NCBI GenBank assembly: GCA_963782525.1
Contig: CAWAKC010000001.1
Coordinates: 160,001-224,000, forward strand
From: Candidatus Bathyarchaeota archaeon
GTDB taxonomy: Archaea > Thermoproteota > Bathyarchaeia > Bathyarchaeales > Bathycorpusculaceae
Direction of reading: 5' to 3'
Length of the DNA: 64,000 bases
In this document: positions 1-64,000 of the stretch, in pieces
How positions within the stretch are numbered: position 1 is the first letter of the stretch
Layout: each line of letters starts with the position of its first letter
Program-made: the position numbers and the translations under genes
The notes under the pieces: generated by a model
The model's database searches: none
Told to the model about the DNA's origin: nothing
The model's input: the letters and a program-made list of their open reading frames with translations, nothing else

Positions 1-48
1 CAGCACCGATACAGTCAACATTGTCTTGTTTAAGTTTTTTGTATCCAT
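1..48 (-). CDS. 5' end of a gene running off the window (possible signal peptide or membrane protein)
   Basis: ATG at 48 reads MDTKNLNKTMLTVSVL...; only 16 codons visible. Confidence 0.4.
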   Translation of the reverse strand, partial: MDTKNLNKTMLTVSVL

Positions 49-159
49 TTTGCGGACTGTTTCCTTAAGGAGTTTTTAGTTAGAAAATTCTTCTTATATT
101 TAATGGGGCTATAGATTTTTTTCAAAGTCAGACTTAAGCCAAAATTTATTTGCAGAAAA

Positions 160-3036
160 TTATCTGAAGCGTTTGTTCAGCAATTTACGTTCAGCTTCCA
201 AAATCCACTCATAGAATTTGTCAGAGAGCTTTGGCTCCTTCTCCAAAACGGCTCGGATATCAGCTGCTGAAACCCGCCTAGCACTTAGCGCCACCGCAGC
301 GGGTTTACCATACTTTTCGATTAATTCTGCTGTCTGTTTAGCGTGTATCTTCATCTTTTCTTCGTCTTTGCCCAGTTTTTCTCCCCGTTTTTCAATCAGT
401 GGCAAAGCCTTCTCCTCTTCAACCTTGAGCAGGCCTATCGCCGAAGATCCGCATCGTGGGCATTTGGGTTTGTCTGGCAAGTCTTTGATGCGGATTGATT
501 CCATGTAGTCCCAACAGGCAGTGCAGACAAAGTTTCCTGTCTCGTTTAGTAACCTTGCTTTGGCTGATTCAACTAGGACTGCACGCATTTGTTCTGGTGG
601 AATAAGGTCGGTTTTCATACTGACCCGTTCAATGCCCACACGGGCTACAGGTGTGGCGTTGCCGCCTGTCTCAGCCACTTGCAAACGAACTAAGCCGTCA
701 CGCAGGCGCCCAAGAACCATCACGAGCCCATCGCCATCAATGTCTTTAGAGAAAACTTCCTTAAGTCCTTCTTCGTAAATGGGGGTGCCTTCAAAACTGG
801 TTATCAGCTTTTGTATGCTTATGCTTCCAAAATCAGCCCACTTCTTGAGTGCTCCAAAACGCCGTGCCACCTGAATCACACGCCTCTTAAACAACCCAGT
901 TTTAATTGTTGATTGCGTTAACGTGTTTCTGATGGGTTGTTCGCTCATGCATTGAATCTCTTTTAGCACTTCAACAAGGCGTTCAGCATTCATGGAGCCC
1001 ATGGTTTGCACAAAAATGCGGTAGGGGTCATGTTGTACAACTATGCCGCGTCCAAGTTTGTCTGATAATACTTGCCCTAAAAGCTGAGCTAAAGCTCGAT
1101 TCGTAAGTGAACCAAAATTGGTGTGGAGAATTACGAATTCAGTCCAATCCTCGACCACAATCCGTTCGGGAGTAGGAACTGGAAAGCCGTTGTGTACCTG
1201 CTCTAGTGTTTCTTCTAAAGCGTGACGAATTGTCTCGGTATCGGCTGGGTAGCGTTCCGAAAGTAATGCACTGATTTGCTCGCCAGAATACCCACTGTGG
1301 CTTTTCTCCTCTGCAAACCCGCGGATTTCCGCGAGTTCCTGCGCTACTTCGTAGGGAACGGGGATTTCTTCGCCTATCCAGCTTGGTATTGAGCCTGTTG
1401 GGTCGTCGACTGGCCGAACGTAGACTTTTTCTTCGGTGGCGTGTATGATTTGCCATGGGCTGCCTCGGATTATGAATTTTGTGCCCGGCTTACCGTACTC
1501 TGCCATGAAGGCTTCGTCTAAGACGCCGATGGATGTGTCGGTTGATTCGTCGATTACGAGGAACTGTTTTTCTTCGGGAATCATTGATAAATTATCAAAA
1601 TAGTACTCGAACAACGCCTTGGTCCGCTGTGGTCTTAGCACTACCTGGTCCTCAAACGATGCCCAAGCTAATCTGGGAAAACGGTTATGCATGTACTTAA
1701 GGATTTTTTCTACATCGGTAATGGTCAGGTTTTCGAATGGAGCAGCGTTGCAGCAAATTTGCAAAATCTCGTTGAAGGCAAGACGACGGTTTTTTAGCAG
1801 TAACCCAGCGATTTGATGTGCCAAAACATCGTATGGCTTATCAGGTATCGAAAGCGGCTCCAACTCTTCATTCAAAGCCCGCCTTGCAATAACCAGCGCT
1901 TCGAGGGTGTCATCGGAGTCCATGCCGATAATTAATCCCTCAGACAAGTTCCCATAGGTGTGTCCTGCTCGACCAACCCTCTGGATTAAACGTGAAACCT
2001 GCCGTGGACTCATGTATTGGATAACAAGATCTATGTGGCCAACGTCTATTCCGAGTTCGAGGCTGCTGGTGGCAATTAATCCTTTTAGAGCACCTCTTTT
2101 GAGCCCTGTTTCAGCTGCTATACGTGAAGGCTTAGTCAAAGAGCCATGATGGATTGAAATTGGAAAATCGGCATCCCAGACTTTGAAGCGTGAAGCCAAA
2201 ACCTCAGAAACCGAACGAGTGTTAGTGAATAGTAGCACGGATTTGTGTTTGGTCATGTAGTCGCGGATAATTCGCAGTCTCGCTGCTACTTCGGGGTGGG
2301 TATAGATTTTTGAGGCAAATTGGGCGTCTTGCTCGGTTGGTTTGGGGTAGATAACCTGCAATTTCACCATTTTGGCGACGGGTACGCGGATAATTTCTAC
2401 GGGTCGCTTGTCACCTACAAGAAAATGGGCAACTTTGTCGGGGCTGCCAACTGTGGCAGATAACCCGACCATTTGGAAATCCTTACCGATTAGATCGCGG
2501 ATACGCTCAAGCGCTAACGACAGCTGGCTGCCTCGTTTGCTGTCGGCTAACTCATGTACCTCATCGATAACTATCCATTTGAGGCTCTGCAGGCTCTGGC
2601 GCAGCAGCCACCCTGTGAGTATGGCTTGGAGGGTTTCGGGTGTGGTAATTAGGATGTCTGGTGGACATTTGGATTGGCGAGTACGTTCTTTGGTTTCGGT
2701 GTCACCATGCCTAACTGCCAATTTGATGTCAAGGTTATTACACCACCATTGCAACCGCTCAAGCAAGTCGCGGTTTAGAGCACGAAGCGGCGTAATGTAC
2801 AATACTTTAATCCCTGGAGTTTTGGGCAACTGCAAAAGCATGCTCATAATCGGCAGAAAAGCGGCTTCGGTTTTGCCCGTGGCCGTGGGCGAGATTAAGA
2901 GGACGTTTTTGCCTTCGAGGATTTTAGGTATTGTTTGTTCTTGGGGGTCAGTGGGTTTTAGAAATCCTTTCTGTTCAATTAGCCTTCGAAGTGGCTTTAC
3001 GAGCCTTTCAAAAGCGTTTTCAGAAGTAGCTTGCAA
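160..3036 (-). CDS. lhr: Lhr-family ATP-dependent DEAD/H helicase with C-terminal Zn ribbon
   Basis: Motifs PTATGKT, DEVH, SAT, HHGSL, QRVGRAGH; C-terminal CTAC...CPRC. Confidence 0.92.
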   Translation of the reverse strand: MQATSENAFERLVKPLRRLIEQKGFLKPTDPQEQTIPKILEGKNVLLISPTATGKTEAAFLPIMSMLLQLPKTPGIKVLYITPLRALNRDLLERLQWWCNNLDIKLAVRHGDTETKERTRQSKCPPDILITTPETLQAILTGWLLRQSLQSLKWIVIDEVHELADSKRGSQLSLALERIRDLIGKDFQMVGLSATVGSPDKVAHFLVGDKRPVEIIRVPVAKMVKLQVIYPKPTEQDAQFASKIYTHPEVAARLRIIRDYMTKHKSVLLFTNTRSVSEVLASRFKVWDADFPISIHHGSLTKPSRIAAETGLKRGALKGLIATSSLELGIDVGHIDLVIQYMSPRQVSRLIQRVGRAGHTYGNLSEGLIIGMDSDDTLEALVIARRALNEELEPLSIPDKPYDVLAHQIAGLLLKNRRLAFNEILQICCNAAPFENLTITDVEKILKYMHNRFPRLAWASFEDQVVLRPQRTKALFEYYFDNLSMIPEEKQFLVIDESTDTSIGVLDEAFMAEYGKPGTKFIIRGSPWQIIHATEEKVYVRPVDDPTGSIPSWIGEEIPVPYEVAQELAEIRGFAEEKSHSGYSGEQISALLSERYPADTETIRHALEETLEQVHNGFPVPTPERIVVEDWTEFVILHTNFGSLTNRALAQLLGQVLSDKLGRGIVVQHDPYRIFVQTMGSMNAERLVEVLKEIQCMSEQPIRNTLTQSTIKTGLFKRRVIQVARRFGALKKWADFGSISIQKLITSFEGTPIYEEGLKEVFSKDIDGDGLVMVLGRLRDGLVRLQVAETGGNATPVARVGIERVSMKTDLIPPEQMRAVLVESAKARLLNETGNFVCTACWDYMESIRIKDLPDKPKCPRCGSSAIGLLKVEEEKALPLIEKRGEKLGKDEEKMKIHAKQTAELIEKYGKPAAVALSARRVSAADIRAVLEKEPKLSDKFYEWILEAERKLLNKRFR

Positions 3037-3346
3037 TATAACCTGACCCGACTGTTAAGAAGATAAGCTTTATTTCAGCTATAAAAGACGTTGGGAGAGA
3101 AAATCGATGTTGGCAGGGGTTTTAGGCATTTTTCTTGTTGGTTTGTGATTTATTGGTATTGTTTTAGGCTAATATCTAAGCGTTTGAATGGTTGTTTCAA
3201 CACTTCTTTTACTTTGCATCCATACCATTGACATAAAGATGTTTAATTTTAATGTTGAAAAGAAAAATATCTATGGGAAAGCTATGGAAAGTTTTTTATC
3301 CTATCAGCCTAAAGCATGGAAGCAACAACATTGGAGGATAAACTAA

Positions 3347-3517
3347 ATGGCTAAATGTCCAAAATGCGGAACAGAAGTAGCAAAGCCAAAGAAAACCTGG
3401 AAAATGGCAGGCCGCCCAGATAAAGCTGGCAAACGCATGCAACTAGAAATCGGACTCTACGAATGCCCAAAATGCGGCAACGTATTCCGCGAAGTATTAA
3501 GCAAACAAAAAATTTAA
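3347..3517 (+). CDS. Small basic Cren7-like chromatin protein with two CPKCG knuckles (56 aa, not in ORF track)
   Basis: MAKCPKCGTEVAKPKKTWKMAGRPDKAGKRMQLEIGLYECPKCGNVFREVLSKQKI; GGAGG SD at 3333-3337; Cren7-like P-x-K-x-W...IGL[FY]xxP...G..FR pattern; T-rich tract downstream. Confidence 0.75.
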   Translation: MAKCPKCGTEVAKPKKTWKMAGRPDKAGKRMQLEIGLYECPKCGNVFREVLSKQKI

Positions 3518-3728
3518 CCTACAACCTAAACGAGCAGTTGCAAGTTTTGCACTCTCATTTTTTCTTTTTTGTTAAGGGGCAGTTTTAAAACCATGTTGCG
3601 CTTATAATTTTTGTTTGTAGAAATCGATTTTGTGCTTCCAGTAGTTAAAGAAAGAAAAAGAAAACTGAACTACAGAACAAATAAAACAGGGCAGCTGTAG
3701 ATGTGTTTATAAAGATAGCCTTTGATAA

Positions 3729-4328
3729 ATGAACATTCAAGAAAGGCGATATGCAAGAGGGAAAGGTTTGCCAAAAGTTAAAGCTACATTAAGCATAGAG
3801 AACGTGGTCGCTTCGGCAACGCTCAACCAGAAAGTCGATTTAAACGCAGTCGTCAAAGGTTATCCAGGCGTTGAATATCGCCCCGAACAGTTCCCAGGCT
3901 TAGTTTTTCGATTAAAACGCCCCAAAACGGCCACATTGATTTTCAGCTCAGGAAAAATGGTCTGCACAGGCGCCAAATCTGAGAAGGAAGCGCGCCGAGC
4001 CGTCATGAAAGTTGTGAAGGAACTCAAGAAGGGCGGAATCATAATCATCAGCAAACCCGAAATGAAAATTCAAAACATCGTTGCCTCAGGCATCTTGGGC
4101 GGCATGATTGACCTCGAAAAAGCCGCATACACCCTCGACCACGCCATGTATGAACCTGAACAGTTTCCAGGCTTAATCTACCGTATGGCAGAACCCAAAG
4201 TTGTCATTTTGCTCTTCGCCAGCGGCAAACTTGTCTGTACTGGAGGCAAAAAAGAACAGGATGTTTATGACTCAGTGGATAAATTGCATGCGCTACTCGA
4301 AGAAACCAGCCTAATCTACTACGAATAA
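3729..4328 (+). CDS. tbp: TATA-box binding protein (true start probably TTG at 3768)
   Basis: Two TBP repeats (ENVVAS...YRPEQFPGL and QNIVAS...YEPEQFPGL). Confidence 0.97.
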   Translation: MNIQERRYARGKGLPKVKATLSIENVVASATLNQKVDLNAVVKGYPGVEYRPEQFPGLVFRLKRPKTATLIFSSGKMVCTGAKSEKEARRAVMKVVKELKKGGIIIISKPEMKIQNIVASGILGGMIDLEKAAYTLDHAMYEPEQFPGLIYRMAEPKVVILLFASGKLVCTGGKKEQDVYDSVDKLHALLEETSLIYYE

Positions 4329-4336
4329 ACCCCGAC

Positions 4337-4966
4337 TTAATGCTTTTTTACCTGTTTTAGAATCGTTTTTAGGTTTTCTTCGTCGATTGCACCCATTTCA
4401 TAGAGTGTGTTCGCGATTTCACTTATCTTAAGCAATGCATGAAGTTTTATGCCGTTCTTTTCAAGCATCTGTTTTCCGCCTTCTTCGCGGTCAAGAAAAA
4501 CCACTGCTTCTGACACTACTCCACCTTCAGCTTTCACCGCTTCAGCAGCCGTCTTTAATGTTAAACCAGTGGTAAGCAAATCATCAATCAACAAAACTTT
4601 GTCTCCTGAAACCAATATGCCTTCGACTCTGCGTTCTCTACCGTGCAAGTGTTCATCCTTGCGCACGTACAGGAAGGGTTTTTTGAGGTTGTAGGCGATT
4701 TGGGAGGCGAAGGGGATTCCTGCTAAGGGTATGGCGGCGATGCGGTCGAAGTTTTTAACTCCGATTTCGCTATTGATGTATTGGGCGTAGGACTCGCAGA
4801 TTTCTCGAAATGCATCGGGGAAACTAGGAATTACGCGAAGATCAACATAGTAGGGGCTTGCTTTTCCGCTAGTTAGTTTGAAAACTCCAAATTTTATGGC
4901 GTCGAGTTTGAAAAGGATGTTCGCCATCTTTTCCTTCGGGGCTAAACCTTTACTTTCACTTTTCAT
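4337..4966 (-). CDS. pyrE: Orotate phosphoribosyltransferase
   Basis: FKLTSGKASPYYVDLR, YVRK, PRPP-binding LLIDDLLTTG. Confidence 0.93.
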   Translation of the reverse strand: MKSESKGLAPKEKMANILFKLDAIKFGVFKLTSGKASPYYVDLRVIPSFPDAFREICESYAQYINSEIGVKNFDRIAAIPLAGIPFASQIAYNLKKPFLYVRKDEHLHGRERRVEGILVSGDKVLLIDDLLTTGLTLKTAAEAVKAEGGVVSEAVVFLDREEGGKQMLEKNGIKLHALLKISEIANTLYEMGAIDEENLKTILKQVKKH

Positions 4967-4970
4967 TTTT

Positions 4971-5660
4971 TCACGTCCTCTTAGAAACCTGATAAATCTT
5001 GTTCTGTTGGGGAATCAAGCATGCAGTCCGCGGCAGCTCATTTTTCAAAAGTTCTTCGAACTCCTTCTGGCTTGCAACTGTCGCAGTGTGGTAGGGGACC
5101 ACAATTTGTGGTTTAGTTAACCAAGCAATTTCAAAGCCTGATTTCGGTGAAGCGCCTGGAGCAATGCCGACTGTGCAGAAGACCAAGTCAAAGTTTTCTT
5201 TCTGCGCCATCTTCGCGAGTTCTGGGAAAGGTAAACTATCCGAGGTGTGGTAGACTTTTACGTTGTCCTCGCTAGTTATGATGTATGTGACTGGTGCTTG
5301 GGCAGGGTGATTGCTTTTTTCCGCTTTTATGGAGACTTCTCCAACTTTGATTTCCGTGCCAGGTTTGATTTCTATAAGTTTGTCGTTTGGGAGAGCGAGT
5401 TTGAGTTTTTTGGTTGAGGCAGCGTCGGCGATTATTGTGCATCCTGTCGCTTTCTGGATATCTGCGACTAAAGGTGGGTCGAGGTGGTCGTAGTGTTCAT
5501 GGGTGATTAAGATGGCGTCGACGTTTTGGAGGTTTTTAGCTTTCACATCTACAGGATCTATTGCAAACGTTTTAGTCGGGGTTTTCAGAAGAATCCCAGC
5601 GTAGTTGTTGAGCCACATGAAGAATATGCTGTTTTTCTCGGGCGTTTTCTGGATGGACAA
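4971..5660 (-). CDS. MBL-fold metallo-hydrolase
   Basis: THEHYDH motif, later H and HTSDS, PYH. Confidence 0.85.
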   Translation of the reverse strand: MSIQKTPEKNSIFFMWLNNYAGILLKTPTKTFAIDPVDVKAKNLQNVDAILITHEHYDHLDPPLVADIQKATGCTIIADAASTKKLKLALPNDKLIEIKPGTEIKVGEVSIKAEKSNHPAQAPVTYIITSEDNVKVYHTSDSLPFPELAKMAQKENFDLVFCTVGIAPGASPKSGFEIAWLTKPQIVVPYHTATVASQKEFEELLKNELPRTACLIPQQNKIYQVSKRT

Positions 5661-5810
5661 GTTTGATTCCTCAAGAACTAGTATGCGAGATGCGTTTTAA
5701 AGAAGTTATGCATCCAAACGCGAACACAATAATGCTTGATAAAAGCTACCTCAGTTATGGGTAAGAATTTTTTCTGTAGTGGGTGAACTTTACAATTCAG
5801 GATTAAATCT

Positions 5811-5870
5811 GATTGTTGTTGCAACCGTTGTGCAGAATGCAGTTGCAGCAACAACAACAACAACTTCTAC
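5811..5870. repeat. Triplet-arm palindrome (GTT/AAC type) with CTAC (GTAG) foot
   Basis: TTGTTGTTGCAAC (5813-5825) vs GTTGCAGCAACAA (5842-5854), followed by (CAA)n-CTTCTAC. Confidence 0.6.
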
Positions 5871-5893
5871 GCACTGTGATTCAACTCTGGAAT

Positions 5894-6283
5894 TTAGAAG
5901 TATAGGCTTTGAATCTTTGAAAGATGCAACAATCGGCGTGCAAAATCCCCGATGCGTCGGATAACAAGTTTTGTTTGGCGCCAAGAGGGACCCACTACGC
6001 CTATGTAGAAATTAGGATTGACTAAGGCATAGTTGAGTAGTAGGCCTGAGGTTGTGAAGCTTTTGCCAGCTTGCCGACTCCATCGGGCAGCCACAAACTG
6101 GTTCTTCTGGAAAAGCTCGATTAATTCCTTTTGATAATCGGTCGGCTCTATCCCCAGCACTTGACGGAAAAATTCTATTGGATCGTTTTTTAGGGTCTCA
6201 ACTTAGCTCAGTCGCTGAGACTTTATTTCCAAAGCTTGTAAACGGAGTCGGGCCCGCTCCTCAAAAAATCTATTTGGTCGGAA
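5894..6283 (-). pseudogene. Truncated terminase large subunit (N-terminal ATPase fragment)
   Basis: DPIEFFRQVLGIEPTDYQ (Q motif), WSRQAGKS (TerL-type Walker A), VGPSWRQ; in-frame TAA at 6203-6205, no start codon, truncated before Walker B. Confidence 0.75.
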
Positions 6284-6714
6284 CGCCTTGGGTTTTTGGA
6301 AGTTCCGCATATTTCTTCCTTAACTCAACCAATTCTGCTTCAAGCCCTCGATAATCCATGTAATCCGCTAAAAGTTCCTTGTAGACTTTGACACCTAAAA
6401 TCATGTTACTCAATCGCAAAATATCGGTTTTTTCCAGACCCGGTTTTTCCAGCACAGATAGGGCAACTGATAACTTTATCAGCGTTTCTTCAACACTTGG
6501 CAGCTCTTCAGGCAACTCAAGCTTAGAAGTAGTAGTCGATTGGTTGTGCACCTCTTCGTCTACTACTTCCAAACCTAACCGCTCAATCTTCTTGTAGATG
6601 GCATCCTTAGTGTATCGCCCATCGAAACTGAAAACTAGAAGCTTCGACACTAACGCCTGAGGTAACCCAATCCTTGAGCTTTTTCTCATCTTCCAACGAC
6701 CATGGGTGCAGCAT
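6270..6714 (-). pseudogene. Frameshifted HTH/coiled-coil protein directly upstream of terL; putative terminase small subunit
   Basis: MLHPWSLEDEKKLKDWVTSGVSVEA (from 6714) joins LVFSFDGRYTKDAIYKKIERLGL after a 1-nt shift near 6640; overlaps the 5' end of terL; TerS identity is positional inference. Confidence 0.5.
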
Positions 6715-7117
6715 CAGGTACTTATACCATTTCATTTTATGTGTTTGCAGGGTTCATGACTGGCAGTATTTTGTCGAAAGCGCTTTTGCCATTGAGAGTG
6801 TTCATAAGAAGTAGAAGGCGTCACTTGAACTTGGTTGTTGAGAGCCTTCGCTTGGGCTCCAAAGTTGAAAGCAAATATCCAAACGCTATTCGCTGGACTC
6901 TTCAACCAAAAGCGCGAAGTATTAGGGGTCAAGATAAGGAGGCAGCCAAGTGACTACAAAAGAGATTTGGAATACGATTAGAGGCTGGTTTCCACAAGAA
7001 CCTGTATAAAAAGCCCCTGTCAAAGCGCAAATCTCACCAGTCAACAGAAGCCCAAGTTTTAAAGTGAGAAGATGGTTTTTTGGATTCTCAGCTTTTATGC
7101 GGTCGTTGTGGAGGCAG

Positions 7118-7558
7118 ATGAACGCCAGAACAAAAGGGATAATCCTTGCTTTATCAGCGACGGTCTTAACTGGATTCGTATTCTACTTTCTCGCTGATAG
7201 GCATCTTATCGATAATTCCATGATTCTTTGGGGAAGCTGGATATTTCAAGGGGGTTTTCTCGTGTACATATTTGTGGATTTCCTCTGCCACTTCTTCAAG
7301 GACAAAGCGTCTGGCAAAAATCGCTTGACCGTAAACGTTAATCCCCTCCTAAGAATGGCAGGTATACTCGTCTGCGGGGTTGCTACGGTCGTGATGGTTA
7401 GCACATACTTCTTGGAATTGTACGTTTACTCTTTTCCATCGAACTTGCCAACCATTCCGTTTTACCTTGGGATATGGGCGTTTTTGCTGTATCTCCTTGT
7501 ACTGGGATTATACATGGAGTGGCGGAAAAAGAACAAACTTGAACCCTTCGCAGGATAG
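7118..7558 (+). CDS. Hypothetical 4-TM membrane protein
   Basis: GGAGG SD before ATG 7118; four hydrophobic segments. Confidence 0.6.
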   Translation: MNARTKGIILALSATVLTGFVFYFLADRHLIDNSMILWGSWIFQGGFLVYIFVDFLCHFFKDKASGKNRLTVNVNPLLRMAGILVCGVATVVMVSTYFLELYVYSFPSNLPTIPFYLGIWAFLLYLLVLGLYMEWRKKNKLEPFAG

Positions 7559-7684
7559 TCTTTGAGGACTAAATTTTCAGTCGAAGACTCCTGTTGGTTC
7601 AAGTCTTCGTCATTTTTTAAGAAAGGGGTTTGATAAGGCTTAATAGTTTCTTGTGCCGAGTACATGAATAATCAGTGACTTGGC

Positions 7685-8968
7685 ATGGTTGATGTTTGGC
7701 TTCCCTACGGAAAAACCGACGTATGCGTCCGAGTTCCAGCCCGAAACCTGTTGGGCACGATTGAGCCTAAAGAGCAGCCTACCGCAGAGGATGCGAAAGC
7801 TGAGGTTGAACGGGCACTCAAAGAACCCATCGGCGCCAAACGTCTAAGCGAATTTGTTAAGCCAGAGTACAAAGTGGCAATTGTAGTGGATGTTGCATCC
7901 CGTAAGACGCCGGGAGAAATCCTGCTTTTGCCAGTGCTTGCTGAACTCAACGGGGCAGGCATTAAAGACGAGAACGTCACGGTTGTTTTTGGTTGCGGAA
8001 CCTACCCAGCAGTTAAGCCCGAAGAAGCGGCGAGACTGATTGGTGAGGAAGCACTAAAACGAGTGAAAACCGTTAGCCACGATTGCCGAGCACCAGATTT
8101 AGCAAACGTGGGCACAACAAAAAGCCATGGAAACAGAGTCTTGGTGAACCGCACATTCATGGAAGCCGACGTTAAGGTGCTTTTGGGCGATGTTGACCTC
8201 AACTATTACGCAGGATATGGCGGAGGAAGGAAGGGTGTTTTGCCGGGGATTTGCGGCGAGGAAACCATTAAGCAGAACCACGGCATGCTCGTGAGTGCCA
8301 ACGCAAGATCTGGGAATCTTGTGGATAATCCTGTTCATGTTGATATGACTGAGGCGGCAAGGTTAGCCAAAGTAGATTTTATAGTTAACGTGGTTGCTAA
8401 TCGAAAAGGCGAAGTTGTGAGAGCGTTCGCAGGCGATTTGGAAGCGGCGTTTCTGGAAGCGGTCAAACTCTACGAGAACATGTACAGTATAACTGTGGAT
8501 CGGCGAGGAGACATTATCGTTGTGGGTGCAGGTGGGTATCCAGCTGATGTTAGCCTGTATGAAGCTTACAAGGGTTTAGATAACGCCTTAGATGCCGTCA
8601 AACGCGGCGGGGTCATGATTCTTGTTGCAGAATGCACCGAGGGACATGGTAACCAAGTCTTCTATGACTGGATGATGCGGTTAGCAGACATTAAGAATGT
8701 GGAACGAGAAATAAAACGCAACTTTGTCCTCGGCGGATACAAAACATATTACCTGCTAAAAGCGTTGCAAAATCACCAGATAATCCTCGTATCTTCGCTG
8801 CCAGAATATTATGCCAGCAGCGTTTTTAAGCTCAAGACCGCACGCGCCGTCAACGACGCCCTCACAGAAGCCTTCAAGATTGCTGGTTCAGCATCCAGAG
8901 TTTGGGCACTGCCCTATGGAAATGTAACATTACCAGTTTACAAGGCTCCAGAAGAAACAAAAACCTAA
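7685..8968 (+). CDS. LarA-superfamily (nickel-pincer racemase/epimerase-like) protein
   Basis: LPYG N-terminus, AGYGGGRK, NPVHVDM, GGYPAD, EC.EG.G LarA signatures; two catalytic His appear substituted. Confidence 0.85.
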   Translation: MVDVWLPYGKTDVCVRVPARNLLGTIEPKEQPTAEDAKAEVERALKEPIGAKRLSEFVKPEYKVAIVVDVASRKTPGEILLLPVLAELNGAGIKDENVTVVFGCGTYPAVKPEEAARLIGEEALKRVKTVSHDCRAPDLANVGTTKSHGNRVLVNRTFMEADVKVLLGDVDLNYYAGYGGGRKGVLPGICGEETIKQNHGMLVSANARSGNLVDNPVHVDMTEAARLAKVDFIVNVVANRKGEVVRAFAGDLEAAFLEAVKLYENMYSITVDRRGDIIVVGAGGYPADVSLYEAYKGLDNALDAVKRGGVMILVAECTEGHGNQVFYDWMMRLADIKNVEREIKRNFVLGGYKTYYLLKALQNHQIILVSSLPEYYASSVFKLKTARAVNDALTEAFKIAGSASRVWALPYGNVTLPVYKAPEETKT

Positions 8969-9066
8969 CCCAAAACCAGCCCAACGCCCAAATGGAGCGA
9001 GCGGTTAATCCTTAAAGCGTAACCTTTAAGTCTCAAACTGAAATTTGGTTTAGGCAAGGCGAAATA

Positions 9067-9543
9067 ATGCAACAACCCTTCACGTTGCGAAAGTTTGTTC
9101 CAGACGATTTACAGGCTGTTATGCAAATCAACCGCGTGTGCCTCCCAGAAAACTACACCGATTTCTTCTTCACGGATCTACATCAAAGGTTCCCAGAAAC
9201 CTTCATTGTAGCTGATGAAAACGGAAAAATCGGTGGGTACATAATGTGCCGCATTGAGGTTGGATTGTCAAATTTTGGTTTAGGCGGTTTAATTCGGAAG
9301 GGACATGTAGTTTCTATCGCAGTGATGCCGCAGAGCAGACGCAAAGGCATGGCCTCAGCATTAATCACAAGGGCGCTGGAGGGCATGGGATACTACAAGG
9401 CAAAACAATGCTTCCTTGAGGTGCGTGTAACCAACGAGGCAGGAATAACCCTCTACAAGAAACTGGGCTTCGAAATTACAAGAACTATCAACGGCTACTA
9501 TTCAGACGGCGAAGACGCCTATGTTATGACAAAACGACTCTAA
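9067..9543 (+). CDS. ard1: N-terminal acetyltransferase (Ard1/RimI family GNAT)
   Basis: LPENY, GHVVSIAV, RRKGMA, LEVRVTN, YYSDGEDAY. Confidence 0.9.
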   Translation: MQQPFTLRKFVPDDLQAVMQINRVCLPENYTDFFFTDLHQRFPETFIVADENGKIGGYIMCRIEVGLSNFGLGGLIRKGHVVSIAVMPQSRRKGMASALITRALEGMGYYKAKQCFLEVRVTNEAGITLYKKLGFEITRTINGYYSDGEDAYVMTKRL

Positions 9544-9559
9544 ACACAAATTTAATTTT

Positions 9560-9720
9560 GCAAAATAAAAATTAGTTCTTAACCAACCTAAGCTCAACAG
9601 TTGCAAGCAGGTCCACCTGCCGACCAAGACGAGGAGAGGAAAGAAAAATGCAAAGAACGAACCTCGCCTAAGCCGACAACTGGACCTGCTCAACTATCGA
9701 ACAGCTACCTTTTCCTGTCT
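9560..9720 (-). ncRNA. Candidate structured ncRNA (long hairpin 9592-9702)
   Basis: About 40-bp stem on the minus strand with many G-U pairs; TATA-like TTTTATAT at about 9741-9748 upstream; U-rich tract downstream. Confidence 0.5.
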
Positions 9721-9823
9721 AAACACCAAGGTTTCAAAAGATATAAAACGATGTGACTACACGCCGGATACAACTACCACCCACCTGCAAACAAACCCCT
9801 GATTTTAAAGGAGCAAGCGGCAC

Positions 9824-10462
9824 CTAAGATTTTTCCAGATTCAAACTACCTTTAGATTGAACGACCATCCGCTTTAGCACTAAGGGAACAGCTAAATTCA
9901 CAGTGACAATCAACCCCAAAAAGCCATAGCGCACCCCACTCGCCAACGCTGCAGTGTCAACGAACACCTGAAAGTTCTGGGCACCCGCAACCAAATTCAT
10001 CACGCCCATACCCAACGTAAGTATCGTTACCGATAAAGCTGCATAAAAAGAGATTTTTTCTTTTAGCCTAAACAATAGAATGTACGAAAATACTAAGGTT
10101 GGACAATAAAATGTTGCAGCTCCTAATATGCCCCAGGGCCAACCTAGCGGATTAAGTTCGATGGAAGTTCGTGCTATATTTATGGCGTAGAACGTTGTTA
10201 GAACGTCAAAGAGCCAGAAACTCAGAGCTACACCCTGGAAAGAGAAGAGAAGGTTGCGCCATTTATTCTGCTTGTCTTTTTGTTCATGGTTTTTGTTTTT
10301 AAATTTAAAGATGATAATTTCACTTGCTGGGATAAGCATGATTAGTAGATACATTAACCCAAGCCAAGCATCACCGCCAACCAATAGGGCAGCTACGTTG
10401 AACACCCAGATTAAGGCCGTAGCAACCAGAAAGCCTTGAGCTAAACTCTTCAGTGACCCCAT
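9824..10462 (-). CDS. Membrane protein with DUF5658-like C-terminal part
   Basis: Multiple TM segments; DVLTT...ELNP motif. Confidence 0.65.
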   Translation of the reverse strand: MGSLKSLAQGFLVATALIWVFNVAALLVGGDAWLGLMYLLIMLIPASEIIIFKFKNKNHEQKDKQNKWRNLLFSFQGVALSFWLFDVLTTFYAINIARTSIELNPLGWPWGILGAATFYCPTLVFSYILLFRLKEKISFYAALSVTILTLGMGVMNLVAGAQNFQVFVDTAALASGVRYGFLGLIVTVNLAVPLVLKRMVVQSKGSLNLEKS

Positions 10463-10627
10463 AAAACATCTTCTCCCCAAATTATTCCAAGCACAAGATA
10501 CCTAAATAACCTTTATTCCCAAAACCACGGTCAGTGAGACTGTTGAACAACGGAACAATTATAGCCACCAAACCAAACGCTCTAAACAGGAGCAAACAAA
10601 ATAAAAAAAATCCTGATAAAGCGCAAA

Positions 10628-11049
10628 AAGAAAATCGCACTCATCGCCCACTACAATAAAAAACAAGATGATAGAGTGGGCAAAATACAACATCGGCACC
10701 TTAGAGAAACATCAGCTCTATGCAACAGGAACTACGGGCAGGATGCTGAAGAAGGAATTGGGTTAGACATCGCCATCTTGGAGTCGGGACCATTGGGCGA
10801 CGACCTACAAATCGGCGCCTGCATCGCCAAGAGAAAAATAAATTTTCTAATCTTCTTTGGGATTCGCTTGCCCAATTGCCGCATAACCCAGACGTAAAAG
10901 CGCTTCTGGGAGTGACCGCAGTATGGAACATCCCCCATAACCCGCAACCGCTCTTCAGCTGACTTTATTATTTCTTCACCGCTATGGAGCAAGAATACCA
11001 GCGCATCCTGCCAGACTACGACAGTTACAGGGAAAGCTTCAATCAATAA
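10628..11049 (+). pseudogene. mgsA: Methylglyoxal synthase pseudogene
   Basis: Fragments [53 protein letters not shown] spread over different frames (at least 4 shifts). Confidence 0.85.
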
Positions 11050-11141
11050 GCGTTAACAACTTTTTTTATCTTGTTGAAAATTAAAAATGACGTAACAAAA
11101 CAAGATTATAGATTTAAGAATAAGAAAAATAAAAATTTGGT

Positions 11142-12005
11142 TTAAGCTTTAGGCTTAACCTTGTCTGCGACGGTGCTAAGGCTGGTCATTTCTGCGTTTG
11201 CTTTGCGTATGATGTCTGCGATGGTGTCTTTTGTGGGTATGGTTGCGCTTACGGATAAGGCGACTGCTTTCTGGTGAGCACGCTGCAATAATGGTTTGAT
11301 GGTGTCTTTGCTTGCGTAGCCTATTTCAAGGGCTAATGCGAAGGCTTCACCTTGGCTTGTTTGAACGGTCTTGCGTGTTGCGTCAACGTCAACTACAAGT
11401 TGGTCTCCGGTGATAATCATGCCGTTGTCGAAGACTGCACGCATGGATATGCCGAGTTCAACTGCTTTTATACCGAGTTTTGAGAGGACACCTGCCAAGC
11501 GTTCGTTGATGACTTCGCCCCTTCGGACGACCAAAGTGTCTTTGCTAATCCAGACGCTGCCGGATTCTATTCTTGTGGGTAAACCAACTGCGTTTAGTTG
11601 GCTGATGACTGGGCCGGGAGGCTGAGCGGTGTTTCCCGCTGGAATAACTACATCCATGGCGGCTATGTCGCCTGATTTTGCAGTTGTTTTTACTTTACCG
11701 CGTTCCAAAAGCAAAGCCAGTTTGAAGGGGTTAAGGTCAGTGAATAAGAAAACGTTGGATCCTTCCAAGTAAGCCTCAAGCTTCTTGAGCTCTGCCTGAT
11801 TCATTTCGTCTAAAGCGATTTTTATAAGTGTGTTCTTTAAGACGCGAAGGTAAACTTTGCCTTTCATGCCTTTTTTTAGTTCTTGGAGTTGGGAAGCGCG
11901 AACCTTCTTGAGACTGGCGATGCCGATGGATTTGTACTCTTTTAGTATGTCTTTTATTGCCTCGACTTCGGTTGATTTTGCTTCTAATACTTGTTGGGAC
12001 GGCAT
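11142..12005 (-). CDS. rpl10: 50S ribosomal protein uL10 (P0)
   Basis: KNTL, NPFKL, GNT..PPGP signatures; position after uL1. Confidence 0.95.
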   Translation of the reverse strand: MPSQQVLEAKSTEVEAIKDILKEYKSIGIASLKKVRASQLQELKKGMKGKVYLRVLKNTLIKIALDEMNQAELKKLEAYLEGSNVFLFTDLNPFKLALLLERGKVKTTAKSGDIAAMDVVIPAGNTAQPPGPVISQLNAVGLPTRIESGSVWISKDTLVVRRGEVINERLAGVLSKLGIKAVELGISMRAVFDNGMIITGDQLVVDVDATRKTVQTSQGEAFALALEIGYASKDTIKPLLQRAHQKAVALSVSATIPTKDTIADIIRKANAEMTSLSTVADKVKPKA

Positions 12006-12019
12006 AGTTTTTCTTCTCT

Positions 12020-12673
12020 TTAAGCTTTAATTTTGACTGGTTCACCCATGGATGTCTTTATGAAAGCGTATTTTACGTTTTTCAAGCCACGCTTCAGTTT
12101 TCCATCCAAAACGCGGAGAACAGTCATGGTGTTATCAACTAGTTCTTCATCCTTCATCTGTTCGGAACCTACCGAAACTTGGATAATTGGTTGACTTCGC
12201 ATGCGTACAAGCACGGTTTTCCGATGCTTGTTTATAAGTGCTGTAAGATCAGCGTTCACTGGGACAGGAATGGGCATTTTGCCTCGTGGACCTAAAACTG
12301 GACCAAGAGTCCTACCTACTAGGGGCATCAGGGGAACTTCGCAGATGAAAACGTCATAGTCGCTGGCGATTTTACGCAGTTCCTTCTTCTTGCCAGTCAG
12401 GGCATCTAAGTCTGCGCGTTCAAGAACTTTGTCAGCTGTTGAATTCTTTGCTTTGGTAACGAAGTCGCCGCTAGAGGCAACAACACAGACCTTGTTGGGT
12501 TTACCGGTTACGTGTGGAAGCTCTACGACCTCTTGAATTTTGCCTTCTGGCGACTTCATATCGATCTCGACGATGTCAAGAATCAAATCTACAGTCTGGT
12601 TGAATTTTTTCTGACCAGACTTTGCCTTTGCCTGTTTAATTGCTTCTGTTATAGTCTTGTTGTCTAGGGGCAT
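12020..12673 (-). CDS. rpl1: 50S ribosomal protein uL1
   Basis: FNQTVDL, LGPVLGPRGKMP, KTSMG. Confidence 0.97.
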   Translation of the reverse strand: MPLDNKTITEAIKQAKAKSGQKKFNQTVDLILDIVEIDMKSPEGKIQEVVELPHVTGKPNKVCVVASSGDFVTKAKNSTADKVLERADLDALTGKKKELRKIASDYDVFICEVPLMPLVGRTLGPVLGPRGKMPIPVPVNADLTALINKHRKTVLVRMRSQPIIQVSVGSEQMKDEELVDNTMTVLRVLDGKLKRGLKNVKYAFIKTSMGEPVKIKA

Positions 12674-12728
12674 TTTTAAGCCTCGTGCCATTGAGAGATT
12701 TGAAACCCATTATAAAAATATTCGCTTA

Positions 12729-13220
12729 TCATTGTTCAGTACCGAATAGTTGTTCGTAGTTGCCAGCGTCGACTTCTTTCTGGACTTCTCTCGGGTCTTT
12801 GCCTTCTACTGTTACACCTAAACTAACGCAAGTACCAAGCAATTCTTTAGTTGCCTTTTTGAGGGTTGGTGCTAAAAGTTGAGGACCTTTAATTTTGGCT
12901 ATCTTCACCATCTGCTCCATGGTTAAGTCCCCGATTTTAACAGTGTTTGGGGTACCTGAGCCTTTCTCAACTTTGAGTTCAGCAACTAGAAGTGCAGATG
13001 CTGTAGGAGTGCCGACAGTTACCTCGAAGGTTTTATCTTCAGTATCAACGCTGATCTTTACTGGAACTTTCATTCCAGCGTATTCTTTTGTGATTTCGTT
13101 GATTTTATTGACAATAGCCACTATGTTTACGCCAAGTGGGCCAAGAGCTGGACCTAATGGAGGACCTGCATTGGCTTGTCCGCCGCTAACGATTAATTCT
13201 ACGACTTTTTTCTCTGACAT
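12729..13220 (-). CDS. rpl11: 50S ribosomal protein uL11
   Basis: GGQANAGPPLGPALGPLG. Confidence 0.97.
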   Translation of the reverse strand: MSEKKVVELIVSGGQANAGPPLGPALGPLGVNIVAIVNKINEITKEYAGMKVPVKISVDTEDKTFEVTVGTPTASALLVAELKVEKGSGTPNTVKIGDLTMEQMVKIAKIKGPQLLAPTLKKATKELLGTCVSLGVTVEGKDPREVQKEVDAGNYEQLFGTEQ

Positions 13221-13236
13221 TTTTCTGTTTCACCGT

Positions 13237-13710
13237 TTATTTTGCTTTTTCAACTAATTTTACATAGTCTGAATGTACTGTGATGGGCAAAGTGAATGTT
13301 GCCTCGAGCAATTCGAGTGTAACTTCGCCTTTTGACTTGTCAAGTCTTGTGATTTTAGCGCGCATACCTTTGAATGGTCCACCGGTAATTTCGACAACAT
13401 CATCTTCGTTGAGGTCTTCCATGACTGGTTTACGCACTATGTACCGTTCAATTTCTGCGAAGCTTACGAGCCCCGGGATTCTTGAACGGACATGTCTGAC
13501 ACCTGTTATTGCTTCTTCCACCAGGTGTGGTCCATCTGCTTCGATGAACACGTAGCCTTTGAGGGTGTCAGGAACTAGAAGAGATTTTATGGGAATATGA
13601 GACATCTCAACTTTTGAAGCGATTAGGCGCGCTACGTTGCGTTCCTGACCTGTCGTTGTTTTCACAACGAATATTTTTACTTGCTGATTTGGCTCTTCTT
13701 TCGTGTTCAT
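13237..13710 (-). CDS. spt5: Transcription elongation factor Spt5/NusG
   Basis: NGN domain (TTGQE, KGYVFIEA) plus KOW motif (VEITGGPFKG). Confidence 0.97.
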   Translation of the reverse strand: MNTKEEPNQQVKIFVVKTTTGQERNVARLIASKVEMSHIPIKSLLVPDTLKGYVFIEADGPHLVEEAITGVRHVRSRIPGLVSFAEIERYIVRKPVMEDLNEDDVVEITGGPFKGMRAKITRLDKSKGEVTLELLEATFTLPITVHSDYVKLVEKAK

Positions 13711-13721
13711 GACTTTGCCTT

Positions 13722-13901
13722 CTAAGCTGCTGTTGTAGGGCTAATTGCATAAGCTAAGATTTTAATTAAAAAACCGATTAAGCCGACCGCACCTATACCT
13801 AGTAGACTGATTTTTATCGAGAGCCAAAGCTCTTCACGTCCAGGTTTTATGGCGAGCTTTAAGGTTCTTCCTGCCTGTGTCAACCAATCTTTGATGCCCA
13901 T
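13722..13901 (-). CDS. secE: Protein translocase SecE/Sec61-gamma (59 aa, not in ORF track)
   Basis: MGIKDWLTQAGRTLKLAIKPGREELWLSIKISLLGIGAVGLIGFLIKILAYAISPTTAA; directly upstream of spt5. Confidence 0.92.
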   Translation of the reverse strand: MGIKDWLTQAGRTLKLAIKPGREELWLSIKISLLGIGAVGLIGFLIKILAYAISPTTAA

Positions 13902-14008
13902 ATTTACCGCACACTCAAGATTTCACTGATATATAATAAATGTTACTGTAATATTTTAGTTTAAAAACTACGGTATTAACCCTTTTAAAGCTTCCCCAAA
14001 CAGGAATT

Positions 14009-14833
14009 TTAAACCTTCTTGAAGGGTAAACCAACGGTTTCTAAAGCTGAAAGCACGTTTTGTTTGTCTTCACTCTTGATTCCTTTCCAATCCAAAACAG
14101 CCAACTGCACTTTCCCCAGAGTCTTCTCAACACACTGAGATATCATTTTAGCATCTACTAGGTGGGCTGCGTACTTGGGAATCATGTGACCGAAAGCGAA
14201 TTCGCCGACCAAATCCATAACTGTGAACCTTTGGTTGTAGTGGGTTCCGCCTATGCCTAAAGCTATGGGACTGGTGTTTATCTTGAGGTTAGCGATTGAG
14301 TAAATTGCTGAGTGGGCAACGGCCTCTGCAGCCTTCAAATCACACCACTGAGCTGTAGAACTGCCTAACTCAATAAACATAGCTGGAACATCCAAGCTGG
14401 GTCCATGATGGGTACATTCAAACGATACTTCGTAATTTAGGTTTAACTTTTCTTTGTAGAACGTAAGCGCTTTTAGGGCATTCTGCATTGGATAAGCAGG
14501 TGAAACTGAAACTTTCCGGGGTAACCCGCCAAGTTCTGCATCTCCAAAGTTTCCAGGAACATGAACGGATAGAGTTGGTTTGCCACTTTGGCTGGCATGC
14601 CTTGAGATAAATACAATTAATTTTGCTGTTGGAAACTTTTTGGGTAAATCTTGGGCTTGAATGGACTCATCTTTTAAGGTTACAAGATTCAATGTTTTAC
14701 CATTCATCTCTCCTGCGTAGATGGGGCTACGCTGGAATGTTTTTGCAAGTTTGCGGAAGGGGTATTGGCTGAGGATTTGTTCTTTGATGTTTAAGCTTGC
14801 AATATCCTGCTTTGAGGCTACTAGGAGAATCAT
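14009..14833 (-). CDS. dtdA: D-aminoacyl-tRNA deacylase (archaeal DTD2)
   Basis: SRH, LSVHVPGN, ECTHHGPS, FIELGS, GGTHY. Confidence 0.93.
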   Translation of the reverse strand: MILLVASKQDIASLNIKEQILSQYPFRKLAKTFQRSPIYAGEMNGKTLNLVTLKDESIQAQDLPKKFPTAKLIVFISRHASQSGKPTLSVHVPGNFGDAELGGLPRKVSVSPAYPMQNALKALTFYKEKLNLNYEVSFECTHHGPSLDVPAMFIELGSSTAQWCDLKAAEAVAHSAIYSIANLKINTSPIALGIGGTHYNQRFTVMDLVGEFAFGHMIPKYAAHLVDAKMISQCVEKTLGKVQLAVLDWKGIKSEDKQNVLSALETVGLPFKKV

Positions 14834-14910
14834 GGGGGTACTTCACATAACTTGTGAGCATTACCGTAAAAATGTTGTTAAACCAAGTTCCAATAATGTA
14901 ATGCGTTGTC

Positions 14911-14933
14911 ATGCAATAAATTTAAATGCAATA
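14911..14933 (+). promoter_or_regulatory. Putative TA promoter: TTTAAA box flanked by direct repeats ATGCAATA (possible antitoxin operator)
   Basis: ATGCAATA at 14911-14918 and 14926-14933, 30 nt before the antitoxin ATG. Confidence 0.4.
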
Positions 14934-14962
14934 TGAAGCACTTACTAATTTAGGCACGAAGT

Positions 14963-15229
14963 ATGTCCCGAGCAAAAAAACGACAAGTCTGCTTCAGAAT
15001 TGAAGAATCAATAGTGGAAGAAATGGAGCAAATACGCAGCAAAACAGGCGTTCCGGTTAGCACCCAAATAGAACTACGATTGAAAGGCTTCACAATCGCC
15101 AATGCTCCGGAAAAAGGAAACCCTCATGAAATTTTGCGTATGTTCGCAAATATGGAAAAAAATGACGAATTAGCGGATAACATTGACCTAGCGGTAGAGG
15201 AAATGCGTAAAGGGCTGAAACTTCGCTAA
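14963..15229 (+). CDS. Putative antitoxin (ribbon-helix-helix-like N-terminus, VapB)
   Basis: RQVCFRIEE beta-strand plus helices; TAATG coupling to the PIN gene. Confidence 0.7.
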   Translation: MSRAKKRQVCFRIEESIVEEMEQIRSKTGVPVSTQIELRLKGFTIANAPEKGNPHEILRMFANMEKNDELADNIDLAVEEMRKGLKLR

Positions 15230-15628
15230 TGGTTTGTTTAGATACAACAATTCTAGCGGATCTAATTCGCAAGCAACCAGAGGCTAACAAAAAACTGAAA
15301 ATGCTATCTGAAGATAGCAAGGGCTTTTCTACTACTATTATAAACATCGCAGAACTTTTCTATGGGGCATACAAATCCAATAATGTCAAGCAAGGAAAAG
15401 ACGACATCAATTTAATTGTCAGTCGATTTGTCGTCTTTGAAATGGATGAAGTAGGTGCTGAGCGATATGGGCAAATTCGGAGTAACCTTTGGAAGATAGG
15501 TCAAATAATTCCAGATAGGGACATGACTATTGCGGCAATAGCCCTATCTAGTAGGAGAAAACGTCATAGTAACGAGAAACAAAAAGGATTTTGAACGAAT
15601 TCCGAATCTAACAGTTGAAACGTACTAG
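15229..15628 (+). CDS. vapC: PIN-domain toxin VapC, with a 1-nt frameshift near 15553
   Basis: CLDTTIL, NIAEL..G, DMTIAAIA; the alternative frame continues GENVIVTRNKKDFERIPNLTVETY* to 15628. Confidence 0.85.
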
Positions 15629-15701
15629 AGTTTAGAGCGCAAGTTTTTGCATAAAGCTTATAATTGCATGCTTGGTTCAGCGTATTGAAGGCACAGTAAA
15701 G

Positions 15702-16617
15702 ATGCATCTGATCAATTTCAAAGAATTAACAAGCTCTGACCTTGCTTCAATGGTTGATTTAGGCATAAAAGTTAAGCACAACCCTAAAAAATACCTCAAA
15801 ACATTCGAGGGAAAGTCAGCTGCATTGATTTTCCAGAAGACATCCACTCGTACTCGAGTATCCTTTGAAGTTGCCATGACGCAACTGGGCGGCCATGCGC
15901 TCTACATCGATTGGCGCACAACCAACTTCGCCTTAGCAGACATAATAGACGAGCTTCAATACCTATCACGCAACGTCGATTGCATAATGGCACGGTTACT
16001 TTGTGACGCAGACTTGCTCAAGATAGCTAAGGCTTCCCGTGTTCCAGTTATAAACGGCTGTGACGAGATGTATCATCCAAGCCAAGCCCTAGGCAGATTT
16101 AATCACCATCAAAGAAAAACACGGCAAACTTGAGGGTGCAAAACTCGTTTACATCGGCGTTCACAACAACGTCACTAACTCACTGATCGAAGGATGTACC
16201 AAAACAGGTGTCGAACTCACCACTGTAACGCCGATTTTTAATGAAGCAGCGAGAGATGACGAGCTGCTTTCGCAAGCTAAAAAAACGGGTCTTTGGCAAT
16301 CAACCTTGGATGCTAAGAAAGCTGTTGCCAACGCCGATTTCATTTACACGGACACATGGATTGATATGGAGTTTTTCACTGACCCCAAGTTTGCCGCTGA
16401 AAAAGAGAAGCGCATTAATCTCATGATGCCCTACCAAATCAATGCTGAGTTGCTCAAGAACAGCAACGCCTTTATCATGCATGATATGCCCATTCACCGT
16501 GGATACGAAATAAGTGCGGAAGCCATAGGGAGCCCGAAGTCAGTGATTTACGAGCAAGCAGAAAACAGGTTGTACGCAGCCAAAGCGGTTTTTCTCAAGT
16601 TAATGAGCCCTTTTTGA
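15702..16617 (+). CDS. argF: Ornithine carbamoyltransferase, split by one extra G near 16091
   Basis: STRTRVSFE, HPSQAL[A]DL, HNNV, MHDMP, QAENR; removing one G restores a single ORF. Confidence 0.88.
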
Positions 16618-16712
16618 AGTCATACATTAATTTGCTAATTGCAACTGCCGCAAGAAAAAAGCCGAGCACAAAAATAAGCTGTCCAATAGAAGGAAGAGGA
16701 AATACCGAGCGT

Positions 16713-16910
16713 GAAAGAAGAAGACACTGCTTCCCCATAACACTGTCTTCGTCTACTTGCTAAGAGAAGAAGAAAAAATTGGTGTTTTTCGGGAAAAAAT
16801 GATTTTTCTTCTTTTAACTTATGCAAATTTCCTATTGTGAGGCAAAAGTTAACTGGTAAAAGAAGAAGAGCAAAATTTTTTCCAACTTCTTCTTCTTTCA
16901 ACTTAGGTTC
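16713..16910. repeat. Cluster of three GAA/TTC-arm palindromes (REP/BIME-like)
   Basis: GAAAGAAGAAGACA...TGTCTTCGTCTAC; AAGAAGAAAAA...TTTTTCTTCTT; AAGAAGAAG...CTTCTTCTT; 25-nt identity with 57963-57987. Confidence 0.7.
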
Positions 16911-16962
16911 ATCCGGTAGACTGAAAAGCCTCAAAGAACATTGTTGGTAATTATTCTGGGCC

Positions 16963-17403
16963 CTAAATCGGCTTTGTTCCCTTTCTGTAACCACACGAGT
17001 AGCAGTTTTCATCGTGAACGCAAACTGCATCTCCACAGTTTGGGCATCTATACTTTTCTTGTTGGTTTTTGAGGAATGTTTCCATGCCTTTGATTTTAAG
17101 TTCCTTCAGGTTCTCCACCATGCTCATGTTATAACGTTCGCGGTATCGCTTGTCGAGGTGTGCAAGGTTTTTGCAGGCCAATGTATCACATTGGGTGCAA
17201 GACTCGATTTCATGTTTTCTAAGTTTTGGGCAACCTCGAATTATATAGCAGTTTTTGGCTCTGGGAAGGCAGCCTGCGCAGTGAGTTACTTTGCCTCTTT
17301 TCGTTGGTACTCCATGGGTGTAAGCGAGGTAAGCTCTGCAGATTCCGCAGTTCATTCCGCAGGGAGCAATTAGTTCGGGCGTAAATTTGTTGGTTGACAT
17401 CAT
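16963..17403 (-). CDS. DUF3795-like Cys-rich protein with C-terminal Zn ribbon
   Basis: APCGMNCGIC, CAGC, CPNCG...CYSCG. Confidence 0.8.
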   Translation of the reverse strand: MMSTNKFTPELIAPCGMNCGICRAYLAYTHGVPTKRGKVTHCAGCLPRAKNCYIIRGCPKLRKHEIESCTQCDTLACKNLAHLDKRYRERYNMSMVENLKELKIKGMETFLKNQQEKYRCPNCGDAVCVHDENCYSCGYRKGTKPI

Positions 17404-17459
17404 TTGGTATTAGACGAAAACGGTTTAATTGGTTTACGCTTTCTCAAGAATGGGAAGTG

Positions 17460-17507
17460 CTTTAAGGATAATTCTTACTTGGCGTCGAAAATCCTTGACA
17501 ATTATTA
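17460..17507. repeat. Repeat site copy 1 (core plus right arm)
   Basis: ATAATTCTTACTTGGCGTCGAAAATCCTTGACAATTATTA, similar to 18218-18258. Confidence 0.75.
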
Positions 17508-17702
17508 CTCAGATGTACTCAAAGTCCTGCGCACAAATATGTTCTGCATAGATGCTATCGACTAATCATAGTGCCCAAATAGCGGATGTGCCGAGAAATT
17601 AAGTAGAGTCCCGTTAAAAAGTATGGGTATAAATAAAACGCTGAGTAAATAAAACTAGGTAACTAAGTTCTTAACTATGAAATCTAGTAACAAGGGAACA
17701 AC

Positions 17703-18107
17703 ATGGCAAAAAGTAGTGCGAAGAAAGATGAGTCTCCTTCACAGCTTATCGACGCAAGAATTCAAGAACTAGGCGACTGGCGCGGAGAAACGTTAGCCAA
17801 AGTGCGTCGCCTCATCGAGGAGGCCGACCCAGAAGTAGTTGAAGAGTGGAAATGGGTGAAACCAACAAACCCTGGGACTCCAGTCGGGTCTCACAACGGC
17901 GGCATCTGCACAGGGGAGACCTACAAGAGTTCGGTCAAACTCACGTTTTTCAAGGGTGATTCGCTGGAGGACCCTTCTCACCTTTTCAACCAGCCTGGGA
18001 CTGTCAGGCGAGCCATCGACATCCATGAGGGCGAGAAGATTGAGGAGGAAGCCTTCAAGACCCTCATTCGTGCTGCTGTGAAACTGAACGCTTCCAAATC
18101 TCGCTAG
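17703..18107 (+). CDS. DUF1801 (YdhG-like) protein
   Basis: LGDWRGETL..VR.LI..ADP.V.EEWKW, ICTGETYK..VKLTF.KG, RRAID. Confidence 0.85.
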   Translation: MAKSSAKKDESPSQLIDARIQELGDWRGETLAKVRRLIEEADPEVVEEWKWVKPTNPGTPVGSHNGGICTGETYKSSVKLTFFKGDSLEDPSHLFNQPGTVRRAIDIHEGEKIEEEAFKTLIRAAVKLNASKSR

Positions 18108-18191
18108 TGCTAACGGCTTTAGATTGCCGAATTCGGTATTACTTTATTTTATTTAGATTTAATGACACAAAGTAATGGCTATGACACTCTC

Positions 18192-18258
18192 GCATAATTA
18201 TCAATGGAATTTCCAACATAATTCTTAATTAGCGTCGAAAATTCCCTGATAATTATTA
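18192..18258. repeat. Repeat site copy 2 (complete imperfect palindrome: left arm, core, right arm)
   Basis: ATAATTATCAATGGAATTT...AAAATTCCCTGATAATTAT inverted arms around core ATAATTCTTAATTA. Confidence 0.8.
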
Positions 18259-18374
18259 GCGCAACGTGATAATGTTCATTCTAGACTTGTTATTATGATG
18301 TTAATCTCGCAGCTATTCATTGGTAAATTTCTTTAAACATAAAGATTTATTTAGTCTATATTATATATTGAGTC

Positions 18375-18890
18375 TTGGCATTGAATATGAGAGCTGCATT
18401 GTTAGCCCCAACATATCTTGCATTATCATGGGTCCTCACTGTCAGCTATCAACTTTTCACTGATACCGCAGTCAAGTCAATTGCAACAAATATCATTTTG
18501 TTCTGGCCAACTGTCGGTTCCTGGCTGAATTTTAATATTCAAACCATAGTTTTTGTTTACGCTTTCACATGGATTTTCGTCTTGTCATCGGTCATACCTT
18601 CAGCTATATTGGGAAAACAAAGAAGTACTCTCATTCAATATGCTGTTGTCTTAATGTTAACTTTGATAGCTTTTTTCATGGCCGATATCCTTCAAACAAT
18701 CGCAGGAATCCGAATCGAGCAGATATTGGGAGCAGCAGTCCTTCTCGAAAATCCCATTTTGGCAGGATTTTATTTGTCAGCACCCTTCCTATTTATGATT
18801 GGTTTAGATATTAATTCCAAGAAAAAGCGGATACAAGGAGAAATCGCTAAAAAAGAAATATTTTCTGAATGGGAAAAAACCAGACAATGA
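18375..18890 (+). CDS. Hypothetical 4-TM membrane protein (AT-rich)
   Basis: 171-aa ORF with four hydrophobic segments. Confidence 0.7.
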   Translation: MALNMRAALLAPTYLALSWVLTVSYQLFTDTAVKSIATNIILFWPTVGSWLNFNIQTIVFVYAFTWIFVLSSVIPSAILGKQRSTLIQYAVVLMLTLIAFFMADILQTIAGIRIEQILGAAVLLENPILAGFYLSAPFLFMIGLDINSKKKRIQGEIAKKEIFSEWEKTRQ

Positions 18891-18967
18891 ATAGCTAATG
18901 TGAATTATTCTTACAGCTTAATGTCCTTTCCTTCAGCTTCGTTCGAACTGTCGCTTGAGCATTTGGA

Positions 18968-19011
18968 GCATAATTATCAAGGCAATTCCTAACATAATTC
19001 TTAATTATGCC
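18968..19011. repeat. Repeat site copy 3 (left arm plus core), overlapping the likely ilvC promoter
   Basis: 18968-19007 matches 18192-18231 at 36/40 nt. Confidence 0.8.
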
Positions 19012-19044
19012 ATCTGATAAATGCAATGGCTGAGGTACATAAAA

Positions 19045-20109
19045 ATGGTGAAAATCGATTTCGGCGGCGTCAAAGAGGACGTCATCACACGAGAAGAATT
19101 CACATTGGCAAAAGCCCAAAAAATCCTAAAAGACGAAGTTGTCGTCTCACTTGGCTACGGCATACAGGGTCAAGCTCAATCACTCAACATGCGTGACCAA
19201 GGAATAAAAGTAATTATAGGACAAGAAAAAGAGGGCGTATTCAAAAAAGAGTGGGACAAAGCAATCGCTGACGGCTGGGTTCCAGGCAAAAACCTGTTCC
19301 CGATGGAAGAAGCGGCAAAAATGGGCACCATCAAACTGTTCCTACTCACTGACGCAGCACAAAAAGCGACCTGGCCAAAAGTTAAAGCAACCCTCAAAAA
19401 AGGAGACGCACTTTACTTCAGCCACGGCTTTAGCATCGTCTACAAAGAACAAACAGGCGTTATCCCACCCAAAGACATAGACGTAATCCTTGTTGCACCA
19501 AAAGGTTCCGGCACCTCTGTGCGCCGAAACTTTGTTGACGGAAGCGGCATAAACTGCAGTTTCGCTGTCTTCCAAGATGCAACAGGCAAAGCCGAAGACC
19601 GCGCCAAAGCACTCGGCATCGCCATCGGCGGAGGATACCTTTTCCCAACCACCTTCGAAAAAGAAACCTACAGCGACCTAACAGGCGAACGAGGCACACT
19701 AATGGGTGCACTAGCAGGCATCCTCGAAGCCCAATACAAAACCCTACGTGAACACGGACACAGCCCAAGCGAAGCATTCAACGAATCTGTCGAAGAACTA
19801 ACCCAAAGCCTAATCCGCCTTGTCGACGAAAACGGCATGGACTGGATGTACTGCAACTGCAGTGAAACCGCACGCATAGGCGCATTACGATGGAGAAGCC
19901 GCTTCCGCGAAGCAACCCAACCAGTATTCGACTCACTTTATGAGCTTGTCGCGGCGGGTGAAGAAACACGCATCGTCCTCGAAAAAAGCAAGGCGCCCGA
20001 TTACCGCCAAAAACTTGCTGATGAACTCAAAGAGATGGGTAACAGCGAAATGTGGCGTGCAGGCGCAACCGTTCGGTCGTTGCGTCCTAAACAGAAGAAG
20101 ACAGAATAA
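19045..20109 (+). CDS. ilvC: Ketol-acid reductoisomerase
   Basis: GYGIQGQAQSLN, FSHGF, VAPKGSG, SDLTGERG, CSETA. Confidence 0.95.
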   Translation: MVKIDFGGVKEDVITREEFTLAKAQKILKDEVVVSLGYGIQGQAQSLNMRDQGIKVIIGQEKEGVFKKEWDKAIADGWVPGKNLFPMEEAAKMGTIKLFLLTDAAQKATWPKVKATLKKGDALYFSHGFSIVYKEQTGVIPPKDIDVILVAPKGSGTSVRRNFVDGSGINCSFAVFQDATGKAEDRAKALGIAIGGGYLFPTTFEKETYSDLTGERGTLMGALAGILEAQYKTLREHGHSPSEAFNESVEELTQSLIRLVDENGMDWMYCNCSETARIGALRWRSRFREATQPVFDSLYELVAAGEETRIVLEKSKAPDYRQKLADELKEMGNSEMWRAGATVRSLRPKQKKTE

Positions 20110-20222
20110 GCTTCTTTATTTTTTTATTTTTATTGTTTAAGTATCCTTAAGTTCTCGTTGGTTGGCGAGCTAATCTTTTATACCACAAACCACCGCTGAG
20201 CTAAAACAAACGAGGCACTCCG

Positions 20223-21569
20223 TTGAACTATATCACCGTTGCAGCAATAGCTGTCTTTGCAGCGACGCTTTTCTTGATGGTTAAGCGCCCGCGGGGTCTT
20301 CGGCTGGGATATGCCGCTGCCATCGGCGCGGTGGCTTCGCTTTTGTTGGGCACGGTGAGTTTGGGGCAAGCGGCACAGTCGTTTTTGGACATTTGGGATG
20401 CTGCCTTGGCGTTTCTGGGCATCATTGCATTATCGGTGACGTTGGATGCCATGGGCTTCTTTAGATGGACGGCGCTACGAGTTGTTAAATTGGCGCGTGG
20501 AAGTGGGCTACGGCTTTACTTCTACATTGCCCTGCTGACGGCAGCCGTGAGCATCCTTTTTGCCAACGACAGCGCAGTTTTGATTCTGACCCCGATTGTG
20601 CTTGAGGTTGTCACGTGTTTGGGCATAGACAAAAGGGGCAAACTCGCATACCTATTCACTGCAGGATTAATCGCCGACACCGCCGCCATGCCCCTGATAA
20701 CAAGCAACCCTATCAACATCCTAAGCGCAGACTATTTCAAGTACAGCTTCATCGACCACCTCATCTTCATGGGACCTGTGACAGTTGCAGTTCTTCTGAG
20801 CAGTTTGCTGTTGATTTGGCTGTTCTTCCGAAAACAGATACCCGGCACCTACGACGTACAAGCTGCAGAGTCCTTAACCAAGGGCAAACCCGCAATCTCG
20901 CGCAACCTTCTGAAAATAACTTTCGTAACTCTTGTGGCAATTGATATTGGCTACGTGTTGACTTCTTTGAATAGGTTCCCAGTTTCATTGGTGATTTGTA
21001 GCGGCTCTGTGTTTTTGGTGGCGGTTTATTGGTTTACGTTGAAGCAGAATGGCTCGGTGAACGGCGAGAAGAAGGGGCTGGTATGGTTGGCGAGGGATAT
21101 TAATTGGGATATTGTGCTGTTTATGCTCAGCATATTCATTGTTGTTCAAGGCTTGGAATCAGCTGGCGTCACGAACTTGTTAGCTTCTGCACTTGTGACA
21201 ACTAGTAAGCTTCCGTCGGTGCTAGGAGTATTTGGTCCAAGCATGGTTGTGACGATTGGAGCGAGCTTCATGAATAATTGGCCCATGACAATTTTGGGTT
21301 TACTCAGTATTCACCAAGCAGCAGTGACTGGACCAGCCCTGACAAACCTGGTTTTTAGCAACATCATCGGCAACAATTTAGGTCCCCACTTTTTCCCGTT
21401 GGGGTCGCTGGCGATTTTGATGTGGCTGGAAATAATGCGACGCAAAGGCGTATCCATCAGTCTAAAAGAATACCTCAAAGTAGGCGCAACCTTATCCATT
21501 GCGCAGGTTGCTATTGCAGCGGCAGTCTTATGGGTAGAGTTAAATTGGTTTGGGTTCAAACTTTTTTAG
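20223..21569 (+). CDS. ArsB/NhaD-family ion transporter
   Basis: FANDSAVLILTPIV, SNPIN, NNWP, GNNLGP...GSLA; about 12 TM. Confidence 0.85.
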   Translation: MNYITVAAIAVFAATLFLMVKRPRGLRLGYAAAIGAVASLLLGTVSLGQAAQSFLDIWDAALAFLGIIALSVTLDAMGFFRWTALRVVKLARGSGLRLYFYIALLTAAVSILFANDSAVLILTPIVLEVVTCLGIDKRGKLAYLFTAGLIADTAAMPLITSNPINILSADYFKYSFIDHLIFMGPVTVAVLLSSLLLIWLFFRKQIPGTYDVQAAESLTKGKPAISRNLLKITFVTLVAIDIGYVLTSLNRFPVSLVICSGSVFLVAVYWFTLKQNGSVNGEKKGLVWLARDINWDIVLFMLSIFIVVQGLESAGVTNLLASALVTTSKLPSVLGVFGPSMVVTIGASFMNNWPMTILGLLSIHQAAVTGPALTNLVFSNIIGNNLGPHFFPLGSLAILMWLEIMRRKGVSISLKEYLKVGATLSIAQVAIAAAVLWVELNWFGFKLF

Positions 21570-21602
21570 TACAAAACGAGTAATCACTAAGCGGTTGATT
21601 GA

Positions 21603-22835
21603 ATGTTAATCAGTAGAGGAAATTTAACTCAGGATTCGTTGAAGGGAGAAGTCGCCGTAGTAACGGGGGCTGGAAGGGGAATCGGCTTTGAAGCTGCCAG
21701 AGCGTTGGTTTGGCTTGGCGCAAATGTGGTTATTGCTGAAATCGATGAGAAAAACGGCAAAGCTGCCGAAGACAGCATTAACAAAGAATTCGGCGCCGGC
21801 AAAGCTCTATTCGTCAAAACGGATATCGGTAACGAAAAAGACATCGACAAACTCGCCGAGGCAATCCTGAAAAAATTCGGCAAAGTCGACATCATCCTGA
21901 ACAACGCAACAGTTTTCCCAATGGGCGCAGTCAAAGACACCCCCGTCGAGTCATGGGATTTTAGTTACCACGTGAACCTGCGGGGTCCAGTGGTTTTAGC
22001 TCGCAAGTTTCTGCCAGCCATGCTCGACCACAAACACGGCGTTTTCGTCTGCGTTTCCTCGTCAGGTGCAGCGCCTTACATGGGAGCCTATGAGGTTTTC
22101 AAGACTGCACAAGTTGAACTATCAAATACTATATTCGCCGAAGTCGAAGGCACAGGAGTCTACTCATTCACCATCGGACCAGGAATCTCTAAAACCCCCG
22201 GGTTTGTTGAAGGCGGAGGAAAAGTAGCCTCGCTAATGGGTATGAGTTTAGAGCAGCTCTTTGAACTAAACAAACACGCCCAGATTTCTCCCGAAGCCGC
22301 AGGTGCAGGCTTTGCCATAGCGGTTGCCCTTGCCAAAAGGTACCATGGACAAGAAACCAGCTCCATCCAAGTGCTACGGGAAGCGGGAATACCCTTCACT
22401 GAACAAGAAGAACACAAAGTGGAAGAACAGAAACCAATCCAACGGCAAAAAGCACAATCGACCAAACCGAGCGAAAACAGAAGCAAAAATGAACTCTACC
22501 AAGAGGTCCTCAAAACTTATCTTGAGCAGTCGGAAGGCTGGAAGAAACGCAACCTCTTTGAGCGCCAATGGGTAAGCAGGGACTTCAAGAAAACCACCGG
22601 CACATCCATCGACGAAATGCAAACCACACTAAAAGAATTGGGAAACAACTTGAAATCTGGGGCTTCAACAGCAGAATTCATCGAGCCACTCAACCAGCTG
22701 GTAGGCTACTACATGCATCAGCAGGAACAACTCAAGGACTTCGAGAAAAACCCGCAAAAGCTTGAAACTAACCTCAAAATAATCGAGGGATGGGTAAAGG
22801 ACGCTAATGCTTTGGTGGCAGCGCTAAGAAGTTAG
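21603..22835 (+). CDS. SDR oxidoreductase fused to a C-terminal helical domain
   Basis: TGAGRGIG, NNA, catalytic S and YEVFK; about 140-aa extension after a charged linker. Confidence 0.85.
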   Translation: MLISRGNLTQDSLKGEVAVVTGAGRGIGFEAARALVWLGANVVIAEIDEKNGKAAEDSINKEFGAGKALFVKTDIGNEKDIDKLAEAILKKFGKVDIILNNATVFPMGAVKDTPVESWDFSYHVNLRGPVVLARKFLPAMLDHKHGVFVCVSSSGAAPYMGAYEVFKTAQVELSNTIFAEVEGTGVYSFTIGPGISKTPGFVEGGGKVASLMGMSLEQLFELNKHAQISPEAAGAGFAIAVALAKRYHGQETSSIQVLREAGIPFTEQEEHKVEEQKPIQRQKAQSTKPSENRSKNELYQEVLKTYLEQSEGWKKRNLFERQWVSRDFKKTTGTSIDEMQTTLKELGNNLKSGASTAEFIEPLNQLVGYYMHQQEQLKDFEKNPQKLETNLKIIEGWVKDANALVAALRS

Positions 22836-23872
22836 CCTACACCAATTTTTTTTAGAATTTCCCTGTAAGTAGCCAAAGCGGTTTTTTCATCCACAACTCC
22901 TTTTATCAGCATTCGTCCGCCGTTGAATAGGCTTACCTCGCAGTCTTTGTAATCAAACATTAATGCCAACCGTGATTTCAGGCACACTTTGAATTGGTTG
23001 CTGATTTGGGGGTAGATTTCGTCGAGGTTGAGTTTTAGGGGTTTTTCTGGGTTGATGTTGGCGGTCTCTTTGCCGCAGAGCCAAACCAGCCGCTCACCGC
23101 CCGCAATGGAGGTTACGTCGCCGTGGCAGACTGGGCAACGAGTGCTTTTGGAGATGTCAATGATTGTGAAGTCCATGTCGGCAAAGTCGCAAACCAGCAA
23201 CTTGCCCTTCAATGTTGAGCCGATGCCTGCGAGGAGTTTTATAGTTTCCATTGCTTCCAAGGCTCCAATTATGCCCGTTGTGGCACCCATAACGCCCCTT
23301 GTGTTGCAGGTTAGAAGGTCTGAATCAGAGAGGTTAGGCATCAAGCATTCTAAGCACCCTGTTCCTGGCGGAGCAAAGACGGATAGGTTCCCTTCGATGC
23401 CAATCCCTGCACCGAAAACATATGGAATGCCAAGTTTTACACAGGCACGGTTGACAAGATACCGTGTGACCATATTGTCTAACCCATCCACCACGCAATC
23501 CACACCTGTTAAGAGACGTTCAACGTTGCTTGCATTCACGTTTTCAGGAACAGCCTCAACCGTTACCAGCGGGTTTTGTTTTTCCAGCCTTTTCGCGGCA
23601 ACCTCGGTTTTGGGGTAGTGAAGATCGTCTGGGTTGTATAGGATTTGGCGGTGGAGGTTGTGGGTTTCTATTGTGTCTTGGTCGATTAAGCGGATGTAGC
23701 CAACGCCAGACAATGTGAGATAGAGTGAGGATACCGTGCCTAGCCCGCCTGCGCCGACAACTGCGACTTTGGATTTAGCGAGTTTCTGCTGCCCCTTCTC
23801 GCCTAGTTCTTTGAGGATGGTTTGGCGACTGTAGAACTCCTTCGCGAACGCCTCTTTCTCTTGTTCATCCAA
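22832..23872 (-). CDS. ThiF/MoeB/E1-like adenylyltransferase
   Basis: YSRQ, GAGGLG, NLHRQ, DGLDN, CLEC, CPVC. Confidence 0.92.
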   Translation of the reverse strand: MDEQEKEAFAKEFYSRQTILKELGEKGQQKLAKSKVAVVGAGGLGTVSSLYLTLSGVGYIRLIDQDTIETHNLHRQILYNPDDLHYPKTEVAAKRLEKQNPLVTVEAVPENVNASNVERLLTGVDCVVDGLDNMVTRYLVNRACVKLGIPYVFGAGIGIEGNLSVFAPPGTGCLECLMPNLSDSDLLTCNTRGVMGATTGIIGALEAMETIKLLAGIGSTLKGKLLVCDFADMDFTIIDISKSTRCPVCHGDVTSIAGGERLVWLCGKETANINPEKPLKLNLDEIYPQISNQFKVCLKSRLALMFDYKDCEVSLFNGGRMLIKGVVDEKTALATYREILKKIGVG

Positions 23873-23877
23873 CTCAA

Positions 23878-25584
23878 CTACTTCCCGTTAGTCACTGTGC
23901 TGTATTTGCCTTTATTGCGGAACTGCCTATCATATATTTCCCTAACTTGACCGATTGTGCTGGCTTCTTCTGGTGTTTTGTCGTCTCGGATGCGAGTGAT
24001 TCTTGCGAACCTCAGTGCCATTTGGCTTTCGTAGCGGGGGCTTTCCTGGATTTCATTGTAGGCAACTTCCACAACGATTTTTGGGATAACGTTGACGCTG
24101 TGCCCGTCCTCGCTTAAGACGGATTCCTTTAACCTCTTGGTTAATTCAATGATTTCTGCGTCAGTTAACCCCTTGAAGGTCTTTCCAATGTTCAAAAACT
24201 CCCCTGTGTGGGGGTTTCTTGCTGCGAGGTAGTAGTCCGAGAGCCAGCCTTTCCTGCGTCCGTAACCGTACTCGGCGGCTGTGATAACTAAATCTAAGGA
24301 GTCAAGGGTAGCTTTGATTTTAAGCCAACGTTTGCCCCTACGCCCAGGCGTATAGGGACTATCGAGTTTCTTCGCCATCAACCCTTCATGTCCCGCAGCG
24401 AGCGCTTCTTTGAAGAACGCTTCGGCTTGCAAGGCGTGGTCTGTGACTATTTGATTAGATAGGACAATTTTTCCTGCGGTTTGGGCGAGGATTTGGCGGC
24501 GCTCGTTATATGGCTTGGTGATTTGGCTTTCGCCGTTAAGGTAGAGTATGTCGAAGAGGTAGAGGGTTATGGGCATCTTCTCCGCTAGGCCAGCGACTCC
24601 TCGAATTCGCCTGAACCGCCGCATCAAATGCTGAAACGCAATCGGAAAGCCAGTGGTGTCGAGCGCGATTACTTCGCCCTCAACGATTGCTGATTGCGCT
24701 TGAATGTTATGTTTTACGGCGGCCACAACTTCGGGCAAGCTTGCTGTAACTTCGCTGAGTCTTCTGCTGAAAATTTCCACTCTGTCGGTCTGTTTGTGGA
24801 TTTGTACTCTAGCGCCATCATACTTGTATTCTAACGCAGTTTTGCCTCCGTGTGTTTCTAGCGCTTCCCGGACGCATTGTGCTGTTTGCGCTAACATAAG
24901 TTTGACTGGCCTAAAAACTCTAAAACCAGATTTCTCTAAACCCTCTACACTCTGCGTTTTCAAAACAGCTGCAACCTCGCCTATGTCTCCTAAAGTCATG
25001 GAGGCATGCTGCACTCGTCCAAGCGGAACATCAAAAGCCATTGCAACCGCCTGCTCCATTAAACCCTCATGTAGCCCGGTGCGCATCTCGCTGGTGAAGA
25101 TTTTTACCAGGTACTTTGCTTCAACGGGTTCCGCTTGACCCATTAGAGTTGTGAGTAAGCGTTCTTTTTTGGTTCTTGAACCTGAACCTTGCGCTTGCGA
25201 GATAGCGTCCAGCGTTGTTTGGACTTCTGTTATTGTTAGGAGTTTTGGGGTTAGTTGGGTTTGCTTTTTTGCTTTGGTCTGTTCGAGGACTGTTTTTATG
25301 GCTGAGCCGATATCGCCAGTTGCAGCCATGGCTTGACGAAAGATCTCCCAATCAAAGGCGCTTATACGCTCGAAGATGCGGATGAGAGTAGACCAGCTTA
25401 CTTTGAGGGTTTTTTGGCTGTACTTGGGAAACGCTCGCCCAACCATCATGTTTGTGGCTGGCTCAATCTCTTCAGGACCAAGTGTTTTTAGATAGTTTGC
25501 GGTTTGCTCTATGATTTCAAGCCGTTTCTTTGTGGCTTCGACTTTTTCGAGAAGTTCAGAGAGGGATTTGAATGTGGCAAGCAT
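23878..25584 (-). CDS. lig: ATP-dependent DNA ligase
   Basis: EYKYDGAR, EGLMAK, WLKIK, ALRFARI..IR.DK. Confidence 0.97.
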   Translation of the reverse strand: MLATFKSLSELLEKVEATKKRLEIIEQTANYLKTLGPEEIEPATNMMVGRAFPKYSQKTLKVSWSTLIRIFERISAFDWEIFRQAMAATGDIGSAIKTVLEQTKAKKQTQLTPKLLTITEVQTTLDAISQAQGSGSRTKKERLLTTLMGQAEPVEAKYLVKIFTSEMRTGLHEGLMEQAVAMAFDVPLGRVQHASMTLGDIGEVAAVLKTQSVEGLEKSGFRVFRPVKLMLAQTAQCVREALETHGGKTALEYKYDGARVQIHKQTDRVEIFSRRLSEVTASLPEVVAAVKHNIQAQSAIVEGEVIALDTTGFPIAFQHLMRRFRRIRGVAGLAEKMPITLYLFDILYLNGESQITKPYNERRQILAQTAGKIVLSNQIVTDHALQAEAFFKEALAAGHEGLMAKKLDSPYTPGRRGKRWLKIKATLDSLDLVITAAEYGYGRRKGWLSDYYLAARNPHTGEFLNIGKTFKGLTDAEIIELTKRLKESVLSEDGHSVNVIPKIVVEVAYNEIQESPRYESQMALRFARITRIRDDKTPEEASTIGQVREIYDRQFRNKGKYSTVTNGK

Positions 25585-25723
25585 AGTTACCAAAAACACG
25601 ATTAAACTTATGGTTTTTGAGACTATAATTGCTTGCGCCGCAGTTCACTTTCACTGACCCCTCCCCCGTTGGGTTATGTTGTCACATCGACGCTTTAAAT
25701 AGGCTAATAAGAGGTAACTGAGT

Positions 25724-26503
25724 TTGAGTGAGACAGTGATGCAGCAAAAACTAATACTAAAAGCTCAAATAACACAAATAATCACTAAACCGTTTGCCTT
25801 TAATGTACGTGACATAGACGTGCTTTTTCCAGGATTCAAAGCAGGAGACTTCGCCGTCATCTATGGTTCTCAGTCGGTTACATCTTTAGTAGCTAAACTC
25901 TGTGTCAGAGCGCAATTACCGGCATATCTGGGCGGCTTAGAAAGTAACGTCGTCTTCATCGACTGCGCAAATAGTTCTTCATTATCAGAGATTGTACAGG
26001 CCGCAGAAAAACAAAAATTAGACCCCAATACTCCACTTGAACAAGTTATTAACATGCGAGCATACACAGCATATCGATTAACATCGCTTATAATGGAAAA
26101 ACTAGAGGAAGCCTTAGAAAAATCGGATGCAAAACTTGTAGTGATCTCTGACATTGTATGTTCATTCTTGAATGGCAATGTAGATGACCAAGAAGCAACT
26201 GCAGTTTACCGCCAAATTATGGGTTATCTTGCAAACTTTGCAAGAAGACACCGAATCATCATAATCGCAACATACCTTTCGCATGAGAGCAACCGAAGAA
26301 ACAGTGTCCTACAGGAAATAACTAACCAGAAAGCAAATACGGTACTTCGATTCACAAAAACTCCATACACAAGCGAAGTAGAGTTGGAGAAGCATCCATC
26401 TTACATGTTAGGTGTGGTGGATTTTGAATCTGAAAACCAAACCTTAACTGACTTTGCCCCAACAAGCATCAATAATGCAACCCTGACTTACCGAATTATG
26501 TAA
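25724..26503 (+). CDS. RadA/Rad51-fold protein with degenerate Walker A
   Basis: LCVRAQLP...GGL...VVFID, RAYT, LVVISD; Walker A position reads YGSQSVTS (no GKT). Confidence 0.75.
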   Translation: MSETVMQQKLILKAQITQIITKPFAFNVRDIDVLFPGFKAGDFAVIYGSQSVTSLVAKLCVRAQLPAYLGGLESNVVFIDCANSSSLSEIVQAAEKQKLDPNTPLEQVINMRAYTAYRLTSLIMEKLEEALEKSDAKLVVISDIVCSFLNGNVDDQEATAVYRQIMGYLANFARRHRIIIIATYLSHESNRRNSVLQEITNQKANTVLRFTKTPYTSEVELEKHPSYMLGVVDFESENQTLTDFAPTSINNATLTYRIM

Positions 26504-26528
26504 CACAAAAAAAATAATTAAAGTAGAT

Positions 26529-26933
26529 TTAGGAAAACACTGAGAACGAAGATTCGCCCTCAGGTTCTTTCTGTTTATCGTTGATTTCCTTAATCTTCTT
26601 GTCCAGTTCCTCTACTTCCTTGCTGTTGCCCAACGCTTTTTGGCTGTCCCGTGCTTGCTCAAGAGCGCTTACGCCATAACGTTCAAAGCCCTTGGCAAAG
26701 GAGATGTCAGATGACTTTTTGAAGAACTCCGCAGCTTTTATGTAGTCTTTCATTGAGAAACTGCATTCACCTGCTTTATAGTTCATTTCTGCCGCACCAA
26801 AATAGTTCTGTCCCTTATAGTAGAGTTCGGCAACTTTCGTGAAGAGGTCTTTTGCCTCTGCATATTTGCCATTTTCCATTAGTGTGATTGCATCTTTATG
26901 CATTTTAATTGGGTCTTCTCTAACTGTGCTCAT
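26529..26933 (-). CDS. TPR/SNAP-like helical repeat protein
   Basis: Repeated GKYAEAKDLF / QNYFGAAEM / KDYIKAAEFF units. Confidence 0.7.
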   Translation of the reverse strand: MSTVREDPIKMHKDAITLMENGKYAEAKDLFTKVAELYYKGQNYFGAAEMNYKAGECSFSMKDYIKAAEFFKKSSDISFAKGFERYGVSALEQARDSQKALGNSKEVEELDKKIKEINDKQKEPEGESSFSVFS

Positions 26934-27137
26934 TTTAATGCAACTCTCTTAGTTCTGTATTATTCTTTAAAGAAGTCACATTTAGATTTTCCCCTTCAAT
27001 CGAATTGGGATACACAACTATTCAGCCATTTTTCTGCATTTACATTTTCGCGGTACAGACAAAATTCTTTATGGCATAAATTTATCAAGGATGTTTAATA
27101 AGCGCTTTAAAATAATTGTCTCTGAAAACTTAACGCT

Positions 27138-27719
27138 GTGAAGGTAATGGATAAAGAAAAACAAAAAACAGCAATGAAGAATCAAAGTTATAACCAATCC
27201 GCAGTTTTCAAGATTACTGTGGCAGCAGTCTTCGCTGCACTCGTTTTTGTGGTCACCTCACAGATTCCACCCATACCTATACCTGCAACTTCGGGTTACT
27301 TCAACATTGGAGAAACCACCATCTACATAGCTGCCCTCGTTTTTGGTCCATTGGTCGGGGGATTGTCAGGGGGGATAGGGTCATCACTGTCTGATGCCTT
27401 CTTAGGCTATGGGTTGTTTGCTCCAGGCACCTTGGTAATTAAAGGTGGGGAAGGCTTAATCGTTGGTTTCCTAAACATTCATCTCAAAAGGCGAATTCCA
27501 AACCTCACGTTATGTGCCACAATCTCAGTCGTTATCGGAGGCTTAGAAATGGTGGCAGGATATTTCCTCTATGAACAATTCGTAATAGGCTATCCCTTTG
27601 CGGTTGCTCTAGCTGAGGTTCCTTTCAACATCGTTCAGATGCTGATCGGTTTAATAGTTGCCATACCCGTTATGCACGCAGTTTTCCGTGTTATCCCACA
27701 ACTTAATAGCCAGTTTTAA
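27138..27719 (+). CDS. ECF transporter S component
   Basis: AVFAAL, GYFNIGE, GIGSSLSD, GTLVIKG, NIVQ. Confidence 0.88.
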   Translation: MKVMDKEKQKTAMKNQSYNQSAVFKITVAAVFAALVFVVTSQIPPIPIPATSGYFNIGETTIYIAALVFGPLVGGLSGGIGSSLSDAFLGYGLFAPGTLVIKGGEGLIVGFLNIHLKRRIPNLTLCATISVVIGGLEMVAGYFLYEQFVIGYPFAVALAEVPFNIVQMLIGLIVAIPVMHAVFRVIPQLNSQF

Positions 27720-27732
27720 CAGAGGATAAATT

Positions 27733-28740
27733 ATGAAGCTTCCACCTGGTAAAATCCCAATAGACATCTTAAAAGACGTGGTTTTCAAAAACTTGGGTGC
27801 CGTCCGCAGTGAAGTTATTTTGGGTCCAGCTGCTGGAGTAGATGGCGCAGTGTTGGATGTGGGGAGCAAGAACGCAATAGTCTCCATGGATCCCATTACG
27901 GGTGCGGTGGAACGCATCGGTTGGGAAGCCATAAACATCAACGCCAACGATGTTGCAACCTTCGGTGTAGAACCAGCATTCTTCTTTTCATGTATAATGC
28001 TTCCCGAGGGCGCAGACAGCAAAATCGTTGAAAACATAAGTACCCAAATGCATATCGCAGCAAAGGAATTGGGAATAGCCATAGTTGGGGGGCACTGCGA
28101 ATCAACTCCTGGCTTAGCAAATCCGATTGTCGTGGGCTGCATCATGGGTTTAACGGAAAAAGGCAACTACGTTACTGCAGCGGGAGCAAAAGTAGGCGAT
28201 AAACTCATTTTAACTAAGAGTGCGGGAATTGAGGGCACAGCAATATTGGCTTTCGACCGCGAATCGCATCTCTCAAAGACATTCAATTCAACAATGCTGG
28301 ACAGCGCAAAAGGCTTTTACAAACAAATCAGCGTCGTCAAAGACGCCTTAACCGCTTACAAGGCAGGCGGAGTCCACGCTATGCATGACCCAACTGAGGG
28401 CGGAGTGTTTAACGGTATCCATGAAATGGCTGATGCTGCTGGCTTAGGTGTACGTATTTTTAAGGAAAAAATTGTGGTTGAACCTGAAACCGCAAAGATT
28501 TGCAGGTTCTACGAGATTGATCCATTGCAGTTGATTAGTTCAGGTGCACTGCTAATAGCTGCTGAGCCACAGGCTGCAGACAAAATAATCGATGCGCTCA
28601 GCCAAGAACACATTTACGCTGACGTTATCGGCGAATTCAACCCCAACCCAAACAAACGCTTACTTCTGCACAAGGACGATTCGACGGAGATGCTTCCAAG
28701 ACCCACTTCAGATCACCTATGGATTGCTTTAGCGCGTTAA
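27733..28740 (+). CDS. AIR synthase-related (PurM/HypE/ThiL superfamily) protein
   Basis: GVDGAV, DPIT, NANDVA, GGHCE, MHDPTEGG, LISSG. Confidence 0.88.
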   Translation: MKLPPGKIPIDILKDVVFKNLGAVRSEVILGPAAGVDGAVLDVGSKNAIVSMDPITGAVERIGWEAININANDVATFGVEPAFFFSCIMLPEGADSKIVENISTQMHIAAKELGIAIVGGHCESTPGLANPIVVGCIMGLTEKGNYVTAAGAKVGDKLILTKSAGIEGTAILAFDRESHLSKTFNSTMLDSAKGFYKQISVVKDALTAYKAGGVHAMHDPTEGGVFNGIHEMADAAGLGVRIFKEKIVVEPETAKICRFYEIDPLQLISSGALLIAAEPQAADKIIDALSQEHIYADVIGEFNPNPNKRLLLHKDDSTEMLPRPTSDHLWIALAR

Positions 28741-28836
28741 CTTCATGAATCAACAAGAAAAACATTAGATTTATAATGGTTTTTATAGTTGCAACCTGAG
28801 TTAGGTAATAACAATTAATCGGCTAGTGACGGTTGT

Positions 28837-29874
28837 TTGACCTCTGGTTTCATGAAAACGGCATCAGTAGCGGCACGTTCACTTACTTCTGGCAAACCTC
28901 ATCATGCACAATGGCTAGTCACCAGAAAATGTAACTACAAATGCCGCGGCTGCAACGTTTGGAAAGAACAAGACCAACATGAACTGACAGCCGAGGAAAT
29001 AAAGAAAGGCTTTGATATTCTGAAAAAACTCGGCATTGTCGAGCTAGTAATTTCAGGTGGAGATCCGCTGCTCCGAGAGGACATCGGCGAAATAATTGAT
29101 TATGCGTCAAAATTGTTTGTTACAACTGTCTATGATAACGGTAGTTTGGCTGAGAAAAAAATCGATCTTCTGCGGAAAGCTGATTTTGTTGCAATTTCCA
29201 TAGATAGCCTTGACGAAGCTAAGCATGATTACCTAAAAAATGTTGCTGGTGCGTGGAAAGAGGGTACTCAAGCCGTAGAAGCCCTTCATAAAGAAGGAAT
29301 AAAAGTCAGTGTTACCCCCACGATTTCCCAGAGGAACCTCAACGAAATCATAGAACTAACTAATTATTATACTACCAAAGGAATCCCAGTTTGGTATTGC
29401 CTCTACTCCTACGATACTTCGATAGATAGGAAACAGTTGTTTAGGATTGGCAAAGAAAACGACGATTTAGTGATAACGGATAAGCAAGCGATTGTTAACT
29501 TATGCAATCAGCTTATTGAGATGAAGAAGAAAAACAGGAAAATACTCATGACGGATAAACTGCTTCTGGCGATGCGGAGTCTGCATGAGGAAAATAGCAA
29601 AAGAACTTGGAAATGCCAGGCGCTAAATCAATTTCTAGTAGTTGACCACTTGGGAAGAGTTGCAGGCTGCCACAGCCACAATTTTGCCGGGTCAATCTTT
29701 GATTTACCAAAAAAATGGAAAAGCCCAGAATTCAAAAAACTACGAGAGTCCTACCATGAATGTACTCAATGTAACTATCTCTGCTACGTGTTCTATTCAC
29801 TACACGGAAGCCCCAGCGGTCACATATCGCTAGCAAAAGACCAATGGAAAAACGCAAAGTTACTATTCAAATAA
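28837..29874 (+). CDS. Radical SAM protein with SPASM/twitch-like C-terminus
   Basis: CNYKCRGC, SGGDPLLR; C-terminal C...G.V.GC...CTQC...C. Confidence 0.88.
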   Translation: MTSGFMKTASVAARSLTSGKPHHAQWLVTRKCNYKCRGCNVWKEQDQHELTAEEIKKGFDILKKLGIVELVISGGDPLLREDIGEIIDYASKLFVTTVYDNGSLAEKKIDLLRKADFVAISIDSLDEAKHDYLKNVAGAWKEGTQAVEALHKEGIKVSVTPTISQRNLNEIIELTNYYTTKGIPVWYCLYSYDTSIDRKQLFRIGKENDDLVITDKQAIVNLCNQLIEMKKKNRKILMTDKLLLAMRSLHEENSKRTWKCQALNQFLVVDHLGRVAGCHSHNFAGSIFDLPKKWKSPEFKKLRESYHECTQCNYLCYVFYSLHGSPSGHISLAKDQWKNAKLLFK

Positions 29875-30150
29875 ACTTAGGCTTCCACATTCTTAACGCC
29901 ACATATCTTACTCTTCAATGACCGAAGGGTATTCTATTTTTGATTCGTTTTCGATGTTGACTAAAGTTTTTTTGGCACTTAAAAAATTTTTGTTCAAAGC
30001 ATCAGAACAGAGAACGATGGTTTCAACCAAGAGAATTGACACTATTCGGTTTAAAGTCTTCACCTCTATGTCCCTTCCTGAAAGATTCTGCTTTAAAAGG
30101 GGTAGTTTTGAAGTTTTAAGCACAATGGAACTAAGGTATGGAAGCAAGTT

Positions 30151-30780
30151 CTATTTGCCCACCTGGTCCTGGAGAGCCACATTGTCGATTACTCTGCATA
30201 GAACCGCAAAAACTTCAGCCGCACTCAAGTTATCAGTATCTAAAACGAAATCAAACGGCTTGTAATCCTCACCTAAAACAAACCCATACAGCGCCTTGTA
30301 GATGGCTTTAGTATGAGCTTCTTTTTCTTTGAGCACCTCAAGTGCTTCTGCAACACTCATGTTATCTCGGTCAGCAACTCTTGCCGCCCTTTTCTCGAAT
30401 GATGCTTCAAGCCAAATTTTGAAACCATCCGTCAACAGCCAAGGCATCGTCCAGCTATCCAAGAGAACATTTCCTTGCTGGGCGCATTCTAATAGCTTGT
30501 CGTCGACTTCCTTGTCAAATTTTGTGTCACTGACTCTTTTGTTGAGAAATTTTAATCCCTCTGGACTTTCCCACCATCCCCGAACCGAAACGTCATAACC
30601 TTCTTTCTTTGCCAATTCCTTCAAAACATCGCCGCCAGAGAAGTATCTCAGATGGTATTTTTCAGCGAGTTTCTTTGACAACGTGCTCTTGCCGGTTCCA
30701 GCCATTCCAGATATGCAAATTACTGTTTTTTGGGGGGCTACGCAGTTTTTTTGTTGTTTGGCCATTTGGCGTTCACTCAT
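30151..30780 (-). CDS. cmk: Cytidylate kinase (archaeal type)
   Basis: ISGMAGTGKST; position at the end of the secY cluster. Confidence 0.88.
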   Translation of the reverse strand: MSERQMAKQQKNCVAPQKTVICISGMAGTGKSTLSKKLAEKYHLRYFSGGDVLKELAKKEGYDVSVRGWWESPEGLKFLNKRVSDTKFDKEVDDKLLECAQQGNVLLDSWTMPWLLTDGFKIWLEASFEKRAARVADRDNMSVAEALEVLKEKEAHTKAIYKALYGFVLGEDYKPFDFVLDTDNLSAAEVFAVLCRVIDNVALQDQVGK

Positions 30781-30786
30781 TTTTGT

Positions 30787-31314
30787 TTAGACTGCGCCTT
30801 GTTCGATTGGCATTATGCCTATTATGCGTGAGGATAGAAGTCCGAAGAACAGTGAACATATTGGGTACCAGTAGAACACTGGGATTGCATTGGGAGACAC
30901 AACTGTTACTCCATTAACTATGTGATGAGCATTTGCAATCGTGCCAATACCAGGTATGAAAGCCATCTGAGTACTTCCAAACACAGGTGTTAATACTAAG
31001 AACCAAACTATAAGATAGACAAAGGATATTCCGAATTGAACCATTTGAGGCTTCATCATTTTCGCTTGCATATTTTTGATTTGCGAATCTTTCTTTTTTA
31101 GTTTTTCTACCTGTTTTTTATCGTTAGCACGCATAGCCGCCATTGTTTCTGAGCGGTACTCCGCCATTTCTTTCTGCATAACGCGGTATTGTTCCCAACC
31201 TACGAAGTAGTTAATTAAAACTCTGTTGATTCCAGAGTTTAAGAAAGCAATTCCAGCTGCAATAGCCATTATGATTAATGTTGCCAGAGGCAACGAAGTA
31301 ACTACTTCAGACAT
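30787..31314 (-). CDS. DUF106 / EMC3-TMCO1 (Oxa1 superfamily) membrane protein
   Basis: TM, coiled coil, MMKP, TM...WY..CS; downstream of secY. Confidence 0.85.
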   Translation of the reverse strand: MSEVVTSLPLATLIIMAIAAGIAFLNSGINRVLINYFVGWEQYRVMQKEMAEYRSETMAAMRANDKKQVEKLKKKDSQIKNMQAKMMKPQMVQFGISFVYLIVWFLVLTPVFGSTQMAFIPGIGTIANAHHIVNGVTVVSPNAIPVFYWYPICSLFFGLLSSRIIGIMPIEQGAV

Positions 31315-31519
31315 GATGTTTTTCCTCTTGCCACTTTAAGTCTATGCCTACATGTTTCTTGTTAATAACCATTTTCACTTCTTTAGGCATTAAACTGGTA
31401 CATGAAACCGAATTTTTAATCGAAGAAAAAGTTGACCGGCCCTATTTTTGAACTCGAACCAGTAACTAAAAAAATAAAGTCGGGTATTTCCCAACGTTTT
31501 TTTTCCTGCGACGTTTAGG

Positions 31520-32944
31520 CTATTCGCCCAATATTCTTCTAAACGCTGGGAACATTTCTGCTGCGCGTTCACGCATCAGTAACTCGTAGTACTGGTAGAT
31601 GATGCCTACTGACAGCAAGATACCTGTGCCTGAACCGAAGGCACCTAGGAAGTCGGATACTCCAGCCACAAGCCCAACGATTATACCTCCTAACACCGTA
31701 ACTACTGGAATGTAGCGTTTTAGGATGGCTTCGATAGGTCTTCCTGAGCGTCGATAGCCTGGAATTTGCATGCCACTGTCCATGAGTTGTTTAGCGACTT
31801 TTGAGGGTCCTAAACCGCCTACTTCAAGCCAAATCAATGAAAAGACGGCACAGAAGGCTATGATTATGCCTAGGTAAGCGAAAGCTTGTATGGGTGCTTG
31901 TATGACGCCCTGAATGTTGCGGGGGGCAGTCACGTAGTATGCCAAGCCGCCTACTGGTGTAACGCTTGTGCCGTTGCTTGAGGTTGTTTGGTTGAAGTCG
32001 CCAATTATTTGGAAGAAGAGATTGGTGCCTGGGGCAGGTCGTCCAAATTGTGCCCAAAGGAGTTGGCCGAAGAAGTACACGTTTGCAAATAATGCTGAGG
32101 CAAAGATGACTGGCAAGTTTGAAACGTATAGCAATTTAATTGGGTATCTGCTACGGAAGCCTTTGTACCCTGCGTAACTCATTGGAAGCTCAATTCGGAT
32201 GCCTTGCAAGTAGATAACTATGAGGAATACTGCGATTGTGGCGAAGAACCCCAGCAATGATGGATAGACGCCCCCTGCTGAACCGAAGGCCCATTGAACT
32301 AAACTTTGTTGTCCGCCTAAGAGGGATGAAAGTGAACCAACGAATAAGCCAGTTGGAGGCGAGAAGGTTGACCACAGAATGTTCTGGGCGACACCAGCCA
32401 TAATGAATAAGCTGATTCCGCTGCCTAGCCCCCAGCCCTTTTGGACGAGTTCATCCATTAACATCACAATTACACCCGTAATTATCAATTGTATGAAAAT
32501 TACTATTATCACTGGTCCAGCAAGGTTTGTTCCATACATGCCGCTTAGAATGTATGCACCTGCTTGGATAGCGGTAAGGACGATGGTGAAGACTTTGCTT
32601 GCCGAGGTAAAGAGTCCTCTATCTTCAGAGTTTGACATATCACACTTAATGATTGAGGAGCCGGCGAGTAACTGCAGAATTAACCCAGCCGTAACGATGG
32701 GACCAATGCCCAACTCCATTAAGGTGCCTCGGTTTGAGGCGAAAATTACTCTTAATTGACCAAACTGGTCTGATGCTGAAGTTGCAACCCCGTAGAGCGG
32801 GATTTCAGTCATGACAAGAAAAATTACGAGAACGAGTGCTGTCCAGAAGATTTTTTCGTTAAAACTGACTTTGCGCTCAGGCTTTTTGATTTCAGGTAAA
32901 ACTCTGCCTATTGGTTTGAAGAGGCTGAGGAATCTTCCGGGCAT
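31520..32944 (-). CDS. secY: Preprotein translocase SecY
   Basis: GTLMELGIGPIVTAG, GLGSGISLFI, YPIKLLYVSN, GSGTGILL. Confidence 0.98.
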   Translation of the reverse strand: MPGRFLSLFKPIGRVLPEIKKPERKVSFNEKIFWTALVLVIFLVMTEIPLYGVATSASDQFGQLRVIFASNRGTLMELGIGPIVTAGLILQLLAGSSIIKCDMSNSEDRGLFTSASKVFTIVLTAIQAGAYILSGMYGTNLAGPVIIVIFIQLIITGVIVMLMDELVQKGWGLGSGISLFIMAGVAQNILWSTFSPPTGLFVGSLSSLLGGQQSLVQWAFGSAGGVYPSLLGFFATIAVFLIVIYLQGIRIELPMSYAGYKGFRSRYPIKLLYVSNLPVIFASALFANVYFFGQLLWAQFGRPAPGTNLFFQIIGDFNQTTSSNGTSVTPVGGLAYYVTAPRNIQGVIQAPIQAFAYLGIIIAFCAVFSLIWLEVGGLGPSKVAKQLMDSGMQIPGYRRSGRPIEAILKRYIPVVTVLGGIIVGLVAGVSDFLGAFGSGTGILLSVGIIYQYYELLMRERAAEMFPAFRRILGE

Positions 32945-32953
32945 CTAGAAACT

Positions 32954-33364
32954 TTACTCTCCGTTGGCTTGGGGAGCTACGATTTTTCCGCCCGCTTGAG
33001 TGACTTTCTCTTGCGCAGTCTTCGAGAATGATGCTACATGGATGGTTAGGGGTTTAGTTATTTTTCCTGTGCCCAACAGTTTGGTGTAGCCGAGTTCAGT
33101 TAAGTTGACTTCGTTGGTTTGTGCAAGTTGATCAAGTTTGACTAGGTTTATGGCGTTTACTTTGGTGTGAAGGCTTTTAGGTGAGGTGAAGCCGTGTTTG
33201 CCGAAGTAATTGGGTTCAGATGTAACGACTAAGCTCCAGAGGTGTTTGTGACGTCCGACTTTCCTTGCGCCTTTGCTGCCTGAGTCTCGGTGTTGGCCTA
33301 TTCTTCCGTAACCTTGTGTTCTTGAGCCTCTTGTTTTCCGGATTTTTCTTAGTTTATGTGGCAT
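32954..33364 (-). CDS. rpl15: 50S ribosomal protein uL15
   Basis: RGSRTQGYGRIGQHR, FGKHGF, KLLGTG. Confidence 0.96.
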   Translation of the reverse strand: MPHKLRKIRKTRGSRTQGYGRIGQHRDSGSKGARKVGRHKHLWSLVVTSEPNYFGKHGFTSPKSLHTKVNAINLVKLDQLAQTNEVNLTELGYTKLLGTGKITKPLTIHVASFSKTAQEKVTQAGGKIVAPQANGE

Positions 33365-33797
33365 TTTGATCAGCTTCTTTATCCAATGTTTCTGCTTTTT
33401 TAAGCTTGATTTCGAGCACGCCATTCTTAAATTTGGTGTGCATCGCGTTTGGAATCACTACCGTCGGAAGATTTAAACTTTTATAGTATCTTCGATCTTT
33501 CGATTTTGCCGACAGCGTAATTTTCTGGTCTTTCACATTTATCTTGAGAGAATCCTTATTAAAGCCTACTATTTCAGCGACGATTGTTATCGTGTTGCCT
33601 TCTTGGAAAATATCTATTAGGGGTTTTTGTTCAGGTAAGCTACGTTTAGTAAAGCTTTTTGAAGGGCGGAAGTTCGTATGAGTTGGAATCGACTTGGGTC
33701 TTTTAGAGGTTTTATATGTTTCAGGTTCCTTGCCAGTCAACCCATTCAAATCTAGCCATTTCCGGTTCTTGCTTGATCTTCTCCATCTTGCACTCAT
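33354..33797 (-). CDS. Hsp20/alpha-crystallin family protein
   Basis: PLIDIF, VAEIVG, FKNGVLEIKL. Confidence 0.85.
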   Translation of the reverse strand: MSARWRRSSKNRKWLDLNGLTGKEPETYKTSKRPKSIPTHTNFRPSKSFTKRSLPEQKPLIDIFQEGNTITIVAEIVGFNKDSLKINVKDQKITLSAKSKDRRYYKSLNLPTVVIPNAMHTKFKNGVLEIKLKKAETLDKEADQNAT

Positions 33798-34174
33798 TTT
33801 GTCTCTTTCCCCCTCTCCGATTAACTAACGCATTTCTCTGATGACATTATAAAACGTATCGCACATAAAGGGTGACAAAACACCTGAACAATACGAAGCA
33901 AAATATCCATGAAAACGGCGATTGAGTGGCGGTTTGACGGAGATGAATAGGATGCTTTGGCGTAAATTTAGAAAGTAAGCGGTAGTTCGTGGTTTTAACA
34001 TTCATCTGGCTTGGAAAGCTGCCAATACGGCTCCCTTATAGGTTCTGCATTGATAAACTATTTTGGACACAAATATGCAGTTTTAGAAAGTAAGATAATG
34101 AATAAATGGATGTGTTTTTGTTGCTAAAAGGAGTAACAAGTAAGGCTTATTTGCAAGTTTTTTCAATTGCTTTT

Positions 34175-34608
34175 ATGAGTAGTTCAATTGACGTTGATAC
34201 AGTCTTTATTATAATTCAAATAGTAATCGTTTTCATGCTTATTCTTGGGTTGCCATTGGCGAGGGGAGCACAAAATAGAAAAACCTGAGTAGACAGGGCT
34301 ATTTACCAATTTTTGCATTAGTCCTACGTACCCTTATGATCATCATCGTTATGGTGTTTTTAGCTATGGATGGTTTTATTCCAATAAAAGATTTGTCCAT
34401 GCCAAGAAGCTTATTTGTCGTTGTTTTTCATATGGTCATTGGGCGGTAGCGTTGGGATTAGGTTACGCGGTTATAGGTTTTTGGTTATCAAAACCTGTGG
34501 GAAACATGAATTGTTACGGAGCCATAAAAACTTATGTTACCGACTCTCATAACGTGGATCGTTTCACTTGTATTGGGTATAATCATGCATTTCTTTGAAA
34601 TTTTTTAA
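34175..34608 (+). pseudogene. Degraded 4-TM membrane protein gene (DUF420-like)
   Basis: Four hydrophobic segments recoverable only across 3 frameshifts. Confidence 0.5.
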
Positions 34609-34712
34609 TACTTTTGTCAGTAAAAATTTAATTAACGAAAGGCTACACGATAACGTTGAATTAAAAATTGTAGAAAAGTTGAATAAAATAGAATGATAAT
34701 TGCGCTGGTTGT

Positions 34713-35201
34713 TTAGACCATGCGTTGAACTAGTTCATTGATTGCTTCTCCACGGTAGCCTGCTTCGCCGCCTGCTTTGAAGCCTTTTTTGGTTTTGCCT
34801 TTGTAGCCTTTGCTTGGCGGATGGAGCCGGAAGCGCGCGACTATGTCTGGGAGTTTGCCGTATTGTACTTTGCATGACACGATGTCTTCTACGAGGTCAT
34901 CAACGTTTTTGTAGCCGATTTTTGTGAGGTATTCGCTGGTTAGTTTTTTGTCGCCTGCTAAGAGTGCACGTTTCTGTATCATCAGAGCTACGGTTTCTTT
35001 GGTGGGTTCACCGTAGGTTACGTAGCTGTTTATGCGTTGCAGCATGCCTTTGTAGGCGGGTCGGCTGTCGATTAGGACCGCATGGTTTGTGTGGCTTAAG
35101 TGGAGTAGGTTAAGTGTTTCTCTGGCTTCGCGTTGTGCGCTGACGGTTCCTCGGATTCTAACAACGACTAGTGGTTTGCATTCTTCGGTTTTCTGTGCCA
35201 T
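34713..35201 (-). CDS. rpl30: 50S ribosomal protein uL30
   Basis: VVRIRG, YVTYGE, FRLHPP, GYRGEAINEL. Confidence 0.96.
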   Translation of the reverse strand: MAQKTEECKPLVVVRIRGTVSAQREARETLNLLHLSHTNHAVLIDSRPAYKGMLQRINSYVTYGEPTKETVALMIQKRALLAGDKKLTSEYLTKIGYKNVDDLVEDIVSCKVQYGKLPDIVARFRLHPPSKGYKGKTKKGFKAGGEAGYRGEAINELVQRMV

Positions 35202-35202
35202 T

Positions 35203-35859
35203 TTACCTCACCCAGTCCACTGTGGTAATCAAATTATAAGTCTTCCGTAACCCATCAAAGATTGCGCATGCATAAGACGGCACGGTTCTTGTGGAGCCGT
35301 AGCTTCTCATCCAAAGATCTTTGACGCCTGCTAAACCTAAGATTACTTTGGCCACTTCGCTTGAAACCAAGCCTAAGCCTCTTGGTCCTGGAACGATTAC
35401 TACTCGGACACCGCCACATTTGCCTTCCACTTCGAATGGAACAGAGTGTGGTTTTCCGCATCCGCATTCCCAACTTCCGCATCCACGTTTAACCGGGATG
35501 ATGTTGAGGCGGGCGTTTACTGCTGCTTTTTCGATAGCGTTTCGAACTTGGCTGGCTTTTCCGCTGCCTAAGCCGATGTAGCCGTCTCGGTTGCCGACTG
35601 CAACTATAGCTTTGAAACGGGATTTTTCGCCTGCGTCAGTTTGTTTCTGGACTAAGTTAACGTTTATGACTTCTTCTTGCAAGTCAGGAATCAAGGAGTC
35701 AACGATTTGTGACTCTGAGATTTTTATGCCTGATAGGAAGAGGTCTTCGATGCTTGTGATTTTGCCTTCCTGTATCATCTTGCCTAGTCTGGTTTTTGGT
35801 ATCCAGGCTTCTAAGTTAGTTGTTCGTTTTTCTCTTTCGTTTCGGTTTCTACTGCTCAT
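35203..35859 (-). CDS. rps5: 30S ribosomal protein uS5
   Basis: WIPKTRLG, QKQTDAGE, GCGSWECGC, PRGLGL. Confidence 0.98.
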   Translation of the reverse strand: MSSRNRNEREKRTTNLEAWIPKTRLGKMIQEGKITSIEDLFLSGIKISESQIVDSLIPDLQEEVINVNLVQKQTDAGEKSRFKAIVAVGNRDGYIGLGSGKASQVRNAIEKAAVNARLNIIPVKRGCGSWECGCGKPHSVPFEVEGKCGGVRVVIVPGPRGLGLVSSEVAKVILGLAGVKDLWMRSYGSTRTVPSYACAIFDGLRKTYNLITTVDWVR

Positions 35860-36800
35860 TCTTTCTTTCCACCTTTCTTAGCGGTCTTTGGTTTCGGCTC
35901 TTTTTCTTTAGGTGCTGATTCTTTTGTTGCAGCCTTCTCTTTAGTTGCTTTTTCTTTGGGCGCTTTCTCTTTGGTTACTGTTGCTTTTGCTTTAGATGCC
36001 TTCTTCTCTTTTGGGGCTTTTTCTTTGGTTGTTTTGGCTGCAGCTTTTTCTTTAACAGATGCAACTTCTGGTAGTTTTTCTTCTTTTGCTTTAGCTGGAG
36101 CCTTTTCTTTAGGAGCAGCTGCTTTGGGGGCTGGTGCTGCTTCGACTGCTGCCTTAGGAGCTTTTTCTTTTGGAGCAGCTTTTGGTTTGATGGCTTCTGG
36201 CGGTAATTTTGCGCTCTTAGTTCCAGCCATGATGTCAGCCTTAACTTTAGCGAAGTGCTCACCGATTTTTTCTGGAGCCACACCTTGCGCGTTGTACTGT
36301 GAGAATTTAGCGGTGTATTCTTCTGAGCCTACGCCTATGCTTTTAGCGTATTTTGCTATGTGGTCACCTTTCACGCGTTCTTTAACGATTTTTTCTTCGC
36401 TATGGGGAACCGCTACGCCTGCGTCTACGACACCGCTTAAGACAGCGAAGCTTCGTGAACCTTTTGTTGGTGAAACCAAGCCAAGGTCAAGGACTGCATC
36501 TTTGATGCCAGCCGCTTTAGCTTTCAAACCAGCCAATAACCCTGTTAGGTAAGCGGCGGGGATGTTACCTGTTGGAGCTCTCCAACCGTAAGATTTTATA
36601 AGTTCATGGCTGTTGGCTGACGCTAAAACTTCGTCGCCATGGGGCTTAGCAATTATTATTTGAACTTCAACATTTTTGTTGGACCCCCTTGTAACAAGCC
36701 GTGGTTTTCTGGATGTGACCAGAGCCTTGCGTGCTTGATAATCGGTTTTTCCTTCGCGTCTGCGTCGCAGTTGTACTCTGTAATTTGCTTTTTTCGCCAT
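35856..36800 (-). CDS. rpl18: 50S ribosomal protein uL18 with a long K/A/P/E-rich tail
   Basis: RRRREGKTDY..R, AAYLTG; about 120-aa tail of KEKAPK-type repeats. Confidence 0.96.
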   Translation of the reverse strand: MAKKANYRVQLRRRREGKTDYQARKALVTSRKPRLVTRGSNKNVEVQIIIAKPHGDEVLASANSHELIKSYGWRAPTGNIPAAYLTGLLAGLKAKAAGIKDAVLDLGLVSPTKGSRSFAVLSGVVDAGVAVPHSEEKIVKERVKGDHIAKYAKSIGVGSEEYTAKFSQYNAQGVAPEKIGEHFAKVKADIMAGTKSAKLPPEAIKPKAAPKEKAPKAAVEAAPAPKAAAPKEKAPAKAKEEKLPEVASVKEKAAAKTTKEKAPKEKKASKAKATVTKEKAPKEKATKEKAATKESAPKEKEPKPKTAKKGGKKE

Positions 36801-37256
36801 CTAACGTTTCCTCCATAAATCATGCGCTTTCAAATTGCGCTCTAAGTCAGCAATAGACTCAAACCTTCCGCTGCCTGCCATCCTGTAGTATTGGGTGTAG
36901 GTGGTTTCGGTTATGACTTTTCTTGCTTTCAAATCTCTTAGCTTGCGCCGTAGAGAACGGATTCTTATCATCCAAGCTTCTTTCTTGGTGACTTTTGCGT
37001 GGCCTGCACCTTTGAGGCTTCCTGGACCGCTTCGTCTGCCCTTAAGTTTCTTAGCTCGGATAACTTTTGCTCGTGACCTGCTTACGCCTATCTCAGGCAA
37101 TGAAACGATAATTTTCTCGTGAATCAGTTTTCTTACTTCTTCACGTGTAATCGCGCCTTCAACATCGTCCATGCGTTCAGGATTAATCCAAACACGGTTC
37201 TGCCCAATCTTTAAGATTCTGGCAGCTAAACGTCTTTGTCCGCTTAAGTCAGTCAT
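36801..37256 (-). CDS. rpl19e: 50S ribosomal protein eL19
   Basis: QRRLAA..L, RVWINP, GPGS.KG, WMIRIR. Confidence 0.97.
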   Translation of the reverse strand: MTDLSGQRRLAARILKIGQNRVWINPERMDDVEGAITREEVRKLIHEKIIVSLPEIGVSRSRAKVIRAKKLKGRRSGPGSLKGAGHAKVTKKEAWMIRIRSLRRKLRDLKARKVITETTYTQYYRMAGSGRFESIADLERNLKAHDLWRKR

Positions 37257-37813
37257 TGTTTCTTTTCTCCCTTCTTTGGTTTAGGCTTTGCTTTTTCCTT
37301 TTTAGGAGCTTTCTTTTTGGTTTCTTTCTTGGGCGTCTCTTCTTTGACTGTTTTCTCTTCCACTTCGGCCTCTGGCGCTTCGCCTTCGGCTTCCTCGGTT
37401 TTTTCTTTGGTTTCCTTAGAGACTTTGATGTTTAAGATTTTGATGTTAAGGGCTTTTGCTTCCGCAATGATTAGGGCACGTTTTCTTTTGCCTACGGTAT
37501 GTGCGATGCGTGCTGCTTGAGTGTTAGGGTCGATAGTCGATAGGTCCGCTATATTGAAGACTATGACTTCGCGGTATCCTGATGGATGAAGGAATCGGGC
37601 TATTTTGGGTCCCTTGTAGCCCATGCTGGGTCCTGGAGGCCAACCTTTGATTTTTCGGCGTATCTTGTTGTCTAAGCCGCGGGGGCGTCTCCAGCTTAAG
37701 CTGAAGCGGTCGTATTTCCAGCTCTCAGCCCTTACGAATTTGGGTTTTTTGTTCCTTGCGCGCTCTCTAACTTTGAGTGCTTCGCGTGATGGAGACTGTT
37801 TCTTTTCGGTCAT
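37253..37813 (-). CDS. rpl32e: 50S ribosomal protein eL32 with charged tail
   Basis: WRRPRGLDNKIR, LHPSG. Confidence 0.97.
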   Translation of the reverse strand: MTEKKQSPSREALKVRERARNKKPKFVRAESWKYDRFSLSWRRPRGLDNKIRRKIKGWPPGPSMGYKGPKIARFLHPSGYREVIVFNIADLSTIDPNTQAARIAHTVGKRKRALIIAEAKALNIKILNIKVSKETKEKTEEAEGEAPEAEVEEKTVKEETPKKETKKKAPKKEKAKPKPKKGEKKQ

Positions 37814-38358
37814 TATGCCATTCCTTCGTTTCTTTCATATACGAATATGCCGTCGAGGAAAACTCGGGGATCCTTGTTTCGAACACGGGTTGCTTGTTCA
37901 ATGTTGGCAGCGGTTTGGCTTACTTCTTCCAAGTTTGCGCCTTCAACAATGATGTCATCGGGTTCAATCTTCACCTTGATATTGCCAGTTAATTTTATTC
38001 TGCGAGGTCTGCGTTCGCCTGTAAAGTTTTCAATCAAGATGGATTTGTCCTGTAGCTTTACTGATATTGGAAAGTGTGAGAAGACTATTTTGAGTTTGTA
38101 TTGGTAGCCTTTTGTTACGCCTGTTATCATGTTGTTAATGTGTGAGTAGATGGTACCTACGAGAGCAGCTTCCTTTTTGCGCGGCCACTTGGCTGAGATG
38201 CGGACGTTTTTACCTTCGCCTTCGATTGAGATTGAAGCAAACGAGAAGTCGCGTGTTAATGTTCCTTTGGCGCCTTTGACACTGATTTTTTTGCCCTCTA
38301 ACGTTAAGTTTACATCGTTTGGAACTTGAACAGTTTTAGATATTTCTGGAAGCCGCAT
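37813..38358 (-). CDS. rpl6: 50S ribosomal protein uL6
   Basis: HFPI, NFTGER, KDPRVFLDGI. Confidence 0.97.
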   Translation of the reverse strand: MRLPEISKTVQVPNDVNLTLEGKKISVKGAKGTLTRDFSFASISIEGEGKNVRISAKWPRKKEAALVGTIYSHINNMITGVTKGYQYKLKIVFSHFPISVKLQDKSILIENFTGERRPRRIKLTGNIKVKIEPDDIIVEGANLEEVSQTAANIEQATRVRNKDPRVFLDGIFVYERNEGMA

Positions 38359-38369
38359 AAGTTACACTC

Positions 38370-38753
38370 CTAATACACGAAGGCTAAGAGCCTTCCTCCA
38401 AGGTTTTTTTCTTCAGCATCTTTGTGAGCGATTACGCCTTTTGATGTTGAAACGACCATTATACCTACATCTCTTGAGGGTAGGAATTTCTTTTCCCATC
38501 CTTCGAATTCGTCAACTTTAACGGCGAAGCGTGGTTTAACTGGACCGCACTTGTTGATTCTGCCCAGCAGTTGAACTTTGAATTTGCCTTGTCGTCCGTC
38601 ATCGATGAATTCGAATTCTCCGATGTAACCGTTAAGTTGCATGATGCGTAGAACGCGTCCCAAAAGTTTAGAGGCAGGGCTAATTATGCATTCACGCTTG
38701 TTACGTGTTTCGTTGTTCTTGATGGTTATCAAACCATTTGTTAAGGTGTCCAT
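38370..38753 (-). CDS. rps8: 30S ribosomal protein uS8
   Basis: GYIGEFEFIDDGR, GRINKCG, GGRLLAFVY. Confidence 0.98.
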   Translation of the reverse strand: MDTLTNGLITIKNNETRNKRECIISPASKLLGRVLRIMQLNGYIGEFEFIDDGRQGKFKVQLLGRINKCGPVKPRFAVKVDEFEGWEKKFLPSRDVGIMVVSTSKGVIAHKDAEEKNLGGRLLAFVY

Positions 38754-38765
38754 TTTTTTTAGCTC

Positions 38766-38930
38766 CTACTCATATTTTTTGAACCCTAATTTTGGGGCTG
38801 CTTCTCTAAAGCATGTTCTACATAGATATAAATCGTAACGTCTGATGACTGGTCCATACGAGCCACATCTAACACATGGGCGTGAACCTTTGCCGTATTT
38901 TCTTACTTTCTTAACTTGCTGTTTTCCCAT
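38766..38930 (-). CDS. rps14: 30S ribosomal protein uS14 (Zn-binding; not in ORF track)
   Basis: [54 protein letters not shown]. Confidence 0.97.
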
Positions 38931-38946
38931 ACATTCACTCTCTGGT

Positions 38947-39486
38947 TTAGACGATTTCGACTCCTAAGGTTTGTTTTATGAAGATGATTGATTCTTCAGG
39001 TGTTAAGAGATGTTTTGGACCGATGGTCTTGTTTTGTTTTCGGCGGATTCTGATTCTCTGTCCAGGGCGGTTAACGGCTACGCAGACGTCCATGCCGAAG
39101 ATGCCGATATCTGGATCATATTTCACGCCTGGAATTTCGATGTGTTCTTTTAGGCCGAAGGCAAAGTTGCCACGTTCGTCGAAGGAACGTTTCGAAACTT
39201 TGTTGTCCACTACCGGTAGCACTTTTTTGAGGAAATCCACCGCTTTTTGTTTGCGTAAAGTTACGACGACTGCGATTGACTCGCCTTCGCGTATGCCGAA
39301 GTCTCGAATGGTTTTTTTAGCTTTCTTTTTGACGGGTGTTTGACCGGTGATTTCTTGGAGAACTTTGTTAGCTTTCTCGAGTGGTTCGCCTGATTTGCCA
39401 ACGTTAAGGTTTACGACAACTTTGTCGATTCGTGGTTTAAGCATTGGATGCTGTTCCCAATTACTGATTATTGCTTCTTCAGACAA
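38947..39486 (-). CDS. rpl5: 50S ribosomal protein uL5
   Basis: KVVVN..VG, FGIR, GNFAFG..EHI, GIFGMD. Confidence 0.98.
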
Positions 39487-40243
39487 CTGCTGGTTCCTCC
39501 AGTGATGTTATGAGTGGTTCAGTTTCTCCTATGGAGAAGATGAAGTCAAGGATTGTTTGGCAACGTTTACCTTCGGAGTCTTCGATGACTACTAGGGCTT
39601 GGCGGCGTTTTTTGGCTTCTGTTTTTTCGATTTCAACTATCTTGCCTTGTTTGCCGATGTTTTTTCCGCCAGTAATTATTGCCAAGTTTCCTTCCTTTAC
39701 CTTCAATGTTTGAACTACTTGTTTTTCTGGATAAGTTACTTTCAGGATATCAAAGGTTTCAAATGTCACTTCAACAGGTTTTTTTGGGTCAGCTACTTTT
39801 ACTAGCATGACTGAACCATCGTGGACGGCGATTTGTACTCCGTTATGGACTGTGGCTTTGTTCTCTACCCTAAGCAACGATACATTGGATTCTTCCTTGC
39901 TTATTGGGGCTAAAAACAATCCTTTGTGTGACGGCATGACTCTGTAGTATTTGTTGCTGTCAGGTAAAGCAATGACATCCATTAAGCCAACTGGGATGTC
40001 ATCTTTTTTGTAGACTTTCCCGTTGACTATTACTTTGCCTTGCGAAATAATTATTTTGCCTTCCTTTCTTGTTTGTGCTACACCCAGCATGTCCCTTAAG
40101 ACCATCGTTAAGGGTACACATTTTTCCAGTGAATGTGAACCTGATGAAGGTTTCACTATCCATGGCAATTCTTTTCTGTGAATAGGCCAGAATGCTGGAG
40201 CTGGCTTCCGTTTCAGCCTTGCAGTTTTTCCTTTTTTACCCAT
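39479..40243 (-). CDS. rps4e: 30S ribosomal protein eS4
   Basis: LKR..AP..W.I.RK, PVGLMDVI, ITGGKN.G. Confidence 0.97.
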   Translation of the reverse strand: MGKKGKTARLKRKPAPAFWPIHRKELPWIVKPSSGSHSLEKCVPLTMVLRDMLGVAQTRKEGKIIISQGKVIVNGKVYKKDDIPVGLMDVIALPDSNKYYRVMPSHKGLFLAPISKEESNVSLLRVENKATVHNGVQIAVHDGSVMLVKVADPKKPVEVTFETFDILKVTYPEKQVVQTLKVKEGNLAIITGGKNIGKQGKIVEIEKTEAKKRRQALVVIEDSEGKRCQTILDFIFSIGETEPLITSLEEPAVV

Positions 40244-40245
40244 AT

Positions 40246-40938
40246 TTATTGTCCTCCCTTAGTTTTTACAGAGGTTTTTGGTTTAGCCTTAGCTTTTGGC
40301 GCGGCTTCTTCTTCCGCTGCCTTTTTTGCGGCTGGTGCCTTCTTTGTTGCCTTTTTAGCAGTTGGAGCTTTTTCTTCTTTTGCAGGTACAGCTTTTTTAG
40401 CGGCAGGTTTCTTTGCTGGTGCTTCGGTTGTCATTTCTGCTGCTGGTACTGCTGCAACTTGAGGCGTAGCTTCTTCTTTAACCGGTGTTACTTTAACTTT
40501 CTCTTCTTTGGCTGGAGCCTTTTCTGCTTTCTTTATTGGCTTAGCTTTTGGTTTCTCTGGCTTTGCTGTATGCTGCTTCCGTTCAAGGATTTTCTTGCGC
40601 CATTTATCGTCCAAGTTGAGGTTGCGTATTTCAACTTTGGATGGATGAATAGGAAGGAAAATGTTTGTTCCATCTACTTTTTCTCGTGTTAAACCTTCAA
40701 CGTATATGCGGAATGCTTTCAGGTCTACACGTGAAACTTTGCCTTCAAACCCTTTGTTGTCTCCGCGTTTAATCAAGATGGTGTCGCCTTTTCGCACTGG
40801 AAGAGTCTTGGCACCTCTTGATGCTGTAAGTTCACGGGAGAGTGGCGCTGACATGAGTTTGTGGCGGATGTGAGCTGGAGCGTTAAAGAGTCTTTTTCTT
40901 TGTTTGCCAGGGTTCTTTACTCGTTTTGTATCTTGCAT
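40246..40938 (-). CDS. rpl24: 50S ribosomal protein uL24 with K/A/P-rich tail
   Basis: PGKQRK, LPVRKGD, PIHPSKV; about 105-aa PAKK-type tail. Confidence 0.96.
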   Translation of the reverse strand: MQDTKRVKNPGKQRKRLFNAPAHIRHKLMSAPLSRELTASRGAKTLPVRKGDTILIKRGDNKGFEGKVSRVDLKAFRIYVEGLTREKVDGTNIFLPIHPSKVEIRNLNLDDKWRKKILERKQHTAKPEKPKAKPIKKAEKAPAKEEKVKVTPVKEEATPQVAAVPAAEMTTEAPAKKPAAKKAVPAKEEKAPTAKKATKKAPAAKKAAEEEAAPKAKAKPKTSVKTKGGQ

Positions 40939-40948
40939 TATCTTACAC

Positions 40949-41392
40949 CTACACTATTATGCTGGAGGCACTTGCGATTCTTGGCCATCTCTCAGCTGCT
41001 TCTCTTGCTACTGGACCACGGATTTCTGAACCCTTCATTTCGCCGTCTGGAGTAATGATTACTGCGGCGTTATCTTCGAATTGTACCCAAACACCGTCGA
41101 TGCGTCTGAAGGTTTTTCTTTGGCGGACGATTACTGCTTGGAAGATTTTTTTGCGCATATCAGGTGAACCTTGACGGACGGAAACGGTTACTTTGTCGCC
41201 TACTGTGGCGGATGGGTAACGTCTTAGTCTGCCTTTGTAACCCATAGCTTGAATCAAGCGCAAAACACGTGCTCCTGTGTTATCTGTGCATCGTAGTTCG
41301 GATCCTGCTAAGAGGCCACGGCTGATTTTTTGTCCGTGACTAAGCATACCTTTTGCTGTTAGGGCTCTCTGCTTTGCCTTCGCTGCGCACAT
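40949..41392 (-). CDS. rpl14: 50S ribosomal protein uL14
   Basis: DNTGA, FEDNAAVI, GPVAREAA. Confidence 0.98.
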   Translation of the reverse strand: MCAAKAKQRALTAKGMLSHGQKISRGLLAGSELRCTDNTGARVLRLIQAMGYKGRLRRYPSATVGDKVTVSVRQGSPDMRKKIFQAVIVRQRKTFRRIDGVWVQFEDNAAVIITPDGEMKGSEIRGPVAREAAERWPRIASASSIIV

Positions 41393-41393
41393 A

Positions 41394-41714
41394 TTATCGT
41401 TCCTCTCCTAATTTTTCAACAACCACGAATGAGACGGTTTTGCTGACTGGCCGGCACTCTGCAATTTTTACGCGGTCGCCTTCCTTAACGTCGATGCATG
41501 GTGGATTATGCGATGCAATGTGTCCGTGTCGTCTTTCGTAACGTACGAATTTTGTGGAGAATTGTGTGAATTCTCGGTCGACGATAACGGTTTTATCCAT
41601 TTTTGCAGTGTGAACGACGCCTTCCAAGACACGGCCTCTAACGGCTAGTGTTCCGTGGAATGGGCAATTTCGGTCATCACAAGTCTTTTTGGGTTTCTTG
41701 AAAGTCATAGACAT
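41394..41714 (-). CDS. rps17: 30S ribosomal protein uS17
   Basis: CPFHG, KMDKT, ECRPVSKT. Confidence 0.98.
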   Translation of the reverse strand: MSMTFKKPKKTCDDRNCPFHGTLAVRGRVLEGVVHTAKMDKTVIVDREFTQFSTKFVRYERRHGHIASHNPPCIDVKEGDRVKIAECRPVSKTVSFVVVEKLGEER

Positions 41715-41715
41715 A

Positions 41716-41997
41716 TTACCATAACCTCTTTACGCCTTTCTTTAGCCTGTCTTCAGATCTACCGACTAACAGTTTACCGTCAACTTCAACGGTTGTGCCA
41801 TCATCAAATGAGAAGTCAAACGTTGTAAGGTCTTTTATGACGCTTTTAGGTTGACCCTGATGAATGAGTGTAAGGGTGTTTCTTGTTTCAGCAACCACTG
41901 GACCTGCTAAGCCAAGGTAACCTGCATGAACACTCTGGGCAATCTTTGCTTGAGTACCGATAAACTCGTAGCGGATAATGTCTGGAGTTATTTTCAT
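41716..41997 (-). CDS. rnp1: RNase P protein component 1 (Rpp29/Pop4)
   Basis: EFIG, ETRNTL, VDG..L.GR.EDRLK; conserved position. Confidence 0.92.
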   Translation of the reverse strand: MKITPDIIRYEFIGTQAKIAQSVHAGYLGLAGPVVAETRNTLTLIHQGQPKSVIKDLTTFDFSFDDGTTVEVDGKLLVGRSEDRLKKGVKRLW

Positions 41998-42280
41998 TTG
42001 GAAACGGTCTCCTTAGCCTTTGGTTTTTTAGCTGCTTTTTCAGCTTTCTTAGCTACTTTTGCCTCTTTTTCTTCTGTTGGCTGGCGTATTCCCAGTTTCT
42101 TCTCGTTTTCTATAGTTAGTATCTGAGCGATACTTCTGCGTAGTTCCCTTACTCTTGTGGGGTTCTCTACGGCGCCGCCTGCGTTAATCATAGTTCTTAT
42201 ACGTGCAAGCTCGATACGTAAATCCAACAGTTTATTGTCCCTATCCTCTGTTGATAGAGCGTTAATTTCTTTTACGCGCA

Positions 42281-42281
<1 letters not shown>
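41994..42281 (-). CDS. rpl29: 50S ribosomal protein uL29
   Basis: L..LR.EL, ENP.R..LRR.IA..LT. Confidence 0.95.
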
Positions 42282-43068
<787 letters not shown>

Positions 43069-43554
43069 TTATTGCTCTCCTTGAGTCGGTTTCTCTTCCA
43101 AGACAATTTCAACATGCGTTGTTTTATCGAATTTGGGTGAAGCTCTGCCGTGTGCTCTTGGCGTAAAACGCTTAAGTTTTATGCCTTGATATGCTGCTGC
43201 ATGCATTATTTTGAGGCGGTCAATGTCTAAGCTTTTGTTTTCTGCGTTTGCTTGGGCTGCTTCGATTACATGGAGAATTTGTTCAGCAGCTTTTATTGGG
43301 AACCTGCCTACGCAGTGATTTTCCAAACCGCCTTTGTGTCCAAGTTTTTTAGTATATCTTGAGTATGGAACGGCTTTTTTCTTAATCATTACGTCACGTA
43401 AAAACTCTTTAGATTGAACAAGATTCATGCCCTTAACAGCTCTACAGATTTCCCTAGCGGCTTTATGGGATACCTTAAGTTCTCTACCGCTGGCTTTCGC
43501 TGTTTTTTCTGGATTGAGCATTTCTTCAATTATTGAGTATCCCCATTTTGGCAT
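43069..43554 (-). CDS. rpl22: 50S ribosomal protein uL22
   Basis: VSHKAAREI, GRFP.KAA, PRAHGRA, HVEIVL. Confidence 0.97.
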   Translation of the reverse strand: MPKWGYSIIEEMLNPEKTAKASGRELKVSHKAAREICRAVKGMNLVQSKEFLRDVMIKKKAVPYSRYTKKLGHKGGLENHCVGRFPIKAAEQILHVIEAAQANAENKSLDIDRLKIMHAAAYQGIKLKRFTPRAHGRASPKFDKTTHVEIVLEEKPTQGEQ

Positions 43555-44280
43555 TAATATTTCTCCAGTGCGCATTCAAACACGTAAAAGCAATTTATAT
43601 GGCTTTCCGTATCACAACTAAGATTTTACTCTTAACTGACTAAGTGGGTGTTCCTGCGAGGAACTATTCGAACGCGTGAGGTGTACAGTTTTTGGATTAC
43701 GTTTAGGCTTTTATAGTTTGCTCATAAACACCCAGAGAAAACTCTAATTAACCCAAAACTACAACATGAAAAATAGTTTTTAACGTAATTTAATTAATTA
43801 GCAAAATAGCTCTGTTGAGAACCTATAATAAAAGATTAAAAACTAAAAAAAAATTAAACAGAAATAGCCTTTTTTATTATCCAACTTTTTGTTCAATTGT
43901 TTTGTTGTGAACGCAACAATCTTTCTTTCAGCCGTCTGTCTCTTTCCTTAATCTCTACACTAATCAAAGGGGCCATCGCTAATGCACTAAGATTCCACTC
44001 GACCTTCCTGATAAAATTCATAAAATTTTCTCTCCAAAACAATGTTAAGCAAAACTAAGCTTGCTACTTACCAATGAGAGGTTTAATCTATTAAAAACAA
44101 TGCTGTTGCTGCAAAGCTATAACAAGTCATAAGGCAGCGTCAATGTTAAGTTGTTGAGGGCATATTTGATTTTTTCCAACAATATGATTAGCACAACTTT
44201 TTCAGAGATTTTGGCGATGTGTTTATTTTTCACACTTAGGTAGTCTAATTAAGCAATAAACTTGAGGAGACAGCAAATCC

Positions 44281-45345
44281 ATGGATAAAACTGAAAAAAT
44301 CACTATGCTGCACGGTGCGGGCGGCTCAGTCATGCATGACCTTGTCAAAAACTACATCGTAAAATATTTGGGCGGGCTGGGCAACGCAGCTGAGGTACCA
44401 TTGGAAGCCATGGATGACGCTGCTGTCATCGGGGACATAGTCTTCAAAAGCGATTCCCACGCTGTGAAACCTATCTTTTTCCCGGGCGGGGACATTGGGC
44501 GCCTATCGATTTCTGGAACGGTTAATGATATTTCGTGTTTGGGTGCGGAGCCGTATGCGTTGGCTTGTGGGCTCATTTTGGAGGAGGGTTTGTTGCTGTC
44601 AGATTTGGAGAAGATTCTCGGCAGTATGAGGCAGGCTTGCATTGAAGCAAACGTGGGCATAGTTACGGGTGATACTAAGGTGGTGGAGCGCGGAAGTTTA
44701 GGAGGCTGCGTTATGAATGTTTCAGGTATCGGCAAACGCACAGCGGAGCTGGAGAGCAACCTCGCAGTGGTCAGGAAATATCAGGAACTTAAAACCCGAT
44801 GGGCACTCGACTCCAACCTCGTAGTCGGCGACAAAATTATTCTATCAGGCACCATTGGCGACCACGGTTTAGCGGTACTTTCGGCTCAGCAGGGCTTGAA
44901 GTTTGGAAGCGAAATAAAATCTGACGTGAAGCCGCTTAACCGCATGATTCAAAGTTTATTGGGGAAAGTCGGCGGCATCGTCGCCATCAAAGACCCAACC
45001 CGAGGCGGCTTAGCAGACGCTTTAAACGAGTGGACAGAAAAATCCAAAATCGGCGTCCTAATCCAAGAAGACAAAGTTCCAATACGCGATGACGTACAAA
45101 TTGCCTGTGACATGTTGGGTTTGGACCCCTTAGAAGTAGGCAACGAGGGCAAAATCATAATCGGCGTTGTCCCTCAAAAAGCAGAAGAAGCACTCGAATT
45201 CCTAAAACAAACTACGGAAGGCAAAGATGCCCAAATAATCGGCGAAACCACAACCGAATTCAAAGGCGTTGCAATGCAGACGGCTGTGGGTGGCAAAAGA
45301 ATAATCGCAAAACCAATCGGCGACCCAGTGCCCAGAATATGCTAG
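44281..45345 (+). CDS. hypE: Hydrogenase maturation carbamoyl dehydratase HypE
   Basis: HGAGG, FFPGGDIG, GDTKVV, DPTRGG, C-terminal PRIC. Confidence 0.97.
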   Translation: MDKTEKITMLHGAGGSVMHDLVKNYIVKYLGGLGNAAEVPLEAMDDAAVIGDIVFKSDSHAVKPIFFPGGDIGRLSISGTVNDISCLGAEPYALACGLILEEGLLLSDLEKILGSMRQACIEANVGIVTGDTKVVERGSLGGCVMNVSGIGKRTAELESNLAVVRKYQELKTRWALDSNLVVGDKIILSGTIGDHGLAVLSAQQGLKFGSEIKSDVKPLNRMIQSLLGKVGGIVAIKDPTRGGLADALNEWTEKSKIGVLIQEDKVPIRDDVQIACDMLGLDPLEVGNEGKIIIGVVPQKAEEALEFLKQTTEGKDAQIIGETTTEFKGVAMQTAVGGKRIIAKPIGDPVPRIC

Positions 45346-45610
45346 CGTATTTAGCTGCATGCTACAAGCAGTGCCAACATACGATTATATTCTGAAGTTA
45401 ACTAATGGAAATAGGCTTGTATACTCTATATTGCCAAGGGACGGCGCGAGGATAGGAAATAACTGTGATGGGTGGGAAAATCTGCACCAAAATACAGTTG
45501 CACCTTGAAGAACCTCCTCCATATCCACAACCGAACCCCGAACTTAGGAGCCAAGCCCGAACCCGCAAACCCAAGGACCAAGTGAGAACATATTTTCTTA
45601 AGGATATTCT

Positions 45611-46300
45611 ATGAAAGCCGAAGTTATTGATAAGTCAACTTACAGAGATCGCGTTTCGGTATTTAGGGATAGGTTTGAGGCGGGCAAGATTTTGTCTCAA
45701 GAACTCGTAGAGTTTGCAGGTAACAAAGACGTAATCGTATTAGCTGTGCCTGCAGGCGGAGTTCCAGTGGGCTATATTATTGCAAAGATACTTGGTGTCC
45801 CGATGGATGTAGTTGTGGTTAGGAAAGTGCAGGTTCCATGGGCACCTGAAGCTGGGTTCGGCGCAGTAACTTGGGATAACAAAGTTTTCCTAAACGAGAG
45901 GTTGGTTAAGCAGTTAGGCCTCAAAGAACAAGATATACAAACAGCAATAACCGAGACAAAGAAAAACATACAAGACAGGCTGAAGAGGTTTAGAGGAAAC
46001 GTGCCCATGCCCAAATTGGTAGGGAAGACTGTCATCATCGTTGATGACGGCTTAGCCTCAGGGTTCACTATGCTGGCTGCCGAAAGGTCCGTAAGGGATA
46101 GAGCACCACAAAAAATTGTCGTAGCTGTACCCACGGCTTCCTTAGGGGCAATTGAATTGCTTGCTTCCGAAGTTGACCAAATTGTATGCCTTAACATAAG
46201 AAGCGGGTCATTGTTTGCTGTTGCCGACGCCTACCTTAACTGGTATGATTTGACCGATGAAGAGGTCCAAAAGATACTCAAAGAAAGACAGCCAACTTAA
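45611..46300 (+). CDS. Type I phosphoribosyltransferase family protein
   Basis: FRDR.EAG..L, GGVPV, IVDDGLASG. Confidence 0.88.
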   Translation: MKAEVIDKSTYRDRVSVFRDRFEAGKILSQELVEFAGNKDVIVLAVPAGGVPVGYIIAKILGVPMDVVVVRKVQVPWAPEAGFGAVTWDNKVFLNERLVKQLGLKEQDIQTAITETKKNIQDRLKRFRGNVPMPKLVGKTVIIVDDGLASGFTMLAAERSVRDRAPQKIVVAVPTASLGAIELLASEVDQIVCLNIRSGSLFAVADAYLNWYDLTDEEVQKILKERQPT

Positions 46301-47388
46301 GGAATATTTGCTGCGACGTTTTTTGCCCAGACGCGGCAAGTGCCTTCGCTGCTGACCATGCATGCGCCAACGGGTTTTGCTGGCGTGCAGGCTTTCATGA
46401 AGAGGGGGCATTCTTTGGGCTTGATTTTTCCGATGATGACGAGGTGGCATTCACAGCCGAAGTTGATGTCTTTGCCTTCTTTGATGTGAACGTTGAATTT
46501 TTCTCTGGCATCAAACTCTTTGAGGGACTCGCGCAACTGCAAGGCGGAGTCAGGTAGTCTACCAATACCGCGCCAATTCCCAGCAGTGACCGTGAAGGCT
46601 TTCCGCATCATTTCCAGCGCTTTAGGGTTACCTTCAGGCTTTACCACCCGCGAATACTCATTCTCCAGCCTAGCGTCACTTTCGCTAACCTGCTTTAGAA
46701 GCATATAAATTGCCATTAGCACGTCGTTGGGCTCAAAGCCAGCCACAACCGTGGGCATCCGATAAACTCTGGTAAATAACTCGTAAGGTTTCAAGCCGAT
46801 TATGGCGCTTACGTGCCCGGGAGCGATGAAGCCGTCAATTTGTAGGTCGCCGACGCCGAGCAGTAGCTCCATGGCTGGAGGTATAAGACGGTGTGAAACT
46901 AAAAAGCTGAAGTTTTTAGGCAAATAGCCAAGTGCTTCCAGAGCCGTGATGGGTGCAGTGGTTTCGAAACCGACGGCGTGAAAAACAAACTGCTTAGTGG
47001 GTTCTTGTTTAGCCATTTCGACGGCGTCGGAGACTGCATAGACGATTCGAACATCAGCGCCAGTTGCTTTGGCTTCTAAAAGCGAGGATTGGCTGCCTGG
47101 CACTCGAAGAACGTCCCCGAAGCACGTTATCACTACGCCTTTTTGGGCTAACTGTACGGCTTCATCGATTTCTGCCGCAGGCACAATACACACTGGACAG
47201 CCCGGACCGGCGATTACCTCAACATTCTCAGGCAATAAGCTCCGCAAACCAAAATGAGTTATTGTCCATTCGTGGGTTCCGCAAACATGGCAAAACTTCA
47301 CCTGCCCCTTCTTCGGCATCACAGCCCTGATTTTTTCAGCGATGCTGTGTGCCAACTCTGGGTTTCGAAACTTCATGTTTTGTGCCAT
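46297..47388 (-). CDS. hypD: Hydrogenase maturation protein HypD
   Basis: CGTHE, GPGCPVC, GFETT, PGHVS, GACMVSSEGTC. Confidence 0.97.
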   Translation of the reverse strand: MAQNMKFRNPELAHSIAEKIRAVMPKKGQVKFCHVCGTHEWTITHFGLRSLLPENVEVIAGPGCPVCIVPAAEIDEAVQLAQKGVVITCFGDVLRVPGSQSSLLEAKATGADVRIVYAVSDAVEMAKQEPTKQFVFHAVGFETTAPITALEALGYLPKNFSFLVSHRLIPPAMELLLGVGDLQIDGFIAPGHVSAIIGLKPYELFTRVYRMPTVVAGFEPNDVLMAIYMLLKQVSESDARLENEYSRVVKPEGNPKALEMMRKAFTVTAGNWRGIGRLPDSALQLRESLKEFDAREKFNVHIKEGKDINFGCECHLVIIGKIKPKECPLFMKACTPAKPVGACMVSSEGTCRVWAKNVAANIP

Positions 47389-47405
47389 GTTCTCAACTTG
47401 CCAAC

Positions 47406-47630
47406 TTATTCTCCCGCAGCATCCAAAACTTCGTTCCACAGGCTAAGGGTTTCTAAGGCTTCTTTTTCCTCAAGTACCTGAATGGCATAGCCAGCATGAA
47501 CCAGCACATATTCGCCCACTTTAGCCTCAACAAGCGAAACGTTAACATCTCGTAAGACGCCTTGACCGAAATCGACGTGGGCGGTTGTGCCGTCTAGGCT
47601 CATTATTTTTGCTGGAATTGCTAAACACAT
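47406..47630 (-). CDS. hypC: Hydrogenase chaperone HypC
   Basis: MCLAIPA, VLVHAGYAI. Confidence 0.97.
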   Translation of the reverse strand: MCLAIPAKIMSLDGTTAHVDFGQGVLRDVNVSLVEAKVGEYVLVHAGYAIQVLEEKEALETLSLWNEVLDAAGE

Positions 47631-47680
47631 AAGTATCAGTCTATTAAAGACGCATTGAACGGCGATAAAAACAGATTGGT

Positions 47681-49963
47681 CTAAAACCCTGAAAATCCAG
47701 CGACAACTGCTTGACCAAATGAGATCCCGCCATCACCAGCTGGAACCGATTCGTGCACATAAACCCGTAGCCCCGCAGACTCAACGGCATCACGCAAAAC
47801 CCCGACAAGAATTTGGTTACATGCAGCGCCTCCTGAAAAACCCAAATTTTTAACGCTTTTCTTGTTTGCAGCCCGAATCGCCAGCTCTCCCAAGCCTTTT
47901 GCAAGATAAACGTGGGCTGAGTAAGCTAAATCTGCAGCAGAAACCCTACCTAAACTCTCATAAATTGCCTCAAGCAAGCAGGAAGTATCCAAAACATCGT
48001 CATGAAGCAGGGGTTTTAACTGCAAAGTATCTTTTCCAGCTAAAGCAATGGATTCGAGTTTCATGGCGGGTTCGCCCTCATAAGTACGTTCAAAACAAAT
48101 ACCTAAAACGGCGGCGACAGAATCCAAAACCCGCCCACAACTCGTCGTCTCCATTGTATCTCTGCCGTTTTTGAGTTGGTTTAGGAGGAGTTTGGCTTCG
48201 ATTTTGCTGTGTGGTAGGTAACTGCTGTTTTTTGTTAGCCAGTCTTCAACGTTTAAGCCGGCTTTGTAAAGCATTCCTGCTGCAAGGCGGACGGGGTAGC
48301 GGCTGGCTAAGTCGCCTCCGAGCAGCGGCTGAGCTTCCAGATGTCCAAGGCGTTTGAAATCCGGTGATTCGCGCGTGCAGAATAGAACTTCTCCACCCCA
48401 AGCTCCGCCATCGATGCCATAGCCGTATCCATCGCAAACAACCGTGACGGCTTCATCCAACCCATGCTCCGCCATCAAACCAGCGGCATGGGCATGATGA
48501 TGCTGCACCTGAATCAACCTTGAACCTTCGACTTCAGCCATCTCCTTAGCCAGCAATGTTGTGGTGAATTTGGGATGCAAATCGCAAGCCACCACTTCGC
48601 TATGGCAGTTGGTTAAGTGCTGGAGGTGACTTGTTGCCTCTTGAAGAAAGCTGCGGGTTTCGATGTTTTCAACGTCGCCTATGTGTTGGCTAATGAAGGC
48701 TTTATCATCGAGCAGTATGCAGGAAGTGTTGTTTAGTTCACCGCCCAACGCCACCACGCAGCGGCTGGATTTTTGCTTAAGCCTTATGGGAGCTGGAGCG
48801 TAGCCGCGGCTTCGACGCAGGAAAACCTGGTGGTTGCCATGGACTCGCATGACTGAGTCGTCGCATCGGTGGGCAATTTGCCGGTTGTGAAACAGGAAAT
48901 AATCGACTGTGCCGCCGAGGATTTTTAGGGCTGCCTCGTTGTCCTTCACTATGGGCTGGTTGGGTGGGTTAGCGCTTGTCATCACGAACGCTGAGTCATT
49001 AACTTTGTCGAAGAGCATGTAATGCAAGCCTGTGTAGGGCAGCATGACTCCGATATTATGCAGGTGTGGCGCAACCAGCGGCGAGAGGTTGTAGCGGGTG
49101 TTTTTAGTGAGCAAGACAACTGGGCGTGCAGGGGAGGTCAGTAGGTCTTTTTCCTTCGAATCCACTTCGGCAAACTCTTTTGCTGCATCTAGGCTTCTTG
49201 CCATGATGGCGAATGGTTTTTCGCGTCGATGCTTCGTGGCTCGAAGCCGTTCTAAGGGGCCTTCTTTGAGGGTTGAAGCTGCTATGTGAAATCCGCCATA
49301 GCCCTTTACTGCAAGAACATTGCCTTCTGTGAGCAAATTTCCCGCCAACCGCACGGGGTCTTGAGTTTGGACTGACTCACCTGTGTTGGTTGTCAAGTAG
49401 GCTTTAGGTCCACAGGTTGGACACGCTACCGTTTGTGCATGAAAACGCCGATTCGCTGGGTCCTCATACTCTTTTTTGCAGAAGCCACAGAGCGGAAACT
49501 CTTTCAGGGTAGTGTTTTCTCGGTCGTAGGGCAAGCGTTCGATTACGGTGAATCGGGGTCCGCAGTCAGTACAAGTGATGAAGAAGTATTCAAAACGGGG
49601 GTCGTTGGGGTCTCTGAGCTCCTTTAAGCATTGGGTACAGATGGCTATGTCGGGAGGTATGATTGAACCTGAGGTTTCGACTTCTTGGGAGCTCTTGAAA
49701 ATCGTGAAGGTTTGATGTTGGTTTTTTCCTGAAAGTTCGGTGCAACTAATTTTTTCAATTTGGGCTAACGGAGGCTTCTCGTCAGTTAAACCCACCATAA
49801 AACGGTCAACACAAAGCGAGTCGCCTTCAAGAAGAATTTCAACGCCTGCATCGCCCCTGTTGCGGGCGTACCCTGCCAAACCATTTCGCACAGCTAAACG
49901 GTAGATGAAAGGGCGAAACCCCACACCTTGAACAATTCCCATAACGTTGATTTTTACTCGCAC
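47681..49963 (-). CDS. hypF: Carbamoyltransferase HypF
   Basis: GIVQGVGFRPF, Zn fingers (CTDCGPRF, RFHAQ..ACP.CGP), QHHHAH, DGGISFGQ. Confidence 0.98.
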   Translation of the reverse strand: MRVKINVMGIVQGVGFRPFIYRLAVRNGLAGYARNRGDAGVEILLEGDSLCVDRFMVGLTDEKPPLAQIEKISCTELSGKNQHQTFTIFKSSQEVETSGSIIPPDIAICTQCLKELRDPNDPRFEYFFITCTDCGPRFTVIERLPYDRENTTLKEFPLCGFCKKEYEDPANRRFHAQTVACPTCGPKAYLTTNTGESVQTQDPVRLAGNLLTEGNVLAVKGYGGFHIAASTLKEGPLERLRATKHRREKPFAIMARSLDAAKEFAEVDSKEKDLLTSPARPVVLLTKNTRYNLSPLVAPHLHNIGVMLPYTGLHYMLFDKVNDSAFVMTSANPPNQPIVKDNEAALKILGGTVDYFLFHNRQIAHRCDDSVMRVHGNHQVFLRRSRGYAPAPIRLKQKSSRCVVALGGELNNTSCILLDDKAFISQHIGDVENIETRSFLQEATSHLQHLTNCHSEVVACDLHPKFTTTLLAKEMAEVEGSRLIQVQHHHAHAAGLMAEHGLDEAVTVVCDGYGYGIDGGAWGGEVLFCTRESPDFKRLGHLEAQPLLGGDLASRYPVRLAAGMLYKAGLNVEDWLTKNSSYLPHSKIEAKLLLNQLKNGRDTMETTSCGRVLDSVAAVLGICFERTYEGEPAMKLESIALAGKDTLQLKPLLHDDVLDTSCLLEAIYESLGRVSAADLAYSAHVYLAKGLGELAIRAANKKSVKNLGFSGGAACNQILVGVLRDAVESAGLRVYVHESVPAGDGGISFGQAVVAGFSGF

Positions 49964-50062
49964 AACAGGAGCCTTAACTTAATTCATGCTCGAGGTTTTC
50001 TCTTATACATTTCGAAACATTTTCGGCAAAATTTAAACCAGACAATTTTGCATTTTACGGAT

Positions 50063-50272
50063 ATGAAATGGGTTACGTTTACCGTTGCTTTTGTCCTGAC
50101 CGTAGTCTTAGTCATTGGTGGCATAATGGCATATCCTGAGGTTTTGGGAAAAGCAGCAACCGCCAACAACGACTTTGTCTTTGAGCTCTTCCTGGGGCCA
50201 TTTGTGGTTTTGCTGTTTTTTGCTTGGGTCGGCGAAAAATTGGTTCTTAGAGTTTGGAAGAAAGAAGAGTAG
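50063..50272 (+). CDS. Small 2-TM hypothetical protein
   Basis: 69 aa from ATG 50063; two hydrophobic helices. Confidence 0.55.
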   Translation: MKWVTFTVAFVLTVVLVIGGIMAYPEVLGKAATANNDFVFELFLGPFVVLLFFAWVGEKLVLRVWKKEE

Positions 50273-51889
50273 TCATGGTTTTTCTTGCAGTAGTCGCTTC
50301 AATACTTTTCCGGCGGGGTTGAGAGGTAGTTCTTTTCTGAATTCTACTTCTCGGATTGCTTTGTAATGGGCAACTTTGTTATTAATAAAAATTAAGATTT
50401 CCTCTGCTGACACCGTTGCTTTCTCTTTGAGGACTATGTAGGCTTTAGGCACTTCACCTGCCATTTGGTCGGGTTTTCCGACAACCGCACAGAGTTTCAC
50501 TGCAGGATGCTCGTAAAGGATGTCTTCGAGTTCTCTTGCGTAAACACTGTAGTCTTTGGTTTTTATGAGGTCTTTTTTGCGGTCGGTTATGTAGAAGTAG
50601 CCATCGCTGTCCATTCGTGCGATGTCCCCGGTGAGAAGCCACCCATCCCTAAGCACCTGAGCTGTTTCTTCGGGTCGGCGCCAATACCCCTTCATAACCT
50701 GCGAACCCTTCACTTCTAACTCGCCCGTTTCACCCTGCCTAAGGGGTTTACCTGTTTCTAAATCAACTATTCGCGCGTCGGTATCGGGCAGGGGCAACCC
50801 GATGGAACCAACCTTAACAGTTTTCATTGACGAATCCACTGGCGTGCAATGCGTCACCGGCGAAGCTTCAGTTAACCCGTAGCCTTCTGCGAGGAACCCA
50901 CCCGTGACCTTCATGAATTTTTTCTGAACTTGCGGCGGTAGAGAAGAAGCACCCGAAATACACACGCGAATAGAGGTTAAGTCATATTTGCCCAATTCTG
51001 GGTTGGCAATCAGTGCCGAGTACATGGTTGGGACGCCACAGAAAACAGTGACTGTTTGTTTTTGAACGGTTTCTAAAATCTTGGTTGGCTCAAATTTCGG
51101 AGCCAACACCATTTTTGCGCCCAAACTAATGGGCACGGTCATGCTGGTGGTCATGCCGTAGATGTGGAAAAGGGGGAGTGCTGTTAGGAACGTTTCTTGG
51201 GCTGGGTTGCCCTTTATCCAAGCGGCGAATGCAAGGGCGTTTGAGACAAGGTTGCTGTGGGTCAGCATGGCACCTTTTGCTGTCCCAGTTGTGCCGCCTG
51301 TGTATTGAAGAGCAGCCAAATCCGCCGTTGGATTAACTTTGAGTTTTGGAGCTGTTTTTGGGTTGCTTTCAAGCAACTGTGATAGAATTAGGGTGTTTGG
51401 ATAATTTAGAGAAGGCGCATTTTCGTCTAACATAGTAATTATTAGATGTTTAAGCTGGGTTTTTTCTCTAACTTTCTCGATAATCGGATAAAGAGAATCT
51501 AACGCAACGATAATTTGGGCTTCTGAATCGCAGAGCTGGTACTCGACTTCGCGCTCCCGATGCAGAGGACTAATCGCTGTCACAACTGCGCCTGCCTTGA
51601 GGACCCCAAAATAACCGATTAAGAACTGTGGAATGTTGGGCAAGAAAAGCGCCACACGGTCGCCCTTTGCAACACCCAAGTTTGTTAGTGCATTGGCGAA
51701 CTGATTTGAAAGCAAATCCAGTTTCACATAAGAGATTTCGCAAGCGCCGTAAACGATGGCTGTCTTATTGGGATATGTCTCGGCTGTTTTCTGCAAGAGC
51801 CCTTGGAGAGGAACAGCAGGATACCTTATGGTCTTAGGCACATCTGCAGGCCACGCTTTAAACCAGGGCTTACGGTCAGCAACCATCAC
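50273..51889 (-). CDS. Long-chain fatty acid--CoA ligase (ANL family)
   Basis: YTGGTTGTAKG, EGYGLTE, TGD, DRKKD, GKVLK. Confidence 0.92.
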   Translation of the reverse strand: MMVADRKPWFKAWPADVPKTIRYPAVPLQGLLQKTAETYPNKTAIVYGACEISYVKLDLLSNQFANALTNLGVAKGDRVALFLPNIPQFLIGYFGVLKAGAVVTAISPLHREREVEYQLCDSEAQIIVALDSLYPIIEKVREKTQLKHLIITMLDENAPSLNYPNTLILSQLLESNPKTAPKLKVNPTADLAALQYTGGTTGTAKGAMLTHSNLVSNALAFAAWIKGNPAQETFLTALPLFHIYGMTTSMTVPISLGAKMVLAPKFEPTKILETVQKQTVTVFCGVPTMYSALIANPELGKYDLTSIRVCISGASSLPPQVQKKFMKVTGGFLAEGYGLTEASPVTHCTPVDSSMKTVKVGSIGLPLPDTDARIVDLETGKPLRQGETGELEVKGSQVMKGYWRRPEETAQVLRDGWLLTGDIARMDSDGYFYITDRKKDLIKTKDYSVYARELEDILYEHPAVKLCAVVGKPDQMAGEVPKAYIVLKEKATVSAEEILIFINNKVAHYKAIREVEFRKELPLNPAGKVLKRLLQEKP

Positions 51890-51933
51890 ATCAAGCCAAC
51901 ATGTCCCAAATAAGCAAGTGCGTATTTAAAAAG

Positions 51934-52043
51934 TGGTGCCGGGGACGGGATTCGAGCCCGCGACTTCTGGGCATAGGGCGATTGGCCCCTTTTGCACTCC
52001 AGATTATGAGTCTGGCGCCCTAGCCAGGCTAGGCTACCCCGGC
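51934..52043 (-). tRNA. tRNA-Met(CAT), elongator type, with a 32-nt intron at position 45/46 (51965-51996); CCA encoded
   Basis: GCCGGGG/CCCCGGC acceptor stem; CCAGA-CTCATAA-TCTGG anticodon arm; BHB-like CTGG/CCAG helix with AGT and AAG bulges. Confidence 0.92.
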
Positions 52044-52723
52044 AATTAACCACCGAATTTTCTAGCCGTGTCTTTTTAGTCTGTTTTCCTTCATTTAAAC
52101 TTTTAAATAGTAATTGCCAAGATGTAACCATTGAAATAACAATTAAAAAACAACTCCAATATCATGATGCCAAAAAAGAAAGAATCACTAACAACAACAG
52201 GCATAACTAATAATTCATTGCACAATTTTCATTAATTTTTTGTGCAGAGTCAACGGATGTATTCTTTTCGTTTATTTTGGGTTTCTTTCGCGTTGGCTAT
52301 TAAAGCAGCTTCAAACATAATTGCATCGACGTCGCCGAAGGTTTGCTTTATTGCAACTTTCATTTGAGTCAAATTTAAGTCCTCAAAAACATACTAACTT
52401 AAATGTGAGCCAGCAAATATTCAAACGCAATAATACTTCAAGAGTTTTGGCTCTATATTTTACTTAAGGCTGTAGCGCTAATATAGTTGTGTGGTTTCGT
52501 TAACGCAACAACAAAAAGGGGGTTTATACCAAAAATTCTGTATAAAACCCGTGATCAGTACGTCAATGTTGACAAGTTTCAGCCAATTAATACTCAAAGA
52601 CGAATCTAAAACGCTTAATTTTCATTAACAACCCGCAATCAAACCATTAATGGCAACATTTAACGGTATTTTTGTTACAATAAATTTATTGGATTGAAAA
52701 CCCAACCTTAAAGTGGTAAGGTT

Positions 52724-53323
52724 ATGTCTTCAAACAATGACGATTACCCTGAATGGTTCAAAAAACGCCGCAACTCCTCCAAAGACCCCTTTTTCGGCGA
52801 AATAGACGACATGTTCCGCGAAATGGAGAAAATGATGGATGAAGAACTCAAAAACTTCACCGAAAAAGTCCCCAAAGAATACGTTAAAGAACGCAAATTG
52901 CCGGACGGCAGCACCGTTAAAGAGTTGGGACCATTCGTTTATGGTTACAGCATGAAGATTGGCCCAGATGGAAAACCGGAAATTCAAGAGTTTGGAAACC
53001 TCAAAAAAGGCATCAAGGGCCCACCGCAAGTTAAAGAGGAACGGGAACCCCTCGTAGACATCATGGAAACCAATGACGACGTTCACGTAGTTGTGGAGTT
53101 GCCAGGGGTGGAAAAAACCGACATAAAACTCCACGGCACCGAAGATGAGTTAACAATTTCGGTTGATATACCACACTACAAGTACTTCAAAGAAGTTGCT
53201 CTGCCAGTTAAGGTTAAGGTTAAAGAGGCAATCTCAACCTACAAGAACGGCGTGTTGGAAGTTGTGCTTCCCAAAGCTGAGGTTTTAGACAAGCCAAAGG
53301 GAGAACCAATCGACATAGGCTAA
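52724..53323 (+). CDS. hsp20: Archaeal small heat shock protein Hsp20
   Basis: GPFVYGYS...GPDGKP, REPLVD, ELPGV, YKNGVLEV, IxI tail. Confidence 0.93.
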   Translation: MSSNNDDYPEWFKKRRNSSKDPFFGEIDDMFREMEKMMDEELKNFTEKVPKEYVKERKLPDGSTVKELGPFVYGYSMKIGPDGKPEIQEFGNLKKGIKGPPQVKEEREPLVDIMETNDDVHVVVELPGVEKTDIKLHGTEDELTISVDIPHYKYFKEVALPVKVKVKEAISTYKNGVLEVVLPKAEVLDKPKGEPIDIG

Positions 53324-53371
53324 AAGCATAAAACTTTCACTCACCCAATAATCCCTAGAGTAGCTATTGCA

Positions 53372-53785
53372 ATGACGCATGAAAACTCAGAAATCGACAC
53401 GTTAAACGCTATCTGTCGAGAAGCTAAAGCAGCGGGTAAACTGTCTGGCGACAACCTAACAGAGCTCTATGAACTTTTTGGATCCAGGTTCACTAAAGCC
53501 CTCGACGCCCTAAAAGAGGGGAGAGCAAAAAGGTACATTTTTAAGCCCAGCGGCAGAACCGTCTGGATCGTGGTGGGCAGGGAACGTGATTACTTGATTA
53601 TGCCTGAAGCGGAATTCTGTACCTGTGACGACTTCTACTTCCGTGTCCTCGACAAGAAAGTCCATATGTGCTATCACATATTAACGCAGAAGATTGCCCA
53701 GAACTTGGGTTGGTTTGAGACGATACAGGAAGATGATGAATGCTTTGACATGTTGATGAATGAGTGGAAAAAAGCTACTGCTTAA
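53372..53785 (+). CDS. SWIM zinc-finger protein
   Basis: W.V.G...DY, CTCDDF...CYH. Confidence 0.85.
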   Translation: MTHENSEIDTLNAICREAKAAGKLSGDNLTELYELFGSRFTKALDALKEGRAKRYIFKPSGRTVWIVVGRERDYLIMPEAEFCTCDDFYFRVLDKKVHMCYHILTQKIAQNLGWFETIQEDDECFDMLMNEWKKATA

Positions 53786-53969
53786 ATATGAAGAGTTACA
53801 AGAATACAGTAAAATGCAGGGAGAATCGCTATGGACCTAAGTGCATATTTCACCGTACTCCAGTACACCTTGATGGGTGCAACCTTTATTGCTTTAGTGC
53901 TAATCTTCATGTACGTATACTATGGCAAGGAAGAAGAAACAACCGAATAAACCCCAGCTTTTTAACCGC

Positions 53970-54257
53970 TTATCTTCTTGGTCGTCTATTCACTACCAGA
54001 AACAACACTATACTTATGGCAGTTAGGATTATGCTGATTGCTATTAGCCAGCCTGCGTCTGGTCCAGCACCAAAAACGATCGGGATTGGTCCGATGAGGA
54101 TGACTCCGCCTATACTTCCTGACCCACTCAAAAACACAGAAGCAACAACAATTACGGCAATCCCAACAAAAACTAACGCTAAACCTAAGAACAAAAAACC
54201 AAGCAACCTGCCAGAGACGCCGATCCCTTCATCTTCAGCTTCTTCATCACTCAACAT
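53970..54257 (-). CDS. DUF131 membrane protein
   Basis: GGVILIGPIPIVFG. Confidence 0.85.
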   Translation of the reverse strand: MLSDEEAEDEGIGVSGRLLGFLFLGLALVFVGIAVIVVASVFLSGSGSIGGVILIGPIPIVFGAGPDAGWLIAISIILTAISIVLFLVVNRRPRR

Positions 54258-54261
54258 TAGG

Positions 54262-54522
54262 TTACCTCAACAGCCAATAGTAGACTACAGTAATAATTAA
54301 AACCACAATAGTAAGCGCTAACGCAAACGCCACAACAGTTTTGACTGATTTTTTGTCTGTACCAAAAATTATCGGAATCGGCCCAATCATTATGACACCT
54401 GCACCCTGCACTTTACCCTTTTTGGAGCTACCAGCAGAAGCAAGAACAATCACAGCTACGATAATTATTATTCCAACAACGACCAATGCTACGCCAAGTG
54501 TATAAAAATCTGTAATATCCAC
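54262..54522 (-). CDS. DUF131 membrane protein (tandem paralog)
   Basis: GAGVIMIGPIPIIFGTD. Confidence 0.85.
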   Translation of the reverse strand: MDITDFYTLGVALVVVGIIIIVAVIVLASAGSSKKGKVQGAGVIMIGPIPIIFGTDKKSVKTVVAFALALTIVVLIITVVYYWLLR

Positions 54523-54638
54523 TTTTTCTCTTCAGCCCTAAAAGCACATGAACCAGCGTTTTTAATAAACGTAGCCAGCGGCCCCTTGAAATGCAAAAAA
54601 TTAAAAGCCCCAACGCCGCTCTATCGTGTCGGCGCAAA

Positions 54639-55796
54639 ATGACCACCCAAGACCTCATCGAAGAAATCCAGCGGCAGAACCCTCTAATCAGCCTTGAGCA
54701 AATCCAAGAGCGACTGAAGGCTGAGAGAGAAAAGACTGGTGGTTTATTGGGCGACGAAACATTGCTTCGGTTGATTGCCGCTAAATTCGGCGTTCAAGTC
54801 CAACTTAACCTTGTCCAACACAGTGCAGTCCTATCCACAAGTCGTCTGTTTGCGGGGTTGTACGATGTTACGGTTGCAGGTAGGTTAATTGCTGTTTTTC
54901 CTGCCAAAACCTTTCAGGGCGCTGAGAAATCGGGCAAGTTTGCGACTTTGATGCTTGCGGATGAAGAGGGGCTTTTGCGGGTGGTTTTGTGGAATGAGAA
55001 GGCAGAATTGGTTGAGAGGGGCGAGTTGAAAGCAGGGCAAGCGGTCAAATTGCTGCATGGGTACACGCGGGAAGATCGCTGTGGCAAAACGGAGCTGCAT
55101 TTGGGCACCAAGAGCGAAATCGAAGTGGAACCTAAAAACAAAGCTAACGAATATACCTCAATTGACAAGTTCGCAACGAAAATCAATACCTTAAACATCG
55201 CGGCTGGCAACGTTAACCTTTCAGGCGTGGTAAAGGAGATTTTAGGCGAAAGTACCTTCATCAGAAGCGACACCAGCGTCGGCACAGTTACACGCCTAAC
55301 TTTAGCAGACGGCTCAGGTCAGATAACCGTAGTTTTTTGGAACGAAAAAGCAACCGAACTGGAAAGCACACTCAAAGCAAATGCACGGTTGCTATTGGTT
55401 AATGCTCGGGTGAAAGAGGGACAAACCGGTGGCATGGAAATTCATGTTGACTCCAACACATTCATGGAGGTTCAAGCCGCGGCATTAAACTCAACTAAAA
55501 TTGCTTGCTTAGCTGAGAACCAAATAGTCAACGTTGAAGGCACCGTTTCGGCGTTAAGGGAGAACAAGGAAGTTACAACGTCCAAAGGCGAAACGATCAA
55601 GCTCATGGCTTTTGACTTAAAAGATGAAAGCGGCAGCATTCGCATTTCTGTTTGGAGAGAACAGGCAGAAGCTCTCAGGGACCTGAAAATCGGCAATAAA
55701 CTGAGCTTGAAAAATGTTTATGTGAAAAAGGGATTTGGGGGCAAAGTGGAGTTATCTACCCGGTCTGCAACGGTTGCTTCAGTTGTTAAGCTTTGA
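54639..55796 (+). CDS. rpa: Replication protein A / multi-OB-fold ssDNA-binding protein
   Basis: N-terminal GGLL...L..IA domain plus three OB folds (LAD..G.....W.E). Confidence 0.88.
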   Translation: MTTQDLIEEIQRQNPLISLEQIQERLKAEREKTGGLLGDETLLRLIAAKFGVQVQLNLVQHSAVLSTSRLFAGLYDVTVAGRLIAVFPAKTFQGAEKSGKFATLMLADEEGLLRVVLWNEKAELVERGELKAGQAVKLLHGYTREDRCGKTELHLGTKSEIEVEPKNKANEYTSIDKFATKINTLNIAAGNVNLSGVVKEILGESTFIRSDTSVGTVTRLTLADGSGQITVVFWNEKATELESTLKANARLLLVNARVKEGQTGGMEIHVDSNTFMEVQAAALNSTKIACLAENQIVNVEGTVSALRENKEVTTSKGETIKLMAFDLKDESGSIRISVWREQAEALRDLKIGNKLSLKNVYVKKGFGGKVELSTRSATVASVVKL

Positions 55797-56811
55797 GTTT
55801 TGCTACTATTGCGTCTGCCATTTCGCTTGTAGTTGCTTTTCCATCTAAGTCTGCAGTTCTGACCTTTCCCTCTTTGAGCACGGCGATAACTGCTTTCTCG
55901 ATTTTAGCCGCAGCCATCTTTTCGCCAAGATAATCAAGCATCATTGCACCCGCCATTATTGTTGCGATTGGGTTAAAAAACCGGTTCATGCCAGCGTATT
56001 TGGGTGCTGAGCCATGGACGGGTTCGAACATTCCGTAGGTTGCTCCGATGTTGGCGCCTGCCGCTAAGCCTAAACTGCCGGTTACCTGTGCGGCTTCGTC
56101 GCTTAGGATGTCGCCGAATAGGTTGGTTGTGACCATGACGTCATAGGATTCGGGTTTCTTGATAAGTTGCATGGTTGCTGCATCGATGTGTAAGTCGTCA
56201 ACTTCTACATCGGGATAATTCTTCTGTGCTTCTTTGACTGCATCCTTGAAGATACCGTCAGTTATGCGCAGGATGTTGCCTTTATGGACGTAGGTTAAGT
56301 GTTTTCGACGTTGGGATGCCAGTTTGAAGGCGAATTCGGCAATTTTCAGAGAAGCATCGTGGGTGATTATTCTTAATGCAACACCGACGCCTGGGGCTAA
56401 AAGGGATTCTGCGCCAGAATACATGCCTTCCGTGTTCTCTCGCACAACGATTAGGTCGATGTTGGGTTTTAGGGATTCTACGCTTGGAAAACTCTTGCAT
56501 GGACGCACGTTCGCATAGAGGTTGAACATTCGCCTAAGCGTCACGGCTACGCTTACTGGTGCGCCTGGTTCTTCAGGTGTAATCATGGGTCCTTTGAGGC
56601 ACGCATCGGTTTTTTTGATTAACTCAATGGTTTCTTTGGGTAGGTTGGTGCCGTACTGGACTATGCAGTGGTATCCTGCTTCGCCGTAGAGAAAGTTAAG
56701 TTTGAATTTTGATTTCTCTTGGACTGCTTCGAGGACTTTAACGGTTGCCTCGGTAACTTCGGGTCCTATGCCGTCGCCTTTGAGCGTGGCTATGTTGTAA
56801 GTTTTAACCAT
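55786..56811 (-). CDS. leuB: Isopropylmalate/isocitrate dehydrogenase family (probably LeuB)
   Basis: GDGIGPEV, YANVRP, RENTEG, NLFGDILSD, EPVHGSAP. Confidence 0.85.
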   Translation of the reverse strand: MVKTYNIATLKGDGIGPEVTEATVKVLEAVQEKSKFKLNFLYGEAGYHCIVQYGTNLPKETIELIKKTDACLKGPMITPEEPGAPVSVAVTLRRMFNLYANVRPCKSFPSVESLKPNIDLIVVRENTEGMYSGAESLLAPGVGVALRIITHDASLKIAEFAFKLASQRRKHLTYVHKGNILRITDGIFKDAVKEAQKNYPDVEVDDLHIDAATMQLIKKPESYDVMVTTNLFGDILSDEAAQVTGSLGLAAGANIGATYGMFEPVHGSAPKYAGMNRFFNPIATIMAGAMMLDYLGEKMAAAKIEKAVIAVLKEGKVRTADLDGKATTSEMADAIVAKLKA

Positions 56812-56835
56812 TTGGGTTGCCTTCTGGGTTTGTAA

Positions 56836-57408
56836 TTAGTGTTTTTGCTTATCAGCATTGCTGTTGGCTTTGGTTTTTTTTGGCAAAGTTTCCGCTAAAC
56901 CTTCAGCTTCATTTTTTAAGTAAAGTTGACGATTGTCTACGTCTTTTTCTTTGTAACGACGCATTGTCGAAGCATTCGTTTTCACTCGTTCAAAACGTTT
57001 TTGACTGTTGAGTCGCTCTGCAAGTTTAACCACGTCATTTGGCTTGCTAAACTTCTCCACCGTGCCATCTTCACGTGTTCGCTCGACTTTTATGCAGTCG
57101 TCAACCATGCAGTTGAATACGCAGGCGCCACAGTAAACACACAAATCCTCCATGATGCCGACTTTGCCCGTGCCCCAATACAACGCGTTAGTTGGACAAG
57201 CCTTTAAGCATAATCTGCATTGTGCGCCGACACAAGTGAATTCATTTATGCTGATTTTGCCATCCTTGAAAAGCTCCTTAACCCCTGTTGGTTCAAGAAG
57301 TTCTTTGCGCCGCTGCCGCTTTTCAGCTTCTTCATCAACCTGTGCACTGCTTTCTTCTTCCATCAGCTCGTATACAGAAGGTGGTTTCGACGGCATTTTG
57401 ACAATCAC
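56836..57408 (-). CDS. 2x[4Fe-4S] ferredoxin-domain protein
   Basis: CVGAQCRLCLKACP and CVYCGACVFNC. Confidence 0.8.
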   Translation of the reverse strand: MIVKMPSKPPSVYELMEEESSAQVDEEAEKRQRRKELLEPTGVKELFKDGKISINEFTCVGAQCRLCLKACPTNALYWGTGKVGIMEDLCVYCGACVFNCMVDDCIKVERTREDGTVEKFSKPNDVVKLAERLNSQKRFERVKTNASTMRRYKEKDVDNRQLYLKNEAEGLAETLPKKTKANSNADKQKH

Positions 57409-57685
57409 AGGAAATGATTTGTTTTCAAAATAGGTTTATGAATTATAATTACTTATCCCATCAATTTTGGATTTATCATTCATATTTCTGAGGATTCCGA
57501 ACCGTTTAGGCTTTCGGTAGAAATGCAATATAAAAACGTTAAAAGTTGCTTCATCATACTTTGTCCAGCCAGTATCCATAGCGAGCGAATTTCGCCAGCT
57601 GTAGTTGCAGTAGTTTCCTTGAAAATCTTTCTTCCTGAACTCGGTAGATGTACGTATTTCTCAGAGCTGTTATCTTCTTTTCAAA

Positions 57686-58001
57686 TAGAAGAAGAAAAAC
57701 ACATTTCCTACAGAATTGCCGTCCTTCTTCTTTCAAATACACTACAAGCCCTCTTAGCTGAAAGAAGAAGACACAGAACTGCACACAGCCACTTTCTTCT
57801 TCTTTCAGAGAATAAAAGAAATCGGTTTTTCCCTAATAAAAATTTTTTATGCCATCAACTTGACTGAAAGAACAACAACACTGCACTGCCACTTGTTGTT
57901 GTTCTACCGATCAATGAAGCCAACCATTTAACGGGTAGAAGAAGAAGATTGAAAAATTTGCTCTTCTTCTTCTTTCAACTTAGGTTCCAGTCGAAAGAAC
58001 A
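57686..58001. repeat. Array of at least four triplet-arm palindromes plus a fifth interrupted by the IS (REP/BIME-like)
   Basis: CTGAAAGAAGAAGA/TCTTCTTCTTTCAG perfect 14-bp stem (57758-57808); GAAAGAACAACAA...TTGTTGTTCTACC (57866-57908); GGTAGAAGAAGAAGA...TCTTCTTCTTCTTTC (57934-57976). Confidence 0.8.
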
Positions 58002-58013
58002 CCTATGTGAAGT

Positions 58014-58197
58014 TTGACTATTTGGGTCTTTCTTCTATTCAATCTCTCCTAATTCCACGTCTATTCATTTCCTAGTTGACGACAAAGGCAAACACCTATC
58101 CGCCCACACCAAAGAGGCAATATGGCAACGCATTCAACCCTTCATCAATCAACAACACGTCCACAATCAAGGGACAGTTCTTTGCGGTGAAACACAT
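58014..58197 (-). ncRNA. Putative bridge/seek RNA in the 3' non-coding end of the IS
   Basis: Internal loop carrying AAAGAAC and TGTTGTT (matching the target flanks); second segment ATAGGTGTT and CGTCAAC (matching the element ends). Confidence 0.75.
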
Positions 58198-59187
58198 CTA
58201 AGGTTGATCATAAAACGGCCGCTTATTCTTAAGCACCGAAAAACAAACCACCAACAACTTCCTAGCAGCAGCCACCCTAGCGGTATTCTTCCCCTTCCTC
58301 CCAGCCAAACAACGATAAGAGCGGCTAATCCAAGTATCATACTTACTAACATGTGTTGAAGCGCACTCAATCATGATCCAACGCAGCCACCTACTACCCT
58401 CCTTAGTTATGTTTCCATGACGAACCATGCCTCCTGATTGATAAGTGGAAGGCACCAACCCAGCATAGCTGCAAAGCTTCTCAGCAAACGGAAAACGGCT
58501 AATATCGCCAATCTCACTCTTCAATAGAAGAGCCGAATAATAGCCAATCCCTGGAACAGTCATCAAAAGTTTAACATCTCCATCGACTTCAGCTTCACTC
58601 TTAAGCTCCTTAGACAACACCTTAATTTCTTCACTGAAAACATCGATAAGCCTCAAGTAAGATTCAACCGGATCCAAACCTAAGCCATGAAGCCAAACCA
58701 CCCCCGCCTTGGTCCACAAGCCATGATCCTCCGGCCACTTCAATCCTTGATAAGTCAGATAACTTTTGATTTTCACTCGCAGTCTAACTCTTTCCCTAAC
58801 TAGGAAAGCTCGTCTGCGAACCCTCTCTCGCAAAGCGCCTGTCTCCTCGTCAGGTACGTATGATAGTGGCAACCAATCCATCCTAAGCAGCTGTGCAATA
58901 GCTTTAGAATCCACGCGATCGCTTTTAATTTTAGCCTCAGCAATCAACTTAGTCTTCTTCGGATGAGAAACCACCGCGTCAAAGCCTTCTTTCTTTAGTT
59001 GGCGATAGAGTGATGCAACAGCTGTAGAAGACTCCATGGCGACTTTTCCAACTTTGTGCTGCGAGAGGTAAGAAGCTACTTTCTCATTCTCCATCCTTGC
59101 CTGATCTACAATCTTTCCTTCGGAGTTCAAAATAGTCGCATAAGTGCTATCCTTATGCACATCCAACCCACAAACCAAGGCGCTCAT
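58198..59187 (-). CDS. IS110-family DEDD recombinase/transposase
   Basis: GLDVHK, MES, KSDRVD (DEDD); PGIG, YAGLVP..QSGG catalytic Ser, ARKL. Confidence 0.96.
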   Translation of the reverse strand: MSALVCGLDVHKDSTYATILNSEGKIVDQARMENEKVASYLSQHKVGKVAMESSTAVASLYRQLKKEGFDAVVSHPKKTKLIAEAKIKSDRVDSKAIAQLLRMDWLPLSYVPDEETGALRERVRRRAFLVRERVRLRVKIKSYLTYQGLKWPEDHGLWTKAGVVWLHGLGLDPVESYLRLIDVFSEEIKVLSKELKSEAEVDGDVKLLMTVPGIGYYSALLLKSEIGDISRFPFAEKLCSYAGLVPSTYQSGGMVRHGNITKEGSRWLRWIMIECASTHVSKYDTWISRSYRCLAGRKGKNTARVAAARKLLVVCFSVLKNKRPFYDQP

Positions 59188-59412
59188 GATATGGCGTGAG
59201 CGCCCACGTCGTATAACACTTCCCATACCATCAACAACAAACAAAATTTTGACGTGCTGTTGTTCTACCACCAATCTCAGCAACCGACCATAAAGTGAAG
59301 ATAGGCCAAAAAAGGTAAACAGTTTCAGCTTAAACCAGCCATTTTATTCCCTGTGGGTTTAATAAATTGGCTTTAATTAGAGAAAAGCAAACTGTTTTGA
59401 AAGAGGACCCCC

Positions 59413-60876
59413 ATGAGCCAACCGCAAACACAAAACAAACCAAACCAAAGTTCTACGCCGCACAGCCGAATAATACTGGCAATTATTGTGCTTGGCACAC
59501 TAATGGGTTCCCTAGACAGCACCATAGTCCTCTTAGCATTTCCAACCATAAACGACAACCTCCACTCCGACCTCGCCACTTCAATTTGGATAATCTTGGC
59601 CTATCTGTTGGTGATTGCCGTTGCAACTACGCAGATGGGCAGAATTGGCGATATATATGGGCGAAGCAGAATATTCAACACAGGCTTCATAATCTTCACC
59701 GTCGGCTCAGTCCTTTGCGGATTCTCAACCCACATCTACCTGCTCATCGCCTTTAGGGTAGTTCAAGCCGCAGGCGGCGCCATCATGCAAGCAACCAGCG
59801 GAGCCATAATCGCCGATGTATTCCCGCCCCAAATCCGAGGCAGAGCATACGGCTACAACTCCTTAGGATTTACTGCAGGAGCGATGCTTGGAATAGTCTT
59901 TGGAGGAGTAATAACCACTTTCATCGGTTGGCAGTACATATTCTTCATAAACATTCCAATCGGCATAATCGCAACGGTGACCGGCTTCAAGTACATAAAA
60001 GACACCCATAAAGCGCCGTCGAAACTTAACCTGCCCGGCATGGGACTGCTCGCCGTAGCACTTGTGTTGTTGTCTTTGGGCTTGGTTAATTTTGCTGCGG
60101 AAGGAATCAGCACTACCAGCATCATCTTAGCCATCATTGGTGCTGCATTGATTCCGGTGTTCTTCTGGTATGATCGCCATCTCAAAAACTCGTTGATTGA
60201 CTATGAAGCCCTCAAAAACAAAATTTTACGAAACGCGATCCTCTCAGCCTTCTTCCTCAGCATAGGCTACTTCGCCGTAGTATTCCTAGTTATCATGTAC
60301 CTACAGGGCATTAGGGGACTGTCGCCGTTAGATGCTTCGCTTCTGCTCGTACCAGGGTATGTAGCGGGAAGTTTTCTGGGTCCAATCATGGGCAGACTCA
60401 GCGACAAATACGGCTCAAGAGACATAGCCACCATCGGCGTTTTCTTCTTAGCACTAGCCATCCTAGTTTACTTAACCATGAGTACAACCTCCCCGCTCTG
60501 GATTGTCCTATTAGCTTCAGCGATCTCAGGCTTAGGCACCTCAATGTTCTTCCCAGCCAACAACAGCGCAGTCATGGCAAACGCCCGCCAAGGCTCCTTT
60601 GGCAGCATCTCAGGATTGCTAAGAACTGTGCAGAACATCGGCTTGGTTGGAAGCTACGTCTTAGCCATATCGGTTGCAGCAGCGTCAGTTCCTAGGCAAG
60701 TGGCGTTTGAAGTCTTCATCGGAACATCCAGTCTCTCTGGAGGGGTAAGCACTGCGTTCTTGGGAGGCATACACAACGCATTCTACGCTTCCATAACCAT
60801 ACTGGTAATTGCAGCTGTGCTTTCGTATTTTAGGGGAAAAGAAGTCAGGAATCAGCCGACAAACCCTAAAACCTAA
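59413..60876 (+). CDS. MFS transporter, DHA2-like (14 TM)
   Basis: LDSTIV, GRIGDIYGR, FFINIPIG. Confidence 0.92.
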   Translation: MSQPQTQNKPNQSSTPHSRIILAIIVLGTLMGSLDSTIVLLAFPTINDNLHSDLATSIWIILAYLLVIAVATTQMGRIGDIYGRSRIFNTGFIIFTVGSVLCGFSTHIYLLIAFRVVQAAGGAIMQATSGAIIADVFPPQIRGRAYGYNSLGFTAGAMLGIVFGGVITTFIGWQYIFFINIPIGIIATVTGFKYIKDTHKAPSKLNLPGMGLLAVALVLLSLGLVNFAAEGISTTSIILAIIGAALIPVFFWYDRHLKNSLIDYEALKNKILRNAILSAFFLSIGYFAVVFLVIMYLQGIRGLSPLDASLLLVPGYVAGSFLGPIMGRLSDKYGSRDIATIGVFFLALAILVYLTMSTTSPLWIVLLASAISGLGTSMFFPANNSAVMANARQGSFGSISGLLRTVQNIGLVGSYVLAISVAAASVPRQVAFEVFIGTSSLSGGVSTAFLGGIHNAFYASITILVIAAVLSYFRGKEVRNQPTNPKT

Positions 60877-60929
60877 TACCGCCAACCCACAACTGTTATA
60901 ATAGCACATTTACGGCTGGGGAAAATGAC

Positions 60930-61880
60930 GTGGGTAAACTAAAATTCGGCGTATTCCTACCCTTCTACGCATTCCAAGCCAAAACGCCGACTGAACAGTT
61001 TGAAACCCTCAAAACCATCGTTTTAGATTGCGAACGCTACGAATACGATTCGGTTTGGCTTGACGACCACTTAATGTACAATAACTGGCCTATCCTTGAA
61101 TCCTGGACCACCCTGTCTTCACTCTCCACTTTAACCAACAAGATACGGTTGGGAACTATGGTTTCCTGCATCCAACATCGAAACCCTGCTTTACTCGCCA
61201 AATCCGCCGCCACCCTCGACGTTCTCTCGAACGGAAGATTAGAGTTTGGCATCGGTGCAGGCGCTCAAGAAGCAGAGCATTTAGCTTATGGGTTTGGTTT
61301 TCCCAAGCTGAACGATAGAATTGAGCAGTTGGGGGAGGCTTTAGAAGTAATTAAGCTGTTGTGGACTCAGGAAAAAACAACCTACCAAGGCAAACACTAC
61401 TCGCTGAAAGATGCTGTCTGTGAACCTAAACCTCTACAGAAACCTCATATTCCTATAACGGTGGGTGGCAGCGAAGAAAAATACACCCTTAAAGTCACCG
61501 CGAAGTACGCGGACCGGTTTGACTGGGGATACCTGCCCTCCGTCGAGGTTTATAAACATAAACTTGAGGTTTTAGAGAATCATTGCAAGGCAGTGGGCAG
61601 AAATTTCGGTGAAATTGAACGCTCTGCTTGGCCAAACGGACAAATACTGATAGCAGAAAACCAAAATGCACTTGACGAAAAAATCAAGAAATTAAAGCCG
61701 CCGAACATGAGCTTGCAAGATTACATGAAGGGAACCTTGGCTGTAACAGCAAACGAATGCCGAAATCCCCTGCAGGGCTACATCGATTTGGGCGCAACTT
61801 ATTTTATGCTATACTTCGCCGACTTACCAAGCACAGATGGGTTAAGACTATTCGCCGAAGCCATCGCCAACAAGTTTTAA
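60930..61880 (+). CDS. LLM-class (probably F420-dependent) oxidoreductase
   Basis: DSVWLDDH, RLGTMV, RNPALLAK, LD.LS.GR...GIGAG, PKPLQ.P. Confidence 0.9.
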   Translation: MGKLKFGVFLPFYAFQAKTPTEQFETLKTIVLDCERYEYDSVWLDDHLMYNNWPILESWTTLSSLSTLTNKIRLGTMVSCIQHRNPALLAKSAATLDVLSNGRLEFGIGAGAQEAEHLAYGFGFPKLNDRIEQLGEALEVIKLLWTQEKTTYQGKHYSLKDAVCEPKPLQKPHIPITVGGSEEKYTLKVTAKYADRFDWGYLPSVEVYKHKLEVLENHCKAVGRNFGEIERSAWPNGQILIAENQNALDEKIKKLKPPNMSLQDYMKGTLAVTANECRNPLQGYIDLGATYFMLYFADLPSTDGLRLFAEAIANKF

Positions 61881-61881
61881 T

Positions 61882-62208
61882 TTAGAGGTCCCCCCGGGCA
61901 ATATGCAATAACTCATGAACTATAATTTCGTCTAACGTGTGATAGGAGTTTTCTCTCACCAAAATAATGAATTCTGCATCGTTGTTTTCGTCGCCGTTAA
62001 ACACGCAGGCATCTGTGCCCTTGGTTGAAAGAAGCCTGCCCCACTCCTCAATTTCCCGAAAATCATCCTCAATGCAATGGCGATGTTGAAGGACGCGGTT
62101 GAAGTCGTCGTCGCTTAGTCTGAAGGCTTTAACTTTTGGCAAAGGCTTGTCACTCAATGTTTTCCAGGCAGTTGTTAGGCGCCTTTTAGATATGCGCTCG
62201 GTTTTCAT
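61882..62208 (-). CDS. Small hypothetical protein with C-terminal HExxH
   Basis: IVHELLHI at the C-terminus. Confidence 0.6.
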   Translation of the reverse strand: MKTERISKRRLTTAWKTLSDKPLPKVKAFRLSDDDFNRVLQHRHCIEDDFREIEEWGRLLSTKGTDACVFNGDENNDAEFIILVRENSYHTLDEIIVHELLHIARGDL

Positions 62209-62431
62209 TTGGATTCCTTCAACCAAAACCATACGAAACCACCATTTATTGTGTTTTTCGTTAAAAGAAACTTACCACTTCAGGCAAGTCGCATTAAAAA
62301 TCAGCGTTTTTAGCTGTAAAAGCGTTTGCGGTAGTCAAGCTACTACTACAACCAAATTAAGTTCAGGGTTAAAAAGTTATCCCTAAACCGCCTGTACTAA
62401 GAATTGGTGTCTAAAAATAAGGAGAGGTTGG

Positions 62432-63956
62432 CTATTGGTGGTTTTTGTTGTTGTAGTCGGTTGTCAACACGTTCATGCCGCTGAGCACCGCTTCCATGCT
62501 GGCTTTAACGATGTCTTCGCGCACACCCATCGCCGTGACGGTTCGGTTGCCCTTGCGCATGTGCACAAGAACTTCAACCATAGCATCTGTTCCTCCCGTG
62601 ATAGCTTTGACATTGTACTGCTCCAGCGTTATGGGTTCAGTTTCTGCGATGGCATCTTTCACGGCATTTATGGCCGCATCCACGGGACCAACGCCCACAG
62701 CCGCACCCCAAACGACTTTCCCATTAAGTTTTAGGCGTACTGAAGCGGTTGAGGTTACTTTGTCGCCGCCAACATACGTCATTTCTTCAAGTTGAATCGG
62801 TTTGTCTCCGCCCAAACCCATAACGGTTTCAGCTATGGCGAGGACATCGGCATCCATGACGGTTTTGCCTTTGTCGCCGAGTTCTTTTATGCGCTGGAAA
62901 ATCTGTTTGAATTGTGATTCTGTGGGTTTTAAGCCCATGTTGTTGAGGTCGGCGCGTATGGCGTTGGAACCTGAGTGTTTTCCGGCGGCGATGCGTCTTT
63001 GGCACCCGACCAATTCAGGAGCAATCGGCTCATAAGTTAAAGGGTTAGCGAGGACGCCTTGGGTGTGGATTCCAGATTCGTGAGTGAAGGCGTTTTCTCC
63101 CACAACAGCTTTGTTAGGTTGCACATGAACACCCGTTAACCGTGAAACCAGCTGGGATGTGCCATAGAGCAACTCGGTTTTGATGTTCAGGTCCAGCTTG
63201 TAGAGCGACCGCAGAGTTATCACTATTTCTTCCAAGGCTGCGTTACCTGCGCGTTCGCCGAGTCCGTTGATTGTTGAATGGCATTCTTCCGCTCCTGAGC
63301 CTAAAGCAGCCACGGTGTTGGCGACTGCCATGCCAAAGTCATTGTGGCAATGGACGGCTATTGGGACTTTTATGGATTCTTTGAGGTTGCTGAAGAACTC
63401 TGCGGCACGTTCAGGCGTTAGGATTCCTACGGTATCGCATGGAACAACCCTGTCCACGCCAGCATCAACCGCTGCCAGAAACACTTTGGTTAAGTATTCG
63501 AAGTCTGAGCGGGTTGCATCCTCAGCTAGCAGCTCTACCGATAAACCATGCGCTTTAGCGTACGAGACAACTTCATGGGTTGTTGCAAGGATTTGCTCAC
63601 GAGTCTTACGCAACTTAACCTCTATATGCAAATCAGAAGTTGGAATAATCATCGCGACGCCTGAAGCTCCACTTTTCAGTACAGAGTCAACGTCATTTTT
63701 GGTGCCTCTTGCAGCACTAAAAACCTGCGCCCGAAGCCCCTGCTTAGCAATTAAGGCAACTGATTCCATTTCACCCTCAGAAACCGCCGCGAACCCAGCC
63801 TCAATAAAATCTACACCAAGCTCATCCAGCCTCTGGGCTATACGCAATTTGTTTTCAGGAACAAGAGATACTCCGGGTGTTTGTTCACCATCACGCAGGG
63901 TGGTGTCTAAAAACTTTACAGACTTAGGGAAGCGGTTGAATAAAGCAATACCCCAT
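62432..63956 (-). CDS. 2-isopropylmalate/citramalate synthase family (LeuA/CimA); extra G just after the ATG
   Basis: In-frame DTTLRDGEQTPG upstream of the listed ORF, HCHND, GERAGN, HESGIH, GKHSG, regulatory domain GVGPVDA. Confidence 0.9.
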
Positions 63957-64000
63957 TTAAATCACATTCATTTTCAAGGGGGCAAGCTTAAATATAAAAT

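Follow-up and report, generated by a model that had tools for sequence, protein, structure and literature searches.

Modular extragenic hairpin arrays in a Bathyarchaeia genus and a nested IS110-family element probably guided to their AAC stems

Introduction

REP/BIME-type repeats, together with RAYT partners, are known from bacteria, and the archaeal family reported here is genus-wide. According to a survey of GTAG and CGTC repeats, the GTAG tag is conserved in more than 90% of the members of most GTAG families, and the accessible sections of that survey name bacterial phyla only as hosts (PMC3733652). The CGTC-tagged REPs described there have stems of 8-9 bp and loops of 4-5 nt and are rarely clustered (PMC3733652). 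The archaeal Y1 proteins in a second survey are, as far as its accessible text extends, of the IS200 type only (PMC6006769). Our search of the literature found no report of REP/BIME-type repeats in Bathyarchaeota or other archaea.

The BOX elements of pneumococci consist of modules in a fixed order, of which the internal ones vary in presence and number. To our knowledge, BOX elements can fold into stem-loops, are dispersed in intergenic DNA and have no known transposase. Members of the IS110 and IS1111 groups such as IS621 and ISPpu9/ISPpu10 are described as RNA-guided elements that use a bridge RNA or seekRNA to insert in REPs or attC hairpins (PMC11208160, PMC11187229, PMC12288879, PMC8450116). 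Elements of the IS1111 group have a short left and a long right end together with subterminal inverted repeats (PMC11208160), and members of the group target attC sites.

Here we followed up a reading made from the letters of a 64,000-nucleotide stretch (the window) in the genome (2.87 Mb) of a soil archaeon of the Bathyarchaeia, the host of the hairpin arrays. This sequence-only reading had proposed a REP/BIME-like array of palindromes targeted by an RNA-guided IS110 element.

Results

The array in the window and its excision product

Positions 57686-59269 of the window hold one copy of a modular array of approximately 390 bp with up to six polar stem-loops (M1 to M6), the last of which is split by an insertion sequence (IS). 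The features of this locus, and a further array of this family elsewhere in the window, are:

16712..16947 (genome C1:176712-176947), + strand: second, shorter array, between convergent ORFs
57686..57734, + strand: M1, GAA-stem hairpin with the feet TAGAAG...CTTCTTTC
57760..57806, + strand: M2, GAA-stem hairpin with arms of 14 nt, 100% complementary
57809..57858 (approximate), + strand: M3, decayed in the window, stems mutated and loop conserved
57866..57908, + strand: M4, AAC-stem hairpin GAAAGAAC...GTTCTACC, 21 nt, 81% including the feet
57934..57976, + strand: M5, GAA-stem hairpin in opposite orientation, GGTAGAAG...CTTCTTTC, 12 nt, 100% complementary
57977..57992, + strand: conserved linker between M5 and M6
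57993..58001, + strand: first part of the M6 5' arm, ending in the core dinucleotide CA (58000-58001)
58002..59231, - strand: IS110-family IS of IS1111-type layout, 1,230 bp, splitting M6
59232..59269, + strand: remainder of M6, made up of the second CA (59232-59233), the end of the 5' arm, the loop, and a 3' arm that terminates in CTACC
59270..59319, + strand: conserved tail after M6, common to the C9 array and the orthologue in a sister species (genome G010)

An inverted-repeat scan together with the sequence identified four intact stem-loops, namely M1, M2, M4 and M5. The 27-nt loop of M1 contains the motif TTCCTACAG, which is conserved in the alignment with paralogues. M2 carries GAAAG/CTTTC at both ends in the window copy, and most paralogues show GAAAG...CTACC. 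M3 was recognised through alignment alone, using the intact M3 of C11, C7, C1:176.7k and the G010 orthologue. Of the five hairpins counted previously, the four intact ones stand, to which the decayed M3 can be added, but the 'fifth' at 57993 is no unit: it is the M6 5' arm (57993-58001) abutting purine-rich IS DNA, and the true M6 resumes at 59234-59269. The polar, alternating arrangement of units that had been noted is borne out by M4 (GAAAG...CTACC), M5 (GGTAG...CTTTC) and M6 (GAAAG...CTACC). The M5-M6 linker shows one to two base differences in the paralogues C2, C4, C10 and C11 and is identical in the G010 orthologue, and C9:228685-228772 aligns to the region of the post-M6 tail with 84% identity over 89 nt.

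Clean excision removes 1,232 bp, comprising the 1,230-bp IS (58002-59231) and one of the two flanking CA dinucleotides. The product matches both the uninterrupted paralogues (C2, C10 and C11) and the IS-free orthologous locus of the sister species; the restored string given in the sequence-only reading was one AAC triplet short. The syntenic G010 locus without the IS is 89-91% identical on either side, and at the IS junction the two alignments share 4 nt. The insertion is scarless: terminal inverted repeats are lacking, and the core CA alone is found at both junctions.

Several public sequences touch this locus. The DNA contig X1 joins 57999 to 59232 but also skips 57736-57933 and is possibly a paralogous or foreign array and not the empty allele. 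The RNA-library contig X16 contains M5 and M6 without the IS; such a library may hold DNA, and strand and level are not shown by the contig. Further short assembled contigs span a portion of the right end of the IS but differ from it at many positions. Among the public sequencing runs, the best share of sampled words was 0.23, and none reached half.

The repeat family in the genome

The genome contains 84 strict GAA/AAC hairpins compared to 1-8 in ten first-order shuffles (6, 3, 1, 6, 6, 2, 8, 6, 1 and 3), in line with the expectation that copies exceed chance. They fall in 47 clusters, which are mostly intergenic: 40 of the 47 lie outside crude ORFs, though these ORFs span 80% of the genome. 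Patterns specific for the feet matched 32 times in the genome and not once in any of five shuffles. Polar units number 29, with 11 of the GAAAG...CTA type and 18 of the nTAG/AGAG...CTTTC type. Two units carry GAAAG/CTTTC at both ends and none carries GTAG/CTAC at both, and one further foot match (GAAAG...CTCT) was left unclassed. A looser orientation pattern returned 323 mostly spurious units, and this tally was too noisy and was dropped. The stems consist of GAA or AAC triplets repeated in runs, and adjacent units lie in opposite orientation. Each unit has GAAAG/CTTTC at one foot and nTAG/CTAn at the other, resulting in a 2-nt mismatch near the stem base, and these feet alternate from M1 to M6 in the C11 reference array and from M4 to M6 in the window.

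The six-module array of C11 has near end-to-end matches at the window locus and in C9 and partial matches at approximately 25 further loci. Order, linkers and loop types are kept in an alignment of 13 arrays, which upholds the suggestion of a dispersed family with conserved linkers. The units are modules of a composite of approximately 390 bp, without the character of free-standing REPs. Given that paralogous arrays are just ~65-85% identical, any spread of the arrays would be old or slow, and their copy number is low relative to many bacterial REP families.

Arrays are rarer between divergent genes (7/40) than background gaps are (406/1,357). Their orientation follows no pattern with respect to local GC skew (at most 0.04) and gene-strand bias. 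When the two strands of 50 units were folded, the antisense strand was better in 32, the sense strand in 17 and both were equal in one, a difference that the polar foot explains to a large part and that comes from related units; the same reservation applies to the G-U pairs in this test (84 vs 46). A TFIIB gene adjoins one array, in support of an archaeal host. The neighbours of the arrays are mutually unrelated and include PIN and RHH toxin-antitoxin genes, an AAA ATPase, a PD-(D/E)XK protein, TFIIB, a CLC channel, beta-propeller proteins and catalase. The sole ORF with arrays on both sides (C10:173594-174229) encodes a signal-anchored, Asn/Thr-rich protein with no Pfam match.

Distribution among genomes and turnover

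AAC hairpins occur in 48 of the 81 genomes of the genus with 1-53 copies, and half of the genus genomes hold zero or one (range 0-53). The reversed pattern, used as a control, was absent from 80 of the 81. In a class-wide sample, 8 of 251 genomes were positive for the AAC-hairpin pattern: the genome studied here, three of 12 other congeners, three of six genomes of a sister genus, and a lone hit in a further family. The family is dispersed in one Bathyarchaeia genus and its sister genus, and its composites and copy numbers are lineage-specific. One congener harbours 53 near-uniform hairpins of 32 nt, which lie within a composite of ~250 bp that is present in at least 25 copies with 74-82% identity; synteny with the relatives of this genome is lost at the element.

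Another congener has M4-M6 at a locus that is empty in the present genome, with diverged flanks. The sister genome has no region syntenic to the array-rich 19-kb stretch at C3:376-395 kb, and neither a clean pair of filled and empty array sites with defined ends nor a target duplication was found. The orthologous arrays of the present genome and the sister species are identical at 125/137 stem (91%), 65/94 loop (69%), 117/133 linker and 372/424 flank positions (88%). The loops in the window differ from those of the orthologue and, in the case of M4, the loop recurs in paralogous units. Examination of RAYT, Y1 and TnpB-type genes and of the array-flanked ORF yielded no candidate for an array-mobilising enzyme.

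The IS and its predicted guide RNA

The genome has one full copy of the IS, within which the following features are located:

58198..59190, - strand: recombinase gene, 330 aa, with DEDD_Tnp_IS110 and Transposase_20 domains
58075..58192, - strand: predicted bridge/seek RNA, scaffold conserved in 15 copies
~58176-58182 and ~58150-58156, - strand: predicted guide segments of the target loop, around the inner hairpin 58158-58177
~58118-58124 and ~58093-58100, - strand: predicted segments of the donor loop, around the second inner hairpin

The recombinase matches PF01548 (E 1.3e-20) and PF02371 (E 1.2e-23) and scores 235.5 bits against NF033542, the model for the IS110 family RNA-guided transposase (cut-off 140). 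With these Pfam and NCBIfam assignments, the IS belongs to the RNA-guided IS110 family, as had been supposed. Its left end of 43 nt and right end of 196 nt are conserved in relatives, and a subterminal inverted repeat read from these conserved ends matches at approximately 11 of 13 positions. Close relatives are found on contigs of Candidatus Bathyarchaeota/Bathyarchaeia, which likewise supports the archaeal host; the nearest ones outside the Bathyarchaeia lineage are from Patescibacteria, with 35-53% identity over the best-matching segment.

An alignment of 15 IS right ends displays an invariant scaffold and two variable windows. The 3' end of the IS appears to encode a bridge/seek-RNA-like scaffold with guides that co-vary with the flanks across 11 relatives. 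For these guides, the strand rules of IS621 guides are assumed. One target guide reads the same as the DNA on the left of the insertion through the core, and the other is reverse-complementary to the DNA on the right. The second loop matches the right end of the IS itself and the same core; its right-hand donor guide is invariant and has a putative match of just 4-5 nt in either of two registers. The longest exact matches between guides and own flanks sum to 10-15 nt in all 11 copies with both flanks, compared to a mean of 5.56 nt and a maximum of 9 in 90 non-cognate pairings. Three groups of guide 2 (GTTGTTG, CAGACTG and TTAGCGCG) each lie beside a matching left flank, and within the GTTGTTG group guide 1 tracks the foot (AAAGAAC with TTCTTT, GAAGAAC with TTCTTC). 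A shift of the core from TG to CG coincides exactly with a shift of the donor guide from ATAGGTG to ATAGGCG, and the core co-varies in both left guides. Since the relatives are non-independent, the co-variation rests on approximately three guide-2 groups and four guide-1 variants.

A search of 57400-59500 against Rfam returned nothing on the IS end and three sub-threshold microRNA look-alikes on the hairpins. The single-sequence fold of the IS right end was no better than that of shuffles (z = +0.89), and RNAalifold retrieved the two inner hairpins only, with a two-sided change in one of 18 pairs. The outer stems of the predicted RNA are our own reading and should be regarded as a putative model.

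Target choice of the IS

The sequence-only reading had asked whether other copies of the IS sit in the same position. Five of the seven GTTGTTG-lineage copies for which both flanks are available share one offset in the arm of an AAC hairpin and represent four independent sites. The remaining two (L018 and L047) lie outside hairpins, and their guides match the flanks partly. The copy L020 has one mismatch to its own guide. Intact 13-nt cognate sites number nine in the genome, eight of which are hairpin arms. The 5' arm of M4 constitutes a second, unoccupied 13-nt cognate target, a full match on the minus strand at 57867-57879, and each of the two arms of a single AAC hairpin offers an IS site. 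The IS is single-copy despite the nine intact sites, one of them 130 bp away. Other guide lineages were found in genomes with 0 AAC hairpins. The location of the IS in M6 would be explained because a repeated extragenic stem is a harmless site.

Discussion

The arrays probably constitute a modular, extragenic and non-autonomous repeat family that harbours a nested IS of IS1111-type layout guided to the arms of AAC hairpins. The anatomy of the IS, its empty site in the sister species, and the matches and co-variation of guides and flanks are direct observations on the genomes compared. The array itself may have spread and turned over by an activity acting in trans and by exchange between copies. 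The DEDD/Ser recombinase would insert a circular form of the IS at GTTGT-TG-TTCTTT (IS orientation) in the arm of AAC hairpins, duplicating nothing but the shared core; the existence of the RNA and of the circle and the reaction chemistry are assumed by analogy to work on IS621 and IS1111. The IS relatives form a compact natural series in which one bridge-RNA scaffold is combined with three or more target specificities, among them one that suits both arms of a hairpin of the host. This series is directly usable for testing the programmability of an archaeal IS1111-type system. A genus-wide archaeal family of REP-like anatomy that lacks a HUH partner raises anew the question of the origin and spread of such repeats.

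A bolder interpretation, which we offer tentatively and consider rather doubtful as a whole, is that Bathyarchaeia possess a REP/BIME-like system proliferating without HUH/RAYT, and that an imported RNA-guided IS of bacterial type re-wrote its guide to use these repeats. If true, mosaic repeats of palindromes had an independent origin in archaea, and they are moved or copied by a class of enzyme that has so far not been connected with repeats of this kind. The repeats would then be a safe landing pad for the IS and a case of natural guide retargeting in archaea to a host-specific repeat.

The alternative that survives best, albeit as an unlikely one, is that the arrays serve the host as structural or regulatory elements, kept by selection and copied by recombination instead of transposition. 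Proposed roles are RNA hairpins that end or stabilise transcripts, insulators, or binding arrays for a chromatin or RNA-binding protein, and structural and regulatory roles of this kind are credited to bacterial REPs in the survey cited above (PMC3733652). Between orthologues, stems are slightly better conserved than nearby intergenic DNA (91% vs 88%) and loops are free to vary (69%), which would fit such a function, as would the A/T runs in the loops and the intergenic location with under-representation between divergent genes. Yet arrays also occur in divergent promoter regions, including the one in the window, and their direction is independent of the flanking genes (8 co-directional vs 7 opposite in tandem contexts, counted by hand). 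A copy number of 0-53, with half of the genus at zero or one, fits a general cellular role poorly, and the lineage-specific bursts of near-uniform copies resemble amplification.

We regard it as improbable that the arrays are MITE-like deletion derivatives of an unrecognised autonomous IS with its own ends and target duplication. Many archaeal MITEs have been described (PMC10969869), and both the conserved non-hairpin parts of the composite (linkers and post-M6 tail) and the direct-repeat-like segments flanking the elements in the 53-copy congener would fit such derivatives. However, neither terminal inverted repeats nor target duplications were apparent in the arrays, and no array copy encloses a transposase-like ORF. 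TnpB-type genes are present in five of the 81 genomes, none of which has six or more AAC hairpins, and the IS110-family recombinase was not found in the 53-copy genome at E <= 1e-20.

Membership of the arrays in the REP/RAYT system, as claimed in the sequence-only reading, is largely refuted. True REPs of the GTAG super-family would be mobilised by a RAYT/TnpA-REP Y1 HUH nuclease encoded outside the window. The units are indeed polar, alternating and clustered as in BIMEs, GTAG often forms one foot, and the genome has three Y1_Tnp matches. The Y1 genes, however, score as IS200/IS605 transposases (127 and 120.6 bits, cut-off 55), while the RAYT model gives 30 bits for one (cut-off 80) and no match for the other at E <= 1e-5; a search of the whole genome with this model returned nothing above the cut-off. 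Two of the Y1 genes belong to a 576-bp element that is present in two identical copies and has GC-rich subterminal hairpins of its own. GAA/AAC hairpins are absent from all 16 Y1 loci in 15 genomes (~1.5 kb on each side where the contig allows), and the one ORF of the present genome that has arrays on both sides is that of the Asn/Thr-rich protein. Conversely, 13 of the 16 genomes with at least six AAC hairpins, including the 53-copy one, have no Y1 match at E <= 1e-3, and hairpin counts and Y1 matches correlate with a Spearman rho of -0.21. A strict GTAG/CTAC foot is found in 13 of the 29 polar units, the rest having TTAG, ATAG, CTAG or AGAG. It is therefore highly improbable that the hairpins are true REPs.

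That the hairpins arose by chance in purine-triplet DNA of low complexity and that the IS-target match is a coincidence can be dismissed for practical purposes: GAA/AAC runs are simple sequence and the guide segments are just 7 nt each, but hairpins far outnumber those in shuffles (84 vs 1-8), the foot patterns give 0 in shuffles and the reversed pattern gives 0 in 80 of 81 genomes, linkers and loop types are conserved, and guide-flank matches co-change in three lineages, with cognate sums of 10-15 nt and non-cognate ones of at most 9. Integron attC sites, which lie singly at the 3' end of short, co-oriented cassettes beside an integrase, were considered as well and rejected on gene layout, as the tandem units have no genes between them and the neighbouring genes are large and of mixed orientation.

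Overall, the anatomy of the arrays resembles bacterial REP/BIME or BOX-type mosaic repeats, but a RAYT/HUH partner is absent. With the BOX elements the arrays share the modular anatomy and no sequence relation. As described for the CGTC-tagged REPs (Di Nocera et al. 2013), they are a palindromic family without a cognate HUH gene, and genomes with CGTC REPs may likewise carry IS200-type genes according to that survey (PMC3733652); in contrast to CGTC REPs, the arrays here are long-looped, mostly clustered and differently tagged. The likeness to REP/BIME, as portrayed in the cited studies, comprises short, extragenic, imperfect palindromes, polarity through an unpaired or mismatched foot that is often GTAG, clustering in alternating orientation, copy numbers that differ among close relatives, and targeting by IS110-family elements (PMC3733652, PMC11208160, PMC2817692). 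Unlike the REP/BIME of Escherichia coli and Pseudomonas, the arrays have an archaeal host, A/T-rich triplet stems of 12-15 bp, long and variable loops (13-27 nt) and a fixed order of units in a composite of ~390 bp; there is no RAYT and no link to any Y1 gene, and GTAG is strict in 13 of 29 units. The nested element, which is known here from its sequence, differs from IS621 and the IS1111 members in its Bathyarchaeia lineage, its core TG or CG and its A/T-rich triplet-stem target. It corresponds to the IS110/IS1111 elements, as these are characterized in PMC11208160, in its recombinase with DEDD and Ser domains, the lack of terminal inverted repeats with the core dinucleotide as sole duplication, a non-coding end with two loops that match target and donor, guides that are reprogrammed between lineages, and the preference for a repeated palindrome as target.

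A modular repeat array split by an insertion sequence

The intergenic region between a ferredoxin-like gene and an MFS transporter gene contains four intact stem-loops, one decayed and one split, designated here as modules M1 to M6 of a repeat array of approximately 390 bp, with M6 split by an insertion sequence (IS).

56836-57408, minus strand: ferredoxin-like gene, neighbour on one side of the array
57686-59269: repeat array, M1 to M6
58002-59231, minus strand: IS
58075-58192, minus strand: predicted bridge RNA of the IS
59413-60876, plus strand: MFS transporter gene, neighbour on the other side

The stems are built from runs of GAA or AAC triplets, and each unit carries GAAAG/CTTTC at one foot and nTAG/CTAn at the other; a 2-nt mismatch blocks full pairing of the feet and gives the palindrome a direction. 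An alternating direction of M4, M5 and M6 had been proposed by the sequence-only reading and is borne out by these feet. What it read as a fifth hairpin at 57993 consists of the M6 arm abutting IS DNA and does not count as a unit, and the site it restored by removing the IS is short by one AAC triplet; without interruption, the site carries one CA. A tail of approximately 50-90 nt located 3' of M6 is conserved in the window (59270-59319), on another contig (C9:228685-228772) and in the sister species, so that the composite reaches past the last hairpin.

Copy number, modularity and distribution of the repeat family

That the palindromes form a dispersed family is confirmed by 84 strict hairpins in the genome (2.87 Mb in 12 contigs, the window being C1:160001-224000) versus 1-8 in shuffled sequences. 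They fall into 47 clusters, 40 of them outside crude ORFs, and one array adjoins a TFIIB gene, in keeping with an archaeal host. A six-module array on contig C11 has almost full-length counterparts at the window locus and on C9, and partial ones at approximately 25 loci. In an alignment of 13 arrays, the order M1 to M6 is fixed and linkers and loop types are conserved, with modules missing from some copies; the hairpins are modules of a larger array and not free units. Polarity holds genome-wide, with 29 polar units, two symmetric ones and none carrying GTAG at both ends.

One region of contig C3 (C3:357000-395000; loci L060 and L061) is dense in arrays, with approximately 11 array loci amid genes for large beta-propeller (PQQ/NHL) proteins, a glycoside hydrolase, a catalase and a toxin-antitoxin pair. 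Its second half lacks a syntenic region in the sister genome and harbours other intergenic repeats of approximately 150-400 nt, with matches of 85-94% to several loci there. The 11 array loci of C3 all share one orientation, while both orientations occur on C7 and C10; neither GC skew nor gene-strand bias showed a link to array orientation.

Of 81 genomes surveyed in the genus, 48 contain the AAC hairpin pattern, with 1 to 53 copies; among 251 genomes sampled across the class, the pattern was restricted to the genus and a sister genus, apart from a single hit in another family. The congener with 53 copies (G053, loci L067-L081) has near-uniform 32-nt AAC hairpins with two loop types, which belong to a different composite of approximately 250 bp (at least 25 copies) that combines an AAC hairpin, a GAA hairpin and a conserved tail. 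Short segments resembling direct repeats lie on both sides of this composite. In one congener, M4 to M6 are present at a locus where the window genome has no array.

Between orthologous arrays of the window genome and the sister species (G010), identity amounts to 91% in stems, 88% in linkers, 88% in flanks and 69% in loops. Given that the differing loops resemble those of paralogous units, sometimes inverted, this comparison points to exchange between array copies. We lean, by a small margin over even chances, towards the arrays being mobile or amplifying: they would constitute a non-autonomous repeat that spread within the genus and whose stems would be held uniform by exchange or selection. 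The main rival explanation, a structural element serving the host, draws its best support from the conservation of the stems, but is opposed by the patchy distribution of the arrays and by the fact that their direction shows no relation to that of the genes, and we regard it as unlikely.

The insertion sequence is an IS1111-type element of the IS110 family

When the region was compared with the genome by BLAST, the IS occurred only once, and both of its flanks match contiguous sequence on C11, C2 and C10. At the syntenic locus of the sister species, M6 is intact and the IS is absent, with an identity of 89-91% on both sides and a 4-nt overlap of the two alignments at the joint. The IS-free locus and the contiguous flank matches together delimit the IS to 58002-59231 (1,230 bp), with CA on either side.

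The 330-aa protein contains DEDD_Tnp_IS110 and Transposase_20 domains and is recognised by the NCBIfam model 'IS110 family RNA-guided transposase'. The non-coding ends measure 43 nt upstream and 196 nt downstream of the gene and carry a subterminal inverted repeat. Short upstream and long downstream ends with such a repeat are shared with the IS1111 group, for which Durrant et al. (PMC11208160) describe this same layout and a bridge RNA in the right end. We assign the element to the IS1111 type within the IS110 family. Archaeal IS110 recombinases are already known and are believed to derive from several imports (10.1101/2024.06.21.599552). The element is newly described but of a known type. 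A remnant at C3:437989-438062, adjoining unrelated A/T-rich DNA, resembles the left end and first recombinase bases of a related IS110-family element (81% over 75 nt).

Predicted guide RNA and target choice

Two 7-nt segments flank a small hairpin in the IS right end. The first has the same sequence as the left side of the insertion point, including the core dinucleotide common to both junctions, and the second is the reverse complement of the right side. Another pair of segments, which encloses a second hairpin, corresponds to the IS right end plus core, the left-end match being less clear. Homologues were collected from 22 of the 81 genomes, with further copies from named contigs. Fifteen aligned right ends show an invariant scaffold and two variable windows that track the flanks of each copy, the copies falling into few independent lineages.

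Guide groups and the flanks of their copies
GTTGTTG with AAAGAAC, GAAGAAC or GTAGAAC: flanks end ...GTTGTTG and begin TGTTCTTT, TGTTCTTC or TGTTCTA
CAGACTG with TTTTCACA: flanks ...AGACTG and TGTGAAAA
TTAGCGCG with GTAGCGC: flanks ...TTAGCGCG and CGCGCTA

In the TTAGCGCG group, the donor guide also changes with the core (ATAGGTG to ATAGGCG). The summed longest exact matches between guides and flanks reach 10-15 nt in 11 cognate pairs, compared with a mean of 5.56 and a maximum of 9 in 90 non-cognate pairings. No thermodynamic signal was found for the fold of the right end, RNAalifold supports just the two inner hairpins (one of 18 pairs compensatory), and no Rfam family matches. We consider it very probable that a predicted bridge RNA guides site-specific insertion at GTTGT-TG-TTCTTT in hairpin arms.

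Insertion of other copies at the same site, the check proposed by the sequence-only reading, applies to five of the seven GTTGTTG-lineage copies with both flanks known, which share the same offset in an AAC-hairpin arm and represent four independent sites in either arm, but not to the other two, which lie in non-hairpin DNA that their guides match only in part. In the window genome, the 13-nt cognate site is intact at nine places, eight of them hairpin arms. The other guide lineages reside in genomes without AAC hairpins; at one locus of a congener (L022, G016:C5), the left flank of the IS copy resembles the 3' end of a tRNA gene, and the target of the CAGACTG lineage may be a tRNA-adjacent site.

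M4 holds an unoccupied perfect 13-nt target (57867-57879, minus strand) 130 bp from the IS. The element is single-copy despite the nine intact cognate sites, comprising that in M4 and eight elsewhere.

Relation to REP elements and their nucleases

The genome has three Y1_Tnp matches.

C3:60075-60650 (L001) and C3:287737-288312 (L002): two identical copies of a 576-bp IS200-like element with a Y1 transposase as sole gene and GC-rich subterminal hairpins
C7:224408-224767 (L003): a third, different IS200-like copy with hairpins similar to those of the 576-bp element

These Y1 genes score as IS200/IS605 transposases, far below the cut-off for RAYT, the Y1 HUH nuclease of bacterial REPs. Among the 81 genomes surveyed, 13 of the 16 with at least six AAC hairpins lack a Y1 match, a match is present in 16 of the 33 with zero AAC hairpins, and Spearman's rho is -0.21. 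GAA/AAC hairpins were found at none of 16 Y1 loci, and TnpB-type genes showed no link to the hairpins. Membership in the REP/RAYT system is therefore rejected, while the anatomy and the use by IS110 elements still speak for the REP-like character originally proposed.

In the literature searched, we came across no description of such repeats from archaea. The archaeal repeats are a new REP/BIME-like family, resembling the bacterial palindromic repeats and their arrays in anatomy but differing from them in having no HUH partner, in their modular organization and in their long loops.

What the first reader, a model, noticed from the sequence alone, without database searches (positions are those of the whole stretch)
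58014..58197. Readable target and donor guide segments in the IS110 3' non-coding end (bridge/seek RNA)
Seen on the minus strand: TTCA-ccgc-AAAGAAC-t-GTCC-cttgattgt-GGAC-g-TGTTGTT-gattga-TGAA is an internal loop between two short stems. AAAGAAC (58177-58183) and TGTTGTT (58151-58157) match opposite strands of the reconstructed target AAAGAACAACA and overlap at the AAC core. Further 3', ATAGGTGTT (58091-58099) and CGTCAAC (58075-58081, one G-T wobble) match opposite strands of the predicted circle junction CATAGG-TGTT-GATGG. Established: IS110/IS1111 recombinases use a bispecific ncRNA, located downstream of the gene in the IS1111 group. Inference: a compact (329 aa), apparently intact archaeal programmable recombinase whose natural target is a simple-repeat palindrome.
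Basis: partly seen in the sequence, partly recalled or inferred. Interest (0 to 1): 0.8.

Follow-up and report, generated by a model that had tools for sequence, protein, structure and literature searches.

The report
Bridge RNA in archaeal insertion sequence

Summary
Window 58000-59231 (minus strand) is one 1232-bp IS110-family element of the IS1111 type. It has a 329-aa DEDD transposase, subterminal inverted repeats and a ~108-nt structured non-coding RNA (58192-58085) just after the stop codon.

- **Copies compared:** 50 related RNA copies from Bathyarchaeia and a few other genomes.
- **Target guides:** AAAGAAC (58183-58177) is the reverse complement of the right flank. TGTTGTTG (58157-58150) equals the left flank plus core. 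Both change together with the flanks across 9 and 23 guide classes; 0 of 100,000 permutations did as well.
- **First donor guide:** ATAGGTG (58099-58093) equals the right end plus core, and its core follows the target core (TG, CG or AG).
- **Corrections:** the core is the dinucleotide TG, not AAC/TGTT. The circle junction is therefore AGG-TG-ATGG. CGTCAAC is not a guide; the likelier second donor guide is CCAU (58125-58122).
- **Not shown:** transcription and activity. The genome holds one copy beside 9 perfect empty targets.

This is a new member of a known kind and of moderate interest.

The parts
58000..59231 (-). The insertion sequence: 1230-bp body (59231-58002) plus one copy of the TG core (58001-58000), 1232 bp in all.
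   Evidence: Flanks abut with a 2-nt overlap at three empty paralogous sites in the same genome. A DNA contig of run X1 skips exactly 1232 nt (57999 to 59232) with 2 ambiguous letters. The same ends, ATGG... and ...CATAGG, occur in all relatives.
59232..59239 (-). Left target plus core, TGTTGT-TG (core 59233-59232).
   Evidence: Identical to the left target guide (LTG) at 58157-58150 (D7). LTG equals the own left flank at 6-8 of 8 positions in 22 of 22 non-redundant elements.
57994..58001 (-). Second core copy TG (58001-58000) plus right target TTCTTT (57999-57994).
   Evidence: Reverse complement of AAAGAAC. Class-level covariation.
58201..59187 (-). Transposase/recombinase gene, 329 aa. A conserved in-frame ATG at 59226 would give 342 aa.
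   Evidence: PF01548 (1.3e-20) and PF02371 (1.2e-23). NF033542 'IS110 family RNA-guided transposase', 235.5 bits against a cutoff of 140. The C-terminal half matches the ISCro4 and IS621 transposases in the PDB. The 342-aa frame is also open in relatives.
59218..59227 (-). Left subterminal inverted repeat TATGGGAAGT, 4 nt in from the end.
   Evidence: 9 of 10 complementary to 58013-58004 (ACTTCACATA); read.
58004..58013 (-). Right subterminal inverted repeat ACTTCACATA, 2 nt in from the end.
   Evidence: As above. The right end 58013-58002 is 100% identical within and between groups A, B and C.
58085..58192 (-). Conserved core of the non-coding RNA (bridge/seek RNA): target-binding loop plus donor-binding loop. 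It starts 5 nt after the stop codon (58200-58198).
   Evidence: 108 consecutive positions (58180-58073) are identical to the G112 copy, while the whole element is 84% identical. The covariance model finds 50 copies. 95.9% of cells are paired and 11 of 14 pairs have changes on both sides; 0 of 500 shuffles reach this.
58185..58192 (-). Target loop, outer stem, 5' strand UUUCACCG. It pairs with 58147-58140.
   Evidence: Helix types in relatives: CCUCG/UGAGG, UCGCCG/UGGCGG, GCCCC/GGGGU, GCCCG/UGGGC, UUUCGUCG/UGAUGGAG.
58177..58184 (-). Right target guide strand CAAAGAAC. [quoted passage not shown]
   Evidence: 23 guide classes: 129 of 207 positions match the own flank, against a permutation mean of 84 and maximum of 119; 0 of 100,000 reach the observed value.
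58158..58176 (-). Target loop inner hairpin UGUCC-(9 nt)-GGACG.
   Evidence: All 5 pairs have changes on both sides and 99.1% of cells are paired (helix 1).
58148..58157 (-). Left target guide UGUUGUUG (58157-58150, last two nt = core), followed by AU (58149-58148), which equals the first two nt of the left end. The AU is handshake-like.
   Evidence: 9 classes: 63 of 72 positions identical to the own left flank, against a permutation mean of 36.4; 0 of 100,000 reach this. AU follows the guide in all rows with an intact loop.
58140..58147 (-). Target loop, outer stem, 3' strand UGAUGAAG.
58129..58134 (-). Donor loop, outer stem, 5' strand AAUGCG. It pairs with 58090-58085 (UGCCUU).
   Evidence: Helices 2 and 3. 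One pair alternates AU:19, GU:12, GC:9.
58119..58128 (-). Donor loop 5' strand UUGCCAUAUU. CCAU (58125-58122) is the candidate right donor guide, complementary to the first four nt of the left end (ATGG).
   Evidence: CAU plus 3 nt plus the stem is kept in all classes. Group D has UCAU with a left end starting ATGA. This is one covarying event only, so it is tentative.
58102..58118 (-). Donor loop inner hairpin GCCU-(9 nt)-GGGC.
   Evidence: 3 of 4 pairs have changes on both sides and 97.8% of cells are paired (helix 4).
58091..58101 (-). Donor loop 3' strand GGAUAGGUGUU. The left donor guide AUAGG+UG (58099-58093) equals the right end plus core. UU (58092-58091) equals the first nt of the right flank and is handshake-like.
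   Evidence: The donor-guide core equals the target-guide core in 31 of 32 elements and the first 2 nt of the right flank in 30 of 31. The next nt equals flank nt 3 in 30 of 31, and the one after in 19 of 31.
58075..58081 (-). It is not a guide.
   Evidence: It lies in a tail that differs in groups B, C and D, although their ends are the same. The spacer 58084-58014 is only 34-58% identical.
57867..57880 (-). An unoccupied perfect copy of the 14-nt target (TGTTGTTGTTCTTT), about 120 nt downstream of the element, in the next palindromic repeat.
   Evidence: Pattern search of the own genome: 9 exact and 21 one-mismatch sites, against 9 for the reversed control.

Best explanation
Window 58000-59231 (minus strand) is an IS110-family insertion sequence of the IS1111 type in a Bathyarchaeia genome. 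Its 3' non-coding end encodes a ~108-nt bridge (seek) RNA with two stem / internal-loop / hairpin modules.

**Target-binding loop**
[quoted passage not shown] Its last C pairs with the G of the core.

**Donor-binding loop**
- The 3' strand, AUAGG-UG, reads the right end plus core of the excised circle.
- A short CCAU in the 5' strand probably reads the first four bases (ATGG) of the left end.
- The one or two bases after each 3'-side guide match the recombinant junction, not the substrate: AU matches the left end and UU matches the right flank. This resembles the handshake guides of IS621.

**Reaction**
The DEDD/Ser recombinase, loaded with this RNA, would bring the circle junction ...CATAGG-TG-ATGG... 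together with the chromosomal site TGTTGT-TG-TTCTTT. That site is the right arm of a host palindromic repeat. Strands would be exchanged at TG.

**Shown:** the anatomy, the boundaries, the covariation of guides with flanks and of both cores with each other, and the compensatory stems.
**Inferred:** transcription, RNA ends, protein binding, catalysis, the handshake role and the CCAU guide.
For: **Protein.** PF01548 and PF02371. NF033542 at 235.5 bits against a cutoff of 140. PDB matches to the ISCro4 and IS621 transposases. D9, E52, D90, D93, S251 and G252 are invariant in a 6-sequence alignment down to 37% identity.

**Boundaries.** Three empty paralogous sites in the same genome. A 1232-nt skip with 2 ambiguous letters in a DNA contig. 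The same ends with differing flanks in 22 elements.

**RNA conservation pattern.**
- Donor loop: 0.84 identity between groups A and B, against 0.70 for the coding sequence.
- Guide strands: 0.35-0.38.
- Spacer: 0.34.
- Right end: 1.00.
- A 108-nt identical run against a copy that is 84% identical overall.

**Guides.**
- The left target guide equals its own left flank at 6-8 of 8 positions in 22 of 22 elements.
- Over 9 classes the score is 63 of 72, against a permutation mean of 36.4; 0 of 100,000 reach it. The non-core 6 nt alone give 3 of 100,000.
- The right target guide over 23 classes scores 129 of 207, against a mean of 84; 0 of 100,000 reach it.
- Fine-scale examples: GAAGAAC with TTCTTC, UAGAAC with TTCTAG, UUUUCACAC with GTGTGAAAA, UUAGCGC with GCGCTAA, UUUGUGGAU with ATCCACAAA.

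**Cores.** The donor-guide core equals the target-guide core in 31 of 32 elements (states TG, CG, AG). It equals the flank in 30 of 31.

**Structure.**
- 95.9% of cells are paired and 11 of 14 pairs change on both sides; 0 of 500 shuffles reach this, and slid controls give 33-56%.
- The outer stem of the target loop has five or more helix types.
- Frequent U-G and G-U pairs (UG:37, GU:42, UG:22) would be mismatches on the other strand. This fits an RNA read in the transposase direction.

**Order of guides.** The top-strand-complementary segment lies 5' of the bottom-strand-complementary one. Siddiquee et al. 2024 report this order for IS1111 (PMC11187229, section 9).
Against: **No evidence of RNA or function.**
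- No direct evidence of transcription, RNA ends or function. The laid runs are contigs only. RNA-library contigs of relatives (85% likeness or more) cover the region but cannot show strand, ends or even RNA origin.
- Rfam has no match at gathering score.
- The single-sequence fold is not more stable than shuffles.

**Guide mismatches.**
- The right target guide matches its own flank poorly in some elements: L036 3 of 9, L054 3 of 9, L041, L078, L030 and L058 4 of 9, and both L075 copies 2 of 9. For the L075 copies the match appears only after a 1-2 nt shift of register, judged by eye.
- L071, dropped from the counts, has a candidate left flank (CCAGACTG) that does not match its guide.

**Caveats on the statistics.**
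- The classes are related, so the permutation figures overstate independence.
- The alignment used for pair counts was fitted to the model.

**Weak donor side.** The right donor guide is only 4 nt, with one covarying lineage. The RNA segments CCAUAU and AUAGG can also pair with each other.

**Activity in doubt.** There is one copy in the genome beside 9 exact empty targets, so present activity is doubtful.
Confidence: 0.88

Rival explanations
1. Only the first module works as a guide. This would be a short 'seekRNA' as purified for ISEc11, ISPa11 and ISKpn4. The second module would be a protein-binding scaffold, and the ends would be recognised through the subterminal inverted repeats rather than by RNA pairing.
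For: - Siddiquee et al. found the target matches in short 82-96-nt RNAs and stress the subterminal repeats for IS1111 (PMC11187229, sections 6 and 9).
- The ends are invariant across groups A-C, so pairing with AUAGG cannot be tested by covariation here.
- The candidate right donor guide is only 4 nt.
- CCAUAU and AUAGG can pair with each other in the free RNA.
Against: - The two bases after AUAGG follow the core of the target guide and of the flanks in 31 of 32 and 30 of 31 elements, through three states (TG, CG, AG). A pure scaffold has no reason to do so.
- The next base follows the right flank in 30 of 31.
- Unpaired changes at the column opposite AUAGG (U to A or G) are not compensated. 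This argues against a conserved helix between the two segments.
- L075b has AUAGA together with a right end ...CATAGA.
Confidence: 0.08
2. The element is a dead relic. The RNA anatomy is inherited, but this copy no longer moves, so it is not a working 'programmable recombinase'.
For: - A single copy in a 2.87-Mb genome that is 95.8% complete, while 9 exact and 21 one-mismatch copies of the 14-nt target stand empty. One lies about 120 nt away.
- Many relatives are 5'-truncated or internally deleted.
Against: - The frame is open, with all invariant residues.
- The guides still match both flanks at 8 of 8 and 7 of 9.
- The ends are intact.
- At least 10 different insertion sites of group A occur in the genus.
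- This rival concerns activity, not identity. It is compatible with the best explanation.
Confidence: 0.3
3. No RNA is involved. The conserved 3' region is a DNA-level binding site or DNA hairpin for the transposase, and the similarity to the flanks is a by-product of insertion into repeats.
For: - No transcript has been shown.
- Within one element, 9-10-nt repeats of this kind are not rare: 12 families in 1256 nt.
Against: - Guide strands change with the flanks in classes that target unrelated sequences (TGTTGTTG, TCAGACTG, TTAGCGCG, TGCGCGCG, TGAGAGAG, TTAGTTAG).
- The stems keep pairing through G-U pairs, which are strand-specific.
- The protein family is the one shown by experiment to be RNA-guided (PMC11208160, PMC11187229).
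Confidence: 0.03

Closest known systems
IS1111-group elements with a 3' seekRNA or bridge RNA (ISEc11, ISPa11, ISKpn4; Siddiquee et al. 2024, PMC11187229; Durrant et al. 2024, PMC11208160, section 'Diverse IS110s encode bridge RNAs')
   Same: - A DEDD transposase of about 330-350 aa with the GL-P----SG motif.
- Subterminal inverted repeats with short terminal extensions.
- The long non-coding region lies downstream of the gene.
- The RNA segment complementary to the top strand lies 5' of the one complementary to the bottom strand.
- Insertion is into palindromic repeats without a target duplication beyond the core.
   Different: - The host is an archaeon (Bathyarchaeia).
- The donor nucleotides sit in a simple internal loop. 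Durrant et al. note a multi-loop for many IS1111 members.
- The RNA starts 5 nt after the stop codon.
- Phylogenetic placement among ISfinder IS1111 members was not tested, because no ISfinder set was at hand.
IS621 bridge RNA (IS110 group; Durrant 2024; Hiraizumi 2024, PMC11208158)
   Same: - Two loops, each with a 5' and a 3' guide reading opposite strands on either side of a 2-nt core.
- Conserved donor loop and variable target loop.
- One or two bases after the 3'-side guide of each loop match the partner DNA after exchange (handshake guides).
- The C-terminal domain matches 8wt6 (E = 1.7e-14).
   Different: - The RNA lies in the right end, not the left.
- The order of left and right guides along the RNA is reversed relative to the transposase direction.
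- The core is TG, CG or AG, not CT.
- The guide for the right target covers only the second core base in most classes.
- The right donor guide appears to be only 4 nt.
- The RNA is about 108 nt, against 177 nt.
Archaeal IS110-family recombinases in general (662 in 2,835 archaeal genomes; bioRxiv 10.1101/2024.06.21.599552. ISHvo9 and ISHvo10 are named in PMC11187229)
   Same: The same protein family in archaea. The preprint's authors interpret it as acquired by several horizontal transfers.
   Different: Those passages describe the proteins only. In the passages I read, no archaeal guide RNA is dissected. No paper in two searches holds both 'Bathyarchaeota' and the bridge-RNA terms.

Membership tests
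IS110 family (DEDD, RNA-guided transposase) | N-terminal DEDD_Tnp_IS110 (PF01548) plus C-terminal Transposase_20 (PF02371). | tested here: met
   E = 1.3e-20 and 1.2e-23, both above the gathering scores. NF033542 at 235.5 bits, cutoff 140.
IS110 family (DEDD, RNA-guided transposase) | Catalytic D-E-D-D and the Ser-Gly of the G--P----SG motif. | tested here: met
   D9, E52, D90, D93, S251 and G252 are invariant in alignment A2. The protein reads GLVPSTYQSG. The motif is quoted from PMC11187229, section 6. Assigning the four acidic residues as the catalytic ones is by position, not by structure.
IS1111 group | Subterminal inverted repeats of 7-17 bp with short terminal extensions. | tested here: met
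   TATGGGAAGT (59227-59218) against ACTTCACATA (58013-58004): 9 of 10, set 4 and 2 nt in from the ends. The range is quoted from PMC11208160, section 12.
IS1111 group | The longer non-coding region and the guide RNA lie downstream of the transposase gene. | tested here: met
   44 nt upstream (59231-59188) against 199 nt downstream (58200-58002, stop codon included). The covariance-model hits lie 3' of the gene wherever the gene is kept upstream of the hit (some hits are gene-less fragments).
IS1111 group | The transposase clusters with IS1111 members in a phylogeny. | not tested
   No ISfinder reference set was available. The length of 329 (or 342) aa lies at the edge of the 330-350 aa quoted for IS1111.
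Bridge RNA / seekRNA | Target loop: two segments that pair with opposite strands of the target, overlap at the core, and covary with insertion sites. | tested here: met
   Exceptions are listed in the Against line.
Bridge RNA / seekRNA | Donor loop: two segments that pair with the right end and the left end around the same core. | tested here: inconclusive
   The left donor guide is AUAGG plus core, and its core covaries in 31 of 32 elements. The right donor guide (C/U)CAU is 4 nt, with one covarying lineage (group D, ATGA). The ends are otherwise invariant.
Bridge RNA / seekRNA | The RNA is transcribed, binds the recombinase and is needed for recombination. | not testable with these tools
   Only assembled contigs of RNA libraries could be laid. 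They show neither strand nor ends.
Bridge RNA / seekRNA | Handshake guides: bases next to a guide that match the partner DNA after strand exchange. | tested here: inconclusive
   The base after the donor-guide core equals the first base of the right flank in 30 of 31 elements (states T, C, G), and the second in 19 of 31. AU after the target guide equals the left-end AT in all, but never varies. The function was not tested.

The most novel reading that the evidence does not exclude
This Bathyarchaeia lineage may be a naturally reprogrammed archaeal bridge-recombinase family with an unusually compact RNA of about 108 nt, probably cut from the 3' end of the transposase message.

- **Handshake on the mirror side.** Handshake positions sit beside the guides that read the left target and the right end. 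This is the mirror of IS621.
- **Built-in decay route.** The DNA that encodes the left target guide is a 10-bp copy of the element's own left junction. It acts as an internal half-site. Deletion between the two copies would leave the transposase-less 3' remnants seen in several genomes.
Probability: 0.3. Interest if true: 0.5.

Novelty: new member of a known kind. Interest (0 to 1): 0.35.

Why it matters
- **Extends the mechanism to archaea.** The work gives a fully dissected guide RNA for an IS110/IS1111-type recombinase in archaea, in uncultured soil and peat Bathyarchaeia. The mechanism has so far been worked out in bacteria.
- **A natural covariation set.** At least 9 left-guide and 23 right-guide classes on one conserved scaffold fix the register of each guide, the 2-nt core and the likely handshake positions. 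This is the information needed to reprogram the system.
- **A compact pair.** 329 aa and about 108 nt of RNA make it a candidate for testing.
- **Genome annotation.** It explains one mobile element and its palindromic repeat target.

It does not change the known picture of how these elements work.

Tried and rejected
**Negative or uninformative searches**
- **Rfam.** Nine weak matches (E 0.22-7.6), all far below gathering scores, to plant microRNA, psbA and other families. They are caused by the AAG/CTT hairpin repeats. No bridge-RNA family was hit.
- **Single-sequence folding.** z = +0.95. No support, and the minimum-free-energy structure pairs the guide with the 3' tail.
- **RNAalifold on the MAFFT alignment.** It pairs CCAUAU with AUAGG. 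I rejected this as the working structure because changes at that column are not compensated.

**Readings considered and dropped**
- **A long-range helix** between GAUUGA(U)G.. after the left guide and the 3' tail. It is possible in groups A, B and C but absent in L017. I dropped it in favour of the outer stem, which covaries in all classes.
Groups B, D and E, and L065, L062, L078 and L037, allow only a 2-nt overlap.
- **CGTCAAC as a donor guide.** Rejected; see the observation check.
- **An archaeal TATA-like TTTTATGA about 25 nt upstream of the RNA.** It is present in groups A and B only, inside conserved codons, and absent in D and E. It is not used as evidence.

**Sequencing runs**
- All shares were under 0.2, and only contigs could be laid.
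- RNA-library contigs from three studies overlap 57995-58245 at 85% likeness or more. This does not show transcription.
- No circle junction was seen.
- Parts without cover say nothing.

**Distant homologues**
Distant homologues L074, L077 and L080-L087 gave no covariance-model hit at E of 1 or below (L080, L083 and L084 were searched only), so covariation at the ends could not be extended.

**Rows dropped before the counts**
- Of 50 hits I left out L035, L038, L039, L044, L046 (2 rows), L055 and L057 (truncated, no intact target loop); L052, L072 and L088 (no right end found); L089 (left end not found); and L071 (left end doubtful, and its candidate flank disagrees with its guide). I then merged identical rows: 34 were kept, 22 with a left flank and 33 with a right flank.
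- The same list except that L057 was kept, since it has a donor loop and a right flank; its one LTG-core/LDG-core disagreement (AG vs TG) comes from that fragment's lack of a real target loop. After merging identical rows, 32 were counted.

**Papers**
- PMC11187229: outline and sections 6, 9 and 13.
- PMC11208160: section 12 and searched passages.
- PMC11208158, PMC13626964 and 10.1101/2024.06.21.599552: searched passages only.
- All other titles: search listings only.
- No supplements were seen. The supplementary tables of Durrant et al. and of the Nop5 preprint may already list Bathyarchaeia elements.
Full report
**What is there**

On the minus strand of the window, an open frame (58198-59283) holds a 329-aa protein starting at 59187.
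- It carries DEDD_Tnp_IS110 (E = 1.3e-20) and Transposase_20 (E = 1.2e-23).
- It scores 235.5 bits, against a cutoff of 140, on NCBIfam NF033542 'IS110 family RNA-guided transposase'.
- Its C-terminal half matches the solved ISCro4 and IS621 transposases (E = 1.6e-16 and 1.7e-14).
- D9, E52, D90, D93, S251 and G252 are invariant in an alignment reaching 37% identity.
- The protein carries GLVPSTYQSG, the GL-P----SG motif that Siddiquee et al. give for IS1111 transposases (PMC11187229, section 6).

**Boundaries and core**

The element is single-copy in its 2.87-Mb genome, but its two flanks recur side by side at three other places: C2, C10 and C11.
- The sequences of those sites show that the element sits in the right arm of a palindromic repeat (AGAACAACA(ACA)-loop-TGTTGTTGTTCT), which is followed by a second AAG/CTT hairpin.
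- Two of the three empty sites read exactly as the window's left flank plus right flank with a 2-nt overlap.
- The left junction is ...TGTTGT-TG|ATGG (59239-59228). The right junction is CATAGG|TG-TTCTTT (58007-57994).
- The element is therefore 59231-58002 plus one TG, 1232 bp in all.
- A DNA contig of run X1 skips exactly 1232 nt (57999 to 59232) with two ambiguous letters.
- In relatives the overlap can only be 2 nt in groups B, D and E and in several members of groups A and C.
The junction should read AGG-TG-ATGG.
- Subterminal inverted repeats TATGGGAAGT and ACTTCACATA (9 of 10) lie 4 and 2 nt in from the ends.
- The upstream non-coding part is 44 nt and the downstream part 199 nt (stop codon included).
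- These are the IS1111-type features quoted in PMC11208160 (section 12) and PMC11187229.

**Relatives**

- A protein search of 201 genomes of the order found 12 with a match at E of 1e-20 or below, own genome included.
- The 206-nt 3' end found 46 places in 29 of 120 genomes of the genus.
- A scan of one genome per species found 410 relatives. The closest (85-89% identity) are in records titled Candidatus Bathyarchaeota or Bathyarchaeia archaeon.
- Two of these named loci (L079, L060) are identical, flanks included, to loci from 'same genus' genomes (L042, L033). So the host is a Bathyarchaeia archaeon.
- The copy in G112 is 84% identical over 1248 nt, yet 108 consecutive positions (window 58180-58073) are identical.

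Region by region:

| Region | Group A vs B | Within group A | Note |
|---|---|---|---|
| Coding sequence | 0.70 | 0.84 | |
| Donor loop | 0.84 | 0.91 | |
| Two target-guide strands | 0.35 and 0.38 | 0.78 and 1.00 | |
| Spacer 58084-58014 | 0.34 | 0.58 | 0.34-0.58 across all comparisons |
| Right end | 1.00 | 1.00 | 1.00 throughout |

A conserved donor module beside a hypervariable target module is the pattern described for bridge RNAs.

**Structure**

I built a covariance model from 20 genus copies. It found 50 copies in 64 loci at E of 0.1 or below.
- On that alignment, which is fitted to the model, 95.9% of cells pair, against 84.9% in shuffles and 33-56% when the partner is slid.
- 11 of 14 pairs have changes on both sides; 0 of 500 shuffles reach this.
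- The target-loop hairpin runs through UGUCC/GGACG, UGCCC/GGGCG, UGACC/GGUCG, UGGCC/GGCCG, UGCGG/CCGCG and UGGCU/AGCCG.
- The donor-loop hairpin runs through GCCU/GGGC, GCUG/CAGC, GCCG/CGGC, GCGG/CCGC and GACC/GGUC.
- The outer stem of the target loop was not in the model. I scored it separately: 5-9 bp in nearly all copies, with at least five sequence types.
- In the window it is UUUCACCG/UGAUGAAG with one C-A mismatch. L059 restores that pair.
- Frequent U-G and G-U pairs fit the transposase-sense strand only.
- The single-sequence fold is not significant, and Rfam has no family for it.

**Target guides**

Durrant et al. define the terms (PMC11208160). [quoted passage not shown] - Here the 8 nt right after the inner hairpin (UGUUGUUG, 58157-58150) equal the last 8 nt of the left flank, core included.
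- This holds at 6-8 of 8 positions in 22 of 22 non-redundant elements: 8 of 8 in 11, 7 in 7 and 6 in 4.
- The nine guide classes are TGTTGTTG, TCAGACTG, AGAGACTG, TTAGCGCG, GTCACCCG, TTAGCACG, TGCGCGCG, TGAGAGAG and TTAGTTAG.
- Together they score 63 of 72 against their own flanks. The permutation mean is 36.4 and the maximum 60; 0 of 100,000 reach the observed value. The six non-core positions alone give 3 of 100,000.
- The 9 nt before the hairpin (GCAAAGAAC) are the reverse complement of the right flank, read from the second core base.
- The 23 classes score 129 of 207, against a mean of 84 and a maximum of 119; 0 of 100,000 reach it.
- Per element the score ranges from 9 of 9 (4 elements) down to 2 of 9 (2 elements). 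The poor ones are L036, L041, L054, L078, L030, L058 and the two L075 copies. For the L075 copies an 8-nt and a 6-nt match appear after a shift of 1-2 nt, which I judged by eye.
- Classes are related to one another, so these figures overstate independence. Still, the guides of groups A, B, C, D and E have nothing in common beyond the core.
- The order, with the top-strand-complementary segment first, is the one reported for IS1111 and the reverse of IS110.

The overlap of the two guides is the single core G (two bases in some group B insertions).

**Donor guides**

- AUAGG-UG (58099-58093) equals the last five bases of the right end plus the core.
- Its core equals the target-guide core in 31 of 32 elements, through TG, CG and AG. 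It equals the first two bases of the right flank in 30 of 31. So this module reads the core too.
The two extra bases match the right flank, not the circle.
- The base after the core equals the first flank base in 30 of 31 elements (T, C or G). The next one does so in 19 of 31.
- Likewise, the AU that follows every left target guide equals the first two bases of the left end.
- This mirrors the handshake guides of IS621, which pair with the partner DNA after strand exchange (PMC11208158, PMC13626964; passages).
- Here the role is an inference.

- The better candidate is (C/U)CAU, three bases before the donor hairpin (58125-58122). It is complementary to ATGG at the start of the left end.
- Group D, whose left end starts ATGA, has UCAU.
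- This is only four bases and one covarying lineage, so it stays tentative.
- Durrant et al. also found an irregular right-donor pairing in IS621.

**Activity and expression**

- The genome holds 9 exact and 21 one-mismatch copies of the 14-nt target, against 9 for the reversed control. One lies at 57867-57880. Yet there is only one element.
- At least ten different group-A insertion sites exist in the genus. So the lineage has moved, but this copy may be quiet.
- Runs holding near-identical words all had shares under 0.2.
- Laid contigs from three RNA libraries overlap the RNA region at 85% likeness or more. Contigs show neither strand nor ends nor RNA origin.
- A TATA-like motif upstream of the RNA is limited to groups A and B and lies in conserved codons.
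- The RNA begins 5 nt after the stop codon. I therefore think processing from the transposase message is as likely as a promoter of its own.

**Comparison and novelty**

- This is a member of the IS110 family and, by anatomy, of the IS1111 group. Its RNA works on paper like the published bridge/seek RNAs.
- Archaeal IS110 recombinases are on record: 662 in 2,835 archaeal genomes (10.1101/2024.06.21.599552, passages).
- Bridge RNAs were predicted in 93% of ISfinder IS1111 elements.
- Two literature searches found no paper that combines Bathyarchaeota with bridge-RNA terms. I could not see supplementary tables.
- I rate it a new member of a known kind and of moderate interest. Its value lies in the clean natural covariation set and in the extension to archaea, not in a new principle.

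Noticed in passing
window 57865-57912 and 57940-57990; 57750-57812; G000 C2:49957-50046, C10:38227-38296, C11:25560-25645: A composite host repeat family. It consists of an AGAACAACA(ACA)-loop-TGTTGTTGTTCT hairpin followed by a GAAAGAAGAAGAAG-loop-CTTCTTCTTCT hairpin. These hairpins cause the weak Rfam 'microRNA/psbA' matches. The 14-nt target inside the first hairpin occurs 9 times exactly in the genome.
   Followed up: partly
L035, L039, L044 (also G112 C32 and C12, G229 C9, C13 and C67): Transposase-less 3' remnants. In L035, L039 and L044 a genomic left-target-like sequence (..TGTTGTTG..TTTTGTTG) runs straight into ATTGATGAAGG.., that is, the element from just after its left target guide. 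The guide DNA plus AT (58157-58148) is a 10-bp direct repeat of the left junction (59239-59230; D7). A deletion or 'half-site' recombination between the two copies would give exactly these remnants.
   Followed up: partly
L051: A miniature derivative of about 230 bp. The first ~133 nt of the element are joined to the last ~100 nt, both ends are intact, and it lies between ..TTGTTTTTG and TGTTCTTTC flanks. It is a MITE-like internal deletion without the transposase or the target loop.
   Followed up: no
L018, L019, L020 (genomes G193, G056, G165, same family): A second IS110-family lineage (35-41% protein identity) with a long 5' non-coding region and ends TTTATGAAGAC.../...GTCTTTCATGAG as read (left end printed there as TTTATGAAAGAC). 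The 9 nt left of the element recur inside the 5' region: GTTGTTGAC in L018 and L019, GAAGTAGAT in L020. This looks like an upstream, IS110-type bridge RNA whose left guide covaries with the flank. I read this by eye.
   Followed up: partly
L075 (record titled Candidatus Hadarchaeum sp.): Two related elements in tandem, each with its own RNA (1550-1665 and 2827-2941). The second sits in a GACACCGAAAG direct repeat next to the first, and its left guide UCCGAAAG matches that repeat.
   Followed up: no
window 59226-59188: An in-frame ATG at the sixth base of the left end would extend the transposase to 342 aa (MGSV..RSRH.MSA). The frame is open in groups A and B too. A small GGCG-CTCA-CGCC hairpin lies in the same stretch. 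It is unclear whether the extension is translated.
   Followed up: no
run X1, contig record 1: One 373-nt DNA contig holds a left end of the element facing outward from the left arm of the palindrome, next to an empty right arm. This is a copy inserted in the opposite orientation into the other arm. It fits the guide variant UAGAAC, which reads GTTCTA, the left arm on the other strand.
   Followed up: no
L071: A possible chimera. The RNA and right flank are of group C (guide UUAGCGCG), but the nearest left-end motif is preceded by CCAGACTG, a group-B-type left flank. One search picked a different, poorer left end. I left this locus out of the counts.
   Followed up: no
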